Below are positions 1 to 64,000 of a stretch of 64,000 nucleotides of DNA, one piece after another; within the stretch, counting starts at the first letter, position 1; each line of letters begins with the position of its first letter. This DNA is from a virus. Its lineage: Duplodnaviria > Caudoviricetes. A program made the position numbers and the translations under genes. Under the pieces are notes generated by a model. It saw nothing but the letters and a program-made list of their open reading frames with translations, was not told the origin of the DNA and ran no database searches. The stretch lies in the IMG/VR virus record IMGVR_UViG_3300028392_002123; one strand, 5' to 3'.

Positions 1-1
1 A

Positions 2-304
2 ACACATCTTATAAGACTAGGGCCCGGTGGCTATTTTCCTATACACCGCGATAACAAAACATTGTCTATAAGTAATTTTCGTTTGTTTGTACCCATTGAA
101 AATTGTAACTATCCTAAGATGACTTTTGTTTTAAATAGAGAGATGTTAAATTTTAACCATGGGTCTATGTATTTTATGGATACTTGTTTGGAGCACTATT
201 TGTTCAATCACGATGCATATGATGATTCTACATTTATGGTAGTCAATGTAAACTTAACTGAAAGTGCAGTTACATCAGTTCTGCAACATTTGAAAGCGGG
301 ATGA
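2..304 (+). CDS. 5'-truncated cupin/2OG-Fe(II)-like oxygenase (Asp/Asn beta-hydroxylase-like)
   Basis: Frame of the listed 62..304 ORF is open back to base 2 and reads THLIRLGPGGYFPIHRD (HxD after a PGG turn); the start lies outside the window. Confidence 0.5.
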   Translation, partial: THLIRLGPGGYFPIHRDNKTLSISNFRLFVPIENCNYPKMTFVLNREMLNFNHGSMYFMDTCLEHYLFNHDAYDDSTFMVVNVNLTESAVTSVLQHLKAG

Positions 305-305
305 T

Positions 306-857
306 ATGAAAATTTTAATTGCAGGAAATCCTAGCTACGGCGTAGCACAATCGATTAAAGAAGAACTAAGTATGCACGAACTTGTATTTGCAAGTCGTAG
401 TTCAGGTTTTGATTTAACAAAAGCAGAAGTTCAGCAACAATTTGCAGATTTATGTGCGGATGCAGACACAGTTATATTATGTAGTGCTTTATGGAAATTT
501 AATCAAACTCTATTGTTAGAAGCAGTTTATAAAAAATTAAAAGCATTGAATAAACGAACATTGATTATAGCAATTGGTAGCACCACAGACAGAGTAATGA
601 AAGCCACTGATTGGTTGTACAATGCCGAAAAGAAAGCATTGCGAGATTATTGTAATAGTTTAGGTATTGCAGGCGTTTGGTCAGCAGGGCCTAGAGTTAC
701 TTTAATCAGTTTTGGCACATTGAGTAATATGCAGGCCAAACATCCTGACAGAAAAACAATGCCAATAAAAAAGGCCGCCGAGTATATTAAATGGATACTC
801 GAACAGCCTTCGGATTTACACATTAACGAAATTAGTGTAGATCCCTTACAAGCCTAA
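306..857 (+). CDS. Short-chain dehydrogenase/reductase (Rossmann fold)
   Basis: N-terminal ILIAGNPSYGVA nucleotide-binding strand, IIAIGS, YxxxK (YNAEK). Confidence 0.7.
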   Translation: MKILIAGNPSYGVAQSIKEELSMHELVFASRSSGFDLTKAEVQQQFADLCADADTVILCSALWKFNQTLLLEAVYKKLKALNKRTLIIAIGSTTDRVMKATDWLYNAEKKALRDYCNSLGIAGVWSAGPRVTLISFGTLSNMQAKHPDRKTMPIKKAAEYIKWILEQPSDLHINEISVDPLQA

Positions 858-1730
858 TTTGTCTTTAAATTCTCGTAACTCTCTAGCGCCCAAGCCTGCA
901 TCTAAGCCCAGGGCTTTTTCGTCATTGCCGTATTTTTCAACCAGTGCCTGCCATTTAGACTGACTAATCAAACTCTTAACTAGTTGGTATTCCCCTGCAC
1001 TTAGTTTAACTGAATTAACAGCATAGTCTTCAAATGCTTGACATGCCTCTGGGAACAATGGTTTAACTAGGTTATACATGGCACCAGCAAATTCCCGGAT
1101 CTCCCACTGTGCATGTGGATCCATACGCAAGCGAGCCATGTGTAAAAAATTCTTCAAGTTAGCTTTCCAATACAATTCTGTATATCCGCCTACTGGAAGC
1201 ACACTTCTAGCCAACTCACGAGCAAGACCACTATCGTCTTTGCCTAGTAAACTTGTATACTCTTTATAAGCATTAAAGAAACTACGTTGGAAGGCATGTT
1301 GTACTCCACGTTTTTCTTCAAAGCCCCATTCGCTGTCTTCACGGCCTTGTTTATTAGTTGTACTTTGCTTTTGGATTTGTTCTAATTCAGGAATGTAAAA
1401 CTCATCTGTGAGCACACTATATCGAGCACTATATTCGTTCATGCTGGCTGTACGATGACGTACAAGTTGTCGCATAACGAAGATAGGAAGTTTAATATGG
1501 AACTTTACTTCGCACATTTCAAATGGTGTAGTATGTTCGTGACGCATTAGATAACGAATTAAGTTTCTATCGTCTTGAACTTGTTTTGTACCGGCACCAT
1601 AGCTGACACGAGCGGCCTGCACTATTGCGCTGTCACTGCCCATGTGATCAACTAGACCAACGAATCCGTGATCTAGTACTGGAAGATATTTTTTATCTTC
1701 CTCAAAATTAATTTCTGATTTAACTGTCAT
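846..1730 (-). CDS. thyX: FAD-dependent thymidylate synthase
   Basis: ThyX signature RHRTASMNEYSARY, AARVSY, HTTPFE, ELARSVLP, LRMDPHAQWEIR. Confidence 0.97.
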   Translation of the reverse strand: MTVKSEINFEEDKKYLPVLDHGFVGLVDHMGSDSAIVQAARVSYGAGTKQVQDDRNLIRYLMRHEHTTPFEMCEVKFHIKLPIFVMRQLVRHRTASMNEYSARYSVLTDEFYIPELEQIQKQSTTNKQGREDSEWGFEEKRGVQHAFQRSFFNAYKEYTSLLGKDDSGLARELARSVLPVGGYTELYWKANLKNFLHMARLRMDPHAQWEIREFAGAMYNLVKPLFPEACQAFEDYAVNSVKLSAGEYQLVKSLISQSKWQALVEKYGNDEKALGLDAGLGARELREFKDKLGL

Positions 1731-2032
1731 TCTTCTTTGTCGAAATGTTGTTGAAACAATCTACGAGTGTATTTTGTCACATTTGTTTTTAATTTAACGC
1801 TGTCGAGAAAAACCTCAACGTCTAAGACTTCTTCTCTCATATGTTCTAGTCCCTGGCTTTTTAAAACGTCTTTGGCGTCTTTCATTCCTTTAAGATCTTC
1901 TTGAGTAAACTCAAGTACATTCCCATCCTTCATTTTTAAGTGAAGGTGGGTTATGTATTCTGTGGGGACTTCTTCCATGATAATATCTTTGAGAATATCA
2001 TCGAAAGAACGGTCTTTTTTTCTAATGGCCAT
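1727..2032 (-). CDS. Hypothetical phage protein
   Basis: 101 aa ORF with 4-nt overlap with thyX start. Confidence 0.7.
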   Translation of the reverse strand: MAIRKKDRSFDDILKDIIMEEVPTEYITHLHLKMKDGNVLEFTQEDLKGMKDAKDVLKSQGLEHMREEVLDVEVFLDSVKLKTNVTKYTRRLFQQHFDKEE

Positions 2033-2060
2033 TCCTCATCCTTTGATGTATTATTGTTAT

Positions 2061-2645
2061 TTACTTTTTTTTAGGACGGCCTCTACCACGCTTACCGGAA
2101 TCAGCTGTAATAGTTGTAACACTATCTGCTGGTACGGTTGTTGTAGTTTGTGGGTCCAAAGCTTTTGCTTCCTCGATCAAACGCTTAGATTCTTTTAAAT
2201 AGAACGCGGCCTGTGATCTAAGATTGTTAGCAATATCTTTGTCACTTAAAACTCCGGCAGTTTTTTCTTGTTGTTTTTGATCTGCTTGCTCTTTAATATC
2301 ATTAAGTTGTTTATTAAGTTCTCTAAGATTAATAGCAATTCCAGGAGCAGGCATCATTTCGATTTGATCTACTTGTTTCTTTTTCAACCAACCAAATTGA
2401 TGCATGGCTTGTAACATATTGTTACCATCGTGGAACACTTCTCTTTGAGCGAAAGAGTAGAAGTCCATTTCGCTTTGGGCTGTTGGACTTTCTACTGATT
2501 CGATCAACTTATCATGATAATTAGCAGGCAATGCCTCAGTTTCAACAATCAGACAGCTACCTTCGTCACCGGGCAAAGTACGAAACACAACAATACATTT
2601 TTTGTTTGTGTCAATGGTTTGTCCAACGTGTTTAATAAACGGCAT
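2061..2645 (-). CDS. Hypothetical protein with C-terminal AT-hook
   Basis: Ends KRGRGRPKKK; AGGGG RBS before ATG. Confidence 0.75.
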   Translation of the reverse strand: MPFIKHVGQTIDTNKKCIVVFRTLPGDEGSCLIVETEALPANYHDKLIESVESPTAQSEMDFYSFAQREVFHDGNNMLQAMHQFGWLKKKQVDQIEMMPAPGIAINLRELNKQLNDIKEQADQKQQEKTAGVLSDKDIANNLRSQAAFYLKESKRLIEEAKALDPQTTTTVPADSVTTITADSGKRGRGRPKKK

Positions 2646-2659
2646 AATTGCCCCTTTCC

Positions 2660-2938
2660 TTATTCAGCTACTAGTGCAGTACCGTCAGCTGGTGGAACAT
2701 CTGTTGGTGCTTCAGCTATTACTTCTACTGGTGCAGTACCGTCAGCTGGTTGTTCAGCTTGGGCTTGTGCTTCAGCGGCCGCGGCTGCTTCGTCTTGTTG
2801 TTTCTTAGCATCAGCTAAAAAGGCATTCAACTTTGATGCCGCGTCGCCAACGACACCGACTTCTAAAATGCTAAAAGTACCGCGTTTAACTGCTAATTCG
2901 ATTGCGGCTAATAGAATTGAAAGATCTTGTAAGTTCAT
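2660..2938 (-). CDS. Hypothetical acidic/Ala-rich protein
   Basis: ATG at 2938 preceded by GAAGGAG; internal PADGTA duplication. Confidence 0.7.
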   Translation of the reverse strand: MNLQDLSILLAAIELAVKRGTFSILEVGVVGDAASKLNAFLADAKKQQDEAAAAAEAQAQAEQPADGTAPVEVIAEAPTDVPPADGTALVAE

Positions 2939-2974
2939 ATTTTCTCCTTCGTACATGTCTTTATGTACGTATTC

Positions 2975-2982
2975 TATTTATA
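2975..2982 (-). promoter_or_regulatory. T4-like late promoter core TATAAATA
   Basis: Exact TATAAATA on minus strand about 37 nt upstream of ATG 2938. Confidence 0.5.
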
Positions 2983-3007
2983 GAGTGGTGTCTTATATTT
3001 GACCTAC

Positions 3008-3033
3008 AAAAAAAGGGCAGTTACCTGCCCTTT
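3008..3033 (-). terminator. Rho-independent terminator
   Basis: Minus strand AAAGGGCAG-GTAA-CTGCCC-TTTTTTT just after the vWA gene stop. Confidence 0.85.
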
Positions 3034-3050
3034 ATAAAACTTTTTTTAGA

Positions 3051-4247
3051 TTAAACAGTTTCCGGAGTAAATGTGTAATGTGCAGTGACACCAAATGGAG
3101 CTTCAATGGTTTCGTTACCATGTACAACAAATAATGTATCACAATAATTTTCATCACCCCAGCTACCAAAAGGATATCCGTCTGTAAACATGATAAACTG
3201 TTTAGGATTAATATCGTTGTCTTTCATGTATTGGAAACAAGCATCAAAATCTGTACCACCGCCACCCATTGGATCGTAGTCATAGATTTCATCAAAGCCG
3301 TCTTCGGTATATGTAACTGGATTATAGATTTCTGTGTCGAAACTAAACACATGAATGGTATAACTAGTATACATATCCATCATACCTTTAACTTCACTCA
3401 AGAAGTCACGCACCATGTCTTCGGAAATAGATCCTGAAGCATCAATAGCAATAACAACATCTAAGTGTTCTGCTGGCAACATACCTGGCAGTACTGCACC
3501 GGTATGCCATGCTTTACGACTGGGACGCATAAAGCTATAATTATTCTTCAAATTACTTTCTAATTGAATACGCAACAGATCTTGCCAGCGCATTTTTGGA
3601 GCAGTAAATTGTTGAATTAAACGACGAATGCCTGTGGGTACATTTCCTGCACCTGCGGCCTGAGCACTTTGTAATACCGCTTCTTTAAGCTCGTCTTTAA
3701 TTTTCTTTTGCGTCTCGGCATCAATCTTAATACCGCTGGATTTGGATTTGCCGTCACTGCCTTTGCCATCGTCCTTGCCTTCTTCTCCTGATCCGTCCAT
3801 GTGCATGTCCAAAGTCATTTGAATTTTGACAGCATTCTTCATCAGCTCGTCATAAATTTCTTCTGTGGTTTTTTCGCGATATTTTGGATCCCACAGGATT
3901 GGCACTTTGGTAATTTTCTTACCTACGTTATTTTGAATCAACATGTCGTTGATAACATAGTCACCGGCCATGTTCCAAACTTGGGGTTCGCGATCATTGC
4001 GGCGACCCATATGATTATAAATGCAATGACCAACTTCGTGACCAAACAAGAAAACCAATTCGTCGTCGTCAAGACTTTCAATGAACTTGTCGCAATAATA
4101 AAAATGGCGACCATCTGTTGCGGCAGTACTGCACCAATCGCTGGCTTCGACTAGTTTCAAGCGAGTTGCAAGGTTGCCCCAAAATGGATGCTTGAGCAAC
4201 ATTTTAACACGAGCTTTAGTTAAGCGATCTTTTGTTGTAAATTTCAT
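3051..4247 (-). CDS. vWA-domain protein with N-terminal HExxH metallopeptidase-like domain (DUF2201-type)
   Basis: TAATDG...FGHEVGH; MIDAS DASGS; GGGGTDF; IMFTDG. Confidence 0.88.
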   Translation of the reverse strand: MKFTTKDRLTKARVKMLLKHPFWGNLATRLKLVEASDWCSTAATDGRHFYYCDKFIESLDDDELVFLFGHEVGHCIYNHMGRRNDREPQVWNMAGDYVINDMLIQNNVGKKITKVPILWDPKYREKTTEEIYDELMKNAVKIQMTLDMHMDGSGEEGKDDGKGSDGKSKSSGIKIDAETQKKIKDELKEAVLQSAQAAGAGNVPTGIRRLIQQFTAPKMRWQDLLRIQLESNLKNNYSFMRPSRKAWHTGAVLPGMLPAEHLDVVIAIDASGSISEDMVRDFLSEVKGMMDMYTSYTIHVFSFDTEIYNPVTYTEDGFDEIYDYDPMGGGGTDFDACFQYMKDNDINPKQFIMFTDGYPFGSWGDENYCDTLFVVHGNETIEAPFGVTAHYTFTPETV

Positions 4248-4270
4248 CTTCTACTCCAGTTAATATAGTA

Positions 4271-4299
4271 ATTATACTATAAGTGGGAATTATTGTCAA
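4271..4299 (-). promoter_or_regulatory. Sigma70-type promoter TTGACA-N17-TATAAT
   Basis: Perfect consensus with 17-nt spacer upstream of vWA gene. Confidence 0.85.
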
Positions 4300-4662
4300 T
4301 TAAAGGCCGAATTTCAAACGGCATAAGAACGCACTTTCTGCGTCCTTAAACCAAATAGTTTTTGTGCCCAAAGGGGCATAATAATGCAATGGCTTGATTG
4401 ACATTTGCTTACACCATTTAACTATTTCAGTTCTAACCTTTCCCTGAGTGTAATCGATTTCACTCCAAGTCATTTTGGCATTATCAAAATAGTCAATGAT
4501 AGTATCTCTAGTGATAAGATCATTTCCCAACACACTTCTTACATATTCCATATCACCGTAGACTAACTCCAACATTGTAGACCGGAAAGGGACACCTTTT
4601 CCCGTTTCCAGTCTATCGGATTGTAAGTGGGACATGAGTCCCACATCAATATTACTCACCAA
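4300..4662 (-). CDS. Hypothetical protein
   Basis: 120 aa ORF between MoxR and vWA genes. Confidence 0.6.
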   Translation of the reverse strand: MVSNIDVGLMSHLQSDRLETGKGVPFRSTMLELVYGDMEYVRSVLGNDLITRDTIIDYFDNAKMTWSEIDYTQGKVRTEIVKWCKQMSIKPLHYYAPLGTKTIWFKDAESAFLCRLKFGL

Positions 4663-5767
4663 TGTCCACTACCAAGTGAGCATAGCGTTTGAAGAACTCT
4701 GGGAAGTTCTTAAGCTTCTTGTGGTCAAAGGGCAAGTTATAGTTCTTAAGTGCAGTATGAGCACCCATAATAACCATCTCTGCTTCAAAATTATCCATCA
4801 TAAACTGGATAAAGTTTTCGCACATACTATGCCATGTATCCAACTTGCCGGATTTCTTAGCAGTCTCGTAGCCGTCTTTGAGCTCGTAGCACATACCAGT
4901 TGTCAACGAATACATCGCGGACACTTCTTTGGTCTTCAACTCTTTAACTTTGCCTGCCAACACGTCTGTGGGACTTGGCAAGTCTGCGGCAATCTTACGA
5001 TGTGCCATAAACTTAATTGCAAGACCTTCGCCAACGCAACCTGCTACCATGTCTGTCTGCTCGTTGTCTGTCATCTCATTGTCAATGAGATCTGACACAA
5101 AGCTCCAGCTACGTGGAGTAGCAAAACTGCGGTCATGTACAGTAGGATCAAAGTTGTACAGGTCTGCCTTTTGGTAGTTCAAATAACCAACCACGTCTTG
5201 GTGGATACGATTCTGCAGAGCCCACTGATTCCAGTCGGTAAAGTCTACACGAAGTTCAAAGTGAACAAATCGGTTAGCCAATGGAGTAGGCATACGATAA
5301 GTAACACCTTTGTCTGTCATACGGTTACCAGCCGCCATAATAACAACATTATCTGGCAACTCATAAGTACCTACACGACGATTCAAAATAAGCTGATAGG
5401 CCGCGGCCTGTACAGCAGGTGCCGCACCAGCAAGTTCGTCCAAGAACAGGACAACTACAGGATGCTTGTCGGCAAATTCTTTGTTAGGCAATTCGCTGGG
5501 TGGTGCCCACGACATTGTATTTTCTTGAGAATTGTAATAAGGAATACCTTTAATGTCTGTGGGTTCCCACAGATTCAAACGCACATCAATAAGTGCTCCG
5601 CCCATTTCTTCTGCCAACTGAGCGGCAAGGTCGGACTTACCTACGCCTGGAGGTCCCCAAAGGAACACCGGACGCTTGGCTTTCATAGCGCGGCGTACAA
5701 GACGCTTTGCTTCACTAATTTTTACGGTGCGACCTTCGCCAATGCCACTTTTGTCTGCTTTTGCCAT
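4652..5767 (-). CDS. MoxR-like AAA+ ATPase
   Basis: Walker A GPPGVGKS, Walker B LFLDE, AAGN, LANRF, ATPRSW. Confidence 0.92.
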   Translation of the reverse strand: MAKADKSGIGEGRTVKISEAKRLVRRAMKAKRPVFLWGPPGVGKSDLAAQLAEEMGGALIDVRLNLWEPTDIKGIPYYNSQENTMSWAPPSELPNKEFADKHPVVVLFLDELAGAAPAVQAAAYQLILNRRVGTYELPDNVVIMAAGNRMTDKGVTYRMPTPLANRFVHFELRVDFTDWNQWALQNRIHQDVVGYLNYQKADLYNFDPTVHDRSFATPRSWSFVSDLIDNEMTDNEQTDMVAGCVGEGLAIKFMAHRKIAADLPSPTDVLAGKVKELKTKEVSAMYSLTTGMCYELKDGYETAKKSGKLDTWHSMCENFIQFMMDNFEAEMVIMGAHTALKNYNLPFDHKKLKNFPEFFKRYAHLVVDIGE

Positions 5768-5803
5768 ATTGCTTTACTCCTTAAAATGTTTTGCAATGAA
5801 TGT

Positions 5804-5832
5804 ATTATACAATAGACTGGAATTTCTGTCTA
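5804..5832 (-). promoter_or_regulatory. Sigma70-type promoter TAGACA-N17-TATAAT
   Basis: Upstream of MoxR ATG; flanks resemble the 6030 and 6345 promoter repeats. Confidence 0.7.
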
Positions 5833-5843
5833 TTAACGATTAA

Positions 5844-6002
5844 TTAAATTTGTGCATCCAAGTACACACGATATGCCTGCATGGTCTTTTCTCCGTAGAC
5901 CATTTTGCCATATTTTTGAATGTCTTGCAAGAGATCGGTAAATTTCAGTCCCAAGAATTGGCATTCTTTTTGTAGAAGTTTAACAGCGGTTGCGAGTTGC
6001 AT
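5844..6002 (-). CDS. Small early hypothetical protein
   Basis: ATG at 6002 just downstream of the 6030-6058 promoter (53 codons). Confidence 0.65.
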   Translation of the reverse strand: MQLATAVKLLQKECQFLGLKFTDLLQDIQKYGKMVYGEKTMQAYRVYLDAQI

Positions 6003-6026
6003 TGTTGCTTTCTTTGTTGCTAAAAT

Positions 6027-6064
6027 TGTATTATACAACCAAAATGAATTTCGGTCAATTATTG
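6027..6064 (-). repeat. Repeated promoter unit copy 1 (TTGACC-N17-TATAAT)
   Basis: Plus strand tattatacaaccaaaatgaatttcggtcaattattg, near-identical to 6342-6379. Confidence 0.85.
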
Positions 6065-6068
6065 ATAA

Positions 6069-6317
6069 TTAATCAATTACCACAACACGATAAACGTCTG
6101 TACGCAACTCGCCGGTTTCTTCGTCGAATTGGTCTTCGTAGTCATCAACCAGTTTATCCATTTGATGATAATCACTACGCTCTATAACACCTTCGGAGAC
6201 GTTACTGACTTTTGGAGCCACTATGGTGCGCCAGTGATCGCCGTAGTTGTAAGCAAAGTGAACATCTGCTTCCTGATCCATGTACTTTAACTGCTCAATG
6301 AGATCTTTAACTTTCAT
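6069..6317 (-). CDS. Small early hypothetical protein
   Basis: MKVKDLIEQL start with AAAGGA RBS downstream of the 6345-6373 promoter. Confidence 0.7.
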   Translation of the reverse strand: MKVKDLIEQLKYMDQEADVHFAYNYGDHWRTIVAPKVSNVSEGVIERSDYHQMDKLVDDYEDQFDEETGELRTDVYRVVVID

Positions 6318-6341
6318 TGCTGGTCCTTTTGTTGCAATACA

Positions 6342-6379
6342 AGTATTATACAACCAAACCGAATTTCGGTCAATTATTG
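6342..6379 (-). repeat. Repeated promoter unit copy 2 (TTGACC-N17-TATAAT)
   Basis: Plus strand tattatacaaccaaaccgaatttcggtcaattattg. Confidence 0.85.
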
Positions 6380-6661
6380 GGTAATTTTACTACGAGTTTT
6401 TTGCACTTTTTTAGCAGGGCTTCGTTTGGGTTTTTCTACTACTTTAGTAGTAGTTTTAGTAAACTCTTTGGCCACATAGTGGGCAATAAGTTCGCGCTGA
6501 ATCATTGTAATCAAATCGCCATGATCATCATTTACAACAAATCTAACCGGGCATCTACCCCATGCACCCGTTTCGTTAAAATCTGCAAACCAACGTCTAT
6601 GATCCTTATTTTTTGCATCGAAGACCACATAAGGTCTTCCATGTAATTGAAGTCTACTCAC
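6374..6661 (-). CDS. Hypothetical protein with basic tail
   Basis: GTG start with AGGAGA RBS; downstream of the 6698-6726 promoter. Confidence 0.7.
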   Translation of the reverse strand: MSRLQLHGRPYVVFDAKNKDHRRWFADFNETGAWGRCPVRFVVNDDHGDLITMIQRELIAHYVAKEFTKTTTKVVEKPKRSPAKKVQKTRSKITQ

Positions 6662-6697
6662 TGTACATCTCCTAATAGATTGCTAACTAGTCCAAGT

Positions 6698-6726
6698 AGT
6701 ATACTGCAAAATTTATTTAATGTCAA
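6698..6726 (-). promoter_or_regulatory. Sigma70-type promoter TTGACA-N17-TATACT
   Basis: Exact -35 and 17-nt spacer. Confidence 0.8.
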
Positions 6727-6743
6727 TTAAATTGAATTAAATG

Positions 6744-6765
6744 AAAAAGCCGCTTTATGCGGCTT
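6744..6765 (-). terminator. Rho-independent terminator
   Basis: Minus strand AAGCCGC-ATAAA-GCGGC-TTTTT. Confidence 0.75.
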
Positions 6766-7045
6766 CTTCGTTCTTTTTCCGATATTTGGCCATGGCCAAT
6801 TCTCTAGCTAAGAACAATCTAAATTTAACATAGTCGCTGAGTTCTTCATCGGGATCAGCTTGTACTTTATGTACTTGCCTGCGAGTTTCGACCAAAATGT
6901 CTTCATCATCAAAGTCGATATCACTGGGCTGAGTTCCTTGTTTTATCAGCGATAATCTTAATGGATTACTTCTTAGGAGCTTCGGCTTTTTTATCGCCAG
7001 CTTGGGCCGGTGCGCTTGCAGGCGCGGCACTTTTGCTGGCATCAA
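6755..7045 (-). CDS. Hypothetical protein (start uncertain)
   Basis: Protein-like C-terminal part (DFDDEDIL...ELSDYVKFRLFLARELA); 5' part overlaps the upstream gene. Confidence 0.45.
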   Translation of the reverse strand: MMPAKVPRLQAHRPKLAIKKPKLLRSNPLRLSLIKQGTQPSDIDFDDEDILVETRRQVHKVQADPDEELSDYVKFRLFLARELAMAKYRKKNEEAA

Positions 7046-7220
7046 CTTCTTTCTTCTTCTCTGCCTTAGTCTTTGGCTTTTCTACCTTAGGCATTTCCTT
7101 AGGTGTTGCAGGTGCGGAAGCAACTGCGGCAGGTTTTGCAACAGCTTCAGTTTTAGCTGGCTCAGCGGCAAAAGCGGTTACTGCGAAAAGACTTACGATT
7201 AGTGTGGATAGTAGTTTCAT
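6966..7220 (-). CDS. Secreted Ala/Lys/Pro-rich low-complexity protein
   Basis: Sec signal peptide MKLLSTLIVSLFAVTAFA; AAGGAG RBS. Confidence 0.75.
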   Translation of the reverse strand: MKLLSTLIVSLFAVTAFAAEPAKTEAVAKPAAVASAPATPKEMPKVEKPKTKAEKKKEVDASKSAAPASAPAQAGDKKAEAPKK

Positions 7221-7291
7221 ATGATCTCCTTGTGATTTGAAACGTAAGCAAATAAATTACTTGCTTATATATATAACGCCTTAGTTCAGCG

Positions 7292-7996
7292 TTAAGTTGA
7301 CTGTTCTAGCCAAATATTGTCTACCAATTTTAATTTTTTTACCATTTCTTTGGTAGTTATATGAGTTAACAACGCCCTTCTTTTCAAAGTGGTATTATTC
7401 GGCATTGTGCTGTGCAAGACTCGTGGGTTGTAGATTAGTACATCACCGATGTTCATTTTTGGTTGTATAACATTGGCTAAAAATTCTTCTGTATAAACTC
7501 CCTTGTAGCTGTCTTTAACAATCCAATTTTTTAAATGGCTTCCTGGATACAAACCAGTACCACCATTGTCTTTGTTAAATTCACATAAGGGTACAATACA
7601 TTGTACACCTAATAGGTCAACTTCTTCATGCCATTCATCAAAGCGATAGGGACTATCTATATGTGGTTTTACAAATTGATTACCAGGCTCGTTGGTAATT
7701 ACATCCGATACATACACACAATTATTATCGAACCATGATTGCGTGATGTATAAGAGTTGTTGATTAATGCGATGAACACAGGGCCAATCAACAACTTGTT
7801 GACTCCACCAAATGGCCAATTCTTCTAGACCAGTTAGATCTTTTTTAGGAAAATATTTTGCAGTAAAATCGTGTCCTCGTTGAGGTTCCAATTTATTTTG
7901 AAAAAAGTTTAAGTGAGCTATAGCAAGAGGATCTATTATGTTTTTTACTACACAATATCCTTGTTGCTTGATTGTTTCTAAAATTTGTTGGCCCAT
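7292..7996 (-). CDS. Phytanoyl-CoA dioxygenase (PhyH)-like 2OG-Fe(II) oxygenase
   Basis: QQGYCVVKNII, PHID (HxD), NGGTGLYPGSH, GDVLIYNPRVLHS, RRAL. Confidence 0.88.
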   Translation of the reverse strand: MGQQILETIKQQGYCVVKNIIDPLAIAHLNFFQNKLEPQRGHDFTAKYFPKKDLTGLEELAIWWSQQVVDWPCVHRINQQLLYITQSWFDNNCVYVSDVITNEPGNQFVKPHIDSPYRFDEWHEEVDLLGVQCIVPLCEFNKDNGGTGLYPGSHLKNWIVKDSYKGVYTEEFLANVIQPKMNIGDVLIYNPRVLHSTMPNNTTLKRRALLTHITTKEMVKKLKLVDNIWLEQST

Positions 7997-8313
7997 AAGT
8001 TTATGTCACCTTGATATAGTGTAAACTCGAATGCATCCATTTCGTTGAAAAGAATTAATTGTTTCTTGCTCAAGTAATAAGGCCATATCATTCTGTCATC
8101 TAACATCAATAAAGTTTTGTTAAGAACTTTATACTTTTCAGGAAGTTTTAATGTATAAGTTTTCCAAAGACCTTTTGCAAGATCCAACCCATTACCAGTA
8201 AATCTTGTTCCCTTGGCGTTCTTAAAAATTACAAAAAATTCAAAATCACTGTCATAGTGTGATTTTAAATTACTAAGAATAGTTTCACTTATCGGCTTTT
8301 TTGATAAGCTCAT
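7978..8313 (-). CDS. Hypothetical phage protein
   Basis: 111 aa ORF in a tight minus-strand operon. Confidence 0.65.
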   Translation of the reverse strand: MSLSKKPISETILSNLKSHYDSDFEFFVIFKNAKGTRFTGNGLDLAKGLWKTYTLKLPEKYKVLNKTLLMLDDRMIWPYYLSKKQLILFNEMDAFEFTLYQGDINLWANKF

Positions 8314-8602
8314 CCTCGTTCACCTGTTTACCATGAGATAATTCTATTACAGTAAAATCCTGGCATTTGAATAAATTGTTTAACTTTTCCATTAAATTAA
8401 ACGCATGACCTGGATTCGAGAATGAAACTTTTTTATATTTTGGTCCGGGATAATCTTGTAGACTATTCAGAAAAGTTCGTAGGTTAAAAGGCTTGTTCTT
8501 ATAGAACACGGCATAAATTGCCTCGGCATCAAGTACCTCTTCGCTTTTGTATGTTTTTGGATCTACGTATGTTAATAATATCGTTGGTTTAGGTCTTGCC
8601 AT
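8285..8602 (-). CDS. Hypothetical phage protein (MARPKP family)
   Basis: AGAGGAAGG RBS; ATAAATA at 8624-8630 upstream. Confidence 0.7.
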   Translation of the reverse strand: MARPKPTILLTYVDPKTYKSEEVLDAEAIYAVFYKNKPFNLRTFLNSLQDYPGPKYKKVSFSNPGHAFNLMEKLNNLFKCQDFTVIELSHGKQVNEDELIKKADK

Positions 8603-8653
8603 CAGTTGCCTTCCTCTCTACTTTATTTATCAAGAAAGGCATTAACAGGCTAT

Positions 8654-8866
8654 TTAATTTTTAAAACCACCACCATCTAATTTAGAACTTGCTGTTTTTG
8701 ATTGATCTATAGACAATTTTTCTGTTGCGGTGATCAATAACGAATTTATTTCGTGCATTAATGCCACACTTTGATTGTAGTCTAGTGTAATAGACTTTTT
8801 ACCTAATTTAGCGGCCTGACTGACTAGACCGCTAAACTCTTTAATCTTCGATAATTCTTGCATCAC
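8654..8866 (-). CDS. Hypothetical protein
   Basis: 70 aa ORF overlapping the upstream gene end. Confidence 0.55.
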   Translation of the reverse strand: MMQELSKIKEFSGLVSQAAKLGKKSITLDYNQSVALMHEINSLLITATEKLSIDQSKTASSKLDGGGFKN

Positions 8867-9314
8867 GTTTTTGTTGCAGTACTAGTTTTAGATCAGTTTG
8901 ATTTTTATATGGACCAACTGATTCATAGGACTCAACTGTGGTCAATCTAGGACAAAAACTTTGCACCCAACCATTTTTAAACTTGACGCCATACCAACCA
9001 GCGGCATGTACACTTTTTGTATTTGCCTTTTTAGTAAAGCAGGGATAGTCATTGATCTTTTGTATGTTATAAACATCTTCTTGATCAGTAGGGTAACCCA
9101 TGACAGTCATTTGGCCGCCATGTGATAGATCTCTACCTGCAAATTCAATTTGATGTTTACGAAGCTCTTCGGTATTTGTTAGTACTAAGTCTTGTTTCCT
9201 TAGTTTAATAACATATTGACCATCGTATAAGTTCATCATGCCTACACGCGATCCGCTTTCTTCGAGGATCCAAAATTTTTCTTTAATAACCGGTTTTGCA
9301 ATAATCATATTCAT
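8841..9314 (-). CDS. Hypothetical protein
   Basis: 157 aa ORF coupled to the RNase H gene stop. Confidence 0.65.
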   Translation of the reverse strand: MNMIIAKPVIKEKFWILEESGSRVGMMNLYDGQYVIKLRKQDLVLTNTEELRKHQIEFAGRDLSHGGQMTVMGYPTDQEDVYNIQKINDYPCFTKKANTKSVHAAGWYGVKFKNGWVQSFCPRLTTVESYESVGPYKNQTDLKLVLQQKRDARIIED

Positions 9315-10300
9315 TTATAAGTTGCTCCTAGATAATCACTGTGCTCTGTCATTTTTTCTGCTACGGTTACTAAATCCCATTTACCGCAAAACTTTACAAA
9401 ATGTAATCCTACTTGTGATACTTTCGGCTTGTTAGTCACTTGACTAATAGTTTCGTCTAGAATAATTTTAATATCTTCAGGCTGTTGTGTCAAGTCTATT
9501 AGAGTTTTATTATGCAGATATCTGTCACGAACTCTGTGTTCGACACCATTATGGTCAACCCAACGTTGGAGCATGAGATTGTTCCAATTATATCCTTGTG
9601 CTAATCGATCTGCAAAGGCTTCACGGAGACCAACCTTATTTTTTGTGCCTTTTTCTCGTACTCCCGGATAAGCAGAGAAGACGTTGTCAGAGGTATCGCC
9701 TCGCATACACTTCTCAAATAGTAGCCACTCGGGGTCGGGAACTTCTTTTGCTTGCTTAGTTTTTTTGTCAATGACAGGACGATTTTTCTCATCAAAGACT
9801 CCTTCGAGTGTAGTTAGTTGTTTGGTAATTCCGTTGAACTGCCTTACATTGTGAGCCAGTAATTGATAAAAATCGCTGTCACTGCTGACAATGACATGTT
9901 CGTCATCGGGATGAGTCTGAATAAAACGTGCAATGAAATCATCAGCTTCGCATCTACCATTCTGTAGTATAGTGCAATTAGATTTCTTTTCAAAGAATTC
10001 TTTGAGCTCGTCAAAGGCCTGCCAAAAGATTCGATCTTCTTCTGCTTCCTTGGGTGTAAGTGCCGCACGGGCGGCCGCACGGTTTGCCTTATAATTGACG
10101 TCGTAGTCTTTGCGCCAGCTACGACCTTCGAGACAGATTACAACATGACTACCTTTAAAATCACGCCATACTTTATTGATACTGTTAAACATGATATGAT
10201 ATGCCATACCAACTTTAGTTTCTGGATCCTCGCCTCTAACTACGTGCCTAGCACGAAAAAACATATTAGCGGCGTCTACTAGCAAAAATGTTCTAGACAT
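9311..10300 (-). CDS. rnh: T4-type RNase H / 5'-3' exonuclease (FEN family)
   Basis: LLVDAAN, CLEGRSWRK, YKANR, CEADD, VIVSSDSDF, GDTSDNV. Confidence 0.92.
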   Translation of the reverse strand: MSRTFLLVDAANMFFRARHVVRGEDPETKVGMAYHIMFNSINKVWRDFKGSHVVICLEGRSWRKDYDVNYKANRAAARAALTPKEAEEDRIFWQAFDELKEFFEKKSNCTILQNGRCEADDFIARFIQTHPDDEHVIVSSDSDFYQLLAHNVRQFNGITKQLTTLEGVFDEKNRPVIDKKTKQAKEVPDPEWLLFEKCMRGDTSDNVFSAYPGVREKGTKNKVGLREAFADRLAQGYNWNNLMLQRWVDHNGVEHRVRDRYLHNKTLIDLTQQPEDIKIILDETISQVTNKPKVSQVGLHFVKFCGKWDLVTVAEKMTEHSDYLGATYK

Positions 10301-10499
10301 TCAAATAGCTTTCAATTATATTGTTATCGATTTTTTCTTTAAATGCTAAAGAAAATTGTTGTTGTAATTCCATAAAATGTACATATTCTACAACTGTTAG
10401 CAGTATTTCATGGATAGTTTCGCCATTTATAAATTCTAAAAGAATATGGCTGTCGTCGATCCATTTAGTACTAAAAGTCCAATTTACACTTAATGTCAT
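10293..10499 (-). CDS. Hypothetical protein
   Basis: Directly downstream of the perfect promoter at 10505-10533. Confidence 0.55.
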   Translation of the reverse strand: MTLSVNWTFSTKWIDDSHILLEFINGETIHEILLTVVEYVHFMELQQQFSLAFKEKIDNNIIESYLNV

Positions 10500-10504
10500 C
10501 GCTT

Positions 10505-10533
10505 ATTATACAATAATTGTTATTTCTTGTCAA
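10505..10533 (-). promoter_or_regulatory. Sigma70-type promoter TTGACA-N17-TATAAT
   Basis: Perfect consensus, 17-nt spacer. Confidence 0.85.
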
Positions 10534-10852
10534 CGGTTTTTTTGCTTCGTTTTTTTGGTAAAACTTCAGCATCGGCAACAAATTTTGATTCTTCTACTTG
10601 TTGTTGTGCAATACTTCCGCACAATTCGGTAAACCAAGAATCTACAATTTCTTCTGTGGTTGCACCTGCATATCCATGCGACATCAAAAATTTGACAAAC
10701 GCAGGATTCCATTCTAATTCCATAAAGCCCTGTTTTGGATCGCTACTATCCACATTGGTCTTAACAACATTTACCCATGGCACGTTTTCATCTTCGGGCA
10801 TGGGATTTGGTAATTCTTTTTTACCAAACAAGTTTTTTATAAAGTTTTTCAT
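10520..10852 (-). CDS. Hypothetical phage protein
   Basis: 110 aa ORF with ATGA-type coupling. Confidence 0.65.
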   Translation of the reverse strand: MKNFIKNLFGKKELPNPMPEDENVPWVNVVKTNVDSSDPKQGFMELEWNPAFVKFLMSHGYAGATTEEIVDSWFTELCGSIAQQQVEESKFVADAEVLPKKRSKKTVDKK

Positions 10853-11070
10853 ACGATTTTACCTAATCCCAAATAAATCAATTGATCCAATTCAGCTTGG
10901 TAGTCTTTACCTAGCCTGCGTTTTTCGTAGATTGCCTGTAGCACTCCTTGACCGTCGCCATAGTCAGTAGCACCGGCACCGCGACTTTCTAATTCTTCAA
11001 CGAGATCATCTGTATCAAATTCTGACAAGTCAACATCTACTTCAACTTCTGTGTAAATTGTTTTATACAT
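10849..11070 (-). CDS. Small acidic hypothetical protein
   Basis: 73 aa; TAATG coupling to the upstream small ORF. Confidence 0.65.
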   Translation of the reverse strand: MYKTIYTEVEVDVDLSEFDTDDLVEELESRGAGATDYGDGQGVLQAIYEKRRLGKDYQAELDQLIYLGLGKIV

Positions 11071-11237
11071 TAAACTATTTCCTCAACAATGCCTAAAATT
11101 TCTGCCATTATCAAACAGAAGCCAGCCATAAGTAAGTTGCCCTGGATCAAACAGCCCCCGGCACCGATACGAATAATACTCTTTACAAGACTCACATAAA
11201 AATGTCCACGGCTTGTATCTTTAGGTTGTATATCCAT
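11070..11237 (-). CDS. Small membrane protein (55 aa, absent from supplied ORF track)
   Basis: MDIQPKDTSRGHFYVSLVKSIIRIGAGGCLIQGNLLMAGFCLIMAEILGIVEEIV; TAATG overlaps at both ends fill the gap exactly. Confidence 0.7.
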   Translation of the reverse strand: MDIQPKDTSRGHFYVSLVKSIIRIGAGGCLIQGNLLMAGFCLIMAEILGIVEEIV

Positions 11238-11581
11238 TAAAGTTTCTCCAAATCATTGACTGTAGACTTAATAGTTTCAGCAAGATTTAATGCTGATTGT
11301 TTTTTTAAAATTAAACTATGTTGATCTTCTCTGTAGCCGTGTATCAATATATCCCAGGCCGATTTGATTCTACTAAATCCTTCTTTCCAAAAGGGTGTGG
11401 TTGTATTAACATAAAATGTTAAAGTGATATCTTTAGTTTCATTGTCACCTTCTGCTTCAATCCACATGTGTATCGAATGGTCAGGATCAGTACAATCGCA
11501 GGCTATGGTATATGTTTTGGCATCGACATAGTCTGCATTTAACATTATGCCTTGTGCTGGTTTTTCTGAGGTCATACACAC
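11237..11581 (-). CDS. Hypothetical protein (CDC..H motif)
   Basis: 114 aa ORF. Confidence 0.6.
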   Translation of the reverse strand: MCMTSEKPAQGIMLNADYVDAKTYTIACDCTDPDHSIHMWIEAEGDNETKDITLTFYVNTTTPFWKEGFSRIKSAWDILIHGYREDQHSLILKKQSALNLAETIKSTVNDLEKL

Positions 11582-11781
11582 GTACTTAAAAAGTTATGCA
11601 GTCTTTCCACTGCTTCATCAAAGTTAACAGCGAATACTTTTGCAGTAATCGTTCCATCGGAAACACTCATGTCAAAAGGAACTAGACCGTTAAATCTAAA
11701 TTCATTGGGTAGTTCGGTTACTACAGTAAATTCTTGTAACATCTTTGCTCTGTTGATAATATCATCTACTATATCATTCAT
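11572..11781 (-). CDS. Hypothetical protein
   Basis: 69 aa ORF immediately after queE. Confidence 0.55.
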   Translation of the reverse strand: MNDIVDDIINRAKMLQEFTVVTELPNEFRFNGLVPFDMSVSDGTITAKVFAVNFDEAVERLHNFLSTCV

Positions 11782-11782
11782 T

Positions 11783-12643
11783 TTATTTTCCCCATCCGTT
11801 AGACCATATGTCTACATGTAATCGTGGACTATATCTATAACCACGTGCCAGTGCTTCGTCTGCAATATGTTTAGTATTACTAAAATATGCTTGGTCGGTT
11901 CCGCCCACAGGCATAACATATACTTGACCTACAAAACCTGCACGTCTATATTCAGATACTGCTTGATTGACTTCTTCAAAGTCTTCTTGCTTGTCTATGA
12001 CAAATTTTAAATACGCATAACCACGTTGTTGATACTCCATGACAACATCTGGTTTAATAGCATCTTGCCAAGATTCGCCACTGGCACTGAGTTTGGGACT
12101 AACACTGAATGTAAGTTGATCTCTGCTTAGATGGTAGTCATTGAGTAAGAAACGTCTAAAGTCGTCGTGTAAATGTTGAGTACCATTTGTTTCAAATGTA
12201 AGATTACGTAGATCCATCATTCTGGGATGACTTAATAAGCTGGGATAAAGTTGTTGCCAACCTAGCAATGGTTCGCCGCCTGTGACAACAAGATGTACAT
12301 CATTGCCGTTAGTTTGTACCCACTTGTGATTAGGTGTTAGCTTTAACATTTCTTCCACTGCTTCATCGATACTGTAGTATGGACTTAGATGTTTAAAAGA
12401 TGGATGCCAACTAGCATAACTATCACAACCAGTTTGTGATAGTGGCAGATCCATAAAAGTTTTATATAAATGAACACGAGCTCCGATATCATCGGGTTCT
12501 GTGGTCTTTTCACCTGCAGGTAATCCAAAGCCCGCACATTTAAAGTTACAGCCGAATGTACGAAAGAACACACTGGGTACACCAATAAAGCGACCTTCTC
12601 CTTGTGCGCTGTAAAAAATTTCACTTACTTTAATTTTATCCAT
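11783..12643 (-). CDS. queE: 7-carboxy-7-deazaguanine synthase (radical SAM)
   Basis: KVSEIFYSAQGEG, FFRTFGCNFKC...CD, VVTGGEPL, TFETNG, SVSPKL, RYSPRLHV. Confidence 0.92.
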   Translation of the reverse strand: MDKIKVSEIFYSAQGEGRFIGVPSVFFRTFGCNFKCAGFGLPAGEKTTEPDDIGARVHLYKTFMDLPLSQTGCDSYASWHPSFKHLSPYYSIDEAVEEMLKLTPNHKWVQTNGNDVHLVVTGGEPLLGWQQLYPSLLSHPRMMDLRNLTFETNGTQHLHDDFRRFLLNDYHLSRDQLTFSVSPKLSASGESWQDAIKPDVVMEYQQRGYAYLKFVIDKQEDFEEVNQAVSEYRRAGFVGQVYVMPVGGTDQAYFSNTKHIADEALARGYRYSPRLHVDIWSNGWGK

Positions 12644-12872
12644 AATTTAATCCCGATGTATGTCCTTTAAGTTTATTTCCGTATTTTAACACAAGTAAAC
12701 ATTCTAAGTCAACAGTGATATCACCTTCTATTTTGTACCAATCAGATTCTTCTGGGTCGGAAAATTTATCGTACATACTTTGAATTGTACAGTTAGAAAA
12801 ATTATCTTTTAACCAATATTCTAACTGTTTGTATTCCCAAAAGTTTAGATATATCAACTGCTGACTCTTCAT
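12636..12872 (-). CDS. Hypothetical protein
   Basis: 78 aa coupled ORF. Confidence 0.55.
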   Translation of the reverse strand: MKSQQLIYLNFWEYKQLEYWLKDNFSNCTIQSMYDKFSDPEESDWYKIEGDITVDLECLLVLKYGNKLKGHTSGLNYG

Positions 12873-13150
12873 TTGCTTTCTGTGTCAAATATGTTAGACC
12901 ATTTTTTAAGTTTTTCTTTCTTTTCGATCTTAGCTTTATTTAGGTCTAGAATATTTAAAACGTTCTGTTCAATTAAGATGTCGATCATAGCAAGAACATC
13001 TCCTACTTCGCGTTCTAACATTTTATTATGTGGTATACCTTCTTTATAATGTAGTGTATCGATGCCAAATCTACGTATCTTACTAACTTCTACAATTACT
13101 TCAGCACATTCTTCTTGTAGAATGCCCAGAGCTTCTTCAATTTTATTCAT
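12869..13150 (-). CDS. MazG-like NTP pyrophosphohydrolase
   Basis: LQEECAEVIVEVSK ... LEREVGDVLAMI; ATGA-coupled start at 13150. Confidence 0.75.
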   Translation of the reverse strand: MNKIEEALGILQEECAEVIVEVSKIRRFGIDTLHYKEGIPHNKMLEREVGDVLAMIDILIEQNVLNILDLNKAKIEKKEKLKKWSNIFDTESK

Positions 13151-13494
13151 TTCTTTAGTTCTTCCATGAGCCAATCCTGTGCCGCATCTCTGACAAAGGG
13201 ATATTTTTTTGCTACTTCATCATCTTTGGACATTTCCATTATTAGTTTTTTCATTACTTTAACAGTCATCATCCAATCTTCTACTGATATTGTATTGCCG
13301 CTAGCACTTTTAATAGTACCATCAACGTTGAAAATAAGAACTGGGTCGGGATTACCGATTTGTATAGCATTTGTGGGACTGGTTGACCATACCGGCTTAG
13401 ATCCATTTGAACTCATGTATAAACCAGATGAACCCACAGCACCTGCAGAATTTACAGGAATAGCACCGTATCCTGGATGTATGTTTGTAGACAT
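13147..13494 (-). CDS. Hypothetical protein
   Basis: 115 aa coupled ORF. Confidence 0.6.
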   Translation of the reverse strand: MSTNIHPGYGAIPVNSAGAVGSSGLYMSSNGSKPVWSTSPTNAIQIGNPDPVLIFNVDGTIKSASGNTISVEDWMMTVKVMKKLIMEMSKDDEVAKKYPFVRDAAQDWLMEELKK

Positions 13495-14258
13495 TATCTA
13501 GGAGCAAATTCTTGTTGCATTTTGATATTGTCAAAGAATTCTTTCTTAGCACCGGGATCAGTTTTAAAGGATCCTTGTAATACTGTGGTCTGTGTTAGAC
13601 TAGAGTGTGCCATAATGCCACGATTCTCACAGCACCCGTGTGTGGCTTGAATGTATACACCTAAGTTTTCTGCTCCAGTGGCTTTTTGGATTTCCCTAGC
13701 AATGTCATTACAAAGTTCCTCTTGGAGTGTACCTCGTCTAGCACACCACTGAGCAATGCGAGTATACTTAGACAAACCAATGAGCTTCTCGGCAGCAATG
13801 ATTCCAATGTATGCAACTCCGCTAACTGGTTGATGATGATGGCTACACATACTGCGAAGCTCACTACGGACCACAAGCATACCTTCATAACGATCCGCGC
13901 TGTCATTTGGAAACGCTGTTGCGTCTGGTGCTGGTTCATATCTTCCTGCCATTATTTCATTGAAGTACATCTTGGCAAGTCGTCTTGCTGTGCCTTTACT
14001 ATTGGGATCGTTCTCCCTATCAATAAGCAAACGATCTAGCACTAATTCAAATGCTTCTGTTGCTTCGTCGATAAGACGTTCCTTTTGTTCCTCGTCAACG
14101 TATTCGCTGATATTGTCTCCTGCCCAGAAACGTTTACCTTCACGTTTCATTTTGAAACGTAGATGATCTCCAAGGTATGCTTCTTCGTAGCCTTTGTCAT
14201 CGTCGCCCTGCATGTCTGCACCTGCAAGTATATTTTTAAGTGTTAGTGGTTCAGTCAT
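13494..14258 (-). CDS. folE: GTP cyclohydrolase I
   Basis: TARRLAKMY, SMCSHHHQP, GLSKYTRI, LQEEL, HGCCENRG. Confidence 0.96.
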   Translation of the reverse strand: MTEPLTLKNILAGADMQGDDDKGYEEAYLGDHLRFKMKREGKRFWAGDNISEYVDEEQKERLIDEATEAFELVLDRLLIDRENDPNSKGTARRLAKMYFNEIMAGRYEPAPDATAFPNDSADRYEGMLVVRSELRSMCSHHHQPVSGVAYIGIIAAEKLIGLSKYTRIAQWCARRGTLQEELCNDIAREIQKATGAENLGVYIQATHGCCENRGIMAHSSLTQTTVLQGSFKTDPGAKKEFFDNIKMQQEFAPR

Positions 14259-14275
14259 TTGTATTCCTTTGTTAT

Positions 14276-14304
14276 ATTGTATAGTGTTATTTAGGTTCTG
14301 TCAA
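14276..14304 (-). promoter_or_regulatory. Sigma70-type promoter TTGACA-N17-TACAAT
   Basis: Upstream of folE ATG. Confidence 0.75.
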
Positions 14305-15096
14305 GCGTAAAATAAGGTTGGTTTTAACTGCTGTGTCCAATACTGATAGATCTTTTTCCATCGTTTCTGCATACTTTAATAATGCACTAGTATCTTTTGG
14401 AAAACACATACCGCCAAAACCAAAACTACCATCAGGTCCTGGAACTCGCATATGACTATCTCCAATACGTGCATCTTGTTTAATTAAATTTGAAACAACA
14501 TCATAGTTCAATCCAGCTTTATTAGCTAATTGATACAGCTCATTCATAAAAATTACTTTGGTAGCTAGGAAACTATTAATAGCATATTTGGCCAATGCGG
14601 CATCACCGATGCTACAAAATTTAACGGTTTCTAAATTTTTCTGTGACATTCTTATAATACGCTCGGCTTCATGGCGATATGCAGAAACTGCGCCGCCAAT
14701 GATGGCAAACTTACCATTGATATAATCTTCAAAGGCATTGGCCGCTGTTAAGAATTCAGGAGCATGAACTAAGTTAATATATTGTTCTTGCAGTCTTTGA
14801 TAAACATTGGGCGGAGCAGTGACTTTACTGATAATAACTCCGTTAAAGTTGACCTGTGTTAATTTAGCTAATACATTTTCTAAAATACTAGTATCTGCTG
14901 TTCCATCTGGTCCTTGCGGACTAGGCACACATACAAATACTGCATCATAATTTTGAATATCATTATATGATGCCATCCATCCTTTTGCTGTGTCGATTGC
15001 TACTAAATCAATATTCTGACCAATGTTTAGTTTGATTGATTCGTATATAGTGCCACCAACAAACCCCATACCTATAACTGCTATTTTTGTTGTCAT
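14287..15096 (-). CDS. UDP-glucose/GDP-mannose dehydrogenase family protein
   Basis: IAVIGMGFVG, FVCVPSP, SKVTAPP, PEFL, KYAINSFLATKV, GFGGMCFPKD; lacks the C-terminal UDP-binding domain. Confidence 0.88.
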   Translation of the reverse strand: MTTKIAVIGMGFVGGTIYESIKLNIGQNIDLVAIDTAKGWMASYNDIQNYDAVFVCVPSPQGPDGTADTSILENVLAKLTQVNFNGVIISKVTAPPNVYQRLQEQYINLVHAPEFLTAANAFEDYINGKFAIIGGAVSAYRHEAERIIRMSQKNLETVKFCSIGDAALAKYAINSFLATKVIFMNELYQLANKAGLNYDVVSNLIKQDARIGDSHMRVPGPDGSFGFGGMCFPKDTSALLKYAETMEKDLSVLDTAVKTNLILRLTEPK

Positions 15097-15563
15097 TTTA
15101 ATTCTTTAATCATTTCTGCTTGTGCTACACGTTTGCGTAAGTTGCTACTGGAAAACGAATGATCTCTGCCATTGAATACTAATTCAATTCCGCGCATTCC
15201 ACACTCTTCCATGCCTGAAAAGTTTTTCTGTTGGTATTCTACACCCAGTACACGAACGTCAACCGGAAGTATCAATAATAAGTCAATGAGATCTTGTTCT
15301 GTTTGATATACAACAACTTCATCCACATAACGGCAAGCGGCCAACTGTATTTGTCTCTCTACAATACTTTGAACAGGAGGATTTTTACTATCGGGTCTAT
15401 CAATAGTTGGATCTGTTTGCAGGCCTGCAATTAAATAATCACAGTGATTCTTTGCTTCTGCTAACATGGCAATATGACCTGCATGTAGCAAATCAAATGT
15501 ACTAAAGGTAATACCTATTTTTTTACCTGCTTCTTTTAACTGTCTTACTTTATTAAATATCAT
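15093..15563 (-). CDS. TagD-like CTP-dependent cytidylyltransferase
   Basis: TFSTFDLLHAGH, LIAGLQTD, ERQIQLAACRYVDEV, SSS. Confidence 0.88.
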   Translation of the reverse strand: MIFNKVRQLKEAGKKIGITFSTFDLLHAGHIAMLAEAKNHCDYLIAGLQTDPTIDRPDSKNPPVQSIVERQIQLAACRYVDEVVVYQTEQDLIDLLLILPVDVRVLGVEYQQKNFSGMEECGMRGIELVFNGRDHSFSSSNLRKRVAQAEMIKELK

Positions 15564-15946
15564 GGTGAATTAGATTGTAAATTTTGATATTCTTCGGTGC
15601 TATTATCCTGCCCGGGCCCTGCTTTTACAAGTTCTTTAATAAATGTGTAATGCTTATGCGCCTCGTCTAATGCAGGATATTTACTGCAAAGAATCTTTAG
15701 TTCTTCTTCTTCCTGCATTTTTTTCATTACCCAATGTCCGATAACATTTATATCATAAGCACCGGCATTATGCTGTATTTGTATAGTATTATCTATTCGC
15801 TGCCACCCACCGTTGCCGCCTGTACTAACTTCAAAACACTTATTAGCACCATTCCATTGAACAGCGCCGGTGATACTAGGTAAATTATAGCTAGTGTCCG
15901 TTTGATACCAATTAGGAGAGGTTCCGTAGCTTTGTATTTTAATCAT
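15560..15946 (-). CDS. Hypothetical protein
   Basis: 128 aa coupled ORF. Confidence 0.6.
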   Translation of the reverse strand: MIKIQSYGTSPNWYQTDTSYNLPSITGAVQWNGANKCFEVSTGGNGGWQRIDNTIQIQHNAGAYDINVIGHWVMKKMQEEEELKILCSKYPALDEAHKHYTFIKELVKAGPGQDNSTEEYQNLQSNSP

Positions 15947-17040
15947 TTAATTCTTTCTAACAAGACTTTGGCAGAAAAGAAGTTTTCGGTTAAGTCTTGT
16001 GTTTGTTTTTTGATATATGATAAGCGAGTGTTATAATAATCCATGTGAGTCATAATAGCGCGACATAGATCTAGACGATATACTGTATACGCATCATAAC
16101 TTTCAGTCCACTTACTGGGATATTTAAACATGTCTGTGTACATTTCACTATAGCTTAATCTATCTGGGACAAATGGTATAGCATCAACTACCGCACCTTC
16201 ATAGCAACTAATGCCTAAAGTTTCTTGTAGATTCGCACTGAACACTAACTTGGCTTGACCTAATAAAGAATGATATTCGTCTTTGGTTAATTGCTTGTCT
16301 TGGCAAACAACAAATTCATACTGCGGTAAGTGTGTAGCTAAGTCTCGAAAAATCTCAACTTGCTTCTCTGGTGCGATGCGATGCGGGAAAAGAATTAGGT
16401 CACGTTTAACTATGCCTTTATAAGGAGCCAACGTGTCCTGCATATACTCCATAGGCCAACCTGTGCGTACAAATCTAGGATCTTCACCTTTTAAGATTTC
16501 ATCTAGATGTTCGCTGAACCAAGGATTTTCTGTAGGATAATCATTTAACAGATTAGTATAAAACATTGTAACGTGAAAGTCAGTGGCAAAGTAATTATGA
16601 TCAAACGCCGAAAAGAAACTTTTCTCAGCGTGTCTGACCCAAGGCTTATCTCCGACTAAGCGTCCAAGAAAGTCTTGAGGATCATAACTGCCAGCATGCC
16701 ATAAGCCATGTGTAGTTACTGGAATGCCCAGCAACTCGCTCATATACTTTAAGTTTATGATACCTGGATGCCAAGCATCGGTAAAGATAAAATGATCGCC
16801 AGCCTTGACGGATCCTGCACAAAAAAGTCTTCCAAGCTGTTCAACTTGGCTTGCCTTATAGATATTAGTACCCCCAAAATTAAGAAATGCACCAGGAGTA
16901 GTGGCTGTAGGAATATCGCTAGGGCCCGAGATAATTTGAACATTATGTCCTTCTTTCTTTAGTAATTCAGGTACGTGAGTTTTCCACTGCCCTGTATAAC
17001 GTGTGTCAACTGCTTCTAAATCAACTAGAAATATTGTCAT
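15943..17040 (-). CDS. GT-B glycosyltransferase (GT4-like)
   Basis: Start MTIFLVDLE at 17040; ILFPHRIAPEKQ; ETLGISCYEG (Ex7E-like); FVPDRLSYSEM. Confidence 0.82.
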   Translation of the reverse strand: MTIFLVDLEAVDTRYTGQWKTHVPELLKKEGHNVQIISGPSDIPTATTPGAFLNFGGTNIYKASQVEQLGRLFCAGSVKAGDHFIFTDAWHPGIINLKYMSELLGIPVTTHGLWHAGSYDPQDFLGRLVGDKPWVRHAEKSFFSAFDHNYFATDFHVTMFYTNLLNDYPTENPWFSEHLDEILKGEDPRFVRTGWPMEYMQDTLAPYKGIVKRDLILFPHRIAPEKQVEIFRDLATHLPQYEFVVCQDKQLTKDEYHSLLGQAKLVFSANLQETLGISCYEGAVVDAIPFVPDRLSYSEMYTDMFKYPSKWTESYDAYTVYRLDLCRAIMTHMDYYNTRLSYIKKQTQDLTENFFSAKVLLERIK

Positions 17041-17557
17041 CGATTTCAGTGTCCTGTGTGTATTGATCCCAATAGGTAAAAGTTTTTGCGGACATAAGAT
17101 CATGTAACTGATGAGTCCATACGCCTGCATTAGTTGCACCCCATGTACGATCATCCAACTTAATTGTAGCATTGTAATTAAATTGATTAATGTAAGGTAA
17201 TTTTACACTGATCATAGGAACAAACCTATTGCGTTCGTTTAAGCCACTTTCAAGTAGTCCTTCTGCCTGTGCAACATCTAGATCTAATGTACACCAATAA
17301 TCTGCATCGAGACATCCGTAGATCATCAATTCCCATTTGGCCCAATCACCGCCATTATTGACAGTGATGTCGGGGAAACTTTGACTAGTACCAAAATATA
17401 TATGTTGAACTTTGTGTTCTTCGGCTAATTTAAGAATCTCTTGTACTGGCTGAACTCCTACCACGAACAATGTTAGCATACCATAGCAACGAGTATGTTC
17501 GACTTCATAGCCTGTAAAATATTTAACACCCTGTCGTTCTTCTGTGTTTAATCCCAT
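17021..17557 (-). CDS. Conserved-looking hypothetical phage protein
   Basis: 178 aa, YFTGYEVEHT; embedded in the modification locus. Confidence 0.7.
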   Translation of the reverse strand: MGLNTEERQGVKYFTGYEVEHTRCYGMLTLFVVGVQPVQEILKLAEEHKVQHIYFGTSQSFPDITVNNGGDWAKWELMIYGCLDADYWCTLDLDVAQAEGLLESGLNERNRFVPMISVKLPYINQFNYNATIKLDDRTWGATNAGVWTHQLHDLMSAKTFTYWDQYTQDTEIDDNISS

Positions 17558-18444
17558 TTGATATATCCTCTGCTGTAATTATTTGGACGATTTGCACCAT
17601 CTGCAAATGCCTGTTGCCATTCTGAATCTCTATTATAGCCTTTTGTCCAAAAACTGTCAACATCGATATCACCGTTTGTAATCCATTGCTCGGCATCTTT
17701 CATACATTGATAAAAGCGATCTGTGCGTGGACTTGGAAAGATCATTGTACAAGCTTTCCAAAGTAAATTACTAAAGTCTGTTGTAACTGTTTTCTGTGCG
17801 CCAAATACTACTAATGCTTCGTTGTTTAAAATGTCTGCATCAAAAATATCTGCACGACTACTTAGATCAATGACAACATCAAAGCGACCATTATAAGCCG
17901 GTGTCGATCTATCTTGCCATAAATCTTTGTTACTGTTACCGACTACTGTGACTTCAAAATCTAGATGATTAAGTTTAATAGTATTATAAGCAACCCATGC
18001 TAGAAAGCCACTGCCGATAATTAGTAGTCGACGACCAGGTCCACTGCGTTCTGCAATTTCACGAATAGGTTGCATTACTACATTCACACCACAGGCCACA
18101 GGTTCTAGGATATAACGAGGATGTGCTTCTGGTACTTTTACATATTCTTTGTTTTTAGCCACATACTGATCTGCGTATGCAGGTTCACCGCGTGTGGCCA
18201 CATAGTCTCCTGCAACCACATCAATGACTTTAGGACCGGTTCTAATTACTCGGCCTAGACCTTCGTGTCCTTGCATGTGCAATGGTAATGGTCCAAAATT
18301 GCCCATCATCATATCAATGTCACTGCGACATACACCTGTCATCACAGATTGTACAAATATTTCATCTTCTTTTAAAAATGCCGGAACATCATATACGCTC
18401 TCGACAAACAATCCATTTCCTGTTGTGGCTAATACTCTGTTCAT
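17548..18444 (-). CDS. Medium-chain (Zn-type) alcohol/sugar dehydrogenase
   Basis: GVCRSD, GHEGLG, GDYV, LEPVAC, LLIIGSG; ATGA-coupled start at 18444. Confidence 0.85.
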   Translation of the reverse strand: MNRVLATTGNGLFVESVYDVPAFLKEDEIFVQSVMTGVCRSDIDMMMGNFGPLPLHMQGHEGLGRVIRTGPKVIDVVAGDYVATRGEPAYADQYVAKNKEYVKVPEAHPRYILEPVACGVNVVMQPIREIAERSGPGRRLLIIGSGFLAWVAYNTIKLNHLDFEVTVVGNSNKDLWQDRSTPAYNGRFDVVIDLSSRADIFDADILNNEALVVFGAQKTVTTDFSNLLWKACTMIFPSPRTDRFYQCMKDAEQWITNGDIDVDSFWTKGYNRDSEWQQAFADGANRPNNYSRGYIKWD

Positions 18445-19292
18445 AGGTCTTCTATTAATTGATGGATCCATTGATCTTGTAAAAATTGTTCTTTCCAGAA
18501 CTTATTGTTATTTAGGTTTTCTATCGCATTTTTAATCATGCTAATATAAGGACCAGCTGGGCAACCGCCAAATGCTGTCATATAATCCCCTAGTTCAAAC
18601 TTGATAGTTTTTCCGCTGTTTAGATGAAATTCAATATAAAATTCATCTTGTGTATTATTTTTCCAACTCGCTTGAAACAACCATGTAGTATTGTTAGTAA
18701 TACCAATCTCACAAAAATCATCGATGCCAGTGTTGTTACTATCTTTAACTCTTTTGTATAAAGTTATACCTTTTTTGTATTCTGTTAATGCTGTATACAT
18801 ACTGAGTAAGTGTGGCATTAAGTCCCTGCTGACTCCACCAAAGGCCTTGGACTTGTCAGTGAACCAAGGACTAGACGGAACACCATCTTTCCTGCTCCAA
18901 CAAACAACCACCTTCTTGCTGAGTTTTACCAAGTCTCGATAACCAGACATTTCTGTGCGGAACTGATTGTTCCTAACCATCATTATTTTAGTGTTAGGAT
19001 AGTCGTCGATTAACTTTGTCCATGTAGTAGAATTTTCTACCCCAGGCTTTTCAATAATTAACAAACTAGTATGTTCGGCAACTTCTCTTGCAACAGATTC
19101 ATGCGTCCAGTTCGGTGTACCGATATAGACAATTTTAAAATTTTTATGATTGTCTATGGCTTCTTGTACTTGTCGATAGTCGGCCGCTTTATCTGTTGCA
19201 GGATCTACAGTAACTACTTGGTAATTGAGTTGTTTAAGCCATAAGGCATATTGTTGCCCCATGCCTAAACCTATCACTAAGGCTTTATCCAT
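18441..19292 (-). CDS. Gfo/Idh/MocA family oxidoreductase
   Basis: LVIGLGMG, YIGTPNWTH, IIEKP, FGGVSRDLMPH. Confidence 0.85.
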   Translation of the reverse strand: MDKALVIGLGMGQQYALWLKQLNYQVVTVDPATDKAADYRQVQEAIDNHKNFKIVYIGTPNWTHESVAREVAEHTSLLIIEKPGVENSTTWTKLIDDYPNTKIMMVRNNQFRTEMSGYRDLVKLSKKVVVCWSRKDGVPSSPWFTDKSKAFGGVSRDLMPHLLSMYTALTEYKKGITLYKRVKDSNNTGIDDFCEIGITNNTTWLFQASWKNNTQDEFYIEFHLNSGKTIKFELGDYMTAFGGCPAGPYISMIKNAIENLNNNKFWKEQFLQDQWIHQLIEDL

Positions 19293-20829
19293 TTTGTGCT
19301 TGTTTTAAAAGATTATCTGCTTCATCTTGATCCCAATCTTCCGCACCTTCTGCATCGTTGTCACTGCCTTTATCTTCATTGGAAAATAACATACTATGCG
19401 CGGCCGCGCTGGTCTTAAGAGTTCTCTTGCCGTTAAAATCTGCTAACAATTTGGCAGCACGATCTAATTCAGTAAATGGTGTTTCACTGGTAAACACACG
19501 ATTAACTAGTTCAGTAACATAGATAACATTACGTGGAACCCAGTTACTAAGTTCACCATTCTTACCCTTAGCTGGTGCCCATAGACCTGGATCTGGTTTA
19601 TGTAACAAACATGCAGTATCTGTAAGAGCATTAGCACGTTGAACTGATTCAATGTGTTGATAAACATTATGTGCCATCATTAAGAAGTAGCTAAAACTAT
19701 CCCATGATGTTCTGCTTTCTTTGCCTAGTTTGTTCAAGTCGCCGGGTTTGTAATAACAAACATCACCCATGGTCATACGCTCACCAATAGGACTACTCCA
19801 AGGCCAAGCAATACTACTGCCAGCAATACGTCTATCGTCAATAGCCTTGTCCATGATGTAACTAAAACGATTGTTGCGATGTACGTGTTGAGTATAAACT
19901 TGACCATAGGCAGTTGCTAAGAAAGGGCTGGCACAGTCAAAAGTGACTTTCATGTTAGGATTAACATGCTCGCGTAGGTTACGTTGAACAGCAGTTAGTA
20001 AACAAGCCAGTTCTAATTTACTTGTACCCAAGAAATGAATAACATCGCGTCCAGGTTCTAGTAATTTTTCATCGCGCATTGTAACCAACCTGCGTAACAT
20101 CAAGTCTGCGTCCTTCATGTTATTACCGCCCATGGCCCAACCTTCAAATGGATAATGCTTGACAGCTTCATACCATGTATCAGCATCTTCGTTATTACCA
20201 CCTTGCAGTACATTCAAGAATTTAGTTTTACCTTGACGATGTTTTAAGAAGAAATCATTGTTAAACAATGTTCCACGCAGGCAGTCGCCAAAATCTTTAA
20301 GACCTGTACGTTCGCGATTAATTGGAGCCGCACTCCAAGTAGGCAAGTCCAGTACCATACTATAGTCAGCGGTAAACTCTAGCCAATTAAGAATAGCCAT
20401 ACGAGTTTTATCCGCGGCGCCTACATAACCAGTATCGCCTTGTTTTTCCCAGAAACGTTGCCAGTCAAAGTTAATAACACCTTTACCGATCTGGAATCCA
20501 CCACTGTCGCCTAGGATAAAACTATCTGGATTAGTTCGGTCACGTTGTTGAATCATTGATTCTTCTACATAACTTTTCTTAATGTCTAACTGTGCATGTC
20601 CAGCAGAATAAAGTGCATCGGGATAATAGAAGTAGGCCTGTTCTTTATTTAAGAAATTAAAGCCTTCCATTCCATTTTCAAACTCTTGGGGAATTCTATT
20701 CTTTGGAACAAATTCTTCTTGTTGTTGTTTACTAACAAAAGTTTGATAAAACCCGCTAATACTTGGCAAAAAGACTGCATAGTCTTTGTTGCGAGTTTTT
20801 AAATCAACACGGGTTTTATGATCAAGCAT
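19285..20829 (-). CDS. dpdA: TGT-fold guanine transglycosylase, probable DNA 7-deazaguanine inserting enzyme (DpdA-like)
   Basis: GDSGGFQ, MVLD, LNVLQGG, GWAMGG, IHFLG, TFDCASP; clustered with folE/queD/queE; no CxCxxC zinc site. Confidence 0.78.
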   Translation of the reverse strand: MLDHKTRVDLKTRNKDYAVFLPSISGFYQTFVSKQQQEEFVPKNRIPQEFENGMEGFNFLNKEQAYFYYPDALYSAGHAQLDIKKSYVEESMIQQRDRTNPDSFILGDSGGFQIGKGVINFDWQRFWEKQGDTGYVGAADKTRMAILNWLEFTADYSMVLDLPTWSAAPINRERTGLKDFGDCLRGTLFNNDFFLKHRQGKTKFLNVLQGGNNEDADTWYEAVKHYPFEGWAMGGNNMKDADLMLRRLVTMRDEKLLEPGRDVIHFLGTSKLELACLLTAVQRNLREHVNPNMKVTFDCASPFLATAYGQVYTQHVHRNNRFSYIMDKAIDDRRIAGSSIAWPWSSPIGERMTMGDVCYYKPGDLNKLGKESRTSWDSFSYFLMMAHNVYQHIESVQRANALTDTACLLHKPDPGLWAPAKGKNGELSNWVPRNVIYVTELVNRVFTSETPFTELDRAAKLLADFNGKRTLKTSAAAHSMLFSNEDKGSDNDAEGAEDWDQDEADNLLKQAQNG

Positions 20830-21163
20830 TTACATAGCCATTTGATGTATGTTTCATAGTTGGCGCCAGATCCAACCATGGGCTTTTGTATAACCCTACG
20901 TGTACTTTTAATTTCTTAGGAGTACGATCCCTTGTGATTTGAATGTTCACATCATACGTGAAACTTTGTTCTTTCAAAATGATCTCAGTGATTTGATAAT
21001 CATAGATCCAATTTTGATTACGCATATCATTAAGATATGCATCGAACAAATGAGCAGGTAACTCACCTAGGCCGTCTTGTAACAGGCCGTCATGTACTTC
21101 TGCAATCTTAAGCAGATCATATTTAATATCATTGATATTAATGGGGGCTCTTGAAATATTCAT
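20822..21163 (-). CDS. Hypothetical protein
   Basis: 113 aa; AAGGA RBS. Confidence 0.65.
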   Translation of the reverse strand: MNISRAPININDIKYDLLKIAEVHDGLLQDGLGELPAHLFDAYLNDMRNQNWIYDYQITEIILKEQSFTYDVNIQITRDRTPKKLKVHVGLYKSPWLDLAPTMKHTSNGYVNA

Positions 21164-21177
21164 ATTGTTATTCCTTA

Positions 21178-21558
21178 TTAAATTTCATATTCTATGTGGC
21201 AACCGTTTTCGCCATCTTCAGAGACTTCGATCCAAATTTCTCGATTAGGATACTTCAGCGCGATAACTCCGTATAAGTCGTCTGCAATCATTTCACAACT
21301 CTTATAGTTAAGTTCTAAAACGGAACCTTGACCATTATACAACGACTCGAGCCATCGTTTGAACTGGATGAACTCGATGTCCCTGTCATCGTGGAACACA
21401 TCAATTGACACCCTGAAATGAAAAATGTGGCGATGAGGACTAGCAAGAAACGATACATCATATTCATCTCCTGTGGCTAGATTAGGGTCTGTTGCCGCCG
21501 CGGGATAGCAGTGAATACCTTCTTTACGAAAGGTAATCCATATTTTCTTTTTAATCAT
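21178..21558 (-). CDS. queD: QueD-like 6-carboxytetrahydropterin synthase (T-fold)
   Basis: EGIH, HRHIF, SCEMIA, IEVSEDGENG pattern and deazaguanine context. Confidence 0.7.
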   Translation of the reverse strand: MIKKKIWITFRKEGIHCYPAAATDPNLATGDEYDVSFLASPHRHIFHFRVSIDVFHDDRDIEFIQFKRWLESLYNGQGSVLELNYKSCEMIADDLYGVIALKYPNREIWIEVSEDGENGCHIEYEI

Positions 21559-21560
21559 AA

Positions 21561-21758
21561 TTAAGATAAACGTTCGATGCGATCAATACTAGGCAATGAT
21601 GATAACTCGTCGGCTTCGGCCTTAGATGTATCTGCTTTGCCCACATATTTCTGATGGAGTTGCCATAACTTCCAATCAATCGCTTCTAAAATTTCAACCT
21701 GTTTGGACATGAGTTTTAGCATGGCCATTTGTTGTTGTTCTGGTGTTAAGTTGCTCAT
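21561..21758 (-). CDS. Hypothetical protein (DWKLW motif)
   Basis: 65 aa. Confidence 0.6.
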   Translation of the reverse strand: MSNLTPEQQQMAMLKLMSKQVEILEAIDWKLWQLHQKYVGKADTSKAEADELSSLPSIDRIERLS

Positions 21759-22168
21759 TTGAGATTTTCCTTTTCTTCAATTTCTAAGCTAGGTAGTTCT
21801 ACAAAGACATACCCGTTTTCTTTGGCAATCAATTCTACTACGTTCATAATTTTCCACATTTTCCAATCTGTGCTATGAGCCAAGGCGTGAACTTTTTCCA
21901 TGTTATTGTGCAATTTTGTAAAATTTGCATTAAGTTCAGCTAACTCGGTAATCAGTGGAGTCAAGTCTGCATTTACTGTTAGTTCAGATTGTTCTGTTAA
22001 CTTAGTGCCAGTCTTAGGTGGTTTAACAGATGGCCCGGTGCTGTCGATTGTTTCTACACTAATGCCAGTATCTATGGTAATCGAATCAAGTGCAGATTTA
22101 TCAATAGTGACTTTTTTCTTAGATGCTGGAATAGAAATATCTAATTCTTTTTTTGCTTTAGTTGCCAT
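21755..22168 (-). CDS. Hypothetical protein (DWKMW motif)
   Basis: 137 aa; AGAGG RBS. Confidence 0.65.
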   Translation of the reverse strand: MATKAKKELDISIPASKKKVTIDKSALDSITIDTGISVETIDSTGPSVKPPKTGTKLTEQSELTVNADLTPLITELAELNANFTKLHNNMEKVHALAHSTDWKMWKIMNVVELIAKENGYVFVELPSLEIEEKENLK

Positions 22169-22177
22169 ATGTACCTC

Positions 22178-22915
22178 TTACCTTGTGTGACCTGGTAAAA
22201 TATAATTGTATGTGCCAACACCACTGTTGATAGTAATCAAACAAGCAATTTGACAAAATTTTACAGTACATTCACCGCTCATGCCAAGCTTTAAGATTGC
22301 CAAAAATTTATCAATGGGCCAAGCATAACCTTCTTTGATAGAACCAGTTACTCCGCTGGCAAATGTCATACGACCAAAGTGACTGCCACCAACGTCGCTG
22401 CCAAAGATAAAAATAAGGTCATTATTTTCTACAGTAACAGTAAATGTTGGCTCTAGGCCACTGTAAATTCCTGCCTTAGCAGACATTTCGCTGACTTTAC
22501 TTTTCTTTGGTTCAAATTCAATTTCCCATTTAGGAACTTTGAAAGAACTTTGTTCAAGTTGTGTGTCAATGATTTCTTTGGTCATTAAACGATACTTGTC
22601 GCTGTTACCATCTGCGTCTTTAAATTGAATGTAGTCGGGTACTGCTACATTATTTTTTGTTGAAGATAAAATTTCAACTTCTGCGCCTTCTTTGTTATAA
22701 AGGCCACTAAGACCATTAAGGAAACTTAAATTTCCCAGGCCTACTTCTCCAATTAAACCCGGATTAGGGTTTGCAAGTTGTGCATCAAGAACTACGTCTC
22801 GGTCTGTGTCACAGGTCCAAATTTCTGTTGCCTCGTCAGTGCCAGTAATTTTTGCCAAGTCAAAGAAGCCTAAACTAGCCGTATGACGCACAATGTCTAA
22901 GATTGCGTCTTTCAT
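22178..22915 (-). CDS. Probable DNA polymerase sliding clamp (gp45-like)
   Basis: 245 aa, alternating helix/strand pattern, near the polymerase; recognised by family resemblance only. Confidence 0.55.
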   Translation of the reverse strand: MKDAILDIVRHTASLGFFDLAKITGTDEATEIWTCDTDRDVVLDAQLANPNPGLIGEVGLGNLSFLNGLSGLYNKEGAEVEILSSTKNNVAVPDYIQFKDADGNSDKYRLMTKEIIDTQLEQSSFKVPKWEIEFEPKKSKVSEMSAKAGIYSGLEPTFTVTVENNDLIFIFGSDVGGSHFGRMTFASGVTGSIKEGYAWPIDKFLAILKLGMSGECTVKFCQIACLITINSGVGTYNYILPGHTR

Positions 22916-22936
22916 ATATAATCTCTCCTTGTTACT

Positions 22937-22965
22937 ATTGTATAGTATTTAGATTTTTAAGTCAA
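22937..22965 (-). promoter_or_regulatory. Sigma70-type promoter TTGACT-N17-TACAAT (TAAATA in spacer)
   Basis: Upstream of the clamp gene. Confidence 0.65.
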
Positions 22966-23344
22966 CTGTTTGCCCATTTGCGATCACCAAAATCATTAGT
23001 AATATATAGGTCAGTTGATGTATAAACTGGTCGGCACCAAACCAAATCCAGTAATGTTTGTCCTTGTAACTACGAGGGCCAAACTTCATTTTAATCCAAT
23101 CGATGTGATAGTGGACAAAAAAATCCAACGCGGCCAAGATAATTGCCCACAGTGGAATCAAAAATAATACACAGACTATAAACGTACCCATCATATGATG
23201 AAAGGAATGTCTTAATCCTAGGCCATGAAAATATATGCCTTTATTTTCGGCCATCTCACTGGTCTGTAAAACAAAGTCGCAGATGAAATGTTTGAATGTC
23301 AGCAATATTGCCCATTGTAACATATAGTAGTCGTGTGTTGACAT
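22949..23344 (-). CDS. DUF3307-like membrane protein
   Basis: KHFICDFVLQ, HSFHH, HYHIDWIK, GADQFIH and hydrophobic helices. Confidence 0.8.
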   Translation of the reverse strand: MSTHDYYMLQWAILLTFKHFICDFVLQTSEMAENKGIYFHGLGLRHSFHHMMGTFIVCVLFLIPLWAIILAALDFFVHYHIDWIKMKFGPRSYKDKHYWIWFGADQFIHQLTYILLMILVIANGQTVDLKI

Positions 23345-23356
23345 GAATTTATTTAG

Positions 23357-26014
23357 TTAGCTAAACAACAAATCAAAGGCATTTTTTTGATCACTGGCTC
23401 TAATATCCCACTCAAGTACACCAATCAAGTTATCAATTTTATTATTGATAATTGTTTCTTCCATGGCTTGATGATCAAAGCCCATTTCGTCGGTGAACCA
23501 ACTGGGCAGTCTCATTTCATCAATAGGATATGCAATACTGGTAATGCCCATTGGATTATTCTTTAGTTTACAGACAATAACTTTCATGCCGTCTGTTATT
23601 TCCATACTTCGGTTATCACTATATGCCTTGCGTAAACGATTCCAGTTAATGGCCGCCATGGCATGACCAACACCACACTTGCCAGTCTTATTAAAGACTT
23701 CTGTATGTTTGGTCAAGTTATTAACACGCTTGGGTGTGCCTTTTTCCCAACCTGGTCTATCCTTAAATGCTGTGCGGAATTCATTGATAGCATCAATCAC
23801 ATCCTGCTTGTCCTGGCCCAGCAGGACCATCATAAGAATTTTTTCCAAAAACTTTTGCATGAACTCAGGAGTGTCTGCTCGTTTCATATCAAGACCCATG
23901 GCCTTGATCTCTCCAGGTTCCCCGTCTTTGTCTTTGCGTTTGCCTTCTTTATCATAGATAAGAACTGCATAGCGTTTCTTGGTAATGTATAGACCTTTTG
24001 ACGCAACGACTTCACGACCTGCTTTAATAATTTCCCCTAGGTTAGTGGGAACATTAAACGCAGTATTCATAAACTGTGGGAATGTAGCATTAACTTCTTC
24101 GGCCACAGCATCATATAGTTCAATGACTTTTTCTCTAGACCAATCAACTTCATTACGAGTAATCTGTTCTTGATAAATCGGATAAGCACTAAAGTAACAA
24201 CTGTCAGTGTCACCGTAGATAATTGATTTACCTGTATGATCATATTCTCCGGTGAACATGGCATTAACCTGACTGGCCATATGTTTGGCAACCTGCCTGC
24301 CACTGAGTGTGGTACTCTGTCCTAGTCTGTGATCAAAGAATCTACTACCTGCATTTAACAACGCACCATATGCAGAGTTCAAATTAATTTTCTTAACCAG
24401 TTGTCGCTTGTCCCAATATTCTTCTGCTACTTTGTCGCCTGAATTAATTGCTTCTCTTAATTTCTTTTGTAGTTCTTTACGTTCACTGTACCAACGAGTG
24501 AGCAGGCCTGGAATAATACCCTGCTTTTCGTAGGTAAAGATTGTGCCATTGGCACTGAGCATCCAAGGCTTACCTTGTAGATAAATCAAGTCATGGGCTT
24601 CTGCCGCTGACATTTCTGTGGCAGTACCGTTCTCCCAATCAATGACAAGATCATAGGCCTTGTTCTTGGACATAACTTCATTGTACTCATGAATAGCAAA
24701 TTTACCATCCCAATAGTCAGCAAATGCTTTACCTGAATCTAACCACTGTTTAAGTTCTGATTTAGTTTGTTGTTGACGTACTTGTCCAATGATAGTTTCC
24801 GGACTCATATTAAGACTACGAATTAAACTAGGATACAGACTGTTCAAGTCCATGCTTCCAATCCAATCGTGTACGCCTTTTTTCGGATAAGCAACATAAG
24901 CGCCAGCGGCCTGCGTTTCACTGGACTCGCTGTGCTTACGGTCAGGTACAATTAAATTTCTGCTGTGTGCTTCGTTGATAACTGCTTGGTCTGTAACTGC
25001 CACAGCACCCATGGTAGTTGGTAATGTAACAGTATTTGCATGAGCCAATACATTGACAAGATCGATGAACTGTAATTTTTTATCCAGTTTAACCAGCAAC
25101 ATAGTGTCTTGTCTATTATAAGCAATAAACTTTTCAAAGTCATTGTTATATAATTGGTCCAATGTTCCTTCGTATTGGACTTTGTTTTCGCCTAGCTCAT
25201 ATTCTCCAACAAAGTCCAAGCGATAGCTGGGCAATTCATGATATGTGTATTTGCGATATAGTTCAAGATAGTCTAAGTGTATGCGTCCAATGAAATCATA
25301 GGTTTCCGACAATTTACCATACTTTTCATATTCACGTTTTCTGGGTTTTGAATCCCATAGACAAAATCTACGACTATGATCAGCGCCAAGTAACTTAATA
25401 ACACGGTTAACAGTATAAGGTACGTCGTAGCCTTCACTGTTCCAACCACTGATAGTGTCAGCATCATCTAGTAGACTAAGAAAGATGTCCAACATTTCTT
25501 CTTCGGTGTTACACAGTATGGTATTCTCAAACCTATTAACAATAGCTTCCGCTTGTTCCAAGCTCATCAGTGTTGGTTTGATACACAAGGTAACTAGCCG
25601 TTCTAACCAACTTAAATAAACAGTGATAGCAGTGATTGGATTAAAAGGATCACTGGGATCCGCAAAACCCTTTACCTTGTCAAATGCAACTTCGATGTCA
25701 AAGAATGCTTTGTTAAGGTTAGGCGCTTCCGCATTTAAATAGTTTTTCTCTAAACAACGATTCAGCGGTTTGATATCGCTTTCGTATAGTTGTTTATGTC
25801 CGTATACACGTTTTTCTTTTTCAAATGCTTTACGACTTGCTACAGCAACTTTGCTCAGTCTTTTACCGTCAATACTTGTGTATTTGCCTTTGTTATCCTG
25901 ATAATAAAATTCATAGTGCGCTGGAAATTGTTTATACTTTCTCTCACCGTCTATGCGTTCTACTACATTGATAATATCTTTTTCTTTGATGTAAACTGCG
26001 TCAATATAACTCAT
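23357..26014 (-). CDS. polB: Family B DNA polymerase
   Basis: Exo FFDIE and SGWNSEGYD; DLNSLYPS; KINLNSAYG; YGDTDS; KKRY. Confidence 0.98.
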   Translation of the reverse strand: MSYIDAVYIKEKDIINVVERIDGERKYKQFPAHYEFYYQDNKGKYTSIDGKRLSKVAVASRKAFEKEKRVYGHKQLYESDIKPLNRCLEKNYLNAEAPNLNKAFFDIEVAFDKVKGFADPSDPFNPITAITVYLSWLERLVTLCIKPTLMSLEQAEAIVNRFENTILCNTEEEMLDIFLSLLDDADTISGWNSEGYDVPYTVNRVIKLLGADHSRRFCLWDSKPRKREYEKYGKLSETYDFIGRIHLDYLELYRKYTYHELPSYRLDFVGEYELGENKVQYEGTLDQLYNNDFEKFIAYNRQDTMLLVKLDKKLQFIDLVNVLAHANTVTLPTTMGAVAVTDQAVINEAHSRNLIVPDRKHSESSETQAAGAYVAYPKKGVHDWIGSMDLNSLYPSLIRSLNMSPETIIGQVRQQQTKSELKQWLDSGKAFADYWDGKFAIHEYNEVMSKNKAYDLVIDWENGTATEMSAAEAHDLIYLQGKPWMLSANGTIFTYEKQGIIPGLLTRWYSERKELQKKLREAINSGDKVAEEYWDKRQLVKKINLNSAYGALLNAGSRFFDHRLGQSTTLSGRQVAKHMASQVNAMFTGEYDHTGKSIIYGDTDSCYFSAYPIYQEQITRNEVDWSREKVIELYDAVAEEVNATFPQFMNTAFNVPTNLGEIIKAGREVVASKGLYITKKRYAVLIYDKEGKRKDKDGEPGEIKAMGLDMKRADTPEFMQKFLEKILMMVLLGQDKQDVIDAINEFRTAFKDRPGWEKGTPKRVNNLTKHTEVFNKTGKCGVGHAMAAINWNRLRKAYSDNRSMEITDGMKVIVCKLKNNPMGITSIAYPIDEMRLPSWFTDEMGFDHQAMEETIINNKIDNLIGVLEWDIRASDQKNAFDLLFS

Positions 26015-26079
26015 AGGATATTATATATGCCTAACATATGGATTACAGTATTGATAATACTGTTGTTTGGAAAAGTCAA

Positions 26080-26337
26080 TCAACGATGTCCTGCAACTTC
26101 AAGAACTTCTTCAACTTCAGTGAAACTGTTTTGTTCTTTCTCAAATTCATTTTTGTAAGCAATTTTAAGAGCTTTCTTGAGAACAGCAGGCTTCATATCA
26201 AGCTCTTCGGCAATGCCTTTGATTGTATCACTGAGACCTTCATTGAGTGCATTGATCTCGCCGAGTACTTGGATTCCTTCGGCAAATAGTTTTTTGATTT
26301 TGGCTTTTTCTTCGCCTGAAAACATGCGCTGTGGCAT
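26080..26337 (-). CDS. Small dsDNA-binding protein (T4 DsbA/DUF2312-like)
   Basis: 85 aa helical, IAEELDMKPAVLKKALKIAYK; next to the polymerase. Confidence 0.6.
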   Translation of the reverse strand: MPQRMFSGEEKAKIKKLFAEGIQVLGEINALNEGLSDTIKGIAEELDMKPAVLKKALKIAYKNEFEKEQNSFTEVEEVLEVAGHR

Positions 26338-26363
26338 AGTTAGCTCCTTTAAAGTAAGTACTG

Positions 26364-26392
26364 ATTGTACAGCAATTATCGATAAAGGTCAA
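26364..26392 (-). promoter_or_regulatory. Sigma70-type promoter TTGACC-N17-TACAAT
   Basis: Upstream of the DsbA-like/polymerase genes. Confidence 0.7.
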
Positions 26393-26394
26393 TG

Positions 26395-26631
26395 TTATTT
26401 GGTAAACAATTCTGCTTCTCGTTGTCGATTGGACAACATAGTGGGATCTTTTCGTCCATTTCGAACAGCCCATCTAAGAAATTCATCTGCGACATTTAAA
26501 TCGTTTTGATTAATTTTTTTAAGTATAGTACTGTTTTGAAAAAGTACTATACCAATGTCATCGGCCAAGCTGGTCAATGCTTGAAGTTGATCAGTTGTCA
26601 ACTCTACTTTAATTAAATTTTTTATCTGCAT
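26395..26631 (-). CDS. C-terminal half of a GH24 phage lysozyme (no catalytic N-terminal region)
   Basis: LTTDQLQALTSL...STILKKIN...DEFLRW...NRQREAELF; TGATG coupling to dps. Confidence 0.7.
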   Translation of the reverse strand: MQIKNLIKVELTTDQLQALTSLADDIGIVLFQNSTILKKINQNDLNVADEFLRWAVRNGRKDPTMLSNRQREAELFTK

Positions 26632-27152
26632 CAAGCTCTATTTAGCTTCAAGGTAGACGTTAACATCCATAGATGTTTGTCATGAGCATCTTGACGATCT
26701 GCCATTAAGTTAGCAAGGCCATGATTGCCCACTGCTTCAGCAAGTTCGTAACATCTGACCAAGCTGTCTAATACAACACTAGAATCATCTACTAACATCT
26801 GTATCATAGCACTGGCTGTTGGTATTTCAACTTGATCTTCTATTTCTGCTAGTTGACCGAATCTAGTAAAACTAGCTGGAGCATAAGCACCTAATGTGCG
26901 AACACGTTCTGCAATCGTATCTACACTACCATATACTTCTTCATAGATAGTGCTAAACAAAGCATGGTATTGTGGAAAGTTTGGACCTTCTACATTCCAG
27001 TGAAAGTTCTGTGCTTTAAGAGAAAATGCATATTCATTTGCTAAAACTATTTTGAGTGCTTGTACTAATTCATCCATACTAGATTCCTTTGAAATATTTA
27101 CATTATTTAAAGTATTATCTGTGTCATCGGCTTCAACAAAAGTATTATCCAT
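26631..27152 (-). CDS. dps: Dps/ferritin-like DNA starvation protein
   Basis: KAQNFHWNVEGPNF..YHALF, DTIAERVRTLG, DKHLWML. Confidence 0.93.
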   Translation of the reverse strand: MDNTFVEADDTDNTLNNVNISKESSMDELVQALKIVLANEYAFSLKAQNFHWNVEGPNFPQYHALFSTIYEEVYGSVDTIAERVRTLGAYAPASFTRFGQLAEIEDQVEIPTASAMIQMLVDDSSVVLDSLVRCYELAEAVGNHGLANLMADRQDAHDKHLWMLTSTLKLNRA

Positions 27153-28608
27153 TGCTTAACTCACGCTCAACTTGTTTAACCCAAGCACTGACATCGCTGG
27201 TACCTATTTCTTCTACATCACCTACAAAGTCGGCAACACCGTCAATGGCCTGCATAATTCTTTCAGGTCCGTATTTTAATAGTAAATCATGATGGCCGCT
27301 TAAGATACGACGAGTAATAGCACTGACCACTGGATTAACAGCGTCGTTGCTTTCTGGTACTATTTCTTCTTTCTTCAATGCCTGTCTGCCATATTTCAAT
27401 GATGGTAGAACCGAAGGATGCAATTTCTGTTGAATTATAGAAGCAACAAAAGAATTTTTCTTTTCTTTGTTTTCTTTATTGCCTTCCGCCACACCTTGTT
27501 CACTGTGTCTAATATCAGGATTATCAATTTGTTCTGCCACGCTGTTTAAGTGATCATTGGCCACAGTAATATAACTATACATCCAACCGTCTAGACTAGT
27601 ACCTTGTTCTAAAACTTGTTTGATCTTCATTATATTTTCAAGAATAGCATTTACTTCACCATGTGCCATGCCATCAATTTCTTGATCTTCTGTTACACCT
27701 TGCTGTTTGCGACGAGCAAGTTCGCGAGCAACTGCTTTTAACTGTTGAGCAAACACAGGACTTTGACCTTGTTCGTCTTTGTGACTATTCCATAATCTTT
27801 GTAATTTTTCTGTGGGAACCTTTGACAAGTCCGCATTTTCATAGACACTTTCGTTGTGACTCTTTTTATTTTTATTGTCCAAATAACCACGCTTGTTTAG
27901 TGTAGCCCAAGCAATGTTTTCTGCATCTTTACTGCTGTGGCCTGCTTGTTTTTCGCTTTTTGCAATGTGTCCGGCCATACGGTCTACTTTAGCACCTTCG
28001 CTGACAGGAGCGCCAGTTAATGACACAGTCCATGTTTTACCAGAACTAGCAGATTTTTTCTCTGCCCATTTTTTCATGTTGTTTAAATAATTACGTTCTT
28101 CCGCACTATCGGCATAACCTTTGCCTATGATAACTTTCCAAGGTCTGCCGTTGATACTAATTTGAATATTATTTTGTTCGTGACCTAGTTCGTGCTGTAG
28201 TTCTTGACGTTTGAAATCTTGTTTTTGTTGTGCGCCTAATTTAGGTGCGTTAGGATCTGCAAAACCATGATTGTAATCTGCTTCATCTAATTCTTCACTG
28301 TTACTGCTGGTAATCTTTTTAGCTTTGGGATCAACACCTTTGATCATATTTTCTTCTTCATCAGTGTAAGCATAAGCAAATGGTTTGTCGCTGATTTCAT
28401 CATCACTGCCATTGGTTTGTTGTTCACCATCGTGGCCAGCAACATCTTTACCAAACTTATAAAAACCATAGAACTGGTCTCCACTGAGTTCGTGCATGCC
28501 TTTGATCGCGGCCTTATGATCCTTGTGCATGCCTTCGCTCATTGCATGACCTAATCCAGTTTCATTTAGCCATGCATTGTGCTTGTTGGATAGATCATTG
28601 ATTTTCAT
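27145..28608 (-). CDS. Multi-module putative internal-head polyprotein
   Basis: Start MKINDL (ATGA-coupled); short modules separated by LNE, MSE, LDE, VSE, GVTE, GVAEG, VPE. Confidence 0.7.
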   Translation of the reverse strand: MKINDLSNKHNAWLNETGLGHAMSEGMHKDHKAAIKGMHELSGDQFYGFYKFGKDVAGHDGEQQTNGSDDEISDKPFAYAYTDEEENMIKGVDPKAKKITSSNSEELDEADYNHGFADPNAPKLGAQQKQDFKRQELQHELGHEQNNIQISINGRPWKVIIGKGYADSAEERNYLNNMKKWAEKKSASSGKTWTVSLTGAPVSEGAKVDRMAGHIAKSEKQAGHSSKDAENIAWATLNKRGYLDNKNKKSHNESVYENADLSKVPTEKLQRLWNSHKDEQGQSPVFAQQLKAVARELARRKQQGVTEDQEIDGMAHGEVNAILENIMKIKQVLEQGTSLDGWMYSYITVANDHLNSVAEQIDNPDIRHSEQGVAEGNKENKEKKNSFVASIIQQKLHPSVLPSLKYGRQALKKEEIVPESNDAVNPVVSAITRRILSGHHDLLLKYGPERIMQAIDGVADFVGDVEEIGTSDVSAWVKQVERELSNG

Positions 28609-29690
28609 TTTTTGGCTCCAGTGTTGATACCACCTTGCCATTTCTTTTCACGATCCCATTTAACTCCCATGGCACGTTCTCTACGATTAGTACCTGCCTT
28701 GTCTAAACGATCGTCATCATGGTCTTTTTCGCTGCCGCCGTAGTTATCTGGATTAGCATGATGCTTTAAACCTGTGGCAGTTGGCTCGATGCGACCTTCT
28801 GCAATACCGCGTAGGCTGTCAATCCATTCACGAACTTTCTTGGGACGACCACGACCACGTTTTGGTGCATTGGCATCTGGTAGTGCATGTTTACGTGGAC
28901 GACCACGGCCGCGTTTGGTTGCATTAGCATCTGGTTCTGGACGAGTGCGTGGACGACCACGGCCGCGTTTTTCTGTAGCGTCGCTGGCAGGCGCTACACG
29001 TTTTTTCTTTCCAGGCTTTTCGTTGCCCCATTCATCATAGTTGTCTTCGTCATCATTGACTTTGTCACTTCGATAACCGTATTTCTTACCAACGTTGCGT
29101 TCGCTTTCTGGATCTTTGGCATTTTTCTTCATTGCGCCTTGCATACCTTTAAGCAAGTTCATGTCAAGACCTTCGTGCAAACTATCAAAAATTCCATTTA
29201 ATGCATTCAGGGAAGTTGCTTCTGCAGGACGATCCATGTCCATGCCTATTTGCATACCACCGCCTAGATGTGCATCTAATTGTTGTGTTACCCATTCGTA
29301 GGGATCACCTGTACGTGCCTTGGAAATGCCATATGGCATTTCACCATGCAACATGTAATAGTCAAACAATGCTTCATACAAGTCATCGGCTAATTCATCA
29401 CCCATTTTAAAGTCTTTGACTTCTTTGGGGAAACGACTTAAAATGTGTTCCAGTGTTTCTGTAGTTTCGTTGAGTTGGCCTAGTCCCTGTACAAATGCAT
29501 CATGTGTGCCTTGGTCTAAACTGGATTCATATAAACCGTAAACTTCTTTAACTTCCTTGGATTCTAATACTAATAGTTCTGTTCCTGCAAGAATAGTAGC
29601 GCCGGTGTTATAACGATGTGCTTCTACGATTTTTTTAATGTTGACACGCCCTTGGTGTGCATCATTGTCGAACATTTCAAATAGTTTCAT
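28605..29690 (-). CDS. Multi-module protein with three AT-hooks
   Basis: KRGRGRPR x2 and KRGRGRPK; leader MKLFEMFD. Confidence 0.8.
   Translation of the reverse strand: MKLFEMFDNDAHQGRVNIKKIVEAHRYNTGATILAGTELLVLESKEVKEVYGLYESSLDQGTHDAFVQGLGQLNETTETLEHILSRFPKEVKDFKMGDELADDLYEALFDYYMLHGEMPYGISKARTGDPYEWVTQQLDAHLGGGMQIGMDMDRPAEATSLNALNGIFDSLHEGLDMNLLKGMQGAMKKNAKDPESERNVGKKYGYRSDKVNDDEDNYDEWGNEKPGKKKRVAPASDATEKRGRGRPRTRPEPDANATKRGRGRPRKHALPDANAPKRGRGRPKKVREWIDSLRGIAEGRIEPTATGLKHHANPDNYGGSEKDHDDDRLDKAGTNRRERAMGVKWDREKKWQGGINTGAKK
28843..28970 (-). repeat. Three AT-hook-coding direct repeats
   Basis: cgtggacgaccacggccgcgttt at 28894-28916 and 28948-28970; variant at 28843-28862. Confidence 0.85.
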
Positions 29691-29701
29691 AATATTAACC
29701 T

Positions 29702-29887
29702 TTATTTGTTTTCAAGAACATTCTTTACCATACGAGGTTTACTAATGTCTGTGGATTCTTTTTTGGCCCTTTTGCGGGGCATATTGCGTTTCATAGGTAC
29801 AGAAAATATGTTTCCAGCTGGCGCGGCAGCAACAGCACCGCTGGCAGTAATACCCATGTCCTCGGCAATAATTTCTTTTATTTTCAT
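29702..29887 (-). CDS. Small basic protein with CTS-like leader
   Basis: MKIKEIIAE-D; ATAAATA at 29893-29899 upstream. Confidence 0.7.
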   Translation of the reverse strand: MKIKEIIAEDMGITASGAVAAAPAGNIFSVPMKRNMPRKRAKKESTDISKPRMVKNVLENK

Positions 29888-29922
29888 AGTATTATTTATC
29901 CAATATTAATCAATATTGAAAA

Positions 29923-31236
29923 TTATTCAATGCTGGCCAACTCAGCTAGAACAGGACCTTTTTCAATGTAATTCCTGCGAACTTTGCCGTTGTTTTCTGT
30001 TTTGTGTCTAACAGTGAGGAAAATCTTACCTGAGTTCTTGTCAATGATATCTACTCTTGGATTCTTAGTAGATTCATTGTAGACGCTGTCTAAGTTTATT
30101 TGTTTAAGTTTCTTGGCCAGTTGACTGAATTTAAGAACTTTATAATGACCGCTTTCAAAGCTTACTAGTTCTATGCTGGGGTCATTTAACGTGGCAAAAT
30201 AATCAATGCCATTGATAAATTTACGAACATACATATATTCTTCGTCGTCATAGTCACCACTGAGTAACTGCTTGAGCAACATATCTGCTTGTCTGTAAAT
30301 AAATTCTATGGCAGCATCTGCGCCCTGATCCTGATATATTTCATTGTATTCAGCTTCATAGGAATCTATCAAGATACCAAACTTTGCCCACAGTTCTTTC
30401 ATTTTACTAAATTCACTGCCACCCACTTGTCCCATTTGATCGCTGCCTGCTTTTAAGCTGATGTTTAGTTTACGTTTGTCAACACGACCGGTTTTAGGAT
30501 CTGTTACATAAACTTCAACGTCTGTTTTACGAGTCTTTTCTCCACTGACTCCATCGCTGACCACATTAATAATGTCGGGTTTACCGTTCATAAAGAAATA
30601 CTCGCTGTACTCCTGTGCTCTAGTACTGTTGGCATAGGCCAGCGCACTGGCCAGCAAATCATTTAATAACGGACGTTTTTTTGGATCCATGATGTCTCTA
30701 TATGGAGCCGCTTTTAATCTTAGAGTGAACTGTATTTTATCATTTACCACAGTACGACCTTTGTCTTTTACTTCTATGCTGTAGTTGTCTTCGCCGGTGT
30801 TTTTTAATTGATCTATTACTGCCCATACTTCAGGACCACCAACGTTGCCAATACCACTGCTGACTCTAGCACTTAATTTGGCAAACATTGCCGCACCTAG
30901 AATACCTTCTGCAATTTCACCTCTGTTGGCCACTTTATCTGCGGTAAGTCCAGTGCCGCCAAATTCTGCTGTTTTAGCAAAGCTTGACAGTGGTTTAAGT
31001 CCCTTGTTAGTCTGCACACTGATGGCACCGCGTAGTGTACCTTCATCGGCTAGCTGTTGTAGTCTCTCTGCTTCTTCGGGTTTGATCTTTACTTTACTGC
31101 CATCAACTAATTCAAACGTGCCGTTGTCTGTGATTTTAGCGATAAGAATGCCTAACTTTTCATAGTTACGTTTGGCCAACTCCGCTGGCGACAAATTAGA
31201 AGCTTCTAACAGTGATTTTATTTCAAGTAATCTCAT
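29923..31236 (-). CDS. Putative PD-(D/E)xK restriction-endonuclease-fold protein with CTS-like leader
   Basis: NRGEIAEG helix, KTDVEV...NISLK; leader MRLLEIKSLLE. Confidence 0.55.
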   Translation of the reverse strand: MRLLEIKSLLEASNLSPAELAKRNYEKLGILIAKITDNGTFELVDGSKVKIKPEEAERLQQLADEGTLRGAISVQTNKGLKPLSSFAKTAEFGGTGLTADKVANRGEIAEGILGAAMFAKLSARVSSGIGNVGGPEVWAVIDQLKNTGEDNYSIEVKDKGRTVVNDKIQFTLRLKAAPYRDIMDPKKRPLLNDLLASALAYANSTRAQEYSEYFFMNGKPDIINVVSDGVSGEKTRKTDVEVYVTDPKTGRVDKRKLNISLKAGSDQMGQVGGSEFSKMKELWAKFGILIDSYEAEYNEIYQDQGADAAIEFIYRQADMLLKQLLSGDYDDEEYMYVRKFINGIDYFATLNDPSIELVSFESGHYKVLKFSQLAKKLKQINLDSVYNESTKNPRVDIIDKNSGKIFLTVRHKTENNGKVRRNYIEKGPVLAELASIE

Positions 31237-31991
31237 AAATCGTAATAATATTCCCTAGGACGATGATCAACCATAACTAAGTTTTTATATTTATCGATAC
31301 TTCTGTCCATTAGGTCAATGTATTTATTAACATTTAAGTTAGTATCAAGTGTCAAAATCCATAGTATTTTTTTATATTTTGGATCGTACTCACTGCCATG
31401 ATAAGTTCTAACGTTATTCCAAGCAAATGAATTTGTATCATTTAAATCAGGAAAATGCATGGTTTTCCAGGGTGCTTCATCTTCTCGTATCCACAATGTT
31501 TCTCTGGGATTTTCGTCATAGAGTTTAATACGCATGGCCATTGGACAATCTACTAAACTGTCATCATCCCTGTGGTTTAAAATTTTATCAGTGCTGGACC
31601 ACATACGCCATAGGCCTGGTGTTGTCAAAGGAAAATATTCCATTAGTTGATCTTTTAATTCAGGGAATGTACCAAACACATCAACAACATGATTAGTCCA
31701 TACTTCGTCAACTTCTTGTGCGTTAATCGTTTTAAAATGACTGTTATAAACTCCATCTGGATTGGCTATGTTTGCTCTCTTTTTTGTCGCTACAGCACTA
31801 TTATTAAAATACCAATCAACAAACTTTTCATGATCGTCGGCCTTGATGCAAGGAATATCAAAGGGAACATAAAAATACTTTCCGTATGATTTTTCTAATC
31901 CTTCTGCGACCAATGAACCAATAGTTTTTCTAATAGGATCAGCCGATCTTCCCGCTATTACTCTTTCGCGCTGACCTTCATACATAGGCAT
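31233..31991 (-). CDS. Hypothetical protein, possible cupin/oxygenase fold
   Basis: NHRD (HxD) and later FAWNNVRTYHGS. Confidence 0.5.
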   Translation of the reverse strand: MPMYEGQRERVIAGRSADPIRKTIGSLVAEGLEKSYGKYFYVPFDIPCIKADDHEKFVDWYFNNSAVATKKRANIANPDGVYNSHFKTINAQEVDEVWTNHVVDVFGTFPELKDQLMEYFPLTTPGLWRMWSSTDKILNHRDDDSLVDCPMAMRIKLYDENPRETLWIREDEAPWKTMHFPDLNDTNSFAWNNVRTYHGSEYDPKYKKILWILTLDTNLNVNKYIDLMDRSIDKYKNLVMVDHRPREYYYDL

Positions 31992-31994
31992 AAC

Positions 31995-34460
31995 TTAATC
32001 TCTATGTAAGTCTGGACGGTTGGCACTCAACCAAGCTTTGGCATTAGCTAAATCATCAAATACTTTGCGTGTGACTCCACTGCTGTCAATGACATGATAG
32101 CGAACTTCTGTGCTGTCGTCTATGCGCTTACGTGTAACACGTTTAATGCCAGGTTCACCTTCCCTAACTGAACGCATACCTTCATCCACGGCATCGACTG
32201 CTTGCCCTAGAGCACTGACACTTTCTTTTTTAGCTGTTTTAGGAAACTGTGTTCTCAGTACCTGTTTTAAAATTGCCTGTGCTTGGGGATTGTTGGCCGG
32301 CAACATTTCTCTATCTAAAGCATAATATGCCCATGTAGTATAGCTGTTACTTTCCACAGTATTAACACCTGCACTTATATCCACTGATATTAATCTTGCT
32401 ATAGATTTTATTTGTGGAACCAAGGTCACAGTATAAAATTTGTCAACGGCTGTATCCTGTGCTTTTTTCTTTCTATCTTCATTTCTAAATTTAGCAACTA
32501 ATTTTGTTTTTGCCAAGTTGCTGTTTGTTTCAATATTGCTTACTGTGTACTGTTTGCCAAACTGTTGTTTTACTATATCTTCAACTGTCTTGCTACGTGA
32601 TACATTCCATATGTAGAATTTAAGCACAGGCAACCCTTTTGTTCTAATAAAATTGGCCGCTGTGCTAGCTGTTGTATCGGATGTAATTTCTGGTTTGTCA
32701 CCGGCCAGTTTGACCAATTTGGTTTTATATTCATTGGCGTATAAATTAGGATCGCTGGCAATGATCATAGCACGAATAAAACGACCAGCAGTATTATATA
32801 TGCCCGAAAAATCTGCTAGGTAATTGCCGCCGGCATGTCTGAAACTAATGTATTTGCCATTGTAACTGATACTGGCAGTATGTTGACGACTATAAGAAGC
32901 CACAATACCCTGTAACATTTTTTCATCAACTGTGTTGGTCTGTCTGGGTTTGTCAAATACAGTGGATTGTTTTTTACCTACCTTAGTTTGTATTGCGTTG
33001 TCGTCACTGGTGGCCACTGCCGTGGATAAGTTTTTAGTCACGCTGTCCGCATATCTATTATTCTCACGACCAAAGTAACGTAGTACATACTGATCGCCTA
33101 GGAATACTGCCAACTTCAATACATCTAACTTTTGTGGTATACTGACGTTGATGTGCAGGCCTGTTGAATTATTAGTGTATAATTTAAGCTCTTGTGCTAT
33201 AGTATAAAACTTTTTAAGAGCGTCGATGGCAGTGGCCGCAGGCAATGGTGGGCTGACAATCTCAGCACTACTTTCTGTTTCTTCATCATTGGGAGATAAA
33301 CTTCCATCTGGTTCCACGTACCAATCAGTTAGGTTTTTATCTTCTTCGTGATAGTCATTGAATATGTTTACTTTTGCGCCCATGGCTGCTTGTACTGCTG
33401 TGGCTATTACCTTGGATGCTTTGCTGTAATTTTCATCTTCATCGTAGCTGTCCCAGTAATCGTCATCTTCTTCATCATAGTCATCCAATCTTAATAATTC
33501 CCATGCAGACTCGGGGTCAGTGTAAGTGAATAAATTATTAAAGTTTCTTTCTACTTGTGCTGGTGTTAATCCCAGTGCAAATCTAAAAAGTTGTGGCCAG
33601 CCAATGCGGCTTACCATTCTTAGTTCATTTCCAAGCATTTCTAATCTGCTGCCGCCTCTAGAATTAAAATACATTAAACGGCCTAGTCGATTAGCAAATG
33701 TTAGCTGTGTTTCAATACTTTTATTTGTGGGCATCGGGCCATGTTCTTGTTTATATTTTTTTAGGAATTTTTTTCTGTCTTCTTCGGGAATTTTATAATA
33801 TACTTCAAGCACAGAATCTAGAATACCTGAATTCATATATGCCTTAAATGCTTCCTGCATATTTTTATAACCCTTTGAAGTATCTTTTAATTTAAATACT
33901 GCATCAAAACTCACCGGCTGTAGATTATCAAAGTCTAGATTATCACTGCTGAACGGGCTGTGTTCATCCAAAGCGTCTGCAATTTTCTTAGGAGTCATTC
34001 CAGTATCTTCAGCGTCCTTTTCACTGCCACCCATGTTAACTGTTTCTGCAGGAATACATACTTCAAATTCAAAACCTACTAGCACACCCTTGTCCTGGCC
34101 TGTGCTGATAGCCTTGGCAAATTCTCCAGGATTCATAGGAGCTTCGTCTAGTTCTTCTTCTTTGGTCAATGACTTTAATTTGTTCTGCTTTAACCAACGC
34201 TCGTAGTCTGCTACACTTCTGAATTCTTTCTTCTTAACATTTTGCTTGTCATGTTGATCGAACCAAGATCTCATTTTACTAGTATCTGTTGGATCTTTGG
34301 CATTTTCATCGCCGGCAAAAAAGTCGCGCATGGTTGCCAAGCTGGCTTCTTCAACTGCTTGTCTTAGTGCAGATCTATGGTCATTGTTATTTTCTACAAC
34401 AGGTACCTGAACAGTATCTTCTTTTATTTCTTGCTTGTTTATAAAATTATTAAATCTCAT
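31995..34460 (-). CDS. Amidoligase (COOH-NH2 ligase type 2) polyprotein, paralog A
   Basis: GFEFEV; VEPDGSL; EIVSPPL; TNNSTGLHINVS; ISFRHAGG. Confidence 0.82.
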   Translation of the reverse strand: MRFNNFINKQEIKEDTVQVPVVENNNDHRSALRQAVEEASLATMRDFFAGDENAKDPTDTSKMRSWFDQHDKQNVKKKEFRSVADYERWLKQNKLKSLTKEEELDEAPMNPGEFAKAISTGQDKGVLVGFEFEVCIPAETVNMGGSEKDAEDTGMTPKKIADALDEHSPFSSDNLDFDNLQPVSFDAVFKLKDTSKGYKNMQEAFKAYMNSGILDSVLEVYYKIPEEDRKKFLKKYKQEHGPMPTNKSIETQLTFANRLGRLMYFNSRGGSRLEMLGNELRMVSRIGWPQLFRFALGLTPAQVERNFNNLFTYTDPESAWELLRLDDYDEEDDDYWDSYDEDENYSKASKVIATAVQAAMGAKVNIFNDYHEEDKNLTDWYVEPDGSLSPNDEETESSAEIVSPPLPAATAIDALKKFYTIAQELKLYTNNSTGLHINVSIPQKLDVLKLAVFLGDQYVLRYFGRENNRYADSVTKNLSTAVATSDDNAIQTKVGKKQSTVFDKPRQTNTVDEKMLQGIVASYSRQHTASISYNGKYISFRHAGGNYLADFSGIYNTAGRFIRAMIIASDPNLYANEYKTKLVKLAGDKPEITSDTTASTAANFIRTKGLPVLKFYIWNVSRSKTVEDIVKQQFGKQYTVSNIETNSNLAKTKLVAKFRNEDRKKKAQDTAVDKFYTVTLVPQIKSIARLISVDISAGVNTVESNSYTTWAYYALDREMLPANNPQAQAILKQVLRTQFPKTAKKESVSALGQAVDAVDEGMRSVREGEPGIKRVTRKRIDDSTEVRYHVIDSSGVTRKVFDDLANAKAWLSANRPDLHRD

Positions 34461-34470
34461 TGTTATTCCA

Positions 34471-36576
34471 TTATGCCATTACTGGATAAACTTCATAGTT
34501 ACCATCGAAGTTATTTTCTCTTGCCCATAGTGCGGCCAATCTGTTGGCATCAGCCTGACTATTACCCACACCACGGAATCTATATACTTCGCGTCCTAGA
34601 CCATCAACCACTCGCCACTGTCCTGTAAAGTTACCGGCCGGGGATGCATTATTATTGGTACTAATAGTTTGATCATTATTACCAACTGTGCCTGCGGGTT
34701 GTGGATTACTTGCAGGAGCTCCGGTTGGTTCAACTGCCTGGCCGCCAACATGCCTAATACCAAACATAGCAGTGGCCTGTCCGTGTTGCAGGAGATGTGG
34801 ACCCATTCTAATATAATCCTGTAAATGTTCTAATGCTGTTGCATCGTCACTGACAAATCCAGTCGGCACACGTTCTACACTATTACCAGTTAATTTATTA
34901 TAAATTTCATAGCGTGGCGTATTATCTGCTTGATCGTAGGGTCTAACTGGTTTTGCAGTAATGTTTGTAGCATTAGCCCAGTCTGGATATTCTGCTCGTC
35001 CTTTTTCGATAGCTTCTTCTTTGCTGGTAGCAACAACTTCAACACTGGCACCATAGCCAGGACGTCCCACACTCCACCAATATTTTGTACCTGTTGGACC
35101 TTTCTTTAGTTTACGCTGTAATTGTGCTTGTTTGACAAAACTACGTAGTGCGGCCTGTGGCATTTCACCAGCACTATACTTGGCAAAGTATTGAATTGTA
35201 TCTGTTGAATCGTTGCTGGGAGTTAATAATTTATAAAGTTTTTTAGCATATTCTTCTTTGTATTTTGTTTCATCACAGGCGGCATCCAAGGCCACAACAA
35301 AACGCAACAAGGTATTGGTAATATTTCCTTCGTCGGCAGCATACTCTCCCAGCCAATCTCCGCCAGGACTGCGGAATTCAATATATCCTGTTTTTGTGTT
35401 GATACTAGTATATTTGCTGGTAGCTCCACTGTGAATAACTTTGCCAGCCAAGGTCGCTAGACCCTGTTTCATTTTGTCCAGGATAATTGCTACATCATCA
35501 GGGCGTTGAACAATACGTTCTTTGACAATGTCCACAGCACTCTTACAGTATGTATTGCCCAGCCTGCCAAATTTTTCTAGAATGTATTTGTCACCCAACA
35601 ACAATGCTAGTTTCGTATAGTCTAGCTTTTCCATGCTAAAATCAGGAACACTGACGTTGATGTGTAGGCCAGTGCTGTCATTGGTATAACAACCTTTGTT
35701 ATTAGCCCAGTTAACAACTTTGTCCAAGTCCGACAACATTTCATCTAGGGGTAAAGGCGGGCTAACAAATTCCAGGCCGCCGTCACTGCTGTCGTCTGGA
35801 TCTAAACTGCTGTCTGGTTCTACTACATAGTGTCCTGCTTCTCTGCGGCCGCCGTGATATCTATCGCTGGCATTTACTGGACGTCCTATCTCTCGACTAA
35901 ATTCATCTGCTACATCATCAACACTGATACCAGATTCTTGACTATGATAATGCGGCCAATTAATATCATAGTTACTTTCAACATCGGACATATTTTCTAT
36001 GCCTTCGTGTTCCAACCAATCACTTTCTAAGTCAGCATTACTATAAAAATCATCACGGAAATCATCTTCGGCATCTTCGTACCATGGACTAATTTGATCT
36101 TCTATTACTTTGTCCGTGGCCTTGGCAAAATCTTCTTTTGTTGGTTCGGGATACTCGCCGTCTTCATTGTGTTCAAGTTCTAATATACCGGCAATATCTT
36201 CGGCATTGGCGTTTTCTTTTAACCATCGATAAATGACTTCGCTCATGTCCGAATCCCAACGATCGTGTACCTGTTCATCCAGCCATCCATGATAGTCTTC
36301 CTGCATCTTATCGCGAAGACGTTCTACGTCTCTGCGACCATTATAATCACCATCATAGAAAAAATCGTAGGCATCCTGAATACTGCGAATACCTTCGTCG
36401 CTGTCATAGTCTGGCTCAGGATATTCGTCGTTGTCTCCTTGACTGGCACCAGGAACAATCATTTCAAATTCCATGCCAGCACGAGCATCAATGGTAGCGG
36501 CTATTGTTTTTAAATTAGATGGACTCATGTTGATCTCATCCAAGCGTTGTTCGTTGATAACGTCTAATAATTTCAT
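34471..36576 (-). CDS. Amidoligase (COOH-NH2 ligase type 2) polyprotein, paralog B
   Basis: GMEFEM; VEPDSSL; LEFVSPPL; TNDSTGLHINVS; IEFRSPGG; leader MKLLDVINE. Confidence 0.85.
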   Translation of the reverse strand: MKLLDVINEQRLDEINMSPSNLKTIAATIDARAGMEFEMIVPGASQGDNDEYPEPDYDSDEGIRSIQDAYDFFYDGDYNGRRDVERLRDKMQEDYHGWLDEQVHDRWDSDMSEVIYRWLKENANAEDIAGILELEHNEDGEYPEPTKEDFAKATDKVIEDQISPWYEDAEDDFRDDFYSNADLESDWLEHEGIENMSDVESNYDINWPHYHSQESGISVDDVADEFSREIGRPVNASDRYHGGRREAGHYVVEPDSSLDPDDSSDGGLEFVSPPLPLDEMLSDLDKVVNWANNKGCYTNDSTGLHINVSVPDFSMEKLDYTKLALLLGDKYILEKFGRLGNTYCKSAVDIVKERIVQRPDDVAIILDKMKQGLATLAGKVIHSGATSKYTSINTKTGYIEFRSPGGDWLGEYAADEGNITNTLLRFVVALDAACDETKYKEEYAKKLYKLLTPSNDSTDTIQYFAKYSAGEMPQAALRSFVKQAQLQRKLKKGPTGTKYWWSVGRPGYGASVEVVATSKEEAIEKGRAEYPDWANATNITAKPVRPYDQADNTPRYEIYNKLTGNSVERVPTGFVSDDATALEHLQDYIRMGPHLLQHGQATAMFGIRHVGGQAVEPTGAPASNPQPAGTVGNNDQTISTNNNASPAGNFTGQWRVVDGLGREVYRFRGVGNSQADANRLAALWARENNFDGNYEVYPVMA

Positions 36577-39500
36577 TGCGGTTTCTTCCAAGCTTTTGCA
36601 GGAACATTCAGTGTCTTTTCTAAATGTTTAAGCGAAGCATTAATTAATGTATCTGAACTATCGCGTCCCGGTTGCCAGTACCAACGACCACTCTGTGTTT
36701 GTCTTAGTCCCATGGCTTTTAAATCAATGTGACTAAAACTGCCACCGCCACGACCTACATCAAAGAAGTATAGTGTATCAGCAGGATTGCCAGCACTTTC
36801 ATTTTTAGGTTTCTTATGATGCTTTTTCATGTTGATGGCTATAGCGGCCTGCTGTGCGGCATTACCTTCTTCTATGCTTTCATTGGGCACACAGTTATTA
36901 ACTCCGACACCGCCTTTGATCTTAGTGCCTTCTTTGTGCTTGCCTTTCCAGCACTTGGGATCTAATCTTTGTCGAACACTTTCGGCCATGCTGACATTAT
37001 TTTTTAGGTCTTTTGTAATTAACTGTAGTAATTCTTTGGCAGCACCATCGCCCCACTCTAGGCTTTTGATAATAGCGTGTGCGCCTTCCTTGCCTATTTG
37101 TTGAATAATATGCTGTAGTAATTCTCGAGTAACATGTGGTACACCTTTGGCATCACCTTCTGCCTCCGCCACACCCTCGCCTTCGTCTAAGTCCCACACG
37201 GTCCTCAATCCAGATCCGCCGTGATCGCTGAGTAATTCATCAATCATTTCGCTGACATGACTGTCTAATTTATGTTGTGCCGCTAGTCCGGCACGCTCAC
37301 CTTTGGTTACATAGATGCTGGCAACTTTCTTTGCGTTAGCAAAATCTTCGGGTTCATAGCCCAACTCATCGTTTTCAGCTTCATACTCGGGTATGTATTT
37401 TAATATCATTCGACCAATGGTTGGACCAGCATCTGATTCTGCAGTTTTGCCTTGAGCAATATTAGTAATTTGATTTATATCGTCAATTTGATTTGTATTA
37501 CCATTTGCGCCCATGCCTTGCCATACATTGATTTGGTATGCTGGTAGGCCAGTGGCCTGAAGACCGCGATTCATATCGGAAAAATATTTGTTGATGGCTG
37601 ACACGGTTTTAACTATCATAGCAGCCAGTTGCTTTTGATTGTGAGTAGTAAATTCTTTATTGGTATCGAAATACACCTCTGTATAGCCTTGCCCTTGGCC
37701 AGGCTCAACCAAATCCCATCCGTATTTTTGACCAATGACTGTTAATTGTTGTTCAATTCGATCAGGAGTAAATTTTAGGTCTTTTATCAACTGACCTGGA
37801 TCATCGGTGGTAGCAGGCAAGGCTCGGCCATTTACTGTAGCGCCACGAATCCGTTTAGATGGTTGCTCACTGGCATAACTGACTGCAACATATCCACTAA
37901 CAGGATCAGGAGTGTTCTTTTGAATAGCACCCATCATTTTTTGGAATTTTGGATCATCGGTTGCGGCTTCCGCCACACCTTGCTGACCAATTTGTACTAA
38001 CCATTCTAATTCATCGTCAGCATCTTTGACATCAAAGAATTTAACATTAGGAATCTTCTTGGCAGCAAACCATTTGTTGGCTACTTTAACCATAAGGGCA
38101 CGATGTTGTGGATCACGAACATCCGGCTCGTAGCCCCCTGTTAAGTTTGCCCATAACGCACTTGGATTACCATTGCGGTCATAACCTAATAGTTCACGCC
38201 ATTGTTGTTGTAATTGTTGTGGTACATACTGATCTAACTCTGTGTCACTCATCCACTCTTGACCAATGTCAACACCTTCCGCCACATTTTTTTTACCATA
38301 CCGTTGTAGTAAATCTTTACCTGTACTTAATTCAAATGCATCTTTTACATAAGGTCCTAAACGTTCAATAGCACGTTGTTCTATCTTAGGTAAATTTATT
38401 TTAGCATCTTGTATGTTATCATATTCCCCGTATAACACTACTGCACCATCCCAAGCCCATACATAATATTTGCTTGGATCAACATTATACTTACCGCCAT
38501 TAATAGTCTCGATGCCTTCCGCCACACCTTGCTTATAACTTGGTTGTGTAAGTTTAACCGGCGGCGCTTGAACTGCGGCTACTAATAATTTATTTCCAGC
38601 GGCAATAGCATTTTTTAATGCCTCATCTCTACTTGTGGCCACTTGACCAGCATCTTTGAACATAGCAGGATTGCGAACATTTACTGTGGGATTGGGCAAT
38701 GGTTTGTTGTTTATAAAATATTCTTTATTGTTGGCATTTTGTAATATCCACTTGTTTACCTCATACCTATCTTTTAAGAATTGTAGTTTGCCCTCTCCGT
38801 CTTTGCCATCAGTGGGGTCGAGTCCTGACTGAGTCAATTGCTGTAAAAATTTTCCTTGATTTTGTGGATAAGCATCCATATGTTGCACTAACAACCAAGC
38901 CGCATAAGGTGCCGCAGGATATGACCCTTTACCGTCCGCACCTTTGTCAGATAGTATTGTGTTTATATTTTGTTGTATATATGGCCAAACTTTAGCTTGG
39001 AAACCGGCTCGACGAGTAGGATCTTTAAATTGCTGATCTTGATTCATCCAGGCATTAAGTTGTTGTCGAATTTGGTTTGTATTTTGTTCCAAGCCTTCCG
39101 CCACACCTTCTGTTAGATCTTCTGCAGACCATGACTGATAGCTACGGCCATGCTCATCACCACTACGTATCACAAACACGCCGCCGTTGTCGTAGCCGCC
39201 TTCGTCTTCGCCGATTTCCCAGCCAGTGCGAGCCAGTATTTCTTCTATTTTTAACTGTGTGGCTTCGTCACCGTTCCACCACATACGAGCATACTTGTGT
39301 AAGATGTCATCTTCACCGTCACCGCCGCCATTGCCGGGCGCAAATTCATTTAATGAACTTTCACTGACAGGTGCTAGATATTGATCAAATACTTGTTTAA
39401 TTCTTTTTGGATCTGCGGCCCGGGGATAAAGCTGTTTAATAATGCCTAGTCTGCCAGCATCATCTGCTTCGGCATACATTGCACGTACTTGACTGCCGCT

Positions 39501-39959
39501 GTATACTTCTTCACCATTGACATCAAACACATGTTTCTTAGTAACAAACACATAACCGTGCTTGCTCAATGGTTCACATTCTGCAACACTATGAAATGGT
39601 TGATAGTAACCAGGCGTGCCATCTTTTTTGGTATAGGGCATAGGGTCGCGTTCACTGCGAACTATTACTAGAATATCTCTTTCGGGATTGAATTGTTCTG
39701 TGATTTCTCGTGGATTAATTGGCTGACGTACCTGTACAAAAGGATCTACCACGCCTGCTTGCTGTGCTAAAAATTGTTTGGCTTCAAAGGGAATAGGACG
39801 AGTCTTTGTATCATTGCTGGCCGCTACAAAGAACTTGGCATGTGGGAACTCTTGTTTGGCTTGAATATAACTGCTCATGTGTCCTTGATGAAAGGGCTGG
39901 AAACCACCGCCATATACTACGATTACCTGTGGTTGATCTTTTAATTCTAATAAACGCAT
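36573..39959 (-). CDS. 1128-aa polyprotein: N-terminal HxGH nucleotidyltransferase plus about 8 modules joined by VAE/VAEG linkers
   Basis: GGGFQPFHQGH, SGSQVR; five VAE linkers; DUF6624-like AAWLLVQHMD module; CWKG...NCVP module. Confidence 0.85.
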   Translation of the reverse strand: MRLLELKDQPQVIVVYGGGFQPFHQGHMSSYIQAKQEFPHAKFFVAASNDTKTRPIPFEAKQFLAQQAGVVDPFVQVRQPINPREITEQFNPERDILVIVRSERDPMPYTKKDGTPGYYQPFHSVAECEPLSKHGYVFVTKKHVFDVNGEEVYSGSQVRAMYAEADDAGRLGIIKQLYPRAADPKRIKQVFDQYLAPVSESSLNEFAPGNGGGDGEDDILHKYARMWWNGDEATQLKIEEILARTGWEIGEDEGGYDNGGVFVIRSGDEHGRSYQSWSAEDLTEGVAEGLEQNTNQIRQQLNAWMNQDQQFKDPTRRAGFQAKVWPYIQQNINTILSDKGADGKGSYPAAPYAAWLLVQHMDAYPQNQGKFLQQLTQSGLDPTDGKDGEGKLQFLKDRYEVNKWILQNANNKEYFINNKPLPNPTVNVRNPAMFKDAGQVATSRDEALKNAIAAGNKLLVAAVQAPPVKLTQPSYKQGVAEGIETINGGKYNVDPSKYYVWAWDGAVVLYGEYDNIQDAKINLPKIEQRAIERLGPYVKDAFELSTGKDLLQRYGKKNVAEGVDIGQEWMSDTELDQYVPQQLQQQWRELLGYDRNGNPSALWANLTGGYEPDVRDPQHRALMVKVANKWFAAKKIPNVKFFDVKDADDELEWLVQIGQQGVAEAATDDPKFQKMMGAIQKNTPDPVSGYVAVSYASEQPSKRIRGATVNGRALPATTDDPGQLIKDLKFTPDRIEQQLTVIGQKYGWDLVEPGQGQGYTEVYFDTNKEFTTHNQKQLAAMIVKTVSAINKYFSDMNRGLQATGLPAYQINVWQGMGANGNTNQIDDINQITNIAQGKTAESDAGPTIGRMILKYIPEYEAENDELGYEPEDFANAKKVASIYVTKGERAGLAAQHKLDSHVSEMIDELLSDHGGSGLRTVWDLDEGEGVAEAEGDAKGVPHVTRELLQHIIQQIGKEGAHAIIKSLEWGDGAAKELLQLITKDLKNNVSMAESVRQRLDPKCWKGKHKEGTKIKGGVGVNNCVPNESIEEGNAAQQAAIAINMKKHHKKPKNESAGNPADTLYFFDVGRGGGSFSHIDLKAMGLRQTQSGRWYWQPGRDSSDTLINASLKHLEKTLNVPAKAWKKPQ

Positions 39960-41233
39960 TATCTTACCTTTGCAAAATTCTCACGGCTAAAGTCAAGTCT
40001 GTCAACTATCTTAACTGCTTCGGTGCCACCTTTGCCCAAGTGGTCAACAATGACAACACCTTCTTCGGGCTTGACATCATAGCTACCATCTGGACGAGCA
40101 ATGAATGTATTTACTTGTCTAATTTTAGCATAGTGTTGCTGTAGTTTGTTCTTGACATTCTGTATACCCAAGAACAAGAAGTAAACATTTTCAATGGCTT
40201 CTTCGTGACTGCGAATAAATGCCAGTGCGCTTTCAGCGGCTTCACGCTTGCGATCCTGTCCTGTCTGTGTTTTTAATTTAGCAATGTCTGCCTGTAATTT
40301 TTCATCAAAGCGATTGATAAAGTTGGCTACATAGCCGCCGGCATTGTCCATCTGTCCTGCACGTACCATTTTATTAACGTCGATTTTAATAGCGTCACGC
40401 ACAGCATGACCAGCAATGGTAGCATCCAACCATTTAAATGTGTCTGTGCCAATGCCCTTTAAGAAGTTACGTAGTTCAGTGATAGCATAGCGTAGATCAT
40501 AGGTTTCATCTCTGGTCAATGTGACACTACCGCTGACATCTTTAATGCCGGCATCTCTATACCATATAAAAGGACTGGTGCCCAAGCCGCTGACGTCGGC
40601 GCCAAAATGTGCTGTCATATCCTGTACAGTAGGACCGCCTGTATAAGTTGTATGGAACACAATGCCCACTTTACAACGACTCATTTTGTCTGCCAATGGA
40701 CCTGCAGGCACAGCATAGGTCAACAGGTTTGGAGTAAATGTAAAGTATGTTTGTCCATCAATGTCCTGGAAGCCGCTGGTACCATCACCTTCGGTCCATA
40801 ATAAATCACCTTGAAGAATTTTATCTCCATAGTTTAAGTCTTTGAGATAGTTAAAAGCCAATTTTAATTTGTCACGTAATGGACCATAGTTAACAACTTC
40901 TCCATTGCGTTCTTTGTTGGGCTTTAAACGATCAACGTCTGAGGGCTTGTATATTCTGCCATCTTTGGTACTGGCAAATATACCTTTGTCGCCCATGACA
41001 AAATAACCTGTTTCTGGATCTGTGCCCAAGAATAATGCAGGACTGCCATCCCATTTTTTAGTGGCAAAATAACGTTGCTCGGTTGTGCCAGCTAATAAGT
41101 TTGTTGCACCTTCGATGTAGTCAATGGCTTCAATGGCACCTTGGTGGCCACGATTCCATATTTCGTCGTCTAAGTGTTCTAAATGGGTGTTTTTCCCATC
41201 TACTGCTTCGGTGATAATTTGATTTATTTTCAT
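39959..41233 (-). CDS. DUF6267-like protein with ATP-dependent ligase-type motifs
   Basis: KNTHLEHL; TKKWDG (motif I); LQGD; EEGVVI; VKIV; leader MKINQIITE. Confidence 0.72.
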   Translation of the reverse strand: MKINQIITEAVDGKNTHLEHLDDEIWNRGHQGAIEAIDYIEGATNLLAGTTEQRYFATKKWDGSPALFLGTDPETGYFVMGDKGIFASTKDGRIYKPSDVDRLKPNKERNGEVVNYGPLRDKLKLAFNYLKDLNYGDKILQGDLLWTEGDGTSGFQDIDGQTYFTFTPNLLTYAVPAGPLADKMSRCKVGIVFHTTYTGGPTVQDMTAHFGADVSGLGTSPFIWYRDAGIKDVSGSVTLTRDETYDLRYAITELRNFLKGIGTDTFKWLDATIAGHAVRDAIKIDVNKMVRAGQMDNAGGYVANFINRFDEKLQADIAKLKTQTGQDRKREAAESALAFIRSHEEAIENVYFLFLGIQNVKNKLQQHYAKIRQVNTFIARPDGSYDVKPEEGVVIVDHLGKGGTEAVKIVDRLDFSRENFAKVR

Positions 41234-41250
41234 GGGTTTAATTGGAAATA

Positions 41251-41793
41251 TTAAGTATATTTACCTGAATTAAACCAATTAATAAATTTTGCTTCGCCGG
41301 CTTTAAGAGCATCTTCCCAAACAGTACCGGAGTCACCGTCGGCATTGTCGCTGATCCATTTCATGCTGATCCATTTAGTGTTTAGCCTGTCACAGACTTT
41401 GGCAATGGCCCATAGTTCCATGTCCACTATATCGCAGTGGTCTTTAGTCCAATTGTCAGGATCCGTGACAAAGTTATTGCCACTGCCACAGCGTATGCCA
41501 GTTTGGCCGCTGTTGTAATAAAGTATATTTTCGCCCAGCATAAAACCACGTTGACGCAGAGGTTCACAGTTGGCATCACGTTGACATACACTAGCCACAC
41601 TGAGCAGGCCTTGAATGTTTTTAAGTGCGCCCGCGCTACCATAGTTAATGACTAAATCAGGTTGATGTTGAGTTATGGCTTCGTAGGCCATCATTGCGGC
41701 ATTGGATAAACCTACACCTGTGTAGACCACAGGTGCATCAATTAAATCACGGTTTAATTCTTCGGGGAGTGCTACTAGTACTAATGTTTTCAT
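41251..41793 (-). CDS. MTA/SAH nucleosidase-like (PNP/UDP family)
   Basis: YTGVGLSNAA, INYGSAG, VDMELWAIA, KWISDNA. Confidence 0.85.
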   Translation of the reverse strand: MKTLVLVALPEELNRDLIDAPVVYTGVGLSNAAMMAYEAITQHQPDLVINYGSAGALKNIQGLLSVASVCQRDANCEPLRQRGFMLGENILYYNSGQTGIRCGSGNNFVTDPDNWTKDHCDIVDMELWAIAKVCDRLNTKWISMKWISDNADGDSGTVWEDALKAGEAKFINWFNSGKYT

Positions 41794-41911
41794 ATCAGTA
41801 TATATACTGAACAGTCAAATTTATTATTAGTAGCGATTAATGTCTTCGACAATAAAAATTAAAGTATTTAGAAACTCTAATTTTAATTCTTCTAATCTAG
41901 TCTTAGCAACA

Positions 41912-43120
41912 TTATGTGAAGTAGATGTACGGTACATTTTGAGGAGTGCCAGTAGTAATGGTCTTAACTGCCCAGGTTACTCCTGAGTCCGTGCTAACTT
42001 TTATGTTGTTGCCGGCAATTGGTACAATTACTGTAGAACCGTTTCCTATCATTCTTAGATTGGTTGTATAATTGTCACCTGTCCAGGTTGATTTATTTGG
42101 ACTGCTCCAAGATGCTCCGTTATCAGATGAAGTATATGATACGCCATTGTAACTGCCACCACCACACCAGATGACCCAGTTGTTGCCACCACAGTATCTG
42201 ACCTGTGCTTGACCGTTTGTGTTGGTTGTGACCGCAGGACTCAGTGTTGTTGAACTGAATGATGCACCGTTATTGGTACTGCGATTGATAAAAATATTGC
42301 CTGGAGAACCACCACTTGCAGATACTGCAATATACACACCATTACCATAGGCAGTACCACCCTGAACCATGTACCCTGAACTGCTAATGGAACCTCTAGA
42401 TGACCAACTGGTTCCATTGGTCGATGCGTAAACTGTATAGGTACCAGAGTTTGGATTATGTCCTAAAAATTCTGAGCCAGTCCAGGTTATTAATGAAAGA
42501 GTTCCTACACCTAAACTGCTGGCAGTTAGTGTCCAGCTAATACCATTACTTGATGTCATGTGTTGCCAGCCACTGCCAAGCCTATTATAGGCTACCCAAA
42601 GGCCATTGCCGTAGGCAACTGATGATGGTATACTACAAAGATTTGGAAATGCGCCACCGGTGTATATAGGACTGCTGGTAAATGAAGAACTGCCACCCGA
42701 GCCAGAGATCACTAGCGATCGTAATTCTGGATTACCAGAACCATTGGAAGTGGTACACAATATCAATGCAGTACCGCTTGGTCCTTCGTTTACACATTGT
42801 AAGTATGCGCCACCACCATATGAGAAATTGCTTGATGCAATAGATGTAAAATTTACAGCCGTACCCCAAGTCCAAGTTGGTAGAGTTAAAATTTGATAAT
42901 AATTATTATGCCCTGAAGTTGCAAAGTCGATGGTAGCCAGTTTACCCGACGGGCCATTGCTCTTGCCGTAAAAGTCGGCGGCCAGGCGAATAGCACCAGA
43001 TGCAACGCCAGCTAGGCCTCTAGGTACTGCTCCACCAATGCTAATTTGTGCAGTGGTGCTATTACCTAATTCAGTGTTTACATTACCTAATGAAATTGTC
43101 CCGCTGGCTTGTAGTGTCAT
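41912..43120 (-). CDS. Virion structural/fibre-associated protein with BNR-like SxDG/SxNG repeats
   Basis: MTLQASGTISL...FYGKS N-terminus; repeated SSNGISW, STNGTSW, STNNGASF, SSDNGASW, STDSGVTW. Confidence 0.7.
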   Translation of the reverse strand: MTLQASGTISLGNVNTELGNSTTAQISIGGAVPRGLAGVASGAIRLAADFYGKSNGPSGKLATIDFATSGHNNYYQILTLPTWTWGTAVNFTSIASSNFSYGGGAYLQCVNEGPSGTALILCTTSNGSGNPELRSLVISGSGGSSSFTSSPIYTGGAFPNLCSIPSSVAYGNGLWVAYNRLGSGWQHMTSSNGISWTLTASSLGVGTLSLITWTGSEFLGHNPNSGTYTVYASTNGTSWSSRGSISSSGYMVQGGTAYGNGVYIAVSASGGSPGNIFINRSTNNGASFSSTTLSPAVTTNTNGQAQVRYCGGNNWVIWCGGGSYNGVSYTSSDNGASWSSPNKSTWTGDNYTTNLRMIGNGSTVIVPIAGNNIKVSTDSGVTWAVKTITTGTPQNVPYIYFT

Positions 43121-43139
43121 AGTAGATCCAAAATAAATG

Positions 43140-43241
43140 CTCACTAAGAACGCCATTCCAGGGCACGACTCCTATAACGTTCTGCCCAGCAGCCGGGCAA
43201 CCCTTTAGTAACGCTAACGTCCTAAGGTAGGGTGTTACTAG
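43140..43241 (-). ncRNA. Candidate structured non-coding RNA
   Basis: GC-enriched intergenic stretch with several complementary pairs, starting right after an ATAAATA box. Confidence 0.45.
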
Positions 43242-43248
43242 TATTTAT
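43242..43248 (-). promoter_or_regulatory. Late-type promoter core ATAAATA
   Basis: Overlaps the stop of 43245..43907, immediately 5' of the candidate RNA. Confidence 0.5.
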
Positions 43249-43907
43249 TCGATTTGGGATCTAAGAAGCTTAATGTATTCTCGAGTTTTGTCTGTGGCCA
43301 CGCCTGTTATTTGAAAAGTAACACGCGGATGATGTCCGGCGTTGGCAGTACTGTGCGGTACATTGTGCCAGTCAAATGTAGTAATATCTCCTGCATGCCA
43401 TTTGTTATAATGAAAGTTTCCATACTCCCAAAACTGACCAGGTTGCCAGTCTGTTAGCTGTATCATTATTCTTATCACACTATCTGGATTTTCAGGATTC
43501 CATTTTTGTAATTTATCTAAATGTAAATTCCATACTTCGCCGGGCTGTTGTACATGAATACGTTCCATGCAATCAGACAAAGCAAATTTTTTACTAATAT
43601 CTCGTAACGACTCGGGTATCTGCCAATTTAAATGTGTAATAGGTAAATCTTTGCTCATACCATGTCGAGTTAGATCGTATTCTTCCGAGGCTAGTTCGTC
43701 ACTGGGACCTTGTACACCTTCTGCTTTATATCCACGTGTGGCCCATGTTGCAGGTTTAGCTTGGGCAATAATGTCATTTAGATCTTCTTGCCATGTAGGC
43801 TGTATATTACCTAGATAAATCACTGTGTCATATTCGGGGTCAATGATAAATTGATCGTGAAAATGATAATTGCTTTTTAATTTACTGGTTTCCCAACTAC
43901 TGTTCAT
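43245..43907 (-). CDS. Cupin/2OG-Fe(II)-like oxygenase
   Basis: IHVQQPGEVWNLHLD (HxD), W..GD, PHSTAN..R. Confidence 0.65.
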   Translation of the reverse strand: MNSSWETSKLKSNYHFHDQFIIDPEYDTVIYLGNIQPTWQEDLNDIIAQAKPATWATRGYKAEGVQGPSDELASEEYDLTRHGMSKDLPITHLNWQIPESLRDISKKFALSDCMERIHVQQPGEVWNLHLDKLQKWNPENPDSVIRIMIQLTDWQPGQFWEYGNFHYNKWHAGDITTFDWHNVPHSTANAGHHPRVTFQITGVATDKTREYIKLLRSQIE

Positions 43908-43908
43908 T

Positions 43909-44889
43909 TTATTCCTTGGTAATGTCTATGTTATTTAACACTGGTAAAAAGGTTGAACGCAATTCTTCTATGTGCTTTTTAAGTCCCTGCGGAGTTAATT
44001 CATTTTCTTCGTAGAACACCACATTCTGTCTGCGCCATTCACGATATTCTTCACTGCGTACAGCTTCTGCAAATGTGCGTTGATACCATTCAATGACGTC
44101 AGCGTCTGTGCCGCGGGGCAATTGAATACTCCAAGCCGCGTAGACATTGATACCTGGTGCCACTGTGTTTAACAAAGGAACATCAGGATACTGTGGCATC
44201 TTTCGTGTGCCAGTGAATCCAATGGCTTTGACCTTGCCTGCTTCTATCAATGGTCTGGCAACTGCAATGGGCATAATACCAAACTCTGTGCCATCTTTAC
44301 CAGAATAACTAGCCACACTGGTCACTGCTGGCAGTGGCCCATTAAATTTAATTGGCTGGACCATGGATTTATTTCCCTGAGCTCGATGCATGAGAAATTC
44401 GTAGGCTGTTCTGTGTGCGCCGCCACCCACTGCTACATTAATGGGTTTTTTAGTTGTATTAATTAATTTAATAAATTCCTGCGGTGTATTAATTGAGCTA
44501 CTTACGTGCGCTACTAATACCAATGGACTTTTTCCCATGGTTAATACATCAATAAAATCATCATATTTAAATTTTTTAACATTCTTTTCCCATATATCAT
44601 TGGTCACATACATGCTCATATGACTGGGCAAGGCAATGGTATAACCGTCTGCAGAACTGTCTGAGAATTTATTTAATGCAATTACGCTGTCTGCTCCGGG
44701 GATATTTTGCACAACATAGTTAAATTTAGGATATGATGTTTTTTGTACAATTTCTGCTAGTTTCCTAAATGCTATTTCATTGCCAGCACCGGGTGTATTA
44801 CCCACAATAACAGTAACTGGTTTAGTGGGTTCCCATGCATGTGCCATTAAACTAATAGATAATGCGAATAATGCCAGTAATTTTTTCAT
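43909..44889 (-). CDS. TctC/Bug tripartite tricarboxylate transporter substrate-binding protein
   Basis: Signal peptide, KPVTVIVG..PG, NIPGA, ADGYT, KVKAIGFTGTRK..YPDVP. Confidence 0.88.
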   Translation of the reverse strand: MKKLLALFALSISLMAHAWEPTKPVTVIVGNTPGAGNEIAFRKLAEIVQKTSYPKFNYVVQNIPGADSVIALNKFSDSSADGYTIALPSHMSMYVTNDIWEKNVKKFKYDDFIDVLTMGKSPLVLVAHVSSSINTPQEFIKLINTTKKPINVAVGGGAHRTAYEFLMHRAQGNKSMVQPIKFNGPLPAVTSVASYSGKDGTEFGIMPIAVARPLIEAGKVKAIGFTGTRKMPQYPDVPLLNTVAPGINVYAAWSIQLPRGTDADVIEWYQRTFAEAVRSEEYREWRRQNVVFYEENELTPQGLKKHIEELRSTFLPVLNNIDITKE

Positions 44890-45179
44890 TTTGTGTCCTT
44901 GACTGTGTCTAAATATTCAGCACGACTAATTGTAGTGCCATCTTCTAATATTACTTCACGACCCCACTGGAACATATTCCATATACGATCATGAATATAA
45001 TACATTAATGCGTTAATTGTAAATTGACAGATAAAAATAATGCTGGCAGTTTCAGCGGCGCTGGCACCGGCTCGTGCTACAAAATAAACAATGGCGGCTG
45101 TTGTGCTACCGCCAATAATTCTCCAGCTTATTAATCTTACTATGCTACGACTGCGCCAATCATTGAATTTCTTTTTCAT
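44886..45179 (-). CDS. DUF2061-like membrane protein
   Basis: RSIVRLISWRII...YYIHDRIW. Confidence 0.75.
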   Translation of the reverse strand: MKKKFNDWRSRSIVRLISWRIIGGSTTAAIVYFVARAGASAAETASIIFICQFTINALMYYIHDRIWNMFQWGREVILEDGTTISRAEYLDTVKDTK

Positions 45180-45180
45180 T

Positions 45181-45732
45181 TTATTTCCTAAAAATTAAAT
45201 CTTCTATTTCATCTGGAATCCAGGGCTTGCTCATGCGTTCTGGATGCCATACTATGCCTGCTATATTTCCGTCTATCCAAGATTCGCAGTAGCCTTCAGA
45301 ATCTACTGCCAGTACTGTGGCATTTTTATGCGGTTCAGTTATTTGTAAATTATGATAACTGTTCACTAGGTATGCATCTCCAAAATGATAAACAGTATGA
45401 CTGGTTTCCATGTGTGTTGCACATTCGTCGATTTTACCGCCTAATATATCTGTTAACATGAAACAGCCATGGCAAATGCCTAATATTGGTTTTTGCCAAG
45501 TCATCATTTCTGTGGCTATTTTTAATTCTACGCTTCTGCGTAGAGTACTGTCGTCGCCGCCGGTGATTATCAACACATCCAAGGGATCTGCTAATAATTC
45601 AAAATCCTGATCTACTATATTTGGGATAAAAGTAAGCGTATGATCTTTTAAGTATGAATACCATCCATGCTCAATCGAATCATACGCTCTGCCTTTGTGA
45701 TATAGGATCCTCTGTGTGAGTCCAATATTCAA
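45181..45732 (-). CDS. Class I glutamine amidotransferase / peptidase C26 (gamma-glutamyl hydrolase-like)
   Basis: ITGGDD, PILGICHG, VNSYH, VWHPE. Confidence 0.88.
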   Translation of the reverse strand: MNIGLTQRILYHKGRAYDSIEHGWYSYLKDHTLTFIPNIVDQDFELLADPLDVLIITGGDDSTLRRSVELKIATEMMTWQKPILGICHGCFMLTDILGGKIDECATHMETSHTVYHFGDAYLVNSYHNLQITEPHKNATVLAVDSEGYCESWIDGNIAGIVWHPERMSKPWIPDEIEDLIFRK

Positions 45733-45733
45733 T

Positions 45734-46429
45734 TTACCAACCGTAGGCGTCTGCTACCAATTTTGCACCGTCTGTGTTGGCCACGGTGTTACGGCAAGAA
45801 ATTTCATATAAATCTTTACGCATTTGAGCAACAAGAGTTTCAACGCGGCCAGCATTTTCTTCTGTGATCAATTGCTCTAATTTACGTGCGCCAATTTTGC
45901 TGTGGAAACCTTCGTCCTTGGCAATTTTGCGATAGGCACCGGAGATGAATTCATCTTCAATTGAGTCTGCCATTTGATCCCAAACAGCTTCAGCGCGACC
46001 TTCAGCAACTAACTGATAAGCGGCCAGTGCAACTGGATCTGATTCTGCTTCATACTTGGCCAATAAACTAGCACCTTTGGCTGTGTTAGCTTTAGCTTCT
46101 GCTTCAATGGCGGCCTTAACATCAACTGGCTTACCTTGGATGTGCTCAATGACTTCCTTGACTAAACGGAAGTGTACAGCTTCATCATGAGCTTGCTGAG
46201 TTAATAACTGTAGTTCAACAGGGTCTGCATCTGCACCAAGTTCTGCAACTTGACGGCTGATTTCAACCATGTTCATACGCTCATTGACCATGCGTCCGAT
46301 AAAGTGATCAACTAGCTCTTCTTGGCTAGGCTTGCTGTCAAAGTATTCTTTAACGTTTAATTGGCTAGCTTTGAATAGAGCTTGGTTGTCTTCTACTATC
46401 TTAGCTACGAACTGTTTTGCTGTCAACAT
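45734..46429 (-). CDS. Ferritin-like diiron protein
   Basis: Paired ExxH motifs DEAVH and DEGFH plus NE and AEG carboxylates. Confidence 0.78.
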   Translation of the reverse strand: MLTAKQFVAKIVEDNQALFKASQLNVKEYFDSKPSQEELVDHFIGRMVNERMNMVEISRQVAELGADADPVELQLLTQQAHDEAVHFRLVKEVIEHIQGKPVDVKAAIEAEAKANTAKGASLLAKYEAESDPVALAAYQLVAEGRAEAVWDQMADSIEDEFISGAYRKIAKDEGFHSKIGARKLEQLITEENAGRVETLVAQMRKDLYEISCRNTVANTDGAKLVADAYGW

Positions 46430-46519
46430 CGCTGACTCCTTAATTAAGATATGCTGTCATATATAATAGTATATATCTGTGCAATCATATTTATTTATCA
46501 GATCTGTGAAAAAAATCCT

Positions 46520-47272
46520 ATGAATACAAAAATTTTTAACTTAATTAAAGAAAATTTACAAATCGCCTTTAATTTACCTAAATATCAGAAAATTTCTGAT
46601 GCCATCGACGAAAATACAGTAGTGGACCAACTGCCTTGGACACCGGCTCGCTATCGCAAATTCAAGGATACCATAGAAGCAGAACTTAGTTTGCCCTGCG
46701 ACTACGTGGGTACCTTGGGCAGTATTGTTGATGATCTCAGTGAACGTTATATCAGTAGATTCTTTGCTGAGATATGGCAACCACGCACTGGAGACTATGA
46801 TTACACAGGATGGGAGTTAGTAGATGAAATTAATAGACAAAATCCTGGCAGCGTTTTGGACGTTGGCTGCGGGTATCACCCATTTAAGGGTAGGATTAGC
46901 AATTTGGTGGGCATCGATCCTTACAATTCCTGTGCTGACTACATGGTGGATATTCTTGACTATAAAGTTAAACCTGCTAGTCACGACATAATTATTGCTT
47001 TGGGCAGTATTAATTTTAACAGTAAAGAAGACATTGAAGCAAGATTTAGTTGCTGTGTGGATTTATTAAAGCCCTTGGGTAAAATATATTTCCGTGCCAA
47101 TCCAGGAATTCCACATAAGACAGGTCCCTATGTGGATATATTTCCCTGGAGTTTTGAAATAGTCAATGAATTTGCTGAAAAATATAATTTAACATTACTT
47201 GAATTTAAAAAAGATAAAAATGATAGATTATATTTTGTTTATCAAAAAATAGAAAAAGAATTAATTTTTTAA
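46520..47272 (+). CDS. Class I SAM-dependent methyltransferase with extra N-terminal helical domain
   Basis: VLDVGCG, GIDP, DIIIALGSINF, LKPLG. Confidence 0.82.
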   Translation: MNTKIFNLIKENLQIAFNLPKYQKISDAIDENTVVDQLPWTPARYRKFKDTIEAELSLPCDYVGTLGSIVDDLSERYISRFFAEIWQPRTGDYDYTGWELVDEINRQNPGSVLDVGCGYHPFKGRISNLVGIDPYNSCADYMVDILDYKVKPASHDIIIALGSINFNSKEDIEARFSCCVDLLKPLGKIYFRANPGIPHKTGPYVDIFPWSFEIVNEFAEKYNLTLLEFKKDKNDRLYFVYQKIEKELIF

Positions 47273-47836
47273 TTTACTAATTCTTTTTTTAATAATTTTA
47301 ATCACAGAATCAGCTTGTAACACTTCATAATGATTGTAGTCTATTTCTACTAATTCCATGTCCACGTGATGTCGCTGACTGGCTATGGTAACAACACCAT
47401 CGTTGGCTTCTGCGATAAAAGGACTTTGCCCTTTAACTGTTACAACATTACACCAAGGGTGCTGAATCTTAATTCTGTCGGCCTGCTTCATAGCCCACGA
47501 ACTAGGGCCTATATCACGCATAAGTCTACTAAAAGGTAAGAAGAATTTGGCAACTTCCGCAACTTCGGCGCCTCCGTAGGGTGTGCTTAGTGTAACAGCC
47601 CCTAGAACTTGATCTGGCATGGCATTGGCCAAGTGTAGCGAATATATGCCGCCTAGACTGTGTGCCACAAATACCATGTCCCGAACATCTTTTAGTTGTT
47701 CCAGCATGTCCTTTAAGTTATTTTCAAAGCCGTTGCGACTATCGTAGTTAATGTCTATGCCCGCACCCAGTTTGCTTCTAATATAGTTAAAGCTTTCGCT
47801 GGTCGCGCTGGCGCCGTGAATATATACTAATTGCAT
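47261..47836 (-). CDS. Alpha/beta hydrolase
   Basis: YIHG, nucleophile elbow AHSLGG, LSTPYGG, NDGVV, NH. Confidence 0.88.
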   Translation of the reverse strand: MQLVYIHGASATSESFNYIRSKLGAGIDINYDSRNGFENNLKDMLEQLKDVRDMVFVAHSLGGIYSLHLANAMPDQVLGAVTLSTPYGGAEVAEVAKFFLPFSRLMRDIGPSSWAMKQADRIKIQHPWCNVVTVKGQSPFIAEANDGVVTIASQRHHVDMELVEIDYNHYEVLQADSVIKIIKKRISKLKN

Positions 47837-47962
47837 TTAATACCGTCCTGACGCAAGTACAATCTTGCAGATATGTTCCAATCTTTCTATGTGTTCATAG
47901 GCACGCCATGGACTTGTATCAATGGCAACTACACCATGTCCTTTGATGCCCACAATGTCATA
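47837..47962 (-). pseudogene. 3' fragment of class II aldolase/adducin gene
   Basis: YDIVGIKGHGVVAIDTSPWRAYEHIERLEHICKIVLASGRY*; stop abuts the next ATG; no own start or N-terminal domain. Confidence 0.7.
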
Positions 47963-48035
47963 GGAAAAAGTCGCGAAGGCCGACACCTTTAAATTCTATT
48001 TCAGAACCCTTGACGTGTGAAAATTTTGTAGTCAT
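47958..48035 (-). pseudogene. 5' fragment (25 aa) of a truncated gene, possibly a cupin
   Basis: AAGGAG RBS then MTTKFSHVKGSEIEFKGVGLRDFFL*. Confidence 0.55.
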
Positions 48036-48051
48036 TGACAAAACTCCTTGA

Positions 48052-48882
48052 TTAATCGTTACTGGCACCGGCGCCGCACTTAGCACGTTTGGCATTGGTT
48101 AATGCGCCAAAATCTACTGGCCATTCTTGACCTGGTTGTAGTTCTCGAGCGTTGGCAGGGAAAGCATACTTAACACCGGCAGTCTGCATAATCTGTGCCA
48201 CAGGCATGCGGAATTTAGTTAAATCATTGCCCAAGTTAGGATATGGAGCTGTGTGTGGGAATGCCCAACCTGCAATTTCATTGGTTTGATTATTGATAAC
48301 AATTTTGTAGAATCCGTGCGGTACAACTACGCCATTGCCAATCTTTTTATCAGTAGCATCATAGACACCGCCTACATAAACTGTGTAGCTTTGATTGCGT
48401 TGTACTGCCCATCCACGTACACTTGTTTCCAATAGTTTCCAAATGCCACGATTTAGGCTACCAGCCTGCGGGCTCATATTAGTCATTAAAAAGCTTTCAA
48501 ACTCTACTTGAACGTCCCATGACAAATCGCCATCTGGACTCATGTGCCCTTTATCATAGCCAGTACCTGCGTAATCGTCGGGACGGGCTCCTCCTGGAAC
48601 TGATTGATCAGCAACAAAAGCATTAGTGCGAGCGACACAGCCGAGAGCGTTTTGAGGTAGTAGTTCATAGGTTACATATTTAGGTAATTTGGCAGCGGCA
48701 TCGTAGCCTACCAAGTATGCTTGACGACAAATAGGCTGTACGCCTGCTGTCTGTGGAAAACCGTAGGGTGCATGTACCTTGCAGGTCTGTGGATCCTGTG
48801 GCGGCCTTTGTGTCCACGCAACAGCATTGCCAAATCCCACCGTTACTAGTAGGATTAAAATTAGTTGTTTCATTGATTTCAT
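48052..48882 (-). CDS. Secreted DNA/RNA non-specific endonuclease (NucA/EndG family)
   Basis: Signal peptide; GYDKGHMSP, NMSPQ..LNRGIWKLLE, VPHGFYKIV. Confidence 0.92.
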   Translation of the reverse strand: MKSMKQLILILLVTVGFGNAVAWTQRPPQDPQTCKVHAPYGFPQTAGVQPICRQAYLVGYDAAAKLPKYVTYELLPQNALGCVARTNAFVADQSVPGGARPDDYAGTGYDKGHMSPDGDLSWDVQVEFESFLMTNMSPQAGSLNRGIWKLLETSVRGWAVQRNQSYTVYVGGVYDATDKKIGNGVVVPHGFYKIVINNQTNEIAGWAFPHTAPYPNLGNDLTKFRMPVAQIMQTAGVKYAFPANARELQPGQEWPVDFGALTNAKRAKCGAGASND

Positions 48883-48887
48883 TTTGT

Positions 48888-49523
48888 TTACTTCCATATG
48901 ACCATTTTAAACCTTTCCTTAGGTATGCCAAAATAATCGCATTTCCAATCGGACTGTGCGAAGAATTCCAAGCTGTGCCATTTATCTTTATATTTAATCA
49001 GATTCTTCGCGGCATCCTGCCAATCTATGTTTAATAACACAGGTTCTATTTTATTTTTAATGGCTGTAATTTCTTCATAGCTGAAACTGTCCCATTCCCA
49101 GTGTAGTATTTCAAATGCATTACCCGCGCGATCCACATAGTCCATGCTGAAATCTAGACCCCATTTAGAACGTATATTAATTATTTTATGAATTAAAGGC
49201 AGTGATTCTGCCCAATACTTTAATTCAGCCAAGGCTGGCCCTGTGTAACCCTTGCGTTCAAATAATAAACTGTGATTTAATACAGCGCCTTCTATTACGT
49301 TGTACTGTGTAAACCAGTCTTGTTTAACAGCACGAATATGATCCCTGTGTAATCTAGGCTTGACATAATTACTGTAAGCATAGTGCTGTTCTAGCACAGT
49401 TAAATCGTAGCCATTTTGATCAAATAGATCTAAGTCTTCTTTAGTGGGAATGTACACTAATTTTTTAATTGGTTTATCCCAGAAAGCCTGGGGATTAAAT
49501 TCATTATTTGTTACGGATAACAT
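48888..49523 (-). CDS. Hypothetical phage protein
   Basis: 211 aa ORF. Confidence 0.7.
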   Translation of the reverse strand: MLSVTNNEFNPQAFWDKPIKKLVYIPTKEDLDLFDQNGYDLTVLEQHYAYSNYVKPRLHRDHIRAVKQDWFTQYNVIEGAVLNHSLLFERKGYTGPALAELKYWAESLPLIHKIINIRSKWGLDFSMDYVDRAGNAFEILHWEWDSFSYEEITAIKNKIEPVLLNIDWQDAAKNLIKYKDKWHSLEFFAQSDWKCDYFGIPKERFKMVIWK

Positions 49524-49529
49524 TTAATT

Positions 49530-50873
49530 TTATTTATTTTTACCGCGGCGCATGTTCATTTGCCAACGTGCCAGCTGTCCTTTACGACCCGATGCATGAC
49601 TGGCCTTTTCCAGTTCGGCCATGGTGGCATGTTTGGGTATGCCATGACGAACGCTGTCTCCGGGGCGACCCGGGCCTTTGCCATCCGCAAAGTTTTCCTC
49701 TACACCCGGTTTTTTAACAGGACTCCAGTGGAACACAGTCATGCCCATACTGGGATATTCTTCCGGTTGCCACTTTGCACCCAGTATGTTCTGTATCACA
49801 GGAACAAAATACCGACGATATAAGCTGGCACGGTTATCACCTTTGGCAGTAAATGATACGCCAGGTGGACGAGCTTTGGCCATGTATTCAGGCAACTGTC
49901 GTTTAACAATATCAAGAACTGTGCTCAATATTTTCACTGTTGATCGGCTGGCACTTGTGGCCTGGCTTGGTGTGTCGTAATTGCCATTCACAGCAAATGT
50001 GATGTGCAAGGTGTCATTGAATTCACTGCGATCAAAGAACACATCTACCCAGTGGCCATCCACAGTGGCATGAAACAGACTGCGCTTTCGCTTGCGATTG
50101 GGCTTGTATTCAGCAGGTGCATTGCCCAGCTCAGTGATGGGCTCAACAGCAATCCAAGCCATGATATCGGTCTTGTTCAACAACTCGGCCGCGGCCCATG
50201 CTCTATGATTACCGTCTAAGATATAATTATTAGAATCTAAGACAATAGGATGTTTATCTATATAATGTAAACTGTGTTCTCCGGCATGTTCTGGATCAAT
50301 ATACATAACACGATTATAAGGATCATCGGTTTCACTGCCTTGTTCTTCATCATTGTATTCTTGATCGGGTATATGTATATCGGCCAGTGGCACACGTTTT
50401 AATTCATATTCTGGATATTTCATTATCAAGTTTTTTAAAAACCCACCACCCTGTTGGTCCTTGGGATGTATTTTACTTACATAACTCCATACTTGTTCAG
50501 CTGAAGCAATCTTAGTAGATATAGATGTTTCCCACACGCGAACATCTTCGCCTTTGTGCTTGTTCCAGAATCCTGCGCCTGCATCAGTTTGATCCCAGCT
50601 ACGCTGTATTTTGTAACCTTGGCTTTTAACAAAGTCATACATTATTTTAGCAATTCCTTGATTACGGAATTTTTCTTTGACAAATAAATCTTGGGGATCT
50701 AATTCCCGACCGTCGCCGATGTTAAATGTAACATGCCCTAGTTCGTTGCCCCAAGTTGAATCAAGTGCATTTACAAACAGTTGGCCATTGTCCTTGACCA
50801 TTCTGAATTGCAGGCCTTCAAAATCTTGTAGTTTACCCTGCTCACGTTCAACTATAAATTCATGTGCTCTCAT
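49530..50873 (-). CDS. Polyprotein: GNAT + ParB/Srx-like + unknown repeated module + basic C-terminal module
   Basis: Leader MRAHEFIVE; FRNQGIA; PIVL..ILDGNHRAWA; junctions VWE, ITE, GVEE. Confidence 0.8.
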   Translation of the reverse strand: MRAHEFIVEREQGKLQDFEGLQFRMVKDNGQLFVNALDSTWGNELGHVTFNIGDGRELDPQDLFVKEKFRNQGIAKIMYDFVKSQGYKIQRSWDQTDAGAGFWNKHKGEDVRVWETSISTKIASAEQVWSYVSKIHPKDQQGGGFLKNLIMKYPEYELKRVPLADIHIPDQEYNDEEQGSETDDPYNRVMYIDPEHAGEHSLHYIDKHPIVLDSNNYILDGNHRAWAAAELLNKTDIMAWIAVEPITELGNAPAEYKPNRKRKRSLFHATVDGHWVDVFFDRSEFNDTLHITFAVNGNYDTPSQATSASRSTVKILSTVLDIVKRQLPEYMAKARPPGVSFTAKGDNRASLYRRYFVPVIQNILGAKWQPEEYPSMGMTVFHWSPVKKPGVEENFADGKGPGRPGDSVRHGIPKHATMAELEKASHASGRKGQLARWQMNMRRGKNK

Positions 50874-52798
50874 CTGCTGGCCACCTTAATAGGTTCTCCT
50901 GGCTTGACATGCATGGCGGCCTGCCAATCTCGTGCTTTTTGTTCACGATTTTTTTGTCCTTTTAAGCCAGGATTAATATTCTTTGTAACTTGTTTTGTAT
51001 TGTTAAAACTCTTAGTTCTAGGTCTAACAAACTGTATCCAATACCATATACTGCTCAGCGCGGCCGCTGTGGGTGTGGCCACTATTTCAGGTTTGGCAAC
51101 AAAATCCACAGGATGATTAATAAATTTAGAAATCCACTCTCCGGCTTTTTGATAATTATATTTTCCAGTTAACTGCAAATATCCTCGGCCATGATATTTT
51201 GCGCCATCGCCGGGTTTGTCGTTGCCCAATATTTTGGCCTTGGCTGGATTAAATCTTATATCATATTTCTTTGCAAATTGTTCAGGAGTGCCATATTCAT
51301 TCATGGTGTTAAAGTTATCACTTTCATGAGCACACTGAGCCATAAATGCCGCTAACTCTGCGGGATTTTTAATAAATTGTTTGGCCCATTTTAATAAAAA
51401 ATCTACCTTGGGATTATTAGCCACGGACTGTGGTTTAGTATCTGTTTTTGCCTGTGCGCCCAAGGCGCTTACTGTGGCGCCTCCGGCCATGCCTTTAAGG
51501 AATCCTCTGCGATCAATGTCTTCCCCTACATCTTGTTTTATTCTTACTAGGTCAAATCCAATATGGTCACCGGTATCATGTACATTTTTTAATTGATATC
51601 CCCAGGATGTAGCATAACGTTGAAGTAACTTTGAATATAAACTAATTCTACTGTCTTTTCCTTGTTCTTCGCCTTTGGCGCCGGTAAATGATATAAATCT
51701 CGGCTGTTCTTTTGTCGTTAGAAATTCTTGTATGGCACTTAATACTGTGGCAAAGATTCTCTGTGAATCACCGTCGCCAGTTGCATCTTGACTATTGTTT
51801 CTCCAAAATTCAACGGTGTACACATCATCATCTTCTTTATTGAACATGATACTTAAATTAGAACCGTCTGGTAATTTAGTATACGCATCGTGGTCACCAA
51901 ACTCCCCGTGTTCCCATTGAAGCGGATAGGGCTGATTAAAGGCTTCCTCCAGACTTTCAGGAGTCCAGGCCATGTTTTTACTGCCCTTGACTGTGGGTTT
52001 GAATCCCTGTCCCTTATAGAATTTTGTCAGTTTGGCCTGGCTTACCTGTCCTTTGTCCCAGGGATATAGTGTAAGACTTATATTATCTTCTCGGGCCAGC
52101 CGCTGTAGTTCCGCCATGGCGCGAGTACCCACTCCTTGACGCAGAGGATATGCTTGAAACCATTTGACTTCCACAGCATCTTTTTTGCTCATGCTGGGCA
52201 CTAGATCAAACATGGCAAACTGTTGTTGTTCACCTTCGCCCCATACCATAATATGATTATTTTGAAATGTATGCGGATACAAGTCATAGACCTTTTTAAT
52301 CCAGTCTTTGGCACGTTGAGGTACTGTTAGTTTTATAGTGTCTTCGGCTACATCATGATTCAGCGAATTTGCCAACTGAGATATAGGAACTCCCGCGGCC
52401 TTGTAACCACGTGCTATACGAGCAATATAAGTTTTACGAGGTCTAGTGCCTTCTAAGTGTTCTCTAGTCGCCGGAGTCATAGTGTACAATTCTGCTACAA
52501 CTTTATTGCCGTCAACGTATACTGGCACAGTTTTTCTATCATATAAATGAGGATAACCTTCTGTACGATCTAGTTCGGCCAACATATTTCTGTCCAAGGC
52601 CCATAGTACTCCTACAACTTCTTGACCTGCTTCGGGACGCACATTAGCATATTGAAACATTTCATATTCAAAGTTTTTAAGCACAGCGGTGCCTACAAAA
52701 TCAGCACCACGCATTATCTTAGGATCTGTTAGCATGCCATATGCAAAATAGTATATGGGTACTGCACCTGCTTCTATTAGAAAATCACTGGCTTTCAT
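50870..52798 (-). CDS. Polyprotein: GGCT + GNAT + unknown module + Tat signal + GH19 lysozyme
   Basis: Leader MKASDFLIE; YFAYG...LDRTEG (GGCT); RQGVG (GNAT); RRGFLK; FMAQCAHES, YHGRGYLQLTGKYNY (GH19). Confidence 0.88.
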   Translation of the reverse strand: MKASDFLIEAGAVPIYYFAYGMLTDPKIMRGADFVGTAVLKNFEYEMFQYANVRPEAGQEVVGVLWALDRNMLAELDRTEGYPHLYDRKTVPVYVDGNKVVAELYTMTPATREHLEGTRPRKTYIARIARGYKAAGVPISQLANSLNHDVAEDTIKLTVPQRAKDWIKKVYDLYPHTFQNNHIMVWGEGEQQQFAMFDLVPSMSKKDAVEVKWFQAYPLRQGVGTRAMAELQRLAREDNISLTLYPWDKGQVSQAKLTKFYKGQGFKPTVKGSKNMAWTPESLEEAFNQPYPLQWEHGEFGDHDAYTKLPDGSNLSIMFNKEDDDVYTVEFWRNNSQDATGDGDSQRIFATVLSAIQEFLTTKEQPRFISFTGAKGEEQGKDSRISLYSKLLQRYATSWGYQLKNVHDTGDHIGFDLVRIKQDVGEDIDRRGFLKGMAGGATVSALGAQAKTDTKPQSVANNPKVDFLLKWAKQFIKNPAELAAFMAQCAHESDNFNTMNEYGTPEQFAKKYDIRFNPAKAKILGNDKPGDGAKYHGRGYLQLTGKYNYQKAGEWISKFINHPVDFVAKPEIVATPTAAALSSIWYWIQFVRPRTKSFNNTKQVTKNINPGLKGQKNREQKARDWQAAMHVKPGEPIKVASR

Positions 52799-53250
52799 TT
52801 TCCATAGCCCCAATGCTTTTTGCCATTTTTACGGTGCTTTTTAGATTTCTTAATTATTTGATCTGGTTCACCAAAGTCTACTTTAATCACACGACCAGTC
52901 TTGGGATTCTTTGTATAGACTTTAATTTTTTCTTTTTTCTCAATGACAGTTTCTTCACCCATGTGTTTAAAATACTGTACTTCTCGTTCACGCTTTTCAG
53001 CACCAGCATGAGTAGGATACTTACCCAAATTTTTACCAGTTTTTTTGCTTTTTAATTCCCAGCCACCTTTGACTTTGACAATATGTTCTAGCAGAGTCAT
53101 GTCATTTCCCGGAGATTCGACTATGTATGTTGCTATATGAGTTGTTTTATTGATGCCAACAATAACTGTTTCGACAATAGTGCCGTTTATGTTAAATTCT
53201 AAAATATCGCCAATTTCTGGCTGGCCAGTATCAACTTCGTTTAATCGCAT
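52795..53250 (-). CDS. Small multi-module protein with CTS-like leader
   Basis: MRLNE; modules after LLE and VIE (KNLGKYPTH..., KVYTKNPKTG). Confidence 0.65.
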   Translation of the reverse strand: MRLNEVDTGQPEIGDILEFNINGTIVETVIVGINKTTHIATYIVESPGNDMTLLEHIVKVKGGWELKSKKTGKNLGKYPTHAGAEKREREVQYFKHMGEETVIEKKEKIKVYTKNPKTGRVIKVDFGEPDQIIKKSKKHRKNGKKHWGYGK

Positions 53251-53253
53251 AAT

Positions 53254-53287
53254 AAAAAAACCCTTGCTAGTATTATTTAGCAAGGGT
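53254..53287 (-). terminator. Rho-independent terminator with TAAATA spanning the stem top and loop
   Basis: Minus strand ACCCTTGCTA-AATAATAC-TAGCAAGGGT-TTTTTT. Confidence 0.85.
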
Positions 53288-53315
53288 CTGCGAGTTTAAA
53301 ATAATCTGTTAGATA

Positions 53316-53588
53316 TTATTTTTTAGCTGTAGTTTGATAAGCTTTTAGCACGGCTTCGCCAAATTTAACATAGTCAAACTTAACGGCATTTTGATATGCT
53401 TCGTTGGCCTTTGTAGACAAAGTTGTAACTGTGTCTGTGCCTAGCTTAAACATATTTTTTGTATAATTGGTTTCGGTTTCAACCAAGTTGATCAAAGATT
53501 CTTTAACGGAATCATTGGTAACAAAAGTATTAACTAATTGTTTTTTACCGTTTTGTACGGTGTCGATAACTGAGTCTGCTGTAAACAT
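53316..53588 (-). CDS. Phasin-like helical protein
   Basis: 90 aa amphipathic helices; AAGGAG RBS; family resemblance only. Confidence 0.45.
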   Translation of the reverse strand: MFTADSVIDTVQNGKKQLVNTFVTNDSVKESLINLVETETNYTKNMFKLGTDTVTTLSTKANEAYQNAVKFDYVKFGEAVLKAYQTTAKK

Positions 53589-53709
53589 AATGTTCTCCTT
53601 AATTAAGCAAGTTTAATAATATGACTCTATCTTAGACGTCATTGTTTATTATAACATTACTTATGCGGCAATGCAACATTTTATCAGTAGAAATACTAGT
53701 GTTTGGTCA

Positions 53710-54090
53710 CTAATTTTTGTGTAAATCAATCAAAATCTGTTTGACAACATCTTTGCCCAACGGATCTTTGCGCTTGACGCTACGGCAAAGAGCACTGAAC
53801 CATACCCTGGCCGCTGTTTCCGGACTGTGCTCGTTGTCATCTATTTGATCATCATCTAGATAACTGGAAAATTTATTGATATACGCTTGGTGCAATCTAA
53901 GTTTAACGCTGTCGCCCACAGGAACCTGATTATTAACTTTAAGCAGGATAACAATGGCAGTGGCTTGATCCATTAGTTCGTCGTTCCATACAAAAGTATC
54001 GCCGGCTACATGCGCTGGCCTACCGCTGAGTTTACTGATCAACTTGGCTTCATTGACATTAGTAGCCAAGATCTGTGTGGTCGAATTCAT
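53710..54090 (-). CDS. Hypothetical protein
   Basis: AGAGGA RBS before ATG 54090. Confidence 0.6.
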   Translation of the reverse strand: MNSTTQILATNVNEAKLISKLSGRPAHVAGDTFVWNDELMDQATAIVILLKVNNQVPVGDSVKLRLHQAYINKFSSYLDDDQIDDNEHSPETAARVWFSALCRSVKRKDPLGKDVVKQILIDLHKN

Positions 54091-54673
54091 AGTTAATATC
54101 CTCTTTGTCAATGATTTCTAAAAATTTATCGGGATCCATGACATATCCATAACCCACATATTTGGCATATCTTGCAAGAAAAGCTTTGCTGTCAAAGTAA
54201 TTTAAACACAGTCTATGATTACGTGCATCGTCGATGCCCGGTCCGTATACCGTTAGATCTTTGTGTACAGCCACTTGACAGCAGGTAAAATCAAAAGCGG
54301 CAAACACTGAATCTAAGTTGGGATAATAAGCACGTCTGATCAACTGCACTTTATGATCGCCCACTTGATAAGTTGTGGCATTTGCGCTGGCAAAAGTTTC
54401 GTAGAGCCCGTTGCCGAAATCTTTGATGAGTCTTGTTTCAAGTTCTTCAAACTGTGCTCGACTACTAAACCAAACATCAATGTCTGCAAAATTTCTTTCG
54501 CCCAAGGCCAATTGTCGGCCTGCACCACCTGCAATCCACGGCCCGAATTGGGGCGCGGCATGTTCTAATATTACATCAACAATGTTCTCTAGGGTGGGTT
54601 TTCTTTTTGGTGTTGAATGTGGGTTATCGGCAAGCCAGTTATCAATGGCATTATTGAGTTGATCGAAATTCAT
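54059..54673 (-). CDS. Pol-beta-superfamily nucleotidyltransferase (CCA/poly(A) polymerase head-like)
   Basis: WIAGGAGR...ADIDVWF (GG-x-DxD), FDFTCCQVA. Confidence 0.7.
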   Translation of the reverse strand: MNFDQLNNAIDNWLADNPHSTPKRKPTLENIVDVILEHAAPQFGPWIAGGAGRQLALGERNFADIDVWFSSRAQFEELETRLIKDFGNGLYETFASANATTYQVGDHKVQLIRRAYYPNLDSVFAAFDFTCCQVAVHKDLTVYGPGIDDARNHRLCLNYFDSKAFLARYAKYVGYGYVMDPDKFLEIIDKEDINYEFDHTDLGY

Positions 54674-54803
54674 TTTTCTTTATCAAATAATATAGTTTAA
54701 CATAGTAAGCGAACTGCCGGGGGTGGTGCTCAAAGTTGGGTAAACTGTCTCCAAACATTACCACCATTTCATTGTAAATTTTTAATATTTCATCATTAGT
54801 CAT
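54651..54803 (-). CDS. Small hypothetical protein
   Basis: MTNDEILKIY...LPNFEHHPRQFAYYVKLY. Confidence 0.6.
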   Translation of the reverse strand: MTNDEILKIYNEMVVMFGDSLPNFEHHPRQFAYYVKLYYLIKKNEFRSTQ

Positions 54804-55812
54804 TGAGCATATTTGCAAGACTAAAACTAGCAAGGTTTTTGCCTTTACTTTCACACATAATATCTGCCCATTCGTTATGGGTCAGGGCCCAACGATTAAC
54901 AGCATCATTCCAATAAAAATTGCTGTGCGCTCGTAGCTTGCCTTTTTTATAGCCACTTTCCATCAAGGATGTAAGAGCGGGTAGCTGTGATCCGGAATGG
55001 CCGACAAGTACATCTTCCCTACTAACGGAATAGTGTATAGTAGGCCTAACGCCGCGCCAACTATCAATAACCTTTTTAATACGATCATCAGTGTTTTCAA
55101 TATATTCTCCAGTTTTAATCCAATGATGGTGAATATCAAGTACCAAGGCACAAGTATCTACCAATTCTAAACTATCTTCAATGCCCCAGGAAATTTCGTC
55201 GTTCTCAATGGTAAGACAATTACGTGCTTCTACACTGAGACGTTTATGTGCCGCCCTAATGCCTGCTGGCCCACGTCTTCCGGCGATATGTACATTAATC
55301 TTAAAGTCCTGGAACGACTTTCCGTATCCCATCCAGCGAACCATATCCGCATGATATTCAAACTCCTCTATACTACGTTCAACTATTTGATCAGATTCGC
55401 TAGCCAAGACGCAAAACTGCCCAGGATGAAAACTAAGCTTGACGCCATTAGACTTAGCACTCCCGCCAATGACGCCAAAATTTCTGCTACAATAATCAAC
55501 AACATCAGGCCTACGCCAAAAATAACTCCAACTGGGTTCGGTATAAGCAGGTAAAATATCACTGCTAAGACGAACCATCCTAAGATTTTCTTCAAGATTT
55601 CCTACCTTTTCAACTAGCAAACGTGTTGCTTCTATGTTCTGGACCATTAAGTCCCATAGCTTTTGTTCAGCAACTTCTTTAGTTTGCCTATTTAGCCATG
55701 TGATAGTGGTCGTACCAGTATTGTACTTTTTACAATCGTCCTTGGGTTTAATCCCATTGACCTGTGCAGGATGATCAATCCATTTGCAAGCGAAACCAAC
55801 TTTTTTAGTCAT
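54796..55812 (-). CDS. uvsE: UV damage endonuclease
   Basis: GFACK, VRLSSD, SFHPGQF, INVH, LTIENDE, VLDIHHH, HYS, LRAHS, IMCESKGK. Confidence 0.93.
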   Translation of the reverse strand: MTKKVGFACKWIDHPAQVNGIKPKDDCKKYNTGTTTITWLNRQTKEVAEQKLWDLMVQNIEATRLLVEKVGNLEENLRMVRLSSDILPAYTEPSWSYFWRRPDVVDYCSRNFGVIGGSAKSNGVKLSFHPGQFCVLASESDQIVERSIEEFEYHADMVRWMGYGKSFQDFKINVHIAGRRGPAGIRAAHKRLSVEARNCLTIENDEISWGIEDSLELVDTCALVLDIHHHWIKTGEYIENTDDRIKKVIDSWRGVRPTIHYSVSREDVLVGHSGSQLPALTSLMESGYKKGKLRAHSNFYWNDAVNRWALTHNEWADIMCESKGKNLASFSLANMLND

Positions 55813-55817
55813 AGTGT

Positions 55818-55846
55818 ATTGTACACTATATTTTAATTATTGTCAA
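55818..55846 (-). promoter_or_regulatory. Sigma70-type promoter TTGACA-N17-TACAAT
   Basis: Immediately upstream of uvsE ATG. Confidence 0.78.
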
Positions 55847-56210
55847 TAAAAGATTTATAAATAACCCATTTTCCCGAACAATATTCGTGGGCACCTTTGT
55901 GTACTTTCCAATTTATTTTGGACAGCATAGATTCGGTATTACCGTAGGTAAAAGTTATTTCTGCTTGGTCCCCGGCCATCAATTTATTTCTAAACTTGGA
56001 ATCCAACATCACACTCATTGCCTGCTTTGAGTCTTGAATAAATTCGATGCCAATTGGTGTTTGAGTAAGCCATTGGGGTAACATACTAAGAATGAAGCCA
56101 CCTTGAACAACACCCTGTACGCTGTGTATAGGTCCGTTATCTCCGGTTAATTTACCAAAATTATCCACTTGTTCTTTGGTAAAACTTAGGGGTACAGTGG
56201 CAGTCTTCAT
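55833..56210 (-). CDS. MaoC/PhaJ-like hot-dog fold dehydratase
   Basis: FGKLTGDNGPIH (D-x4-H dyad), VVQG. Confidence 0.7.
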   Translation of the reverse strand: MKTATVPLSFTKEQVDNFGKLTGDNGPIHSVQGVVQGGFILSMLPQWLTQTPIGIEFIQDSKQAMSVMLDSKFRNKLMAGDQAEITFTYGNTESMLSKINWKVHKGAHEYCSGKWVIYKSFIDNN

Positions 56211-56238
56211 AACTGTATTTAAATTAACAGTTCTTAAA

Positions 56239-56808
56239 TCAACGAATAAATTTATAGCCCATGCGTTCTATTTGTTCTAGAACGAATTCCACTGTCTTGC
56301 TGTGATCCTTTTTGTAGGGACCACTGAGTGCTTCCCAAGGGCGAAGTGCAGGATGTGTTTTAGCACTTTCATCTAATCTCATACCAAAATTCCAACCTTC
56401 GGAGACCATAGTATCAACCCAACGTTGATGTTGCCACTTGTTGTAATTTTCCGATATTTGTTTTCTATCTTCACCATTGAGTTTTAAATCAACGAATTCA
56501 AAAGATTCATCAATGATACCCATGCTACTTTCTATGTCAAAGTCATCGTCGGGAAACATTTCTTCGCAGGCCAAGGCCAGTTCGTCTCCGACATCTGCGG
56601 TAATGTCATCTTCTAGTCTAATGTCATAGCAATGTTGATAGCCATCATTGTTTTCATCATCTAAATGATAAAGAACTACTACGTCGTCATCGTCTGGTTC
56701 AACGTCTGCATATTCTTCCACCATGGTAATGAAATCACGTACTTCCTCGGAAGAAAGTACGCGACTTAAACAGATTCTAAAATAATGTTCGAATTCTTCT
56801 ATTTCCAT
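56239..56808 (-). CDS. Acidic protein with C-terminal RyR domain
   Basis: HQRW..MVSEGWNFG...KTHPALRPWEAL. Confidence 0.75.
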   Translation of the reverse strand: MEIEEFEHYFRICLSRVLSSEEVRDFITMVEEYADVEPDDDDVVVLYHLDDENNDGYQHCYDIRLEDDITADVGDELALACEEMFPDDDFDIESSMGIIDESFEFVDLKLNGEDRKQISENYNKWQHQRWVDTMVSEGWNFGMRLDESAKTHPALRPWEALSGPYKKDHSKTVEFVLEQIERMGYKFIR

Positions 56809-56819
56809 GTGTGTACTTA

Positions 56820-57488
56820 TTAGGCCGCACCAGCAACCTTCTCTTTAGTACGACCATAAGCCGCAATACCAAGAACAGCACCCATGGCCACGTGGAATAG
56901 TCCGGCACCTTGCAGGGTCAGTGGTTGCCATTGATTGGTAACACTACCATGACTTAGTGCTTGTAACACACTCCATAAAATTGGAAATATAGTAAAGTCG
57001 CAGACACAGACCATCATGTACATCCAACCCATAACTGGACGCCATTTTTTGTTGATCCAATCTGTGTTGTCATTGGCCACTAAAACATCTGCACCCTGTG
57101 CGGCATTACTGCCGGCCGCAGTTAAATTTTGTTGTTGTTGAGGTACCCCATTGTTTGCCACGCTGCCACCAAATCCTGTGGAGCTACCTGTGCCAAAGCC
57201 ACCGGTTGATCCGGAGTTGCTTGACCCAAACGCTGACGTTCCAGTTCCTGTACTATTACCAAAGCCGGTGCCAGCGCCAAAGCCTCCTGCTGACGGTTGG
57301 CCAAATGCTGAAGCGCCGCTTGGTGCGCTGGGTGTTGTTGACGTTGCATTACTTGATCCTCCTAGTGAGCTGTAATCAGTTGTAGGAACAGTACCCGAAT
57401 AAGAAGATTGTTTAATCTGTGGTAACTTAGAGTGATCTAAGTTAGGATCATCTTTTGGATCACTGTCATCATCATTCATTCTTGCCAT
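56820..57488 (-). CDS. GTA-type 3TM holin-like protein with long Gly/Ser/Thr N-terminal extension
   Basis: WINKKWRPVMGW, hydrophobic helices, LGIAAYGRTKEK. Confidence 0.7.
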   Translation of the reverse strand: MARMNDDDSDPKDDPNLDHSKLPQIKQSSYSGTVPTTDYSSLGGSSNATSTTPSAPSGASAFGQPSAGGFGAGTGFGNSTGTGTSAFGSSNSGSTGGFGTGSSTGFGGSVANNGVPQQQQNLTAAGSNAAQGADVLVANDNTDWINKKWRPVMGWMYMMVCVCDFTIFPILWSVLQALSHGSVTNQWQPLTLQGAGLFHVAMGAVLGIAAYGRTKEKVAGAA

Positions 57489-57498
57489 TTTTTATTCC

Positions 57499-57903
57499 TT
57501 AATCTATTACCCGTTGTAATGTTATATAGATACTGTATGTAGCACTAGTTGCACTACCTATCTTACAAACGATATTCAAAGATTGACCATCTGAACTAAG
57601 TTCAATGTCTCCATCAAAGTCTTCTTCAAATATATCTTCTATTTTAGTAATATTGTTGCCAGCAATAGTTCCTCGTTGTTGTTTAGCAAAACGTTTACCT
57701 GTTGAATCAACTGCCAGTACTTTCATATCATAAAATTCTGTGCCAGCTATTTTAATATTACCTTCAAATCTGTCTCCGGCTGATGCATCTGCGCCGTTGC
57801 ATACAGCAGTGAGAACAACTTGCCTTGCGCTGGTAGCAAAGCCTGCGCCAACTTCAAAAGCATTTGATGTAGTTCCTGATATATTATTAAATTGTTTAGT
57901 CAT
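57499..57903 (-). CDS. Probable virion protein
   Basis: 134 aa beta-rich ORF in the structural operon. Confidence 0.55.
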   Translation of the reverse strand: MTKQFNNISGTTSNAFEVGAGFATSARQVVLTAVCNGADASAGDRFEGNIKIAGTEFYDMKVLAVDSTGKRFAKQQRGTIAGNNITKIEDIFEEDFDGDIELSSDGQSLNIVCKIGSATSATYSIYITLQRVID

Positions 57904-57913
57904 AGGTTATCCA

Positions 57914-60523
57914 TTATACGTATGTTAGTTTAATAGTTATTAAACCAGTGGCACCAGAAACACTATTTAAATTTACAACTACATCGATATAATCGTCAGT
58001 TAAATAATTCGGGTCGATGGTATATGTTGCTGTGCCAGATAATTGACTATCCGAGGTATGCATAAACAACTCATTATTTAAAGATGTTCCAAGGCTAATC
58101 GTACTGGGCTGTAATTTTGAAGTTACTCCGGTAACCGTTATAACAGCATTTTGGCCCGGGGTGCCAAGAAACGAACCAGGTATTGTTAGTGTTTGACCTT
58201 GACTGTGGCCACTACCTCCATTTAATGGTATTACAGATAATGTAAATGTTTGATTATCATAACTAACTCTGAAAGTAGCATTACCGCTGGTCCAAGTAGG
58301 AGAACTTACTGTTACTGCTGTGGGTACTGTATAAGTTCCTGGGGGATAAAAGAAAGCAGATCCTGAAGCACCGCCTGGTTGTTGTTGATATACAGGTTGG
58401 TCGAATGTTATTAAATACCAATTACCATAACTATACACCTGCTGAACAGCAGTGATATGAACTGCGCCTGGTGCAAATAAAGAAGTATAACTGCCGCCCG
58501 TAGCACCAACAACAGTCCAATTGGCAAAATTTGTTAACATATCACCTGTTGTATCAACGAGAGGACTGATCAATGCTTGATACGCCGTACCGTAAAGACT
58601 ACCCTGCTGAGTTCCGTACGCACCTTGAATTAAATTTGGATCACTTGGAGTTGGTGCAGTAAAGCTAGGGTTATATGCTACACTAACTGAATTAATAATA
58701 CCAGAGATTCTAGCCGGCTGTGCATTTTCAACATCAACGCCAATGTTTAATATTTTTCTTCCTGCACTAATTGCTCCTAAATTAATTGTGCCACTGGGTC
58801 TAGTTGCTAGATTAATAGAAGTTACAAGAGTTCTTGCGTCTGTTTCGTCACTGCGCTGATTACTGTGGCGTAACCAAGCAGAACCGTCCCATACATAAAT
58901 TGCCCAATCACCATGACCTGCGTCTAATACATAGGCTTGATCTCCTGGTAGCGGGTGTAATGCATCTCTAGATTCTATTGTCGGCACCATTGTAAGTAAA
59001 CTCGAACGTAGGCCTTGTTCAACATTTAAGCCAATTGCATAACGACCATTTTGTCCACTTAGCACACCAGCAGTACTTAAAAATATGCCCTGAGTGTCCA
59101 GCAATGTCATTGGGCCGCCATCGTCTCTGTACAAACGTAACGCACTGGTTGTTGTATTGGCAGGCACGCTTTCTGCCAAACTAGAAATACTGTTTGAACC
59201 TGCAAATTTATTTCCCTGTAAGTCATTGTTTAGATTAACTATGGTAATCGCATCACCTGCGTTCTGTCTTAGAATTATATTTCCGCTTTCATCTAAACTT
59301 GCAACCAAATCTGGTATATTGGCCGCATTGATATCTGCTACCATGTCCACTGCCGCTGCCACTGTTGGATCTCCGTATGTTGCTGAACCTGATGTTGTTG
59401 TTATAAAATTTACAGTAACACCATTAATACTTGCACTAAAAGGAACATAACCAGCTATAACACCCAAGGCACTACCGTTGGCTGCAATGTCGCTGGTAAT
59501 TATGTTAGCGGCACCTACTTTTATTGCTGTTATTTGTGTAGTTGCAGTCACAGCATTTATCTGAGTTATTGCTTCGTCTAATGTGTACGTGCCGGTGCCT
59601 GAACCCATCAATGTTATAGGCATTCTATTAATCTGTATAGTATCACCGTCTATGCCTGTGGGGTCTATACCAGTGCCGGTTGTTATAGTAGGAACAGCAT
59701 TGGAGATTTTAATGAATATTGGTTTATTAGATGCCGGATCTATGGTTAATACGCCAGATCCATCTACACTGGGATAAATGTAGTCCCCGATATCTCCCGG
59801 CAAAGTTGGAGCAAAATCGATGATACCATTGGAAGGTCGTAGTATAAACTGATTCGGACCTGGTCCTGCATATACTACTGTGCCAATGAATTTTTTTACA
59901 TTATTTGCATTTGTTATTTCAAAATTTTTATTTTCAATTGATATAGGATCGCCTTGTACAAAACCATGATTAGTTTTTTCTAATATATAATTGGTCAGTG
60001 GATTCATGTATTGGAATCTACTTTGTACATCACTGAAAAAGTTAACACTACTGCCGCCAGGTATAGGATCTAACATAGGCAAGCCTAGTTCATTTATTTG
60101 GAAGAATACCACTGTACCCGGAGTACCGAATAAGCCAAAACCTGTTGGGTCTCTAAATGTATTATAACGAAGTCTATCTTCTACTACAGCAACCAACGAA
60201 GTGTCGGTTTTAGAATTAATGCTTATTATTTCAAGTACTTTTCCGTCTTGGGAACCGGCAATAAAGTCTCCTACCTCGATATCATGCCCTGTAAAGCTAT
60301 AAGGTGTTCTAGTTAAATTACTGCCATGACCCACAGGAATTATAGTAAAACTTACTTCCCATTTATAAGCCTGTGGGTTAGTGCCGCCACTCCAATATGG
60401 ATCAGTGGCATCGTTGGCATATGGCCACAATGCAACCGGCCTAAAACTATCTGCAGAACCAGTTAGAACCTTAGGCGGTTTATTAATGCCTATAAAACTG
60501 GTTTTCCATGCATTAATTGACAT
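57914..60523 (-). CDS. Large virion structural protein
   Basis: 869 aa T/G/S-rich, follows the fibre gene; AAGGA RBS. Confidence 0.7.
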   Translation of the reverse strand: MSINAWKTSFIGINKPPKVLTGSADSFRPVALWPYANDATDPYWSGGTNPQAYKWEVSFTIIPVGHGSNLTRTPYSFTGHDIEVGDFIAGSQDGKVLEIISINSKTDTSLVAVVEDRLRYNTFRDPTGFGLFGTPGTVVFFQINELGLPMLDPIPGGSSVNFFSDVQSRFQYMNPLTNYILEKTNHGFVQGDPISIENKNFEITNANNVKKFIGTVVYAGPGPNQFILRPSNGIIDFAPTLPGDIGDYIYPSVDGSGVLTIDPASNKPIFIKISNAVPTITTGTGIDPTGIDGDTIQINRMPITLMGSGTGTYTLDEAITQINAVTATTQITAIKVGAANIITSDIAANGSALGVIAGYVPFSASINGVTVNFITTTSGSATYGDPTVAAAVDMVADINAANIPDLVASLDESGNIILRQNAGDAITIVNLNNDLQGNKFAGSNSISSLAESVPANTTTSALRLYRDDGGPMTLLDTQGIFLSTAGVLSGQNGRYAIGLNVEQGLRSSLLTMVPTIESRDALHPLPGDQAYVLDAGHGDWAIYVWDGSAWLRHSNQRSDETDARTLVTSINLATRPSGTINLGAISAGRKILNIGVDVENAQPARISGIINSVSVAYNPSFTAPTPSDPNLIQGAYGTQQGSLYGTAYQALISPLVDTTGDMLTNFANWTVVGATGGSYTSLFAPGAVHITAVQQVYSYGNWYLITFDQPVYQQQPGGASGSAFFYPPGTYTVPTAVTVSSPTWTSGNATFRVSYDNQTFTLSVIPLNGGSGHSQGQTLTIPGSFLGTPGQNAVITVTGVTSKLQPSTISLGTSLNNELFMHTSDSQLSGTATYTIDPNYLTDDYIDVVVNLNSVSGATGLITIKLTYV

Positions 60524-60532
60524 TTATATTCC

Positions 60533-64000
<3,468 letters not shown>

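Follow-up and report, generated by a model that had tools for sequence, protein, structure and literature searches.

A single-copy structured RNA family of large freshwater phages with conserved unpaired bases complementary to 23S ribosomal RNA

In the 64-kb stretch of phage DNA analysed here (the window), a spacer of about 124 nt separates two genes of the minus strand, on which all the genes around it lie. The upstream gene encodes a 220-aa protein for which no family was found (43245-43907, minus; stop TAA at 43247-43245), and the downstream gene a 402-aa protein with BNR-like repeats (41912-43120, minus) that has no Pfam family and a weak PHROG match of unknown function. The spacer stands out by its G+C content of 50-52% against roughly 30-45% in most nearby windows, in agreement with the initial annotation, which had singled it out as a GC-rich stretch. 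Within it lies an RNA element of 99 nt (43236-43138, minus) that runs from AACACCC to AGUGAGCA. These limits were set where the similarity to four relatives (L003-L006) stops, since the flanks of those contigs are unrelated to the window. The element scores 112 bits (E = 2e-31) with the R1 covariance model and is the sole copy within the 64-kb window. The first codon of the longest downstream ORF, ATG 43156, falls within P4, one of the helices of the element. At this position L003-L006 have an AUG that is followed by a stop after three codons. Therefore the 12 codons from 43156 to 43121 are probably not coding, and the gene most likely starts at ATG 43120 (MTLQASG...), 17 nt beyond the element. 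No repeat within the window involves the element, and ARAGORN run on the whole window gave no tRNA or tmRNA. Repeats found elsewhere are long 9-nt periodic ones, corresponding to collagen-like Gly-X-Y arrays, in a protein of ~1,130 aa (60533-63928, minus), which also holds four larger repeat blocks of 260-460 nt, and three tandem 54-nt repeats (28843-28971) inside a 361-aa ORF (28605-29690, minus). Around the element we also noted a cluster of auxiliary genes (41251-46429, minus) with a purine/uridine phosphorylase-like protein, an orphan TctC-type solute-binding protein, a DUF2061 membrane protein and a class-I glutamine amidotransferase, of which the TctC gene presumably points to a betaproteobacterial host.

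A AATAAATA box, a candidate late promoter, is present at 43249-43242 on the minus strand (43242-43249 in plus coordinates), where it overlaps the stop of the 220-aa gene and lies 5 nt before the element; this is the ATAAATA that had been reported in front of the spacer RNA. The motif is depleted in the window (10 copies observed vs 24.7 expected), and its copies map to 2975-2981, 8624-8630, 29893-29899, 31288-31327, 43242-43248, 46488-46498 and 49531-49537. As 9 of the 10 are on the coding strand and most lie just upstream of gene starts, the late-promoter role proposed in the initial annotation is plausible, and ATAAATA may plausibly be the late-promoter motif of this phage group. The T4 consensus TATAAATA showed no enrichment in the window. 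Boxes similar to ATAAATA come after the RNA element in two other contigs, L042 and L074. Another module of ~35-55 nt, made up of TTGACA, about 17 nt and TATAAT, is repeated on the minus strand at 4271-4305, 5791-5845, 6017-6071, 6332-6386, 6698-6732 and 55805-55859. These modules are probably early sigma-70-type promoters, which would suggest a host with standard sigma-70 promoters. No Shine-Dalgarno motif was matched before ATG 43120, so that the next gene does lack a clear one, as had been remarked. It may be noted that a Shine-Dalgarno-like motif is present in 27 of the 60 window genes and absent from the other 33, and its absence downstream of the element is therefore unremarkable.

The spacer holds a real structured RNA, which consists of three consecutive hairpins (P2 with P2a, P3, and P4 with P4a) and a conserved tail. 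All parts are given here as read on the minus strand. Helix P2 pairs ACCCU (43229-43233) with AGGGU (43204-43200) and encloses the small hairpin P2a (43220-43211). The latter belongs to a stretch antisense to 23S rRNA (43208-43230) that is composed of the unpaired loop CUACCUUAGGA, P2a itself and GUUAC. P3 is the hairpin UGCCCGG-CUG-CUGGGCA (43183-43199) with the apex CGGCUGCUG and one conserved G-U pair. P4 (43148-43182) has a stem of 9 bp (43182-43174 with 43156-43148) and contains the inner hairpin P4a, A-GG-AGUCGUGC-CC-U (43173-43160), and a GGA bulge (43159-43157). The tail (43138-43147) is conserved and single-stranded and reads UUAGUGAGCA in the window, the family consensus being (A)AAGUGAGCA. 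Its AGUGAGC is invariant in 160 of 160 versions, the same motif having been among the criteria used to collect them. A partner for the tail was sought in the element, in rRNA and in the phage, and none was found beyond chance (the single window match is at chance level). A pseudoknot between AGCA of the tail and UGCU of the P3 loop was considered, and here both sides are invariant.

Support for this fold comes from the relatives. A plain, unfitted MAFFT alignment (A1) of the window and 63 versions (64 sequences) was used for five helices with 28 pairs. In this alignment 93.9% of the cells pair, as opposed to 34-51% when the partners are slid by 1-3 columns. Compensatory changes were seen at 17 of the 28 pairs (182 cells), and none of 500 shuffles reached the observed value on any of five measures. 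An alignment of 86 diverse versions fitted to the model has 91.9% of its cells paired and compensatory changes at 22 of 27 pairs, a count that leans toward the model's own structure. RNAalifold independently recovered P3, P4 and P4a. On dividing the evidence by helix, P2 has compensatory changes at all 5 pairs (CACC/GGUG, CACAC/GUGUG, CAUCU/AGAUG), and P2a covaries as ACG/CGU, ACC/GGU and CGGUA/UACCG. The lower three pairs of P3 are 99-100% paired, each with 2 to 4 standard pair types, and four of its pairs have compensatory changes in alignment A3, while its apex CGG-CUG-CUG is constant, as it had been fixed in both collecting scans. P4 is the best-supported helix, with compensatory changes at 8 of 9 pairs and at 3 of 3 in the inner hairpin. 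The window itself contributes a private compensatory change in P4a, having A-U where relatives have G-C or C-G. Since the G-U pair of P3 is conserved and U-G is frequent in P4, positions at which the opposite strand would give A-C mismatches, the RNA is the minus strand, which is also the strand of the genes. In folding energy the region has no advantage over its shuffled counterparts (z = -1.18, +0.49 and -1.03). As thermodynamics is uninformative here, the evidence for the structure rests with the 160 relatives.

The four complementary pairs listed in the initial annotation were all found at their plus-strand positions, and two of them are part of the supported fold, namely ACCCT 43200-04 with AGGGT 43229-33, which is P2, and TGCCC 43183-87 with GGGCA 43195-99, which is P3; both covary across the relatives. 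The other two helices had to be given up. Only 51-59% of the cells pair in TAGTAAC/GTTACTA, which would cross P2, zero compensatory changes were seen in CCT..AACGT/ACGT..AGG, and together the two pair in 66% of cells, the level of the shuffled control. P4 and its inner hairpin had been missed altogether. Yet the broader claim of a structured non-coding RNA without a family that could be named was borne out by the covariation among relatives and by Rfam 15, which gave 0 matches in the 64-kb window at gathering thresholds. A search of 601 nt with E up to 10 gave a single hit, to 6A RNA on the opposite strand (21 bits against a gathering threshold of 41, E = 0.23). Also, between 42800 and 43600 the sole terminator-like site is on the plus strand and none is on the minus strand, in keeping with the reported lack of a U-tract.

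The relatives were collected from IMG/VR by sequence pattern. An exact 26-mer from the middle of the spacer matched the four contigs L003-L006. The 17-mer of the central hairpin was found in at least 119 contigs, with the whole module in at least 114 and 63 distinct versions among the matches listed. A looser pattern without the canonical hairpin added at least 120 further contigs, with 96 more versions among the matches listed. The family thus comprises at least 230 IMG/VR phage contigs and about 160 distinct versions among the matches listed. Two patterns covering all variants gave zero matches in 185,579 prokaryote species genomes, and a nucleotide search of GenBank phages with the locus and the element found no relative (two chance matches at E = 1). 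A single significant copy was present in 9 of 10 phage records searched whole, among them genomes of 353-365 kb with an estimated completeness of 96-100%. One relative of 161 kb, estimated to be 96% complete, has zero copies. The sequencing runs that contain the window stretch are DNA runs only, mostly labelled as freshwater metagenomes. The family is therefore one of single-copy small RNA genes of large freshwater phages, and it is restricted to phages.

The conserved unpaired bases of the element match ribosomal RNA in the antisense sense. For this comparison the E. coli rRNA sequence was used as a stand-in and may differ from that of the phage host. In the window the loop CUACCUUAGGAC is the exact reverse complement, over a 12-mer, of E. 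coli 23S 1922-1933. When the loop is taken together with P2a, which is itself paired, and GUUAC, 21 of 24 positions are complementary over 23S 1909-1933, a segment made up of the 3' half and loop of helix 69 and the junction to helix 70. Other versions reach 22 of 24 positions over the same segment, and L021 has an exact 15-mer to 1916-1930. The local alignment score of the window is 15.5 vs 9.98 +/- 1.1 in shuffles, with 1 of 400 shuffles reaching 15.5. About 2% of shuffles contain a 12-mer rRNA match and 0.55% contain both a 12-mer and a 10-mer, which makes the result moderate for the window alone. Among 158 versions the core at 23S 1921-1931 is complementary in 79-100%. The bases facing 1924-1930 are invariant, both search patterns having fixed them, and for 1921-1923 and 1931 a complementary base is present in 79-96% of the versions. 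Opposite U1923, A is replaced by G in 9 of 10 substitutions, so that a G-U wobble is kept. The part that matches 23S coincides with the family's conserved unpaired loop (loop 1), where conservation extends over 10-12 nt; this loop contains ACCUUAGG and also CUUA, which fits the YUNR U-turn pattern. Thus conserved unpaired bases between covarying stems complement 23S 1921-1931, as is found in loop-presenting antisense RNAs.

The loops of P4 differ between versions. The alternative AUUCGCUAC(C) (AUUCGCUACC) complements 23S 1929-1937, which adjoins the first site, and the ACGCCA loops AAACGCCAUUC and GUUACGCCAGAC complement 23S 1968-1979 (within 1967-1980). For each of three P4 loop versions, one of the best rRNA matches (8-9 contiguous pairs) falls in the same 23S neighbourhood, these matches being tied with 9-pair matches elsewhere in rRNA, and with G-U allowed, chance matches of 8-11 bp to other parts of rRNA are found for short loops. 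For the P4a loop of the window itself, AGUCGUGC, no significant match to rRNA was obtained. The P3 apex is an exact 10-mer complement of 16S 518-527 (the 530 loop), which about 24% of shuffles equal. Because of this frequency, and because the apex lies within a stem with a 3-nt loop, the match carries little weight, and standing alone it was rejected as not significant. We also discarded the whole-length RNAduplex comparison with rRNA, as it returns meaningless long gapped duplexes (5 of 150 shuffles do likewise), and a second, cis target of loop 1 in phage genomes, for which the counts of loop complements equal the control.

Conserved motifs in loops and apex between freely covarying stems are also typical of protein-recognition hairpins. 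The element could then be the scaffold or sponge of an RNA-binding protein from phage or host, for instance one that recognises GGA in loops as CsrA/RsmA do, with the rRNA likeness a coincidence or a relic. GGA is indeed present in loop 1 and around P4a, the P3 apex with its conserved G-U and 3-nt loop is poor for base pairing, and the tail has no RNA partner. But the element is not accompanied by any protein gene in its various contexts, the conservation of loop 1 exceeds what a GGA core alone would need, and coincidence leaves unexplained why the best matches of different P4 loops share a 23S neighbourhood. We consider such a protein-binding RNA quite unlikely.

Across the family the genes flanking the element vary. 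Downstream we find a GATase-like/BPL_N protein (the commonest), a fatty-acid desaturase, a gamma-glutamyl cyclotransferase, several unknowns and, in the window, the BNR-repeat protein, with at least 8 unrelated downstream genes seen; upstream neighbours include a HesB-type Fe-S protein, a staphylococcal-nuclease homologue and others. What comes after the element also differs, being a sigma-70-like promoter with a strong AGGAG in some phages and, in others, an intrinsic terminator, an ATAAATA box or a gene on the convergent strand. The element precedes the gene in only about 13 of 77 loci that encode the GATase-like protein, and in 3 a divergent copy lies downstream on the opposite strand. As most GATase-like homologues lack the element, a dedicated leader of that gene is rejected. 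A constant position before one gene family was not observed, and since the flanking genes differ between phages the element is not a gene-specific leader switch, contrary to the initial annotation, which had offered a leader switch or riboswitch. The movement can be followed between close relatives. The nearest relative of the 220-aa gene (65% identity, in L001/L002) has the next gene directly behind it, and in the L002 contig (L330, 1505-1610) the element lies ~3 kb away from that relative, behind a different gene and facing a convergent gene, so that it sits there at the 3' end of a transcript. Hence the element has moved between close relatives and behaves like a single-copy RNA gene moving within a plastic genome region, unlike a leader switch. 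Separately, in L108 a stand-alone gamma-glutamyl cyclotransferase gene was seen directly behind the RNA element, and the window encodes at 50870-52813 (minus) a 647-aa protein whose N-terminal part is like gamma-glutamyl cyclotransferase and whose C-terminal part is like an endolysin or chitinase.

The commonest downstream genes, GATase-like and gamma-glutamyl cyclotransferase, share glutamyl chemistry, which would suit a ligand-sensing riboswitch. The element, however, has neither a closing helix nor an expression platform, as there is no minus-strand terminator and no Shine-Dalgarno motif to sequester, and the tail is conserved rather than dependent on context; the many GATase-like homologues without it speak in the same direction. 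A site acting at the DNA level, such as a homing-endonuclease target, may be considered along with it, because the plus strand resembles the 23S segment that we take to be the I-CeuI site in 23S rDNA. But no endonuclease gene is linked to the element, and the compensatory changes together with the G-U pairs reveal selection on the structure of a minus-strand RNA, not on duplex DNA. We regard both a riboswitch and a DNA-level site as highly improbable.

The arrangement of the flanking genes bears equally on an action in cis, whereby the element would serve its own mRNA as a processing site, a protective end structure or a ribosome-recruiting module. In the last variant, ribosomes would be handed to an ORF 5-26 nt downstream and the rRNA complementarity would be used in cis. 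The stop of the upstream ORF is usually within a few nt of the 5' edge of the element, and in many unrelated contexts, including the window (17 nt), an ORF without Shine-Dalgarno motif starts 5-26 nt past the tail, while more distant next ORFs have a promoter and strong AGGAG of their own. Also the RNA has no terminator of its own in the window. Against this, the absence of a Shine-Dalgarno-like motif is not special in the window, as noted above, and in the several phages where it is followed by promoter, terminator or convergent gene there is no ORF to serve. No route is known by which pairing with 23S instead of 16S would lead to initiation. Phage genomes have many processing sites of the kind of the T7 RNase III sites, as opposed to the one occurrence per genome of this element. 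An action in cis thus appears unlikely.

Scattered intergenic contexts and a conserved core are typical of phage ribozymes, and the element has both. It might be a new self-cleaving ribozyme that cuts a polycistronic transcript, or a two-arm RNA that acts in trans at 23S helix 69-70 and positions it for cleavage or modification. Many relatives have a loop 1 and a P4 loop whose target segments, 1920-1931 and 1929-1937, adjoin like those of two substrate arms. The arms, however, overlap on GGU with no free site between them, and the window version has no second arm. The hammerhead, twister, pistol, hatchet, HDV-like and hairpin classes gave no Rfam match at E up to 10, and the supported fold is without the nested pseudoknots or junction cores of known self-cleaving classes. 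Resemblances to HDV-like, twister and ZTP-like RNAs found no support in the same Rfam search or in the supported fold. C/D guides carry RUGAUGA and CUGA, and H/ACA guides an ACA box ~14-16 nt from a pseudouridylation pocket, both with partner proteins; no C/D-type boxes were seen in the listed sequences. Moreover, destruction of ribosomes is hard to square with the phage's need for them. We consider a catalytic or guide RNA very unlikely.

Of the modes considered, pairing with 23S is the one we rate likeliest, because the anatomy of the element is that of loop-acting antisense RNAs, with covarying stems, conserved unpaired bases and a YUNR-like CUUA. Our tentative explanation, to which we give slightly less than an even chance, is that the element is a loop-presenting antisense RNA that pairs with host 23S rRNA. 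In the window, transcription would probably start from the ATAAATA box, with the RNA at the 5' end of the late mRNA for the BNR-repeat protein; in other phages the RNA lies at the 3' end of a transcript. It would present conserved unpaired or apical motifs from three hairpins to the host 23S rRNA. The P2 internal loop with P2a would pair with the junction of helix 69 and helix 70 (nt 1909-1933), and the P4 loop of many relatives with nt 1929-1937 or 1968-1979. Since 1921-1933 is largely paired or packed in the mature 50S and a duplex of 10-24 bp with 23S requires an unfolded or immature target, the target is expected to be immature or free 50S, that is, nascent 23S, late assembly intermediates of the 50S, or the interface face of free 50S. 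As an outcome, large subunits may be held, blocked or redirected by the phage; subunit joining or late 50S assembly may be blocked, or subunits may be tethered to phage transcripts. The fuller version, in which the phage RNA seizes host rRNA at the interface formed by 23S helices 69-71 and possibly also the 16S 530 loop through the P3 apex, is possible but doubtful on the sequence matches at hand. We infer both the use of the complementarity, i.e. that pairing with rRNA occurs, and its effect from these matches. Two precedents make an antisense action on 23S plausible. Helix 69 can be reached, as a peptide nucleic acid directed there stops translation and growth of E. coli (Kulik 2017, cited in PMC12828698), and in H. 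pylori an antisense RNA pairs with the 23S-5S precursor (PMC6582327).

The element belongs to a structured RNA family for which no Rfam match or literature description was found, the full-text literature having been searched both by topic and by motif sequence. Phages are known to take over translation by means of proteins, tRNAs and ribosomal proteins, but we know of no phage RNA that addresses ribosomal RNA itself. The conserved bases could pair with the helix 69-70 junction, a highly conserved functional part of the ribosome at the subunit interface, and if this is true a bacterial virus would for the first time be seen to target the ribosome with an RNA factor. Even if the pairing is not real, the family would merit inclusion in Rfam as a large and well-supported class of orphan RNAs. 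More than 10,000 candidate structured RNAs of viruses have been catalogued from IMG/VR (PMC10690425), in a study that draws on the same data source and is comparative too, and a family of this size may be among its candidates. The text of PMC10690425 describes no motif with rRNA complementarity and reports that no rRNA prediction overlapped its candidates.

As for known systems, stable and covarying stems that show conserved unpaired bases complementary to a target are common to the element and to CopA/CopT, RNA I/RNA II and OxyS-fhlA. These, with CopA/CopT from plasmid R1 and RNA I/RNA II from ColE1, are loop-presenting antisense RNAs. The likeness to RNAs of the CopA/CopT type further includes the YUNR-like CUUA in loop 1 and the use of more than one loop for one target region. 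The targets differ. In CopA/CopT-type systems the target is an mRNA or a primer, most often transcribed from the other strand of one and the same locus, whereas the putative target here is host rRNA, encoded elsewhere. The snoRNAs (C/D, H/ACA) and U3, guide and chaperone RNAs of ribosome biogenesis in eukaryotes and archaea, are likewise short and structured and have unpaired segments complementary to conserved sites of rRNA, with bipartite guides that flank the target. The element is unlike C/D guides in that neither RUGAUGA nor CUGA was seen in the listed sequences, and to our knowledge no snoRNA-like guide system exists in bacteria or phages. Closer in target is the antisense RNA of H. pylori, a bacterial RNA that pairs with the 23S precursor and alters its RNase III processing; it is encoded by the cell opposite the rRNA leader and pairs with this leader, which is not part of the mature RNA (PMC6582327). 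By comparison, our element is phage-encoded, structured and putatively acts in trans, and it complements the mature core (helix 69-70). The same rRNA region is addressed by the peptide nucleic acids against helix 69, which are artificial short oligomers (Kulik et al. 2017, as cited in PMC12828698), and the RNA described here, if it does pair with 23S, would be a natural counterpart of such antisense antibacterials aimed at helix 69.

What the first reader, a model, noticed from the sequence alone, without database searches (positions are those of the whole stretch)
50870..51525. Cryptic internal twin-arginine signal before a GH19 lysozyme, exposed only after cleavage
Seen: DVGE-DIDRRGFLKGMAGGATVSALGAQA-K at about residue 430 of 642 (RRGFLK at 51494-51511, AQA at 51449-51457), followed by an intact GH19 domain. 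Known: Tat signals (S/T-R-R-x-F-L-K, h-region, AxA) work at the N-terminus and export folded proteins. Inference: cleavage after Glu unmasks the signal, so a latent muralytic enzyme is exported by host Tat, giving protease-gated and holin-independent access to peptidoglycan. An internal translation start is not evident.
Basis: partly seen in the sequence, partly recalled or inferred. Interest (0 to 1): 0.85.

Follow-up and report, generated by a model that had tools for sequence, protein, structure and literature searches.

The report
Hidden Tat-type signal before phage muramidase
A huge freshwater phage encodes a four-module protein whose last module, a cell-wall-cutting GH19 enzyme, carries a conserved twin-arginine export signal buried 430 residues in, directly after a protease-type Glu site. 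This suggests a packaged enzyme that is cut free and then sent across the host membrane.

Summary
The gene (50870-52798, minus strand, 642 aa) reads leader | GGACT | unnamed module | DUF6934-like | V-G-E|D-I-D-RRGFLK-GMAGGATVSALG-AQA|K | GH19.

The motif is not chance:
- 27 cluster representatives and 9 viral loci carry the same [LIV]-x-E|..RRGF-L..A-x-A-K element before GH19, in 11 unrelated upstream contexts.
- RR is invariant although its codons and the h-region vary.
- Another 140 relatives carry a non-RR version (E|G-W-K-D-W plus an Ala/Gly-rich segment) at the same place.

Module borders fall on [LIV]-x-E sites. In relatives the same module is a separate gene that starts with a 9-residue leader resembling the T4 capsid-targeting sequence. 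Related genomes encode the T4-type prohead protease. No internal start codon exists in 4 of 4 fused genes.

The cleavage-unmasking idea is therefore supported by comparison, but not shown. The "holin-independent lysis" part is not supported:
- Five related genomes also carry an ordinary leaderless, signal-less GH19 endolysin.
- A prohead protease would cut inside the capsid.

My best reading is a capsid-packaged, injected muramidase re-exported by host Tat. This is a new variant of known kinds and remains untested experimentally. Other first-stage notes on this genome raised the leader and linker idea; no other DNA was reported.

The parts
50870..52798 (-). Whole gene, 642 aa. A four-module 'polyvalent' protein, translationally coupled (ATGA overlaps) to the upstream 151-aa gene and the downstream 447-aa polyvalent gene.
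52772..52798 (-). Nine-residue leader MKASDFLIE, ending in L-I-E. It resembles the T4 IPII/IPIII capsid-targeting sequence MKTYQEFIAE.
   Evidence: PMC9026906
52343..52771 (-). Module 1: GGACT/AIG2-like gamma-glutamyl cyclotransferase domain, ending at V-A-E157.
   Evidence: Pfam; BLAST HSP borders
51944..52342 (-). Module 2: unnamed domain, ending at L-E-E290. Other first-stage notes call it GNAT-like; I did not test that.
   Evidence: HSP borders cluster at 154-168 and 285-295
51521..51943 (-). Module 3: DUF6934-like domain, ending at V-G-E431, the predicted cleavage site.
51449..51520 (-). Tat-type signal D432-A455. It has an n-region DID, a twin arginine (51506-51511), FLK, a weakly hydrophobic h-region GMAGGATVSALG, and a c-region AQA. 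The predicted signal-peptidase cut is before K456.
51413..51448 (-). Short polar linker (KTDTKPQSVANN) between the signal and the catalytic domain. It is disordered in the model.
50912..51412 (-). GH19 muramidase/chitinase-fold catalytic domain, with catalytic Glu497 (51323-51325) and Glu506 (51296-51298).

Best explanation
The gene encodes a modular cargo polyprotein of a huge T4-related freshwater phage. SHOWN by sequence and comparison: (1) There are four unrelated modules whose borders lie at hydrophobic-x-Glu sites. (2) The last module is a unit made of a Tat-type signal (RRGFLK, weak h-region, AQA-K), a short linker and an intact GH19 muramidase. (3) This unit is conserved, with an invariant RR, behind many different upstream modules, or directly behind a 9-residue leader that resembles the T4 capsid-targeting sequence. 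(4) There is no internal start codon. (5) The phage lineage encodes a T4 gp21-type prohead protease and a separate ordinary endolysin. INFERRED: the leader brings the polyprotein into the prohead core, and the prohead protease cuts after L-I-E, V-A-E, L-E-E and V-G-E. This leaves a GH19 protein that begins D-I-D-R-R-G-F-L-K, a signal peptide with a free N-terminus. The pieces are ejected with the DNA into the next host. There the host Tat system exports the muramidase to the periplasm and signal peptidase I cuts at AQA|K. The enzyme then acts on the wall of the newly infected cell. What it achieves there (local wall loosening, help with entry of DNA or further cargo, or effects on superinfection) is unknown. 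A share of unpackaged precursor may also be exported in the producing cell.
For: Coordinates and motif. Tat features: Pfam TAT_signal E 0.001; TIGR01409 matches 14 of 18 relatives; the h-region best 12-residue Kyte-Doolittle mean is 1.2, against 2.5-2.8 for the two ordinary Sec signals in this window. Conservation: RR and L are invariant at 39-76% identity while the h-region varies, and the Arg codons vary synonymously. Junction: [LIVMF]-x-E precedes the signal in 26 of 27 RR-type and 138 of 140 W-K-type relatives, against a 1.7% background; the 19 fused RR-type proteins fall into 11 unrelated upstream contexts. Module borders lie at VAE157, LEE290 and VGE431. Stand-alone genes read leader-E|D-M-S-RRGFL. 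In one relative of 1765 aa the signal-GH19 unit lies mid-protein with about 900 aa after it, which is hard to export without cutting. T4 leaders were read from NC_000866, and the gp21 L/I-x-E rule and CTS come from PMC9026906. Peptidase_S77 is present in 3 of 5 large related contigs, which share a DNA polymerase 55-61% identical to the window's. The signal region is disordered and lies outside the fold. A separate leaderless GH19 endolysin is present in 5 of 5 related genomes. No cellular Tat-GH19 ancestor was found in 43 bacterial homologues.
Against: There is no experimental evidence for cleavage, packaging, ejection or export. The window copy scores below the Pfam cut-off and is missed by TIGR01409 at E 0.01. 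Its -1 residue is Asp, not Ser/Thr. The window's own genome could not be searched for the protease. The leader's role is inferred only from its likeness to T4. Most relatives (about 140) have a non-RR segment at this position, so Tat cannot be the general route for the family. The benefit of a periplasmic muramidase early in infection is unclear. No cultured relative carries the module.
Confidence: 0.42

Rival explanations
1. The signal works in the producing cell without prior cleavage. The internal (or leader-preceded) Tat signal inserts as a loop, the upstream modules stay in the cytoplasm, and signal peptidase releases GH19 into the periplasm. The enzyme then acts as an auxiliary, holin-independent lysis enzyme. 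This is closest to the first reader's outcome.
For: In stand-alone genes the leader plus signal reads like an ordinary Tat signal peptide with an 11-12 residue n-region. The A-x-A-K c-region is conserved in 22 of 27 RR-type proteins. From my own knowledge, not tested here, N-terminal extensions are tolerated by Tat.
Against: The lineage already has a canonical cytoplasmic-type GH19 endolysin. A freely released active muramidase made from late genes would give untimed lysis. The strict [LIV]-x-E site directly before the signal has no role in this model. In the 1765-aa relative about 900 aa would have to follow GH19 through Tat.
Confidence: 0.17
2. The segment is a weakly hydrophobic membrane-insertion or SAR-like tether, not a Tat signal. 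After ejection, the muramidase inserts into or sits at the inner membrane from the periplasmic side and opens the wall for DNA entry, like the lytic domain of T7 gp16. The arginines serve only as a positive flank.
For: About 140 relatives have an Ala/Gly-rich segment with W-K-D-W instead of RR at the same place. Such composition is typical of SAR domains (PMC9239132). Lysozyme domains in polyvalent proteins have been proposed to breach the wall at entry (PMC5512222).
Against: The full RRGFL consensus, not just positive charge, is invariant, and 14 of 18 sequences match TIGR01409. The h-region after FLK is only about 12 residues, too short for a stable helix across the membrane. Relatives carry tail or baseplate lysins for entry: an 895-aa GH19-bearing protein and a 1091-aa lysozyme-bearing ORF lie near the head genes.
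Confidence: 0.2
3. The signal is an unused relic. A once stand-alone exported GH19 gene was fused into polyproteins by module shuffling, and the signal now serves only as a flexible linker.
For: Modules shuffle freely in this family. The region is disordered in the model.
Against: RR is invariant in 19 fused proteins with 11 different upstream contexts, while neighbouring residues and the Arg codons vary. No cellular Tat-GH19 donor was found.
Confidence: 0.08
4. An internal translation start produces a separate Tat-GH19 protein from within the long ORF.
For: Several stand-alone genes have a second in-frame ATG two codons before RR (E-D-M-S-R-R). A purine-rich AGGGGAA lies 4 nt before ATT in the window.
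Against: In 4 of 4 fused genes with DNA available, the codon at that position is ATT, ATA, TTT or TTA, and no ATG, GTG or TTG lies in the 12 preceding codons.
Confidence: 0.03

Closest known systems
T4 internal proteins IPI, IPII, IPIII and Alt (capsid-targeting sequence plus gp21 cleavage)
   Same: A short N-terminal leader of the M-K-x-x-x-E-F-I-x-E type ending in [LI]-x-E. The lineage has a gp21-family (Peptidase_S77) protease. Diverse, fast-shuffling cargo genes share only the leader (PMC9026906, PMC3012670).
   Different: Here several cargo modules are strung into one polypeptide with internal Glu sites, and one cargo carries a second, host-directed export signal. Packaging has not been shown.
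Polyvalent proteins of phages and conjugative elements (Iyer et al. 2017, PMC5512222)
   Same: Unrelated enzymatic domains (GGACT, GNAT, ParB-like, lysozyme-type) in one phage polypeptide, proposed to be delivered with the DNA and processed into units.
   Different: That paper proposes zincin (MPTase) self-processing. Its text has no occurrence of 'signal peptide', 'twin-arginine' or 'transmembrane'. Here the borders look like prohead-protease sites and a cryptic export signal is present.
Bipartite transit peptides of thylakoid-lumen Tat substrates in chloroplasts (from my own knowledge, not checked here)
   Same: A Tat signal that is internal in the precursor becomes N-terminal only after a processing protease removes what precedes it.
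   Different: That is organelle import in plants with a stromal peptidase. This is a phage polyprotein with a capsid protease, and what is removed here is a set of functional enzymes, not a targeting peptide.
Exported endolysins: SAR endolysins (P1 Lyz, phage 21 R, Mu gp22) and Sec-signal endolysins
   Same: A muralytic enzyme reaches the periplasm through a host export pathway by a weakly hydrophobic N-terminal segment, without a large-hole holin (PMC9239132).
   Different: Those signals are N-terminal, Sec-dependent and serve lysis of the producing cell. I found no report of a Tat-dependent phage endolysin in the paper search. This signal is internal and linked to a capsid-type leader, and the lineage has a separate ordinary endolysin.
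Virion-associated lysins (T4 gp5, T7 gp16, GH19 domains in baseplate or tail proteins)
   Same: A muralytic domain carried in the particle. GH19 domains lie within large tail or baseplate-region proteins of Synechococcus phage S-B68 and Escherichia phage IME392.
   Different: Those act from outside as part of the tail or ejectosome and carry no cleavable export signal.

Membership tests
Twin-arginine (Tat) signal peptide | Consensus S/T-R-R-x-F-L-K | tested here: met
   The window reads D-R-R-G-F-L-K. Relatives mostly read S/T-R-R-G-F-L-G. RR and L are invariant and G-F at least 90% conserved.
Twin-arginine (Tat) signal peptide | Profile score above the curated cut-off (PF10518 / TIGR01409) | tested here: not met
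   The window copy scores 18.6-19.1 bits against a cut-off of 22.7 and has no TIGR01409 match at E 0.01. At family level, 9 of 18 match Pfam and 14 of 18 match TIGR01409 at E 0.01.
Twin-arginine (Tat) signal peptide | Weakly hydrophobic h-region followed by an A-x-A c-region | tested here: met
   GMAGGATVSALG has a Kyte-Doolittle 12-mer mean of 1.2, against 2.5-2.8 for the Sec signals in the same window. AQA|K is present, and A-x-A-[KRG] occurs in 22 of 27 RR-type relatives.
Twin-arginine (Tat) signal peptide | Located at the N-terminus of the translated protein | tested here: not met
   RR is at residues 430-431 of 642, and there is no internal start. It would be N-terminal only after the predicted cut at Glu.
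Twin-arginine (Tat) signal peptide | Export depends on TatABC and on the RR pair | not testable with these tools
   This needs expression in wild-type and tatC laboratory strains with an RR-to-KK control.
Glycoside hydrolase family 19 (phage muramidase type) | Pfam match above the cut-off, GH19 fold and the two catalytic Glu residues | tested here: met
   PF00182 scores 39.6-42.3 bits against 25.5. Foldseek finds phage GH19 endolysins 7r6s, 9ms7 and 4ok7. E497 and E506 are invariant.
T4-type capsid-targeted internal protein | About 10-residue N-terminal leader like MKTYQEFIAE, ending in [LI]-x-E | tested here: met
   The window has MKASDFLIE, and MRAHEFIVE in the next gene. Relatives have MRANEFVTE, MRAVEFIAE and similar. 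The leader pattern is enriched at gene starts: 7 of 69 against 6 of 420 internal Met, p = 7e-4.
T4-type capsid-targeted internal protein | The genome encodes a gp21-family prohead protease | tested here: inconclusive
   The window's own genome is not available. Peptidase_S77 was found in 3 of 5 large related contigs whose DNA polymerases are 55-61% identical to the window's.
T4-type capsid-targeted internal protein | The protein is found processed inside virions and is ejected | not testable with these tools
   No cultured relative carries the module.
Polyvalent protein (Iyer et al. 2017) | Several biochemically disparate domains in one phage polypeptide | tested here: met
   GGACT, an unnamed module, DUF6934-like and GH19. 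Relatives swap in GNAT, ParB, deaminase, nucleotidyltransferase and amidoligase domains.
SAR endolysin | N-terminal, uncleaved, weakly hydrophobic transmembrane domain of about 16-20 residues that tethers an inactive enzyme | tested here: not met
   The segment is internal. After FLK it is only about 12 residues long, and it is followed by a conserved A-x-A-K cleavage-type motif. Tethering itself was not testable.

The most novel reading that the evidence does not exclude
A phage packs a muramidase into its capsid as part of a polyprotein. The prohead protease trims it so that a Tat signal becomes N-terminal. After injection, the host's own Tat system carries the phage enzyme back out to the periplasm. 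This would be the first phage-ejected effector with a secondary host-sorting signal, comparable to injected bacterial effectors that carry organelle-targeting signals. The roughly 140 relatives with a non-RR segment would be the Sec or spontaneous-insertion counterpart.
Probability: 0.3. Interest if true: 0.85.

Novelty: new variant of a known kind. Interest (0 to 1): 0.68.

Why it matters
Phage-ejected proteins are generally thought to act in the cytoplasm or as part of the entry channel. A conserved, cryptic export signal on capsid cargo would mean that phages can address injected enzymes to a second compartment of the new host, using the capsid protease as the unmasking step. It also shows that the 'polyvalent protein' cargo of huge environmental phages has a readable grammar: a leader, Glu-site punctuation and sorting signals. 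That grammar can be used to predict mature products. It defines a large, unannotated class of signal-bearing GH19 muramidases (more than 190 cluster representatives) distinct from the lineage's ordinary endolysin. The prediction can be tested directly with one fragment, one RR-to-KK mutant and a tatC strain.

Tried and rejected
- Internal translation start: rejected. There is no ATG, GTG or TTG within 12 codons before RR in 4 of 4 fused genes.
- Chance motif: rejected on conservation.
- Recent capture of a cellular Tat substrate: no support. None of 43 bacterial GH19 homologues has an RR signal, and the one leader-type hit is a likely phage contig binned into a MAG.
- This GH19 as the phage's only endolysin: rejected for the lineage.
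- Finding the protease in the window's own genome failed. No genome is held, only a 12.9-kb copy of the locus could be fetched, and a protein search seeded with a related protease listed no cluster on the 340,548-base contig among the best 120.
- The first three related viral contigs (11-38% complete) lacked the protease.
- Cultured relatives by DNA polymerase (Atu_ph07, Phosso, Vibrio 2.275.O, Munch; 44-47% identity) lack the module, so no model phage is at hand.
- The T4 late-promoter word TATAAATA is not enriched in the window.
- The domain after the RR signal in one 1183-aa relative has no Pfam match.
- No close phage record exists at DNA level.
Full report
**1. What is in the sequence**

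The minus-strand frame 50870-52813 is open. The real start is ATG 52798, which overlaps the stop of the upstream 151-aa gene in an ATGA. This gives a 642-aa product identical to a metagenomic protein seen on contigs of up to 340,548 bases.

The gene stop overlaps the start of the next gene (49530-50873), which is another multi-module protein.

Pfam and PHROGs place four features:
- a GGACT/AIG2 domain in the first 150 residues;
- a weak DUF6934 match at 341-401;
- a TAT_signal match at 432-452 (18.6 bits, E 0.0017, below the 22.7 cut-off);
- a GH19 domain (39.6 bits, above the cut-off; PHROG endolysin families down to E 2e-33).

An AlphaFold model of 425-647, built on an 18-sequence alignment, has a confident core at 468-634 (pLDDT above 90). 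Residues 425-462, which are the signal and its linker, are disordered with pLDDT below 50. The best structural matches are phage GH19 endolysins and GH19 chitinases. The two catalytic Glu residues (E497, E506) are invariant.

**2. The motif is conserved, not chance**

A word-indexed search and an exhaustive HMMER search returned hundreds of mosaic proteins from large metagenomic phage contigs.
- Among them, 27 cluster representatives carry the same element: hydrophobic-x-E, two or three residues, RRGF-L, an Ala/Gly-rich stretch, then A-x-A-K.
- Nine viral-contig loci carry it too.
- In an alignment of 18 such modules sharing 39-76% identity, both Arg and the Leu are invariant and G-F is at least 90% conserved. 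That is as conserved as the catalytic residues, while the h-region differs freely.
- The Arg codons vary synonymously between loci (CGC/CGT, then AGA/CGA/AGG/CGG/CGC), so selection acts on the protein.
- TIGR01409 matches 14 of 18 members and Pfam TAT_signal 9 of 18.

The window's copy is one of the weaker ones, with Asp at -1 and a very Gly/Ala/Thr/Ser-rich h-region. The h-region's best 12-residue hydropathy is 1.2 in the window and 1.6-1.75 in relatives. The two ordinary N-terminal Sec signals in the same window (the secreted nuclease and the TctC-like protein) score 2.5-2.8. That fits a Tat- or SAR-type segment, not a classical Sec signal or a stable anchor.

**3. The Glu site is a module border**

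BLAST alignment ends between this protein and its relatives pile up at three places: around V-A-E157, L-E-E290 and V-G-E431. The protein is therefore leader | GGACT | module 2 | DUF6934-like | signal-GH19.

A [LIVMF]-x-E word ends two or three residues before RR in 26 of 27 RR-type proteins. Its background frequency is 1.7% per position. The 19 fused examples fall into 11 unrelated upstream contexts, so the junctions are largely independent.

In relatives the same unit is a separate gene that starts with a nine-residue leader and runs straight into the signal. One example is M-R-A-N-E-F-V-T-E | D-M-S-R-R-G-F-L in locus L002, whose neighbouring genes start with the same kind of leader. The Glu that ends the leader in stand-alone genes is thus the same position as the Glu that ends the preceding module in fused genes.

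One 1765-aa relative has the signal-GH19 unit in the middle, with about 900 residues of other modules (including an amidoligase) after it. Another relative has an RR-type signal before an unknown domain and a second, non-RR segment before its GH19.

**4. A wider class**

Of about 205 GH19-bearing relatives, 191 have an Ala/Gly-rich segment 60-130 residues before the catalytic Glu. About 140 of these read E | G-W-K-D-W, then the segment, often followed by A-x-A-K. In 138 of 140 a [LIVMF]-x-E word comes immediately before it. In several, a LysM-like peptidoglycan-binding motif, recognised by eye in the printed sequences, follows the segment and precedes GH19.

The RR type is therefore a minority form of a general design: a cryptic signal-like segment opens the wall-targeting unit.

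**5. What the leader and the Glu sites probably are**

I read the T4 internal-protein genes from NC_000866. IPII and IPIII begin M-K-T-Y-Q-E-F-I-A-E | A, and IPI begins with a 19-residue leader ending I-T-E.

The review PMC9026906 states that:
- these 10-19-residue propeptides are capsid-targeting sequences;
- the first ten residues of IPIII suffice for packaging;
- gp21 cuts after L/I-x-E;

The leaders here are close in pattern: M-K-A-S-D-F-L-I-E in this gene, M-R-A-H-E-F-I-V-E in the next, and M-R-A-x-E-F-[IV]-x-E in relatives. The pattern is enriched at gene starts in the window (7 of 69 starts against 6 of 420 internal Met, p = 7e-4).

No whole genome is held for the window. I therefore searched large related viral contigs. 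Peptidase_S77, the gp21 family, is present above its cut-off in 3 of 5, namely the three most complete. There it lies next to an acidic core-like protein and a coiled-coil scaffold-like protein. All these contigs carry a DNA polymerase 55-61% identical over its full length to the window's.

By DNA polymerase, the nearest cultured phages are huge T4-related myoviruses (Atu_ph07, Phosso, Munch and others, 44-47% identity). They lack this module.

**6. Rivals**

- *Internal initiation is unlikely.* The codon two before RR is ATT, ATA, TTT or TTA in the four fused genes with DNA available, and no canonical start lies within 12 codons.
- *A relic signal is unlikely,* given the invariance of RR across independent fusions. 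There is also no cellular donor: none of 43 bacterial GH19 homologues has an RR signal.
- *A lysis role in the producing cell is weakened by two facts.* A prohead protease acts inside the prohead, so a cut product would be enclosed. All five related genomes also carry a conserved ~208-aa GH19 protein with no leader and no hydrophobic segment, the expected ordinary endolysin, besides tail- or baseplate-associated lysins. Its counterpart is not in this 64-kb window.
- *Export of uncut or unpackaged precursor by loop insertion cannot be excluded.* Nor can a membrane-tether role during entry, especially as most relatives lack RR.

**7. Comparison with what is known**

Iyer et al. 2017 (PMC5512222) described polyvalent proteins with lysozyme domains and proposed that they help breach the wall at invasion, with zincin-type self-processing. 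The words 'signal peptide', 'twin-arginine' and 'transmembrane' do not occur in that text.

A full-text search for twin-arginine, endolysin and bacteriophage gave no report of a Tat-exported phage lysin. The exported endolysins known are Sec-dependent SAR or signal-peptide types.

From my own knowledge, the nearest logical precedent for a protease-unmasked Tat signal is the bipartite transit peptide of thylakoid-lumen proteins.

**8. Verdict**

- The cleavage-unmasking idea is well supported by comparison, but not shown.
- The lysis interpretation is replaced by a packaged-and-injected reading, which is inference.
- Earlier first-stage notes on this same genome had raised the leader and Glu-linker idea. 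I reached it independently and tested parts of it here. No similar finding on other DNA was reported by the scan.

Noticed in passing
L093-L097 (related viral genomes G002, G003, G004, G006, G007): Every related genome examined carries a conserved ~208-aa GH19 protein with no leader and no hydrophobic segment, presumably the ordinary endolysin. It is about 30% identical to the window's GH19 module and has no counterpart inside this window.
   Followed up: partly
Relatives P0004-P0269 and loci L010-L067: About 140 relatives carry a non-RR cryptic segment (L-E-E | G-W-K-D-W, then an Ala/Gly-rich stretch, often followed by A-x-A-K) in front of GH19, in some with a LysM-like motif in between. It looks like a Sec- or SAR-type counterpart of the RR signal.
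   Followed up: partly
window 48052-48897 (-): An Endonuclease_NS family nuclease with a classical, strongly hydrophobic N-terminal Sec signal lies in the same translationally coupled gene string. The same nuclease family also follows the GH19 gene in relative L091. It may be a periplasmic nuclease.
   Followed up: no
window 49530-49700 (-), C-terminus of the 447-aa neighbour: The basic C-terminal module (N-F-A-D-G-K-G-P-G-R-P ... W-Q-M-N-M-R-R-G-K) recurs in relatives directly after the leader and before the signal-LysM-GH19 unit (L014, L018). It is a mobile module of unknown function.
   Followed up: no
L001-L003, L008, L009, L015: Stand-alone leader-signal-GH19 genes often have a second in-frame ATG two codons before RR (E-D-M-S-R-R). 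This could give a leaderless Tat-signal form by alternative initiation. It is not universal: TTA in L030 and ATA in L040.
   Followed up: partly
window 54059-54673 (-) and 56820-57488 (-): Precomputed Pfam hits on the identical JGI contig give Gad2 (an anti-Gabija family) for the 204-aa ORF and a weak GTA_holin_3TM hit for the 222-aa ORF.
   Followed up: no
L011, L024, L025, L028, L029; P0137: Many relatives have a module after the leader made of a Lys/Arg run followed by a Gly/Tyr/Pro-rich low-complexity stretch (K-K-R-K-R-K ... A-A-Y-G-P-G-P-Y-G-G-Y-G-Y). Its function is unknown.
   Followed up: no
L002 2273-2863; P0127, P0130: Leader-bearing genes or modules with an H-E-x-x-H zincin-like motif (weak DUF6782 matches) occur next to, or fused with, the signal-GH19 unit. 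They are an alternative candidate for the processing protease.
   Followed up: no
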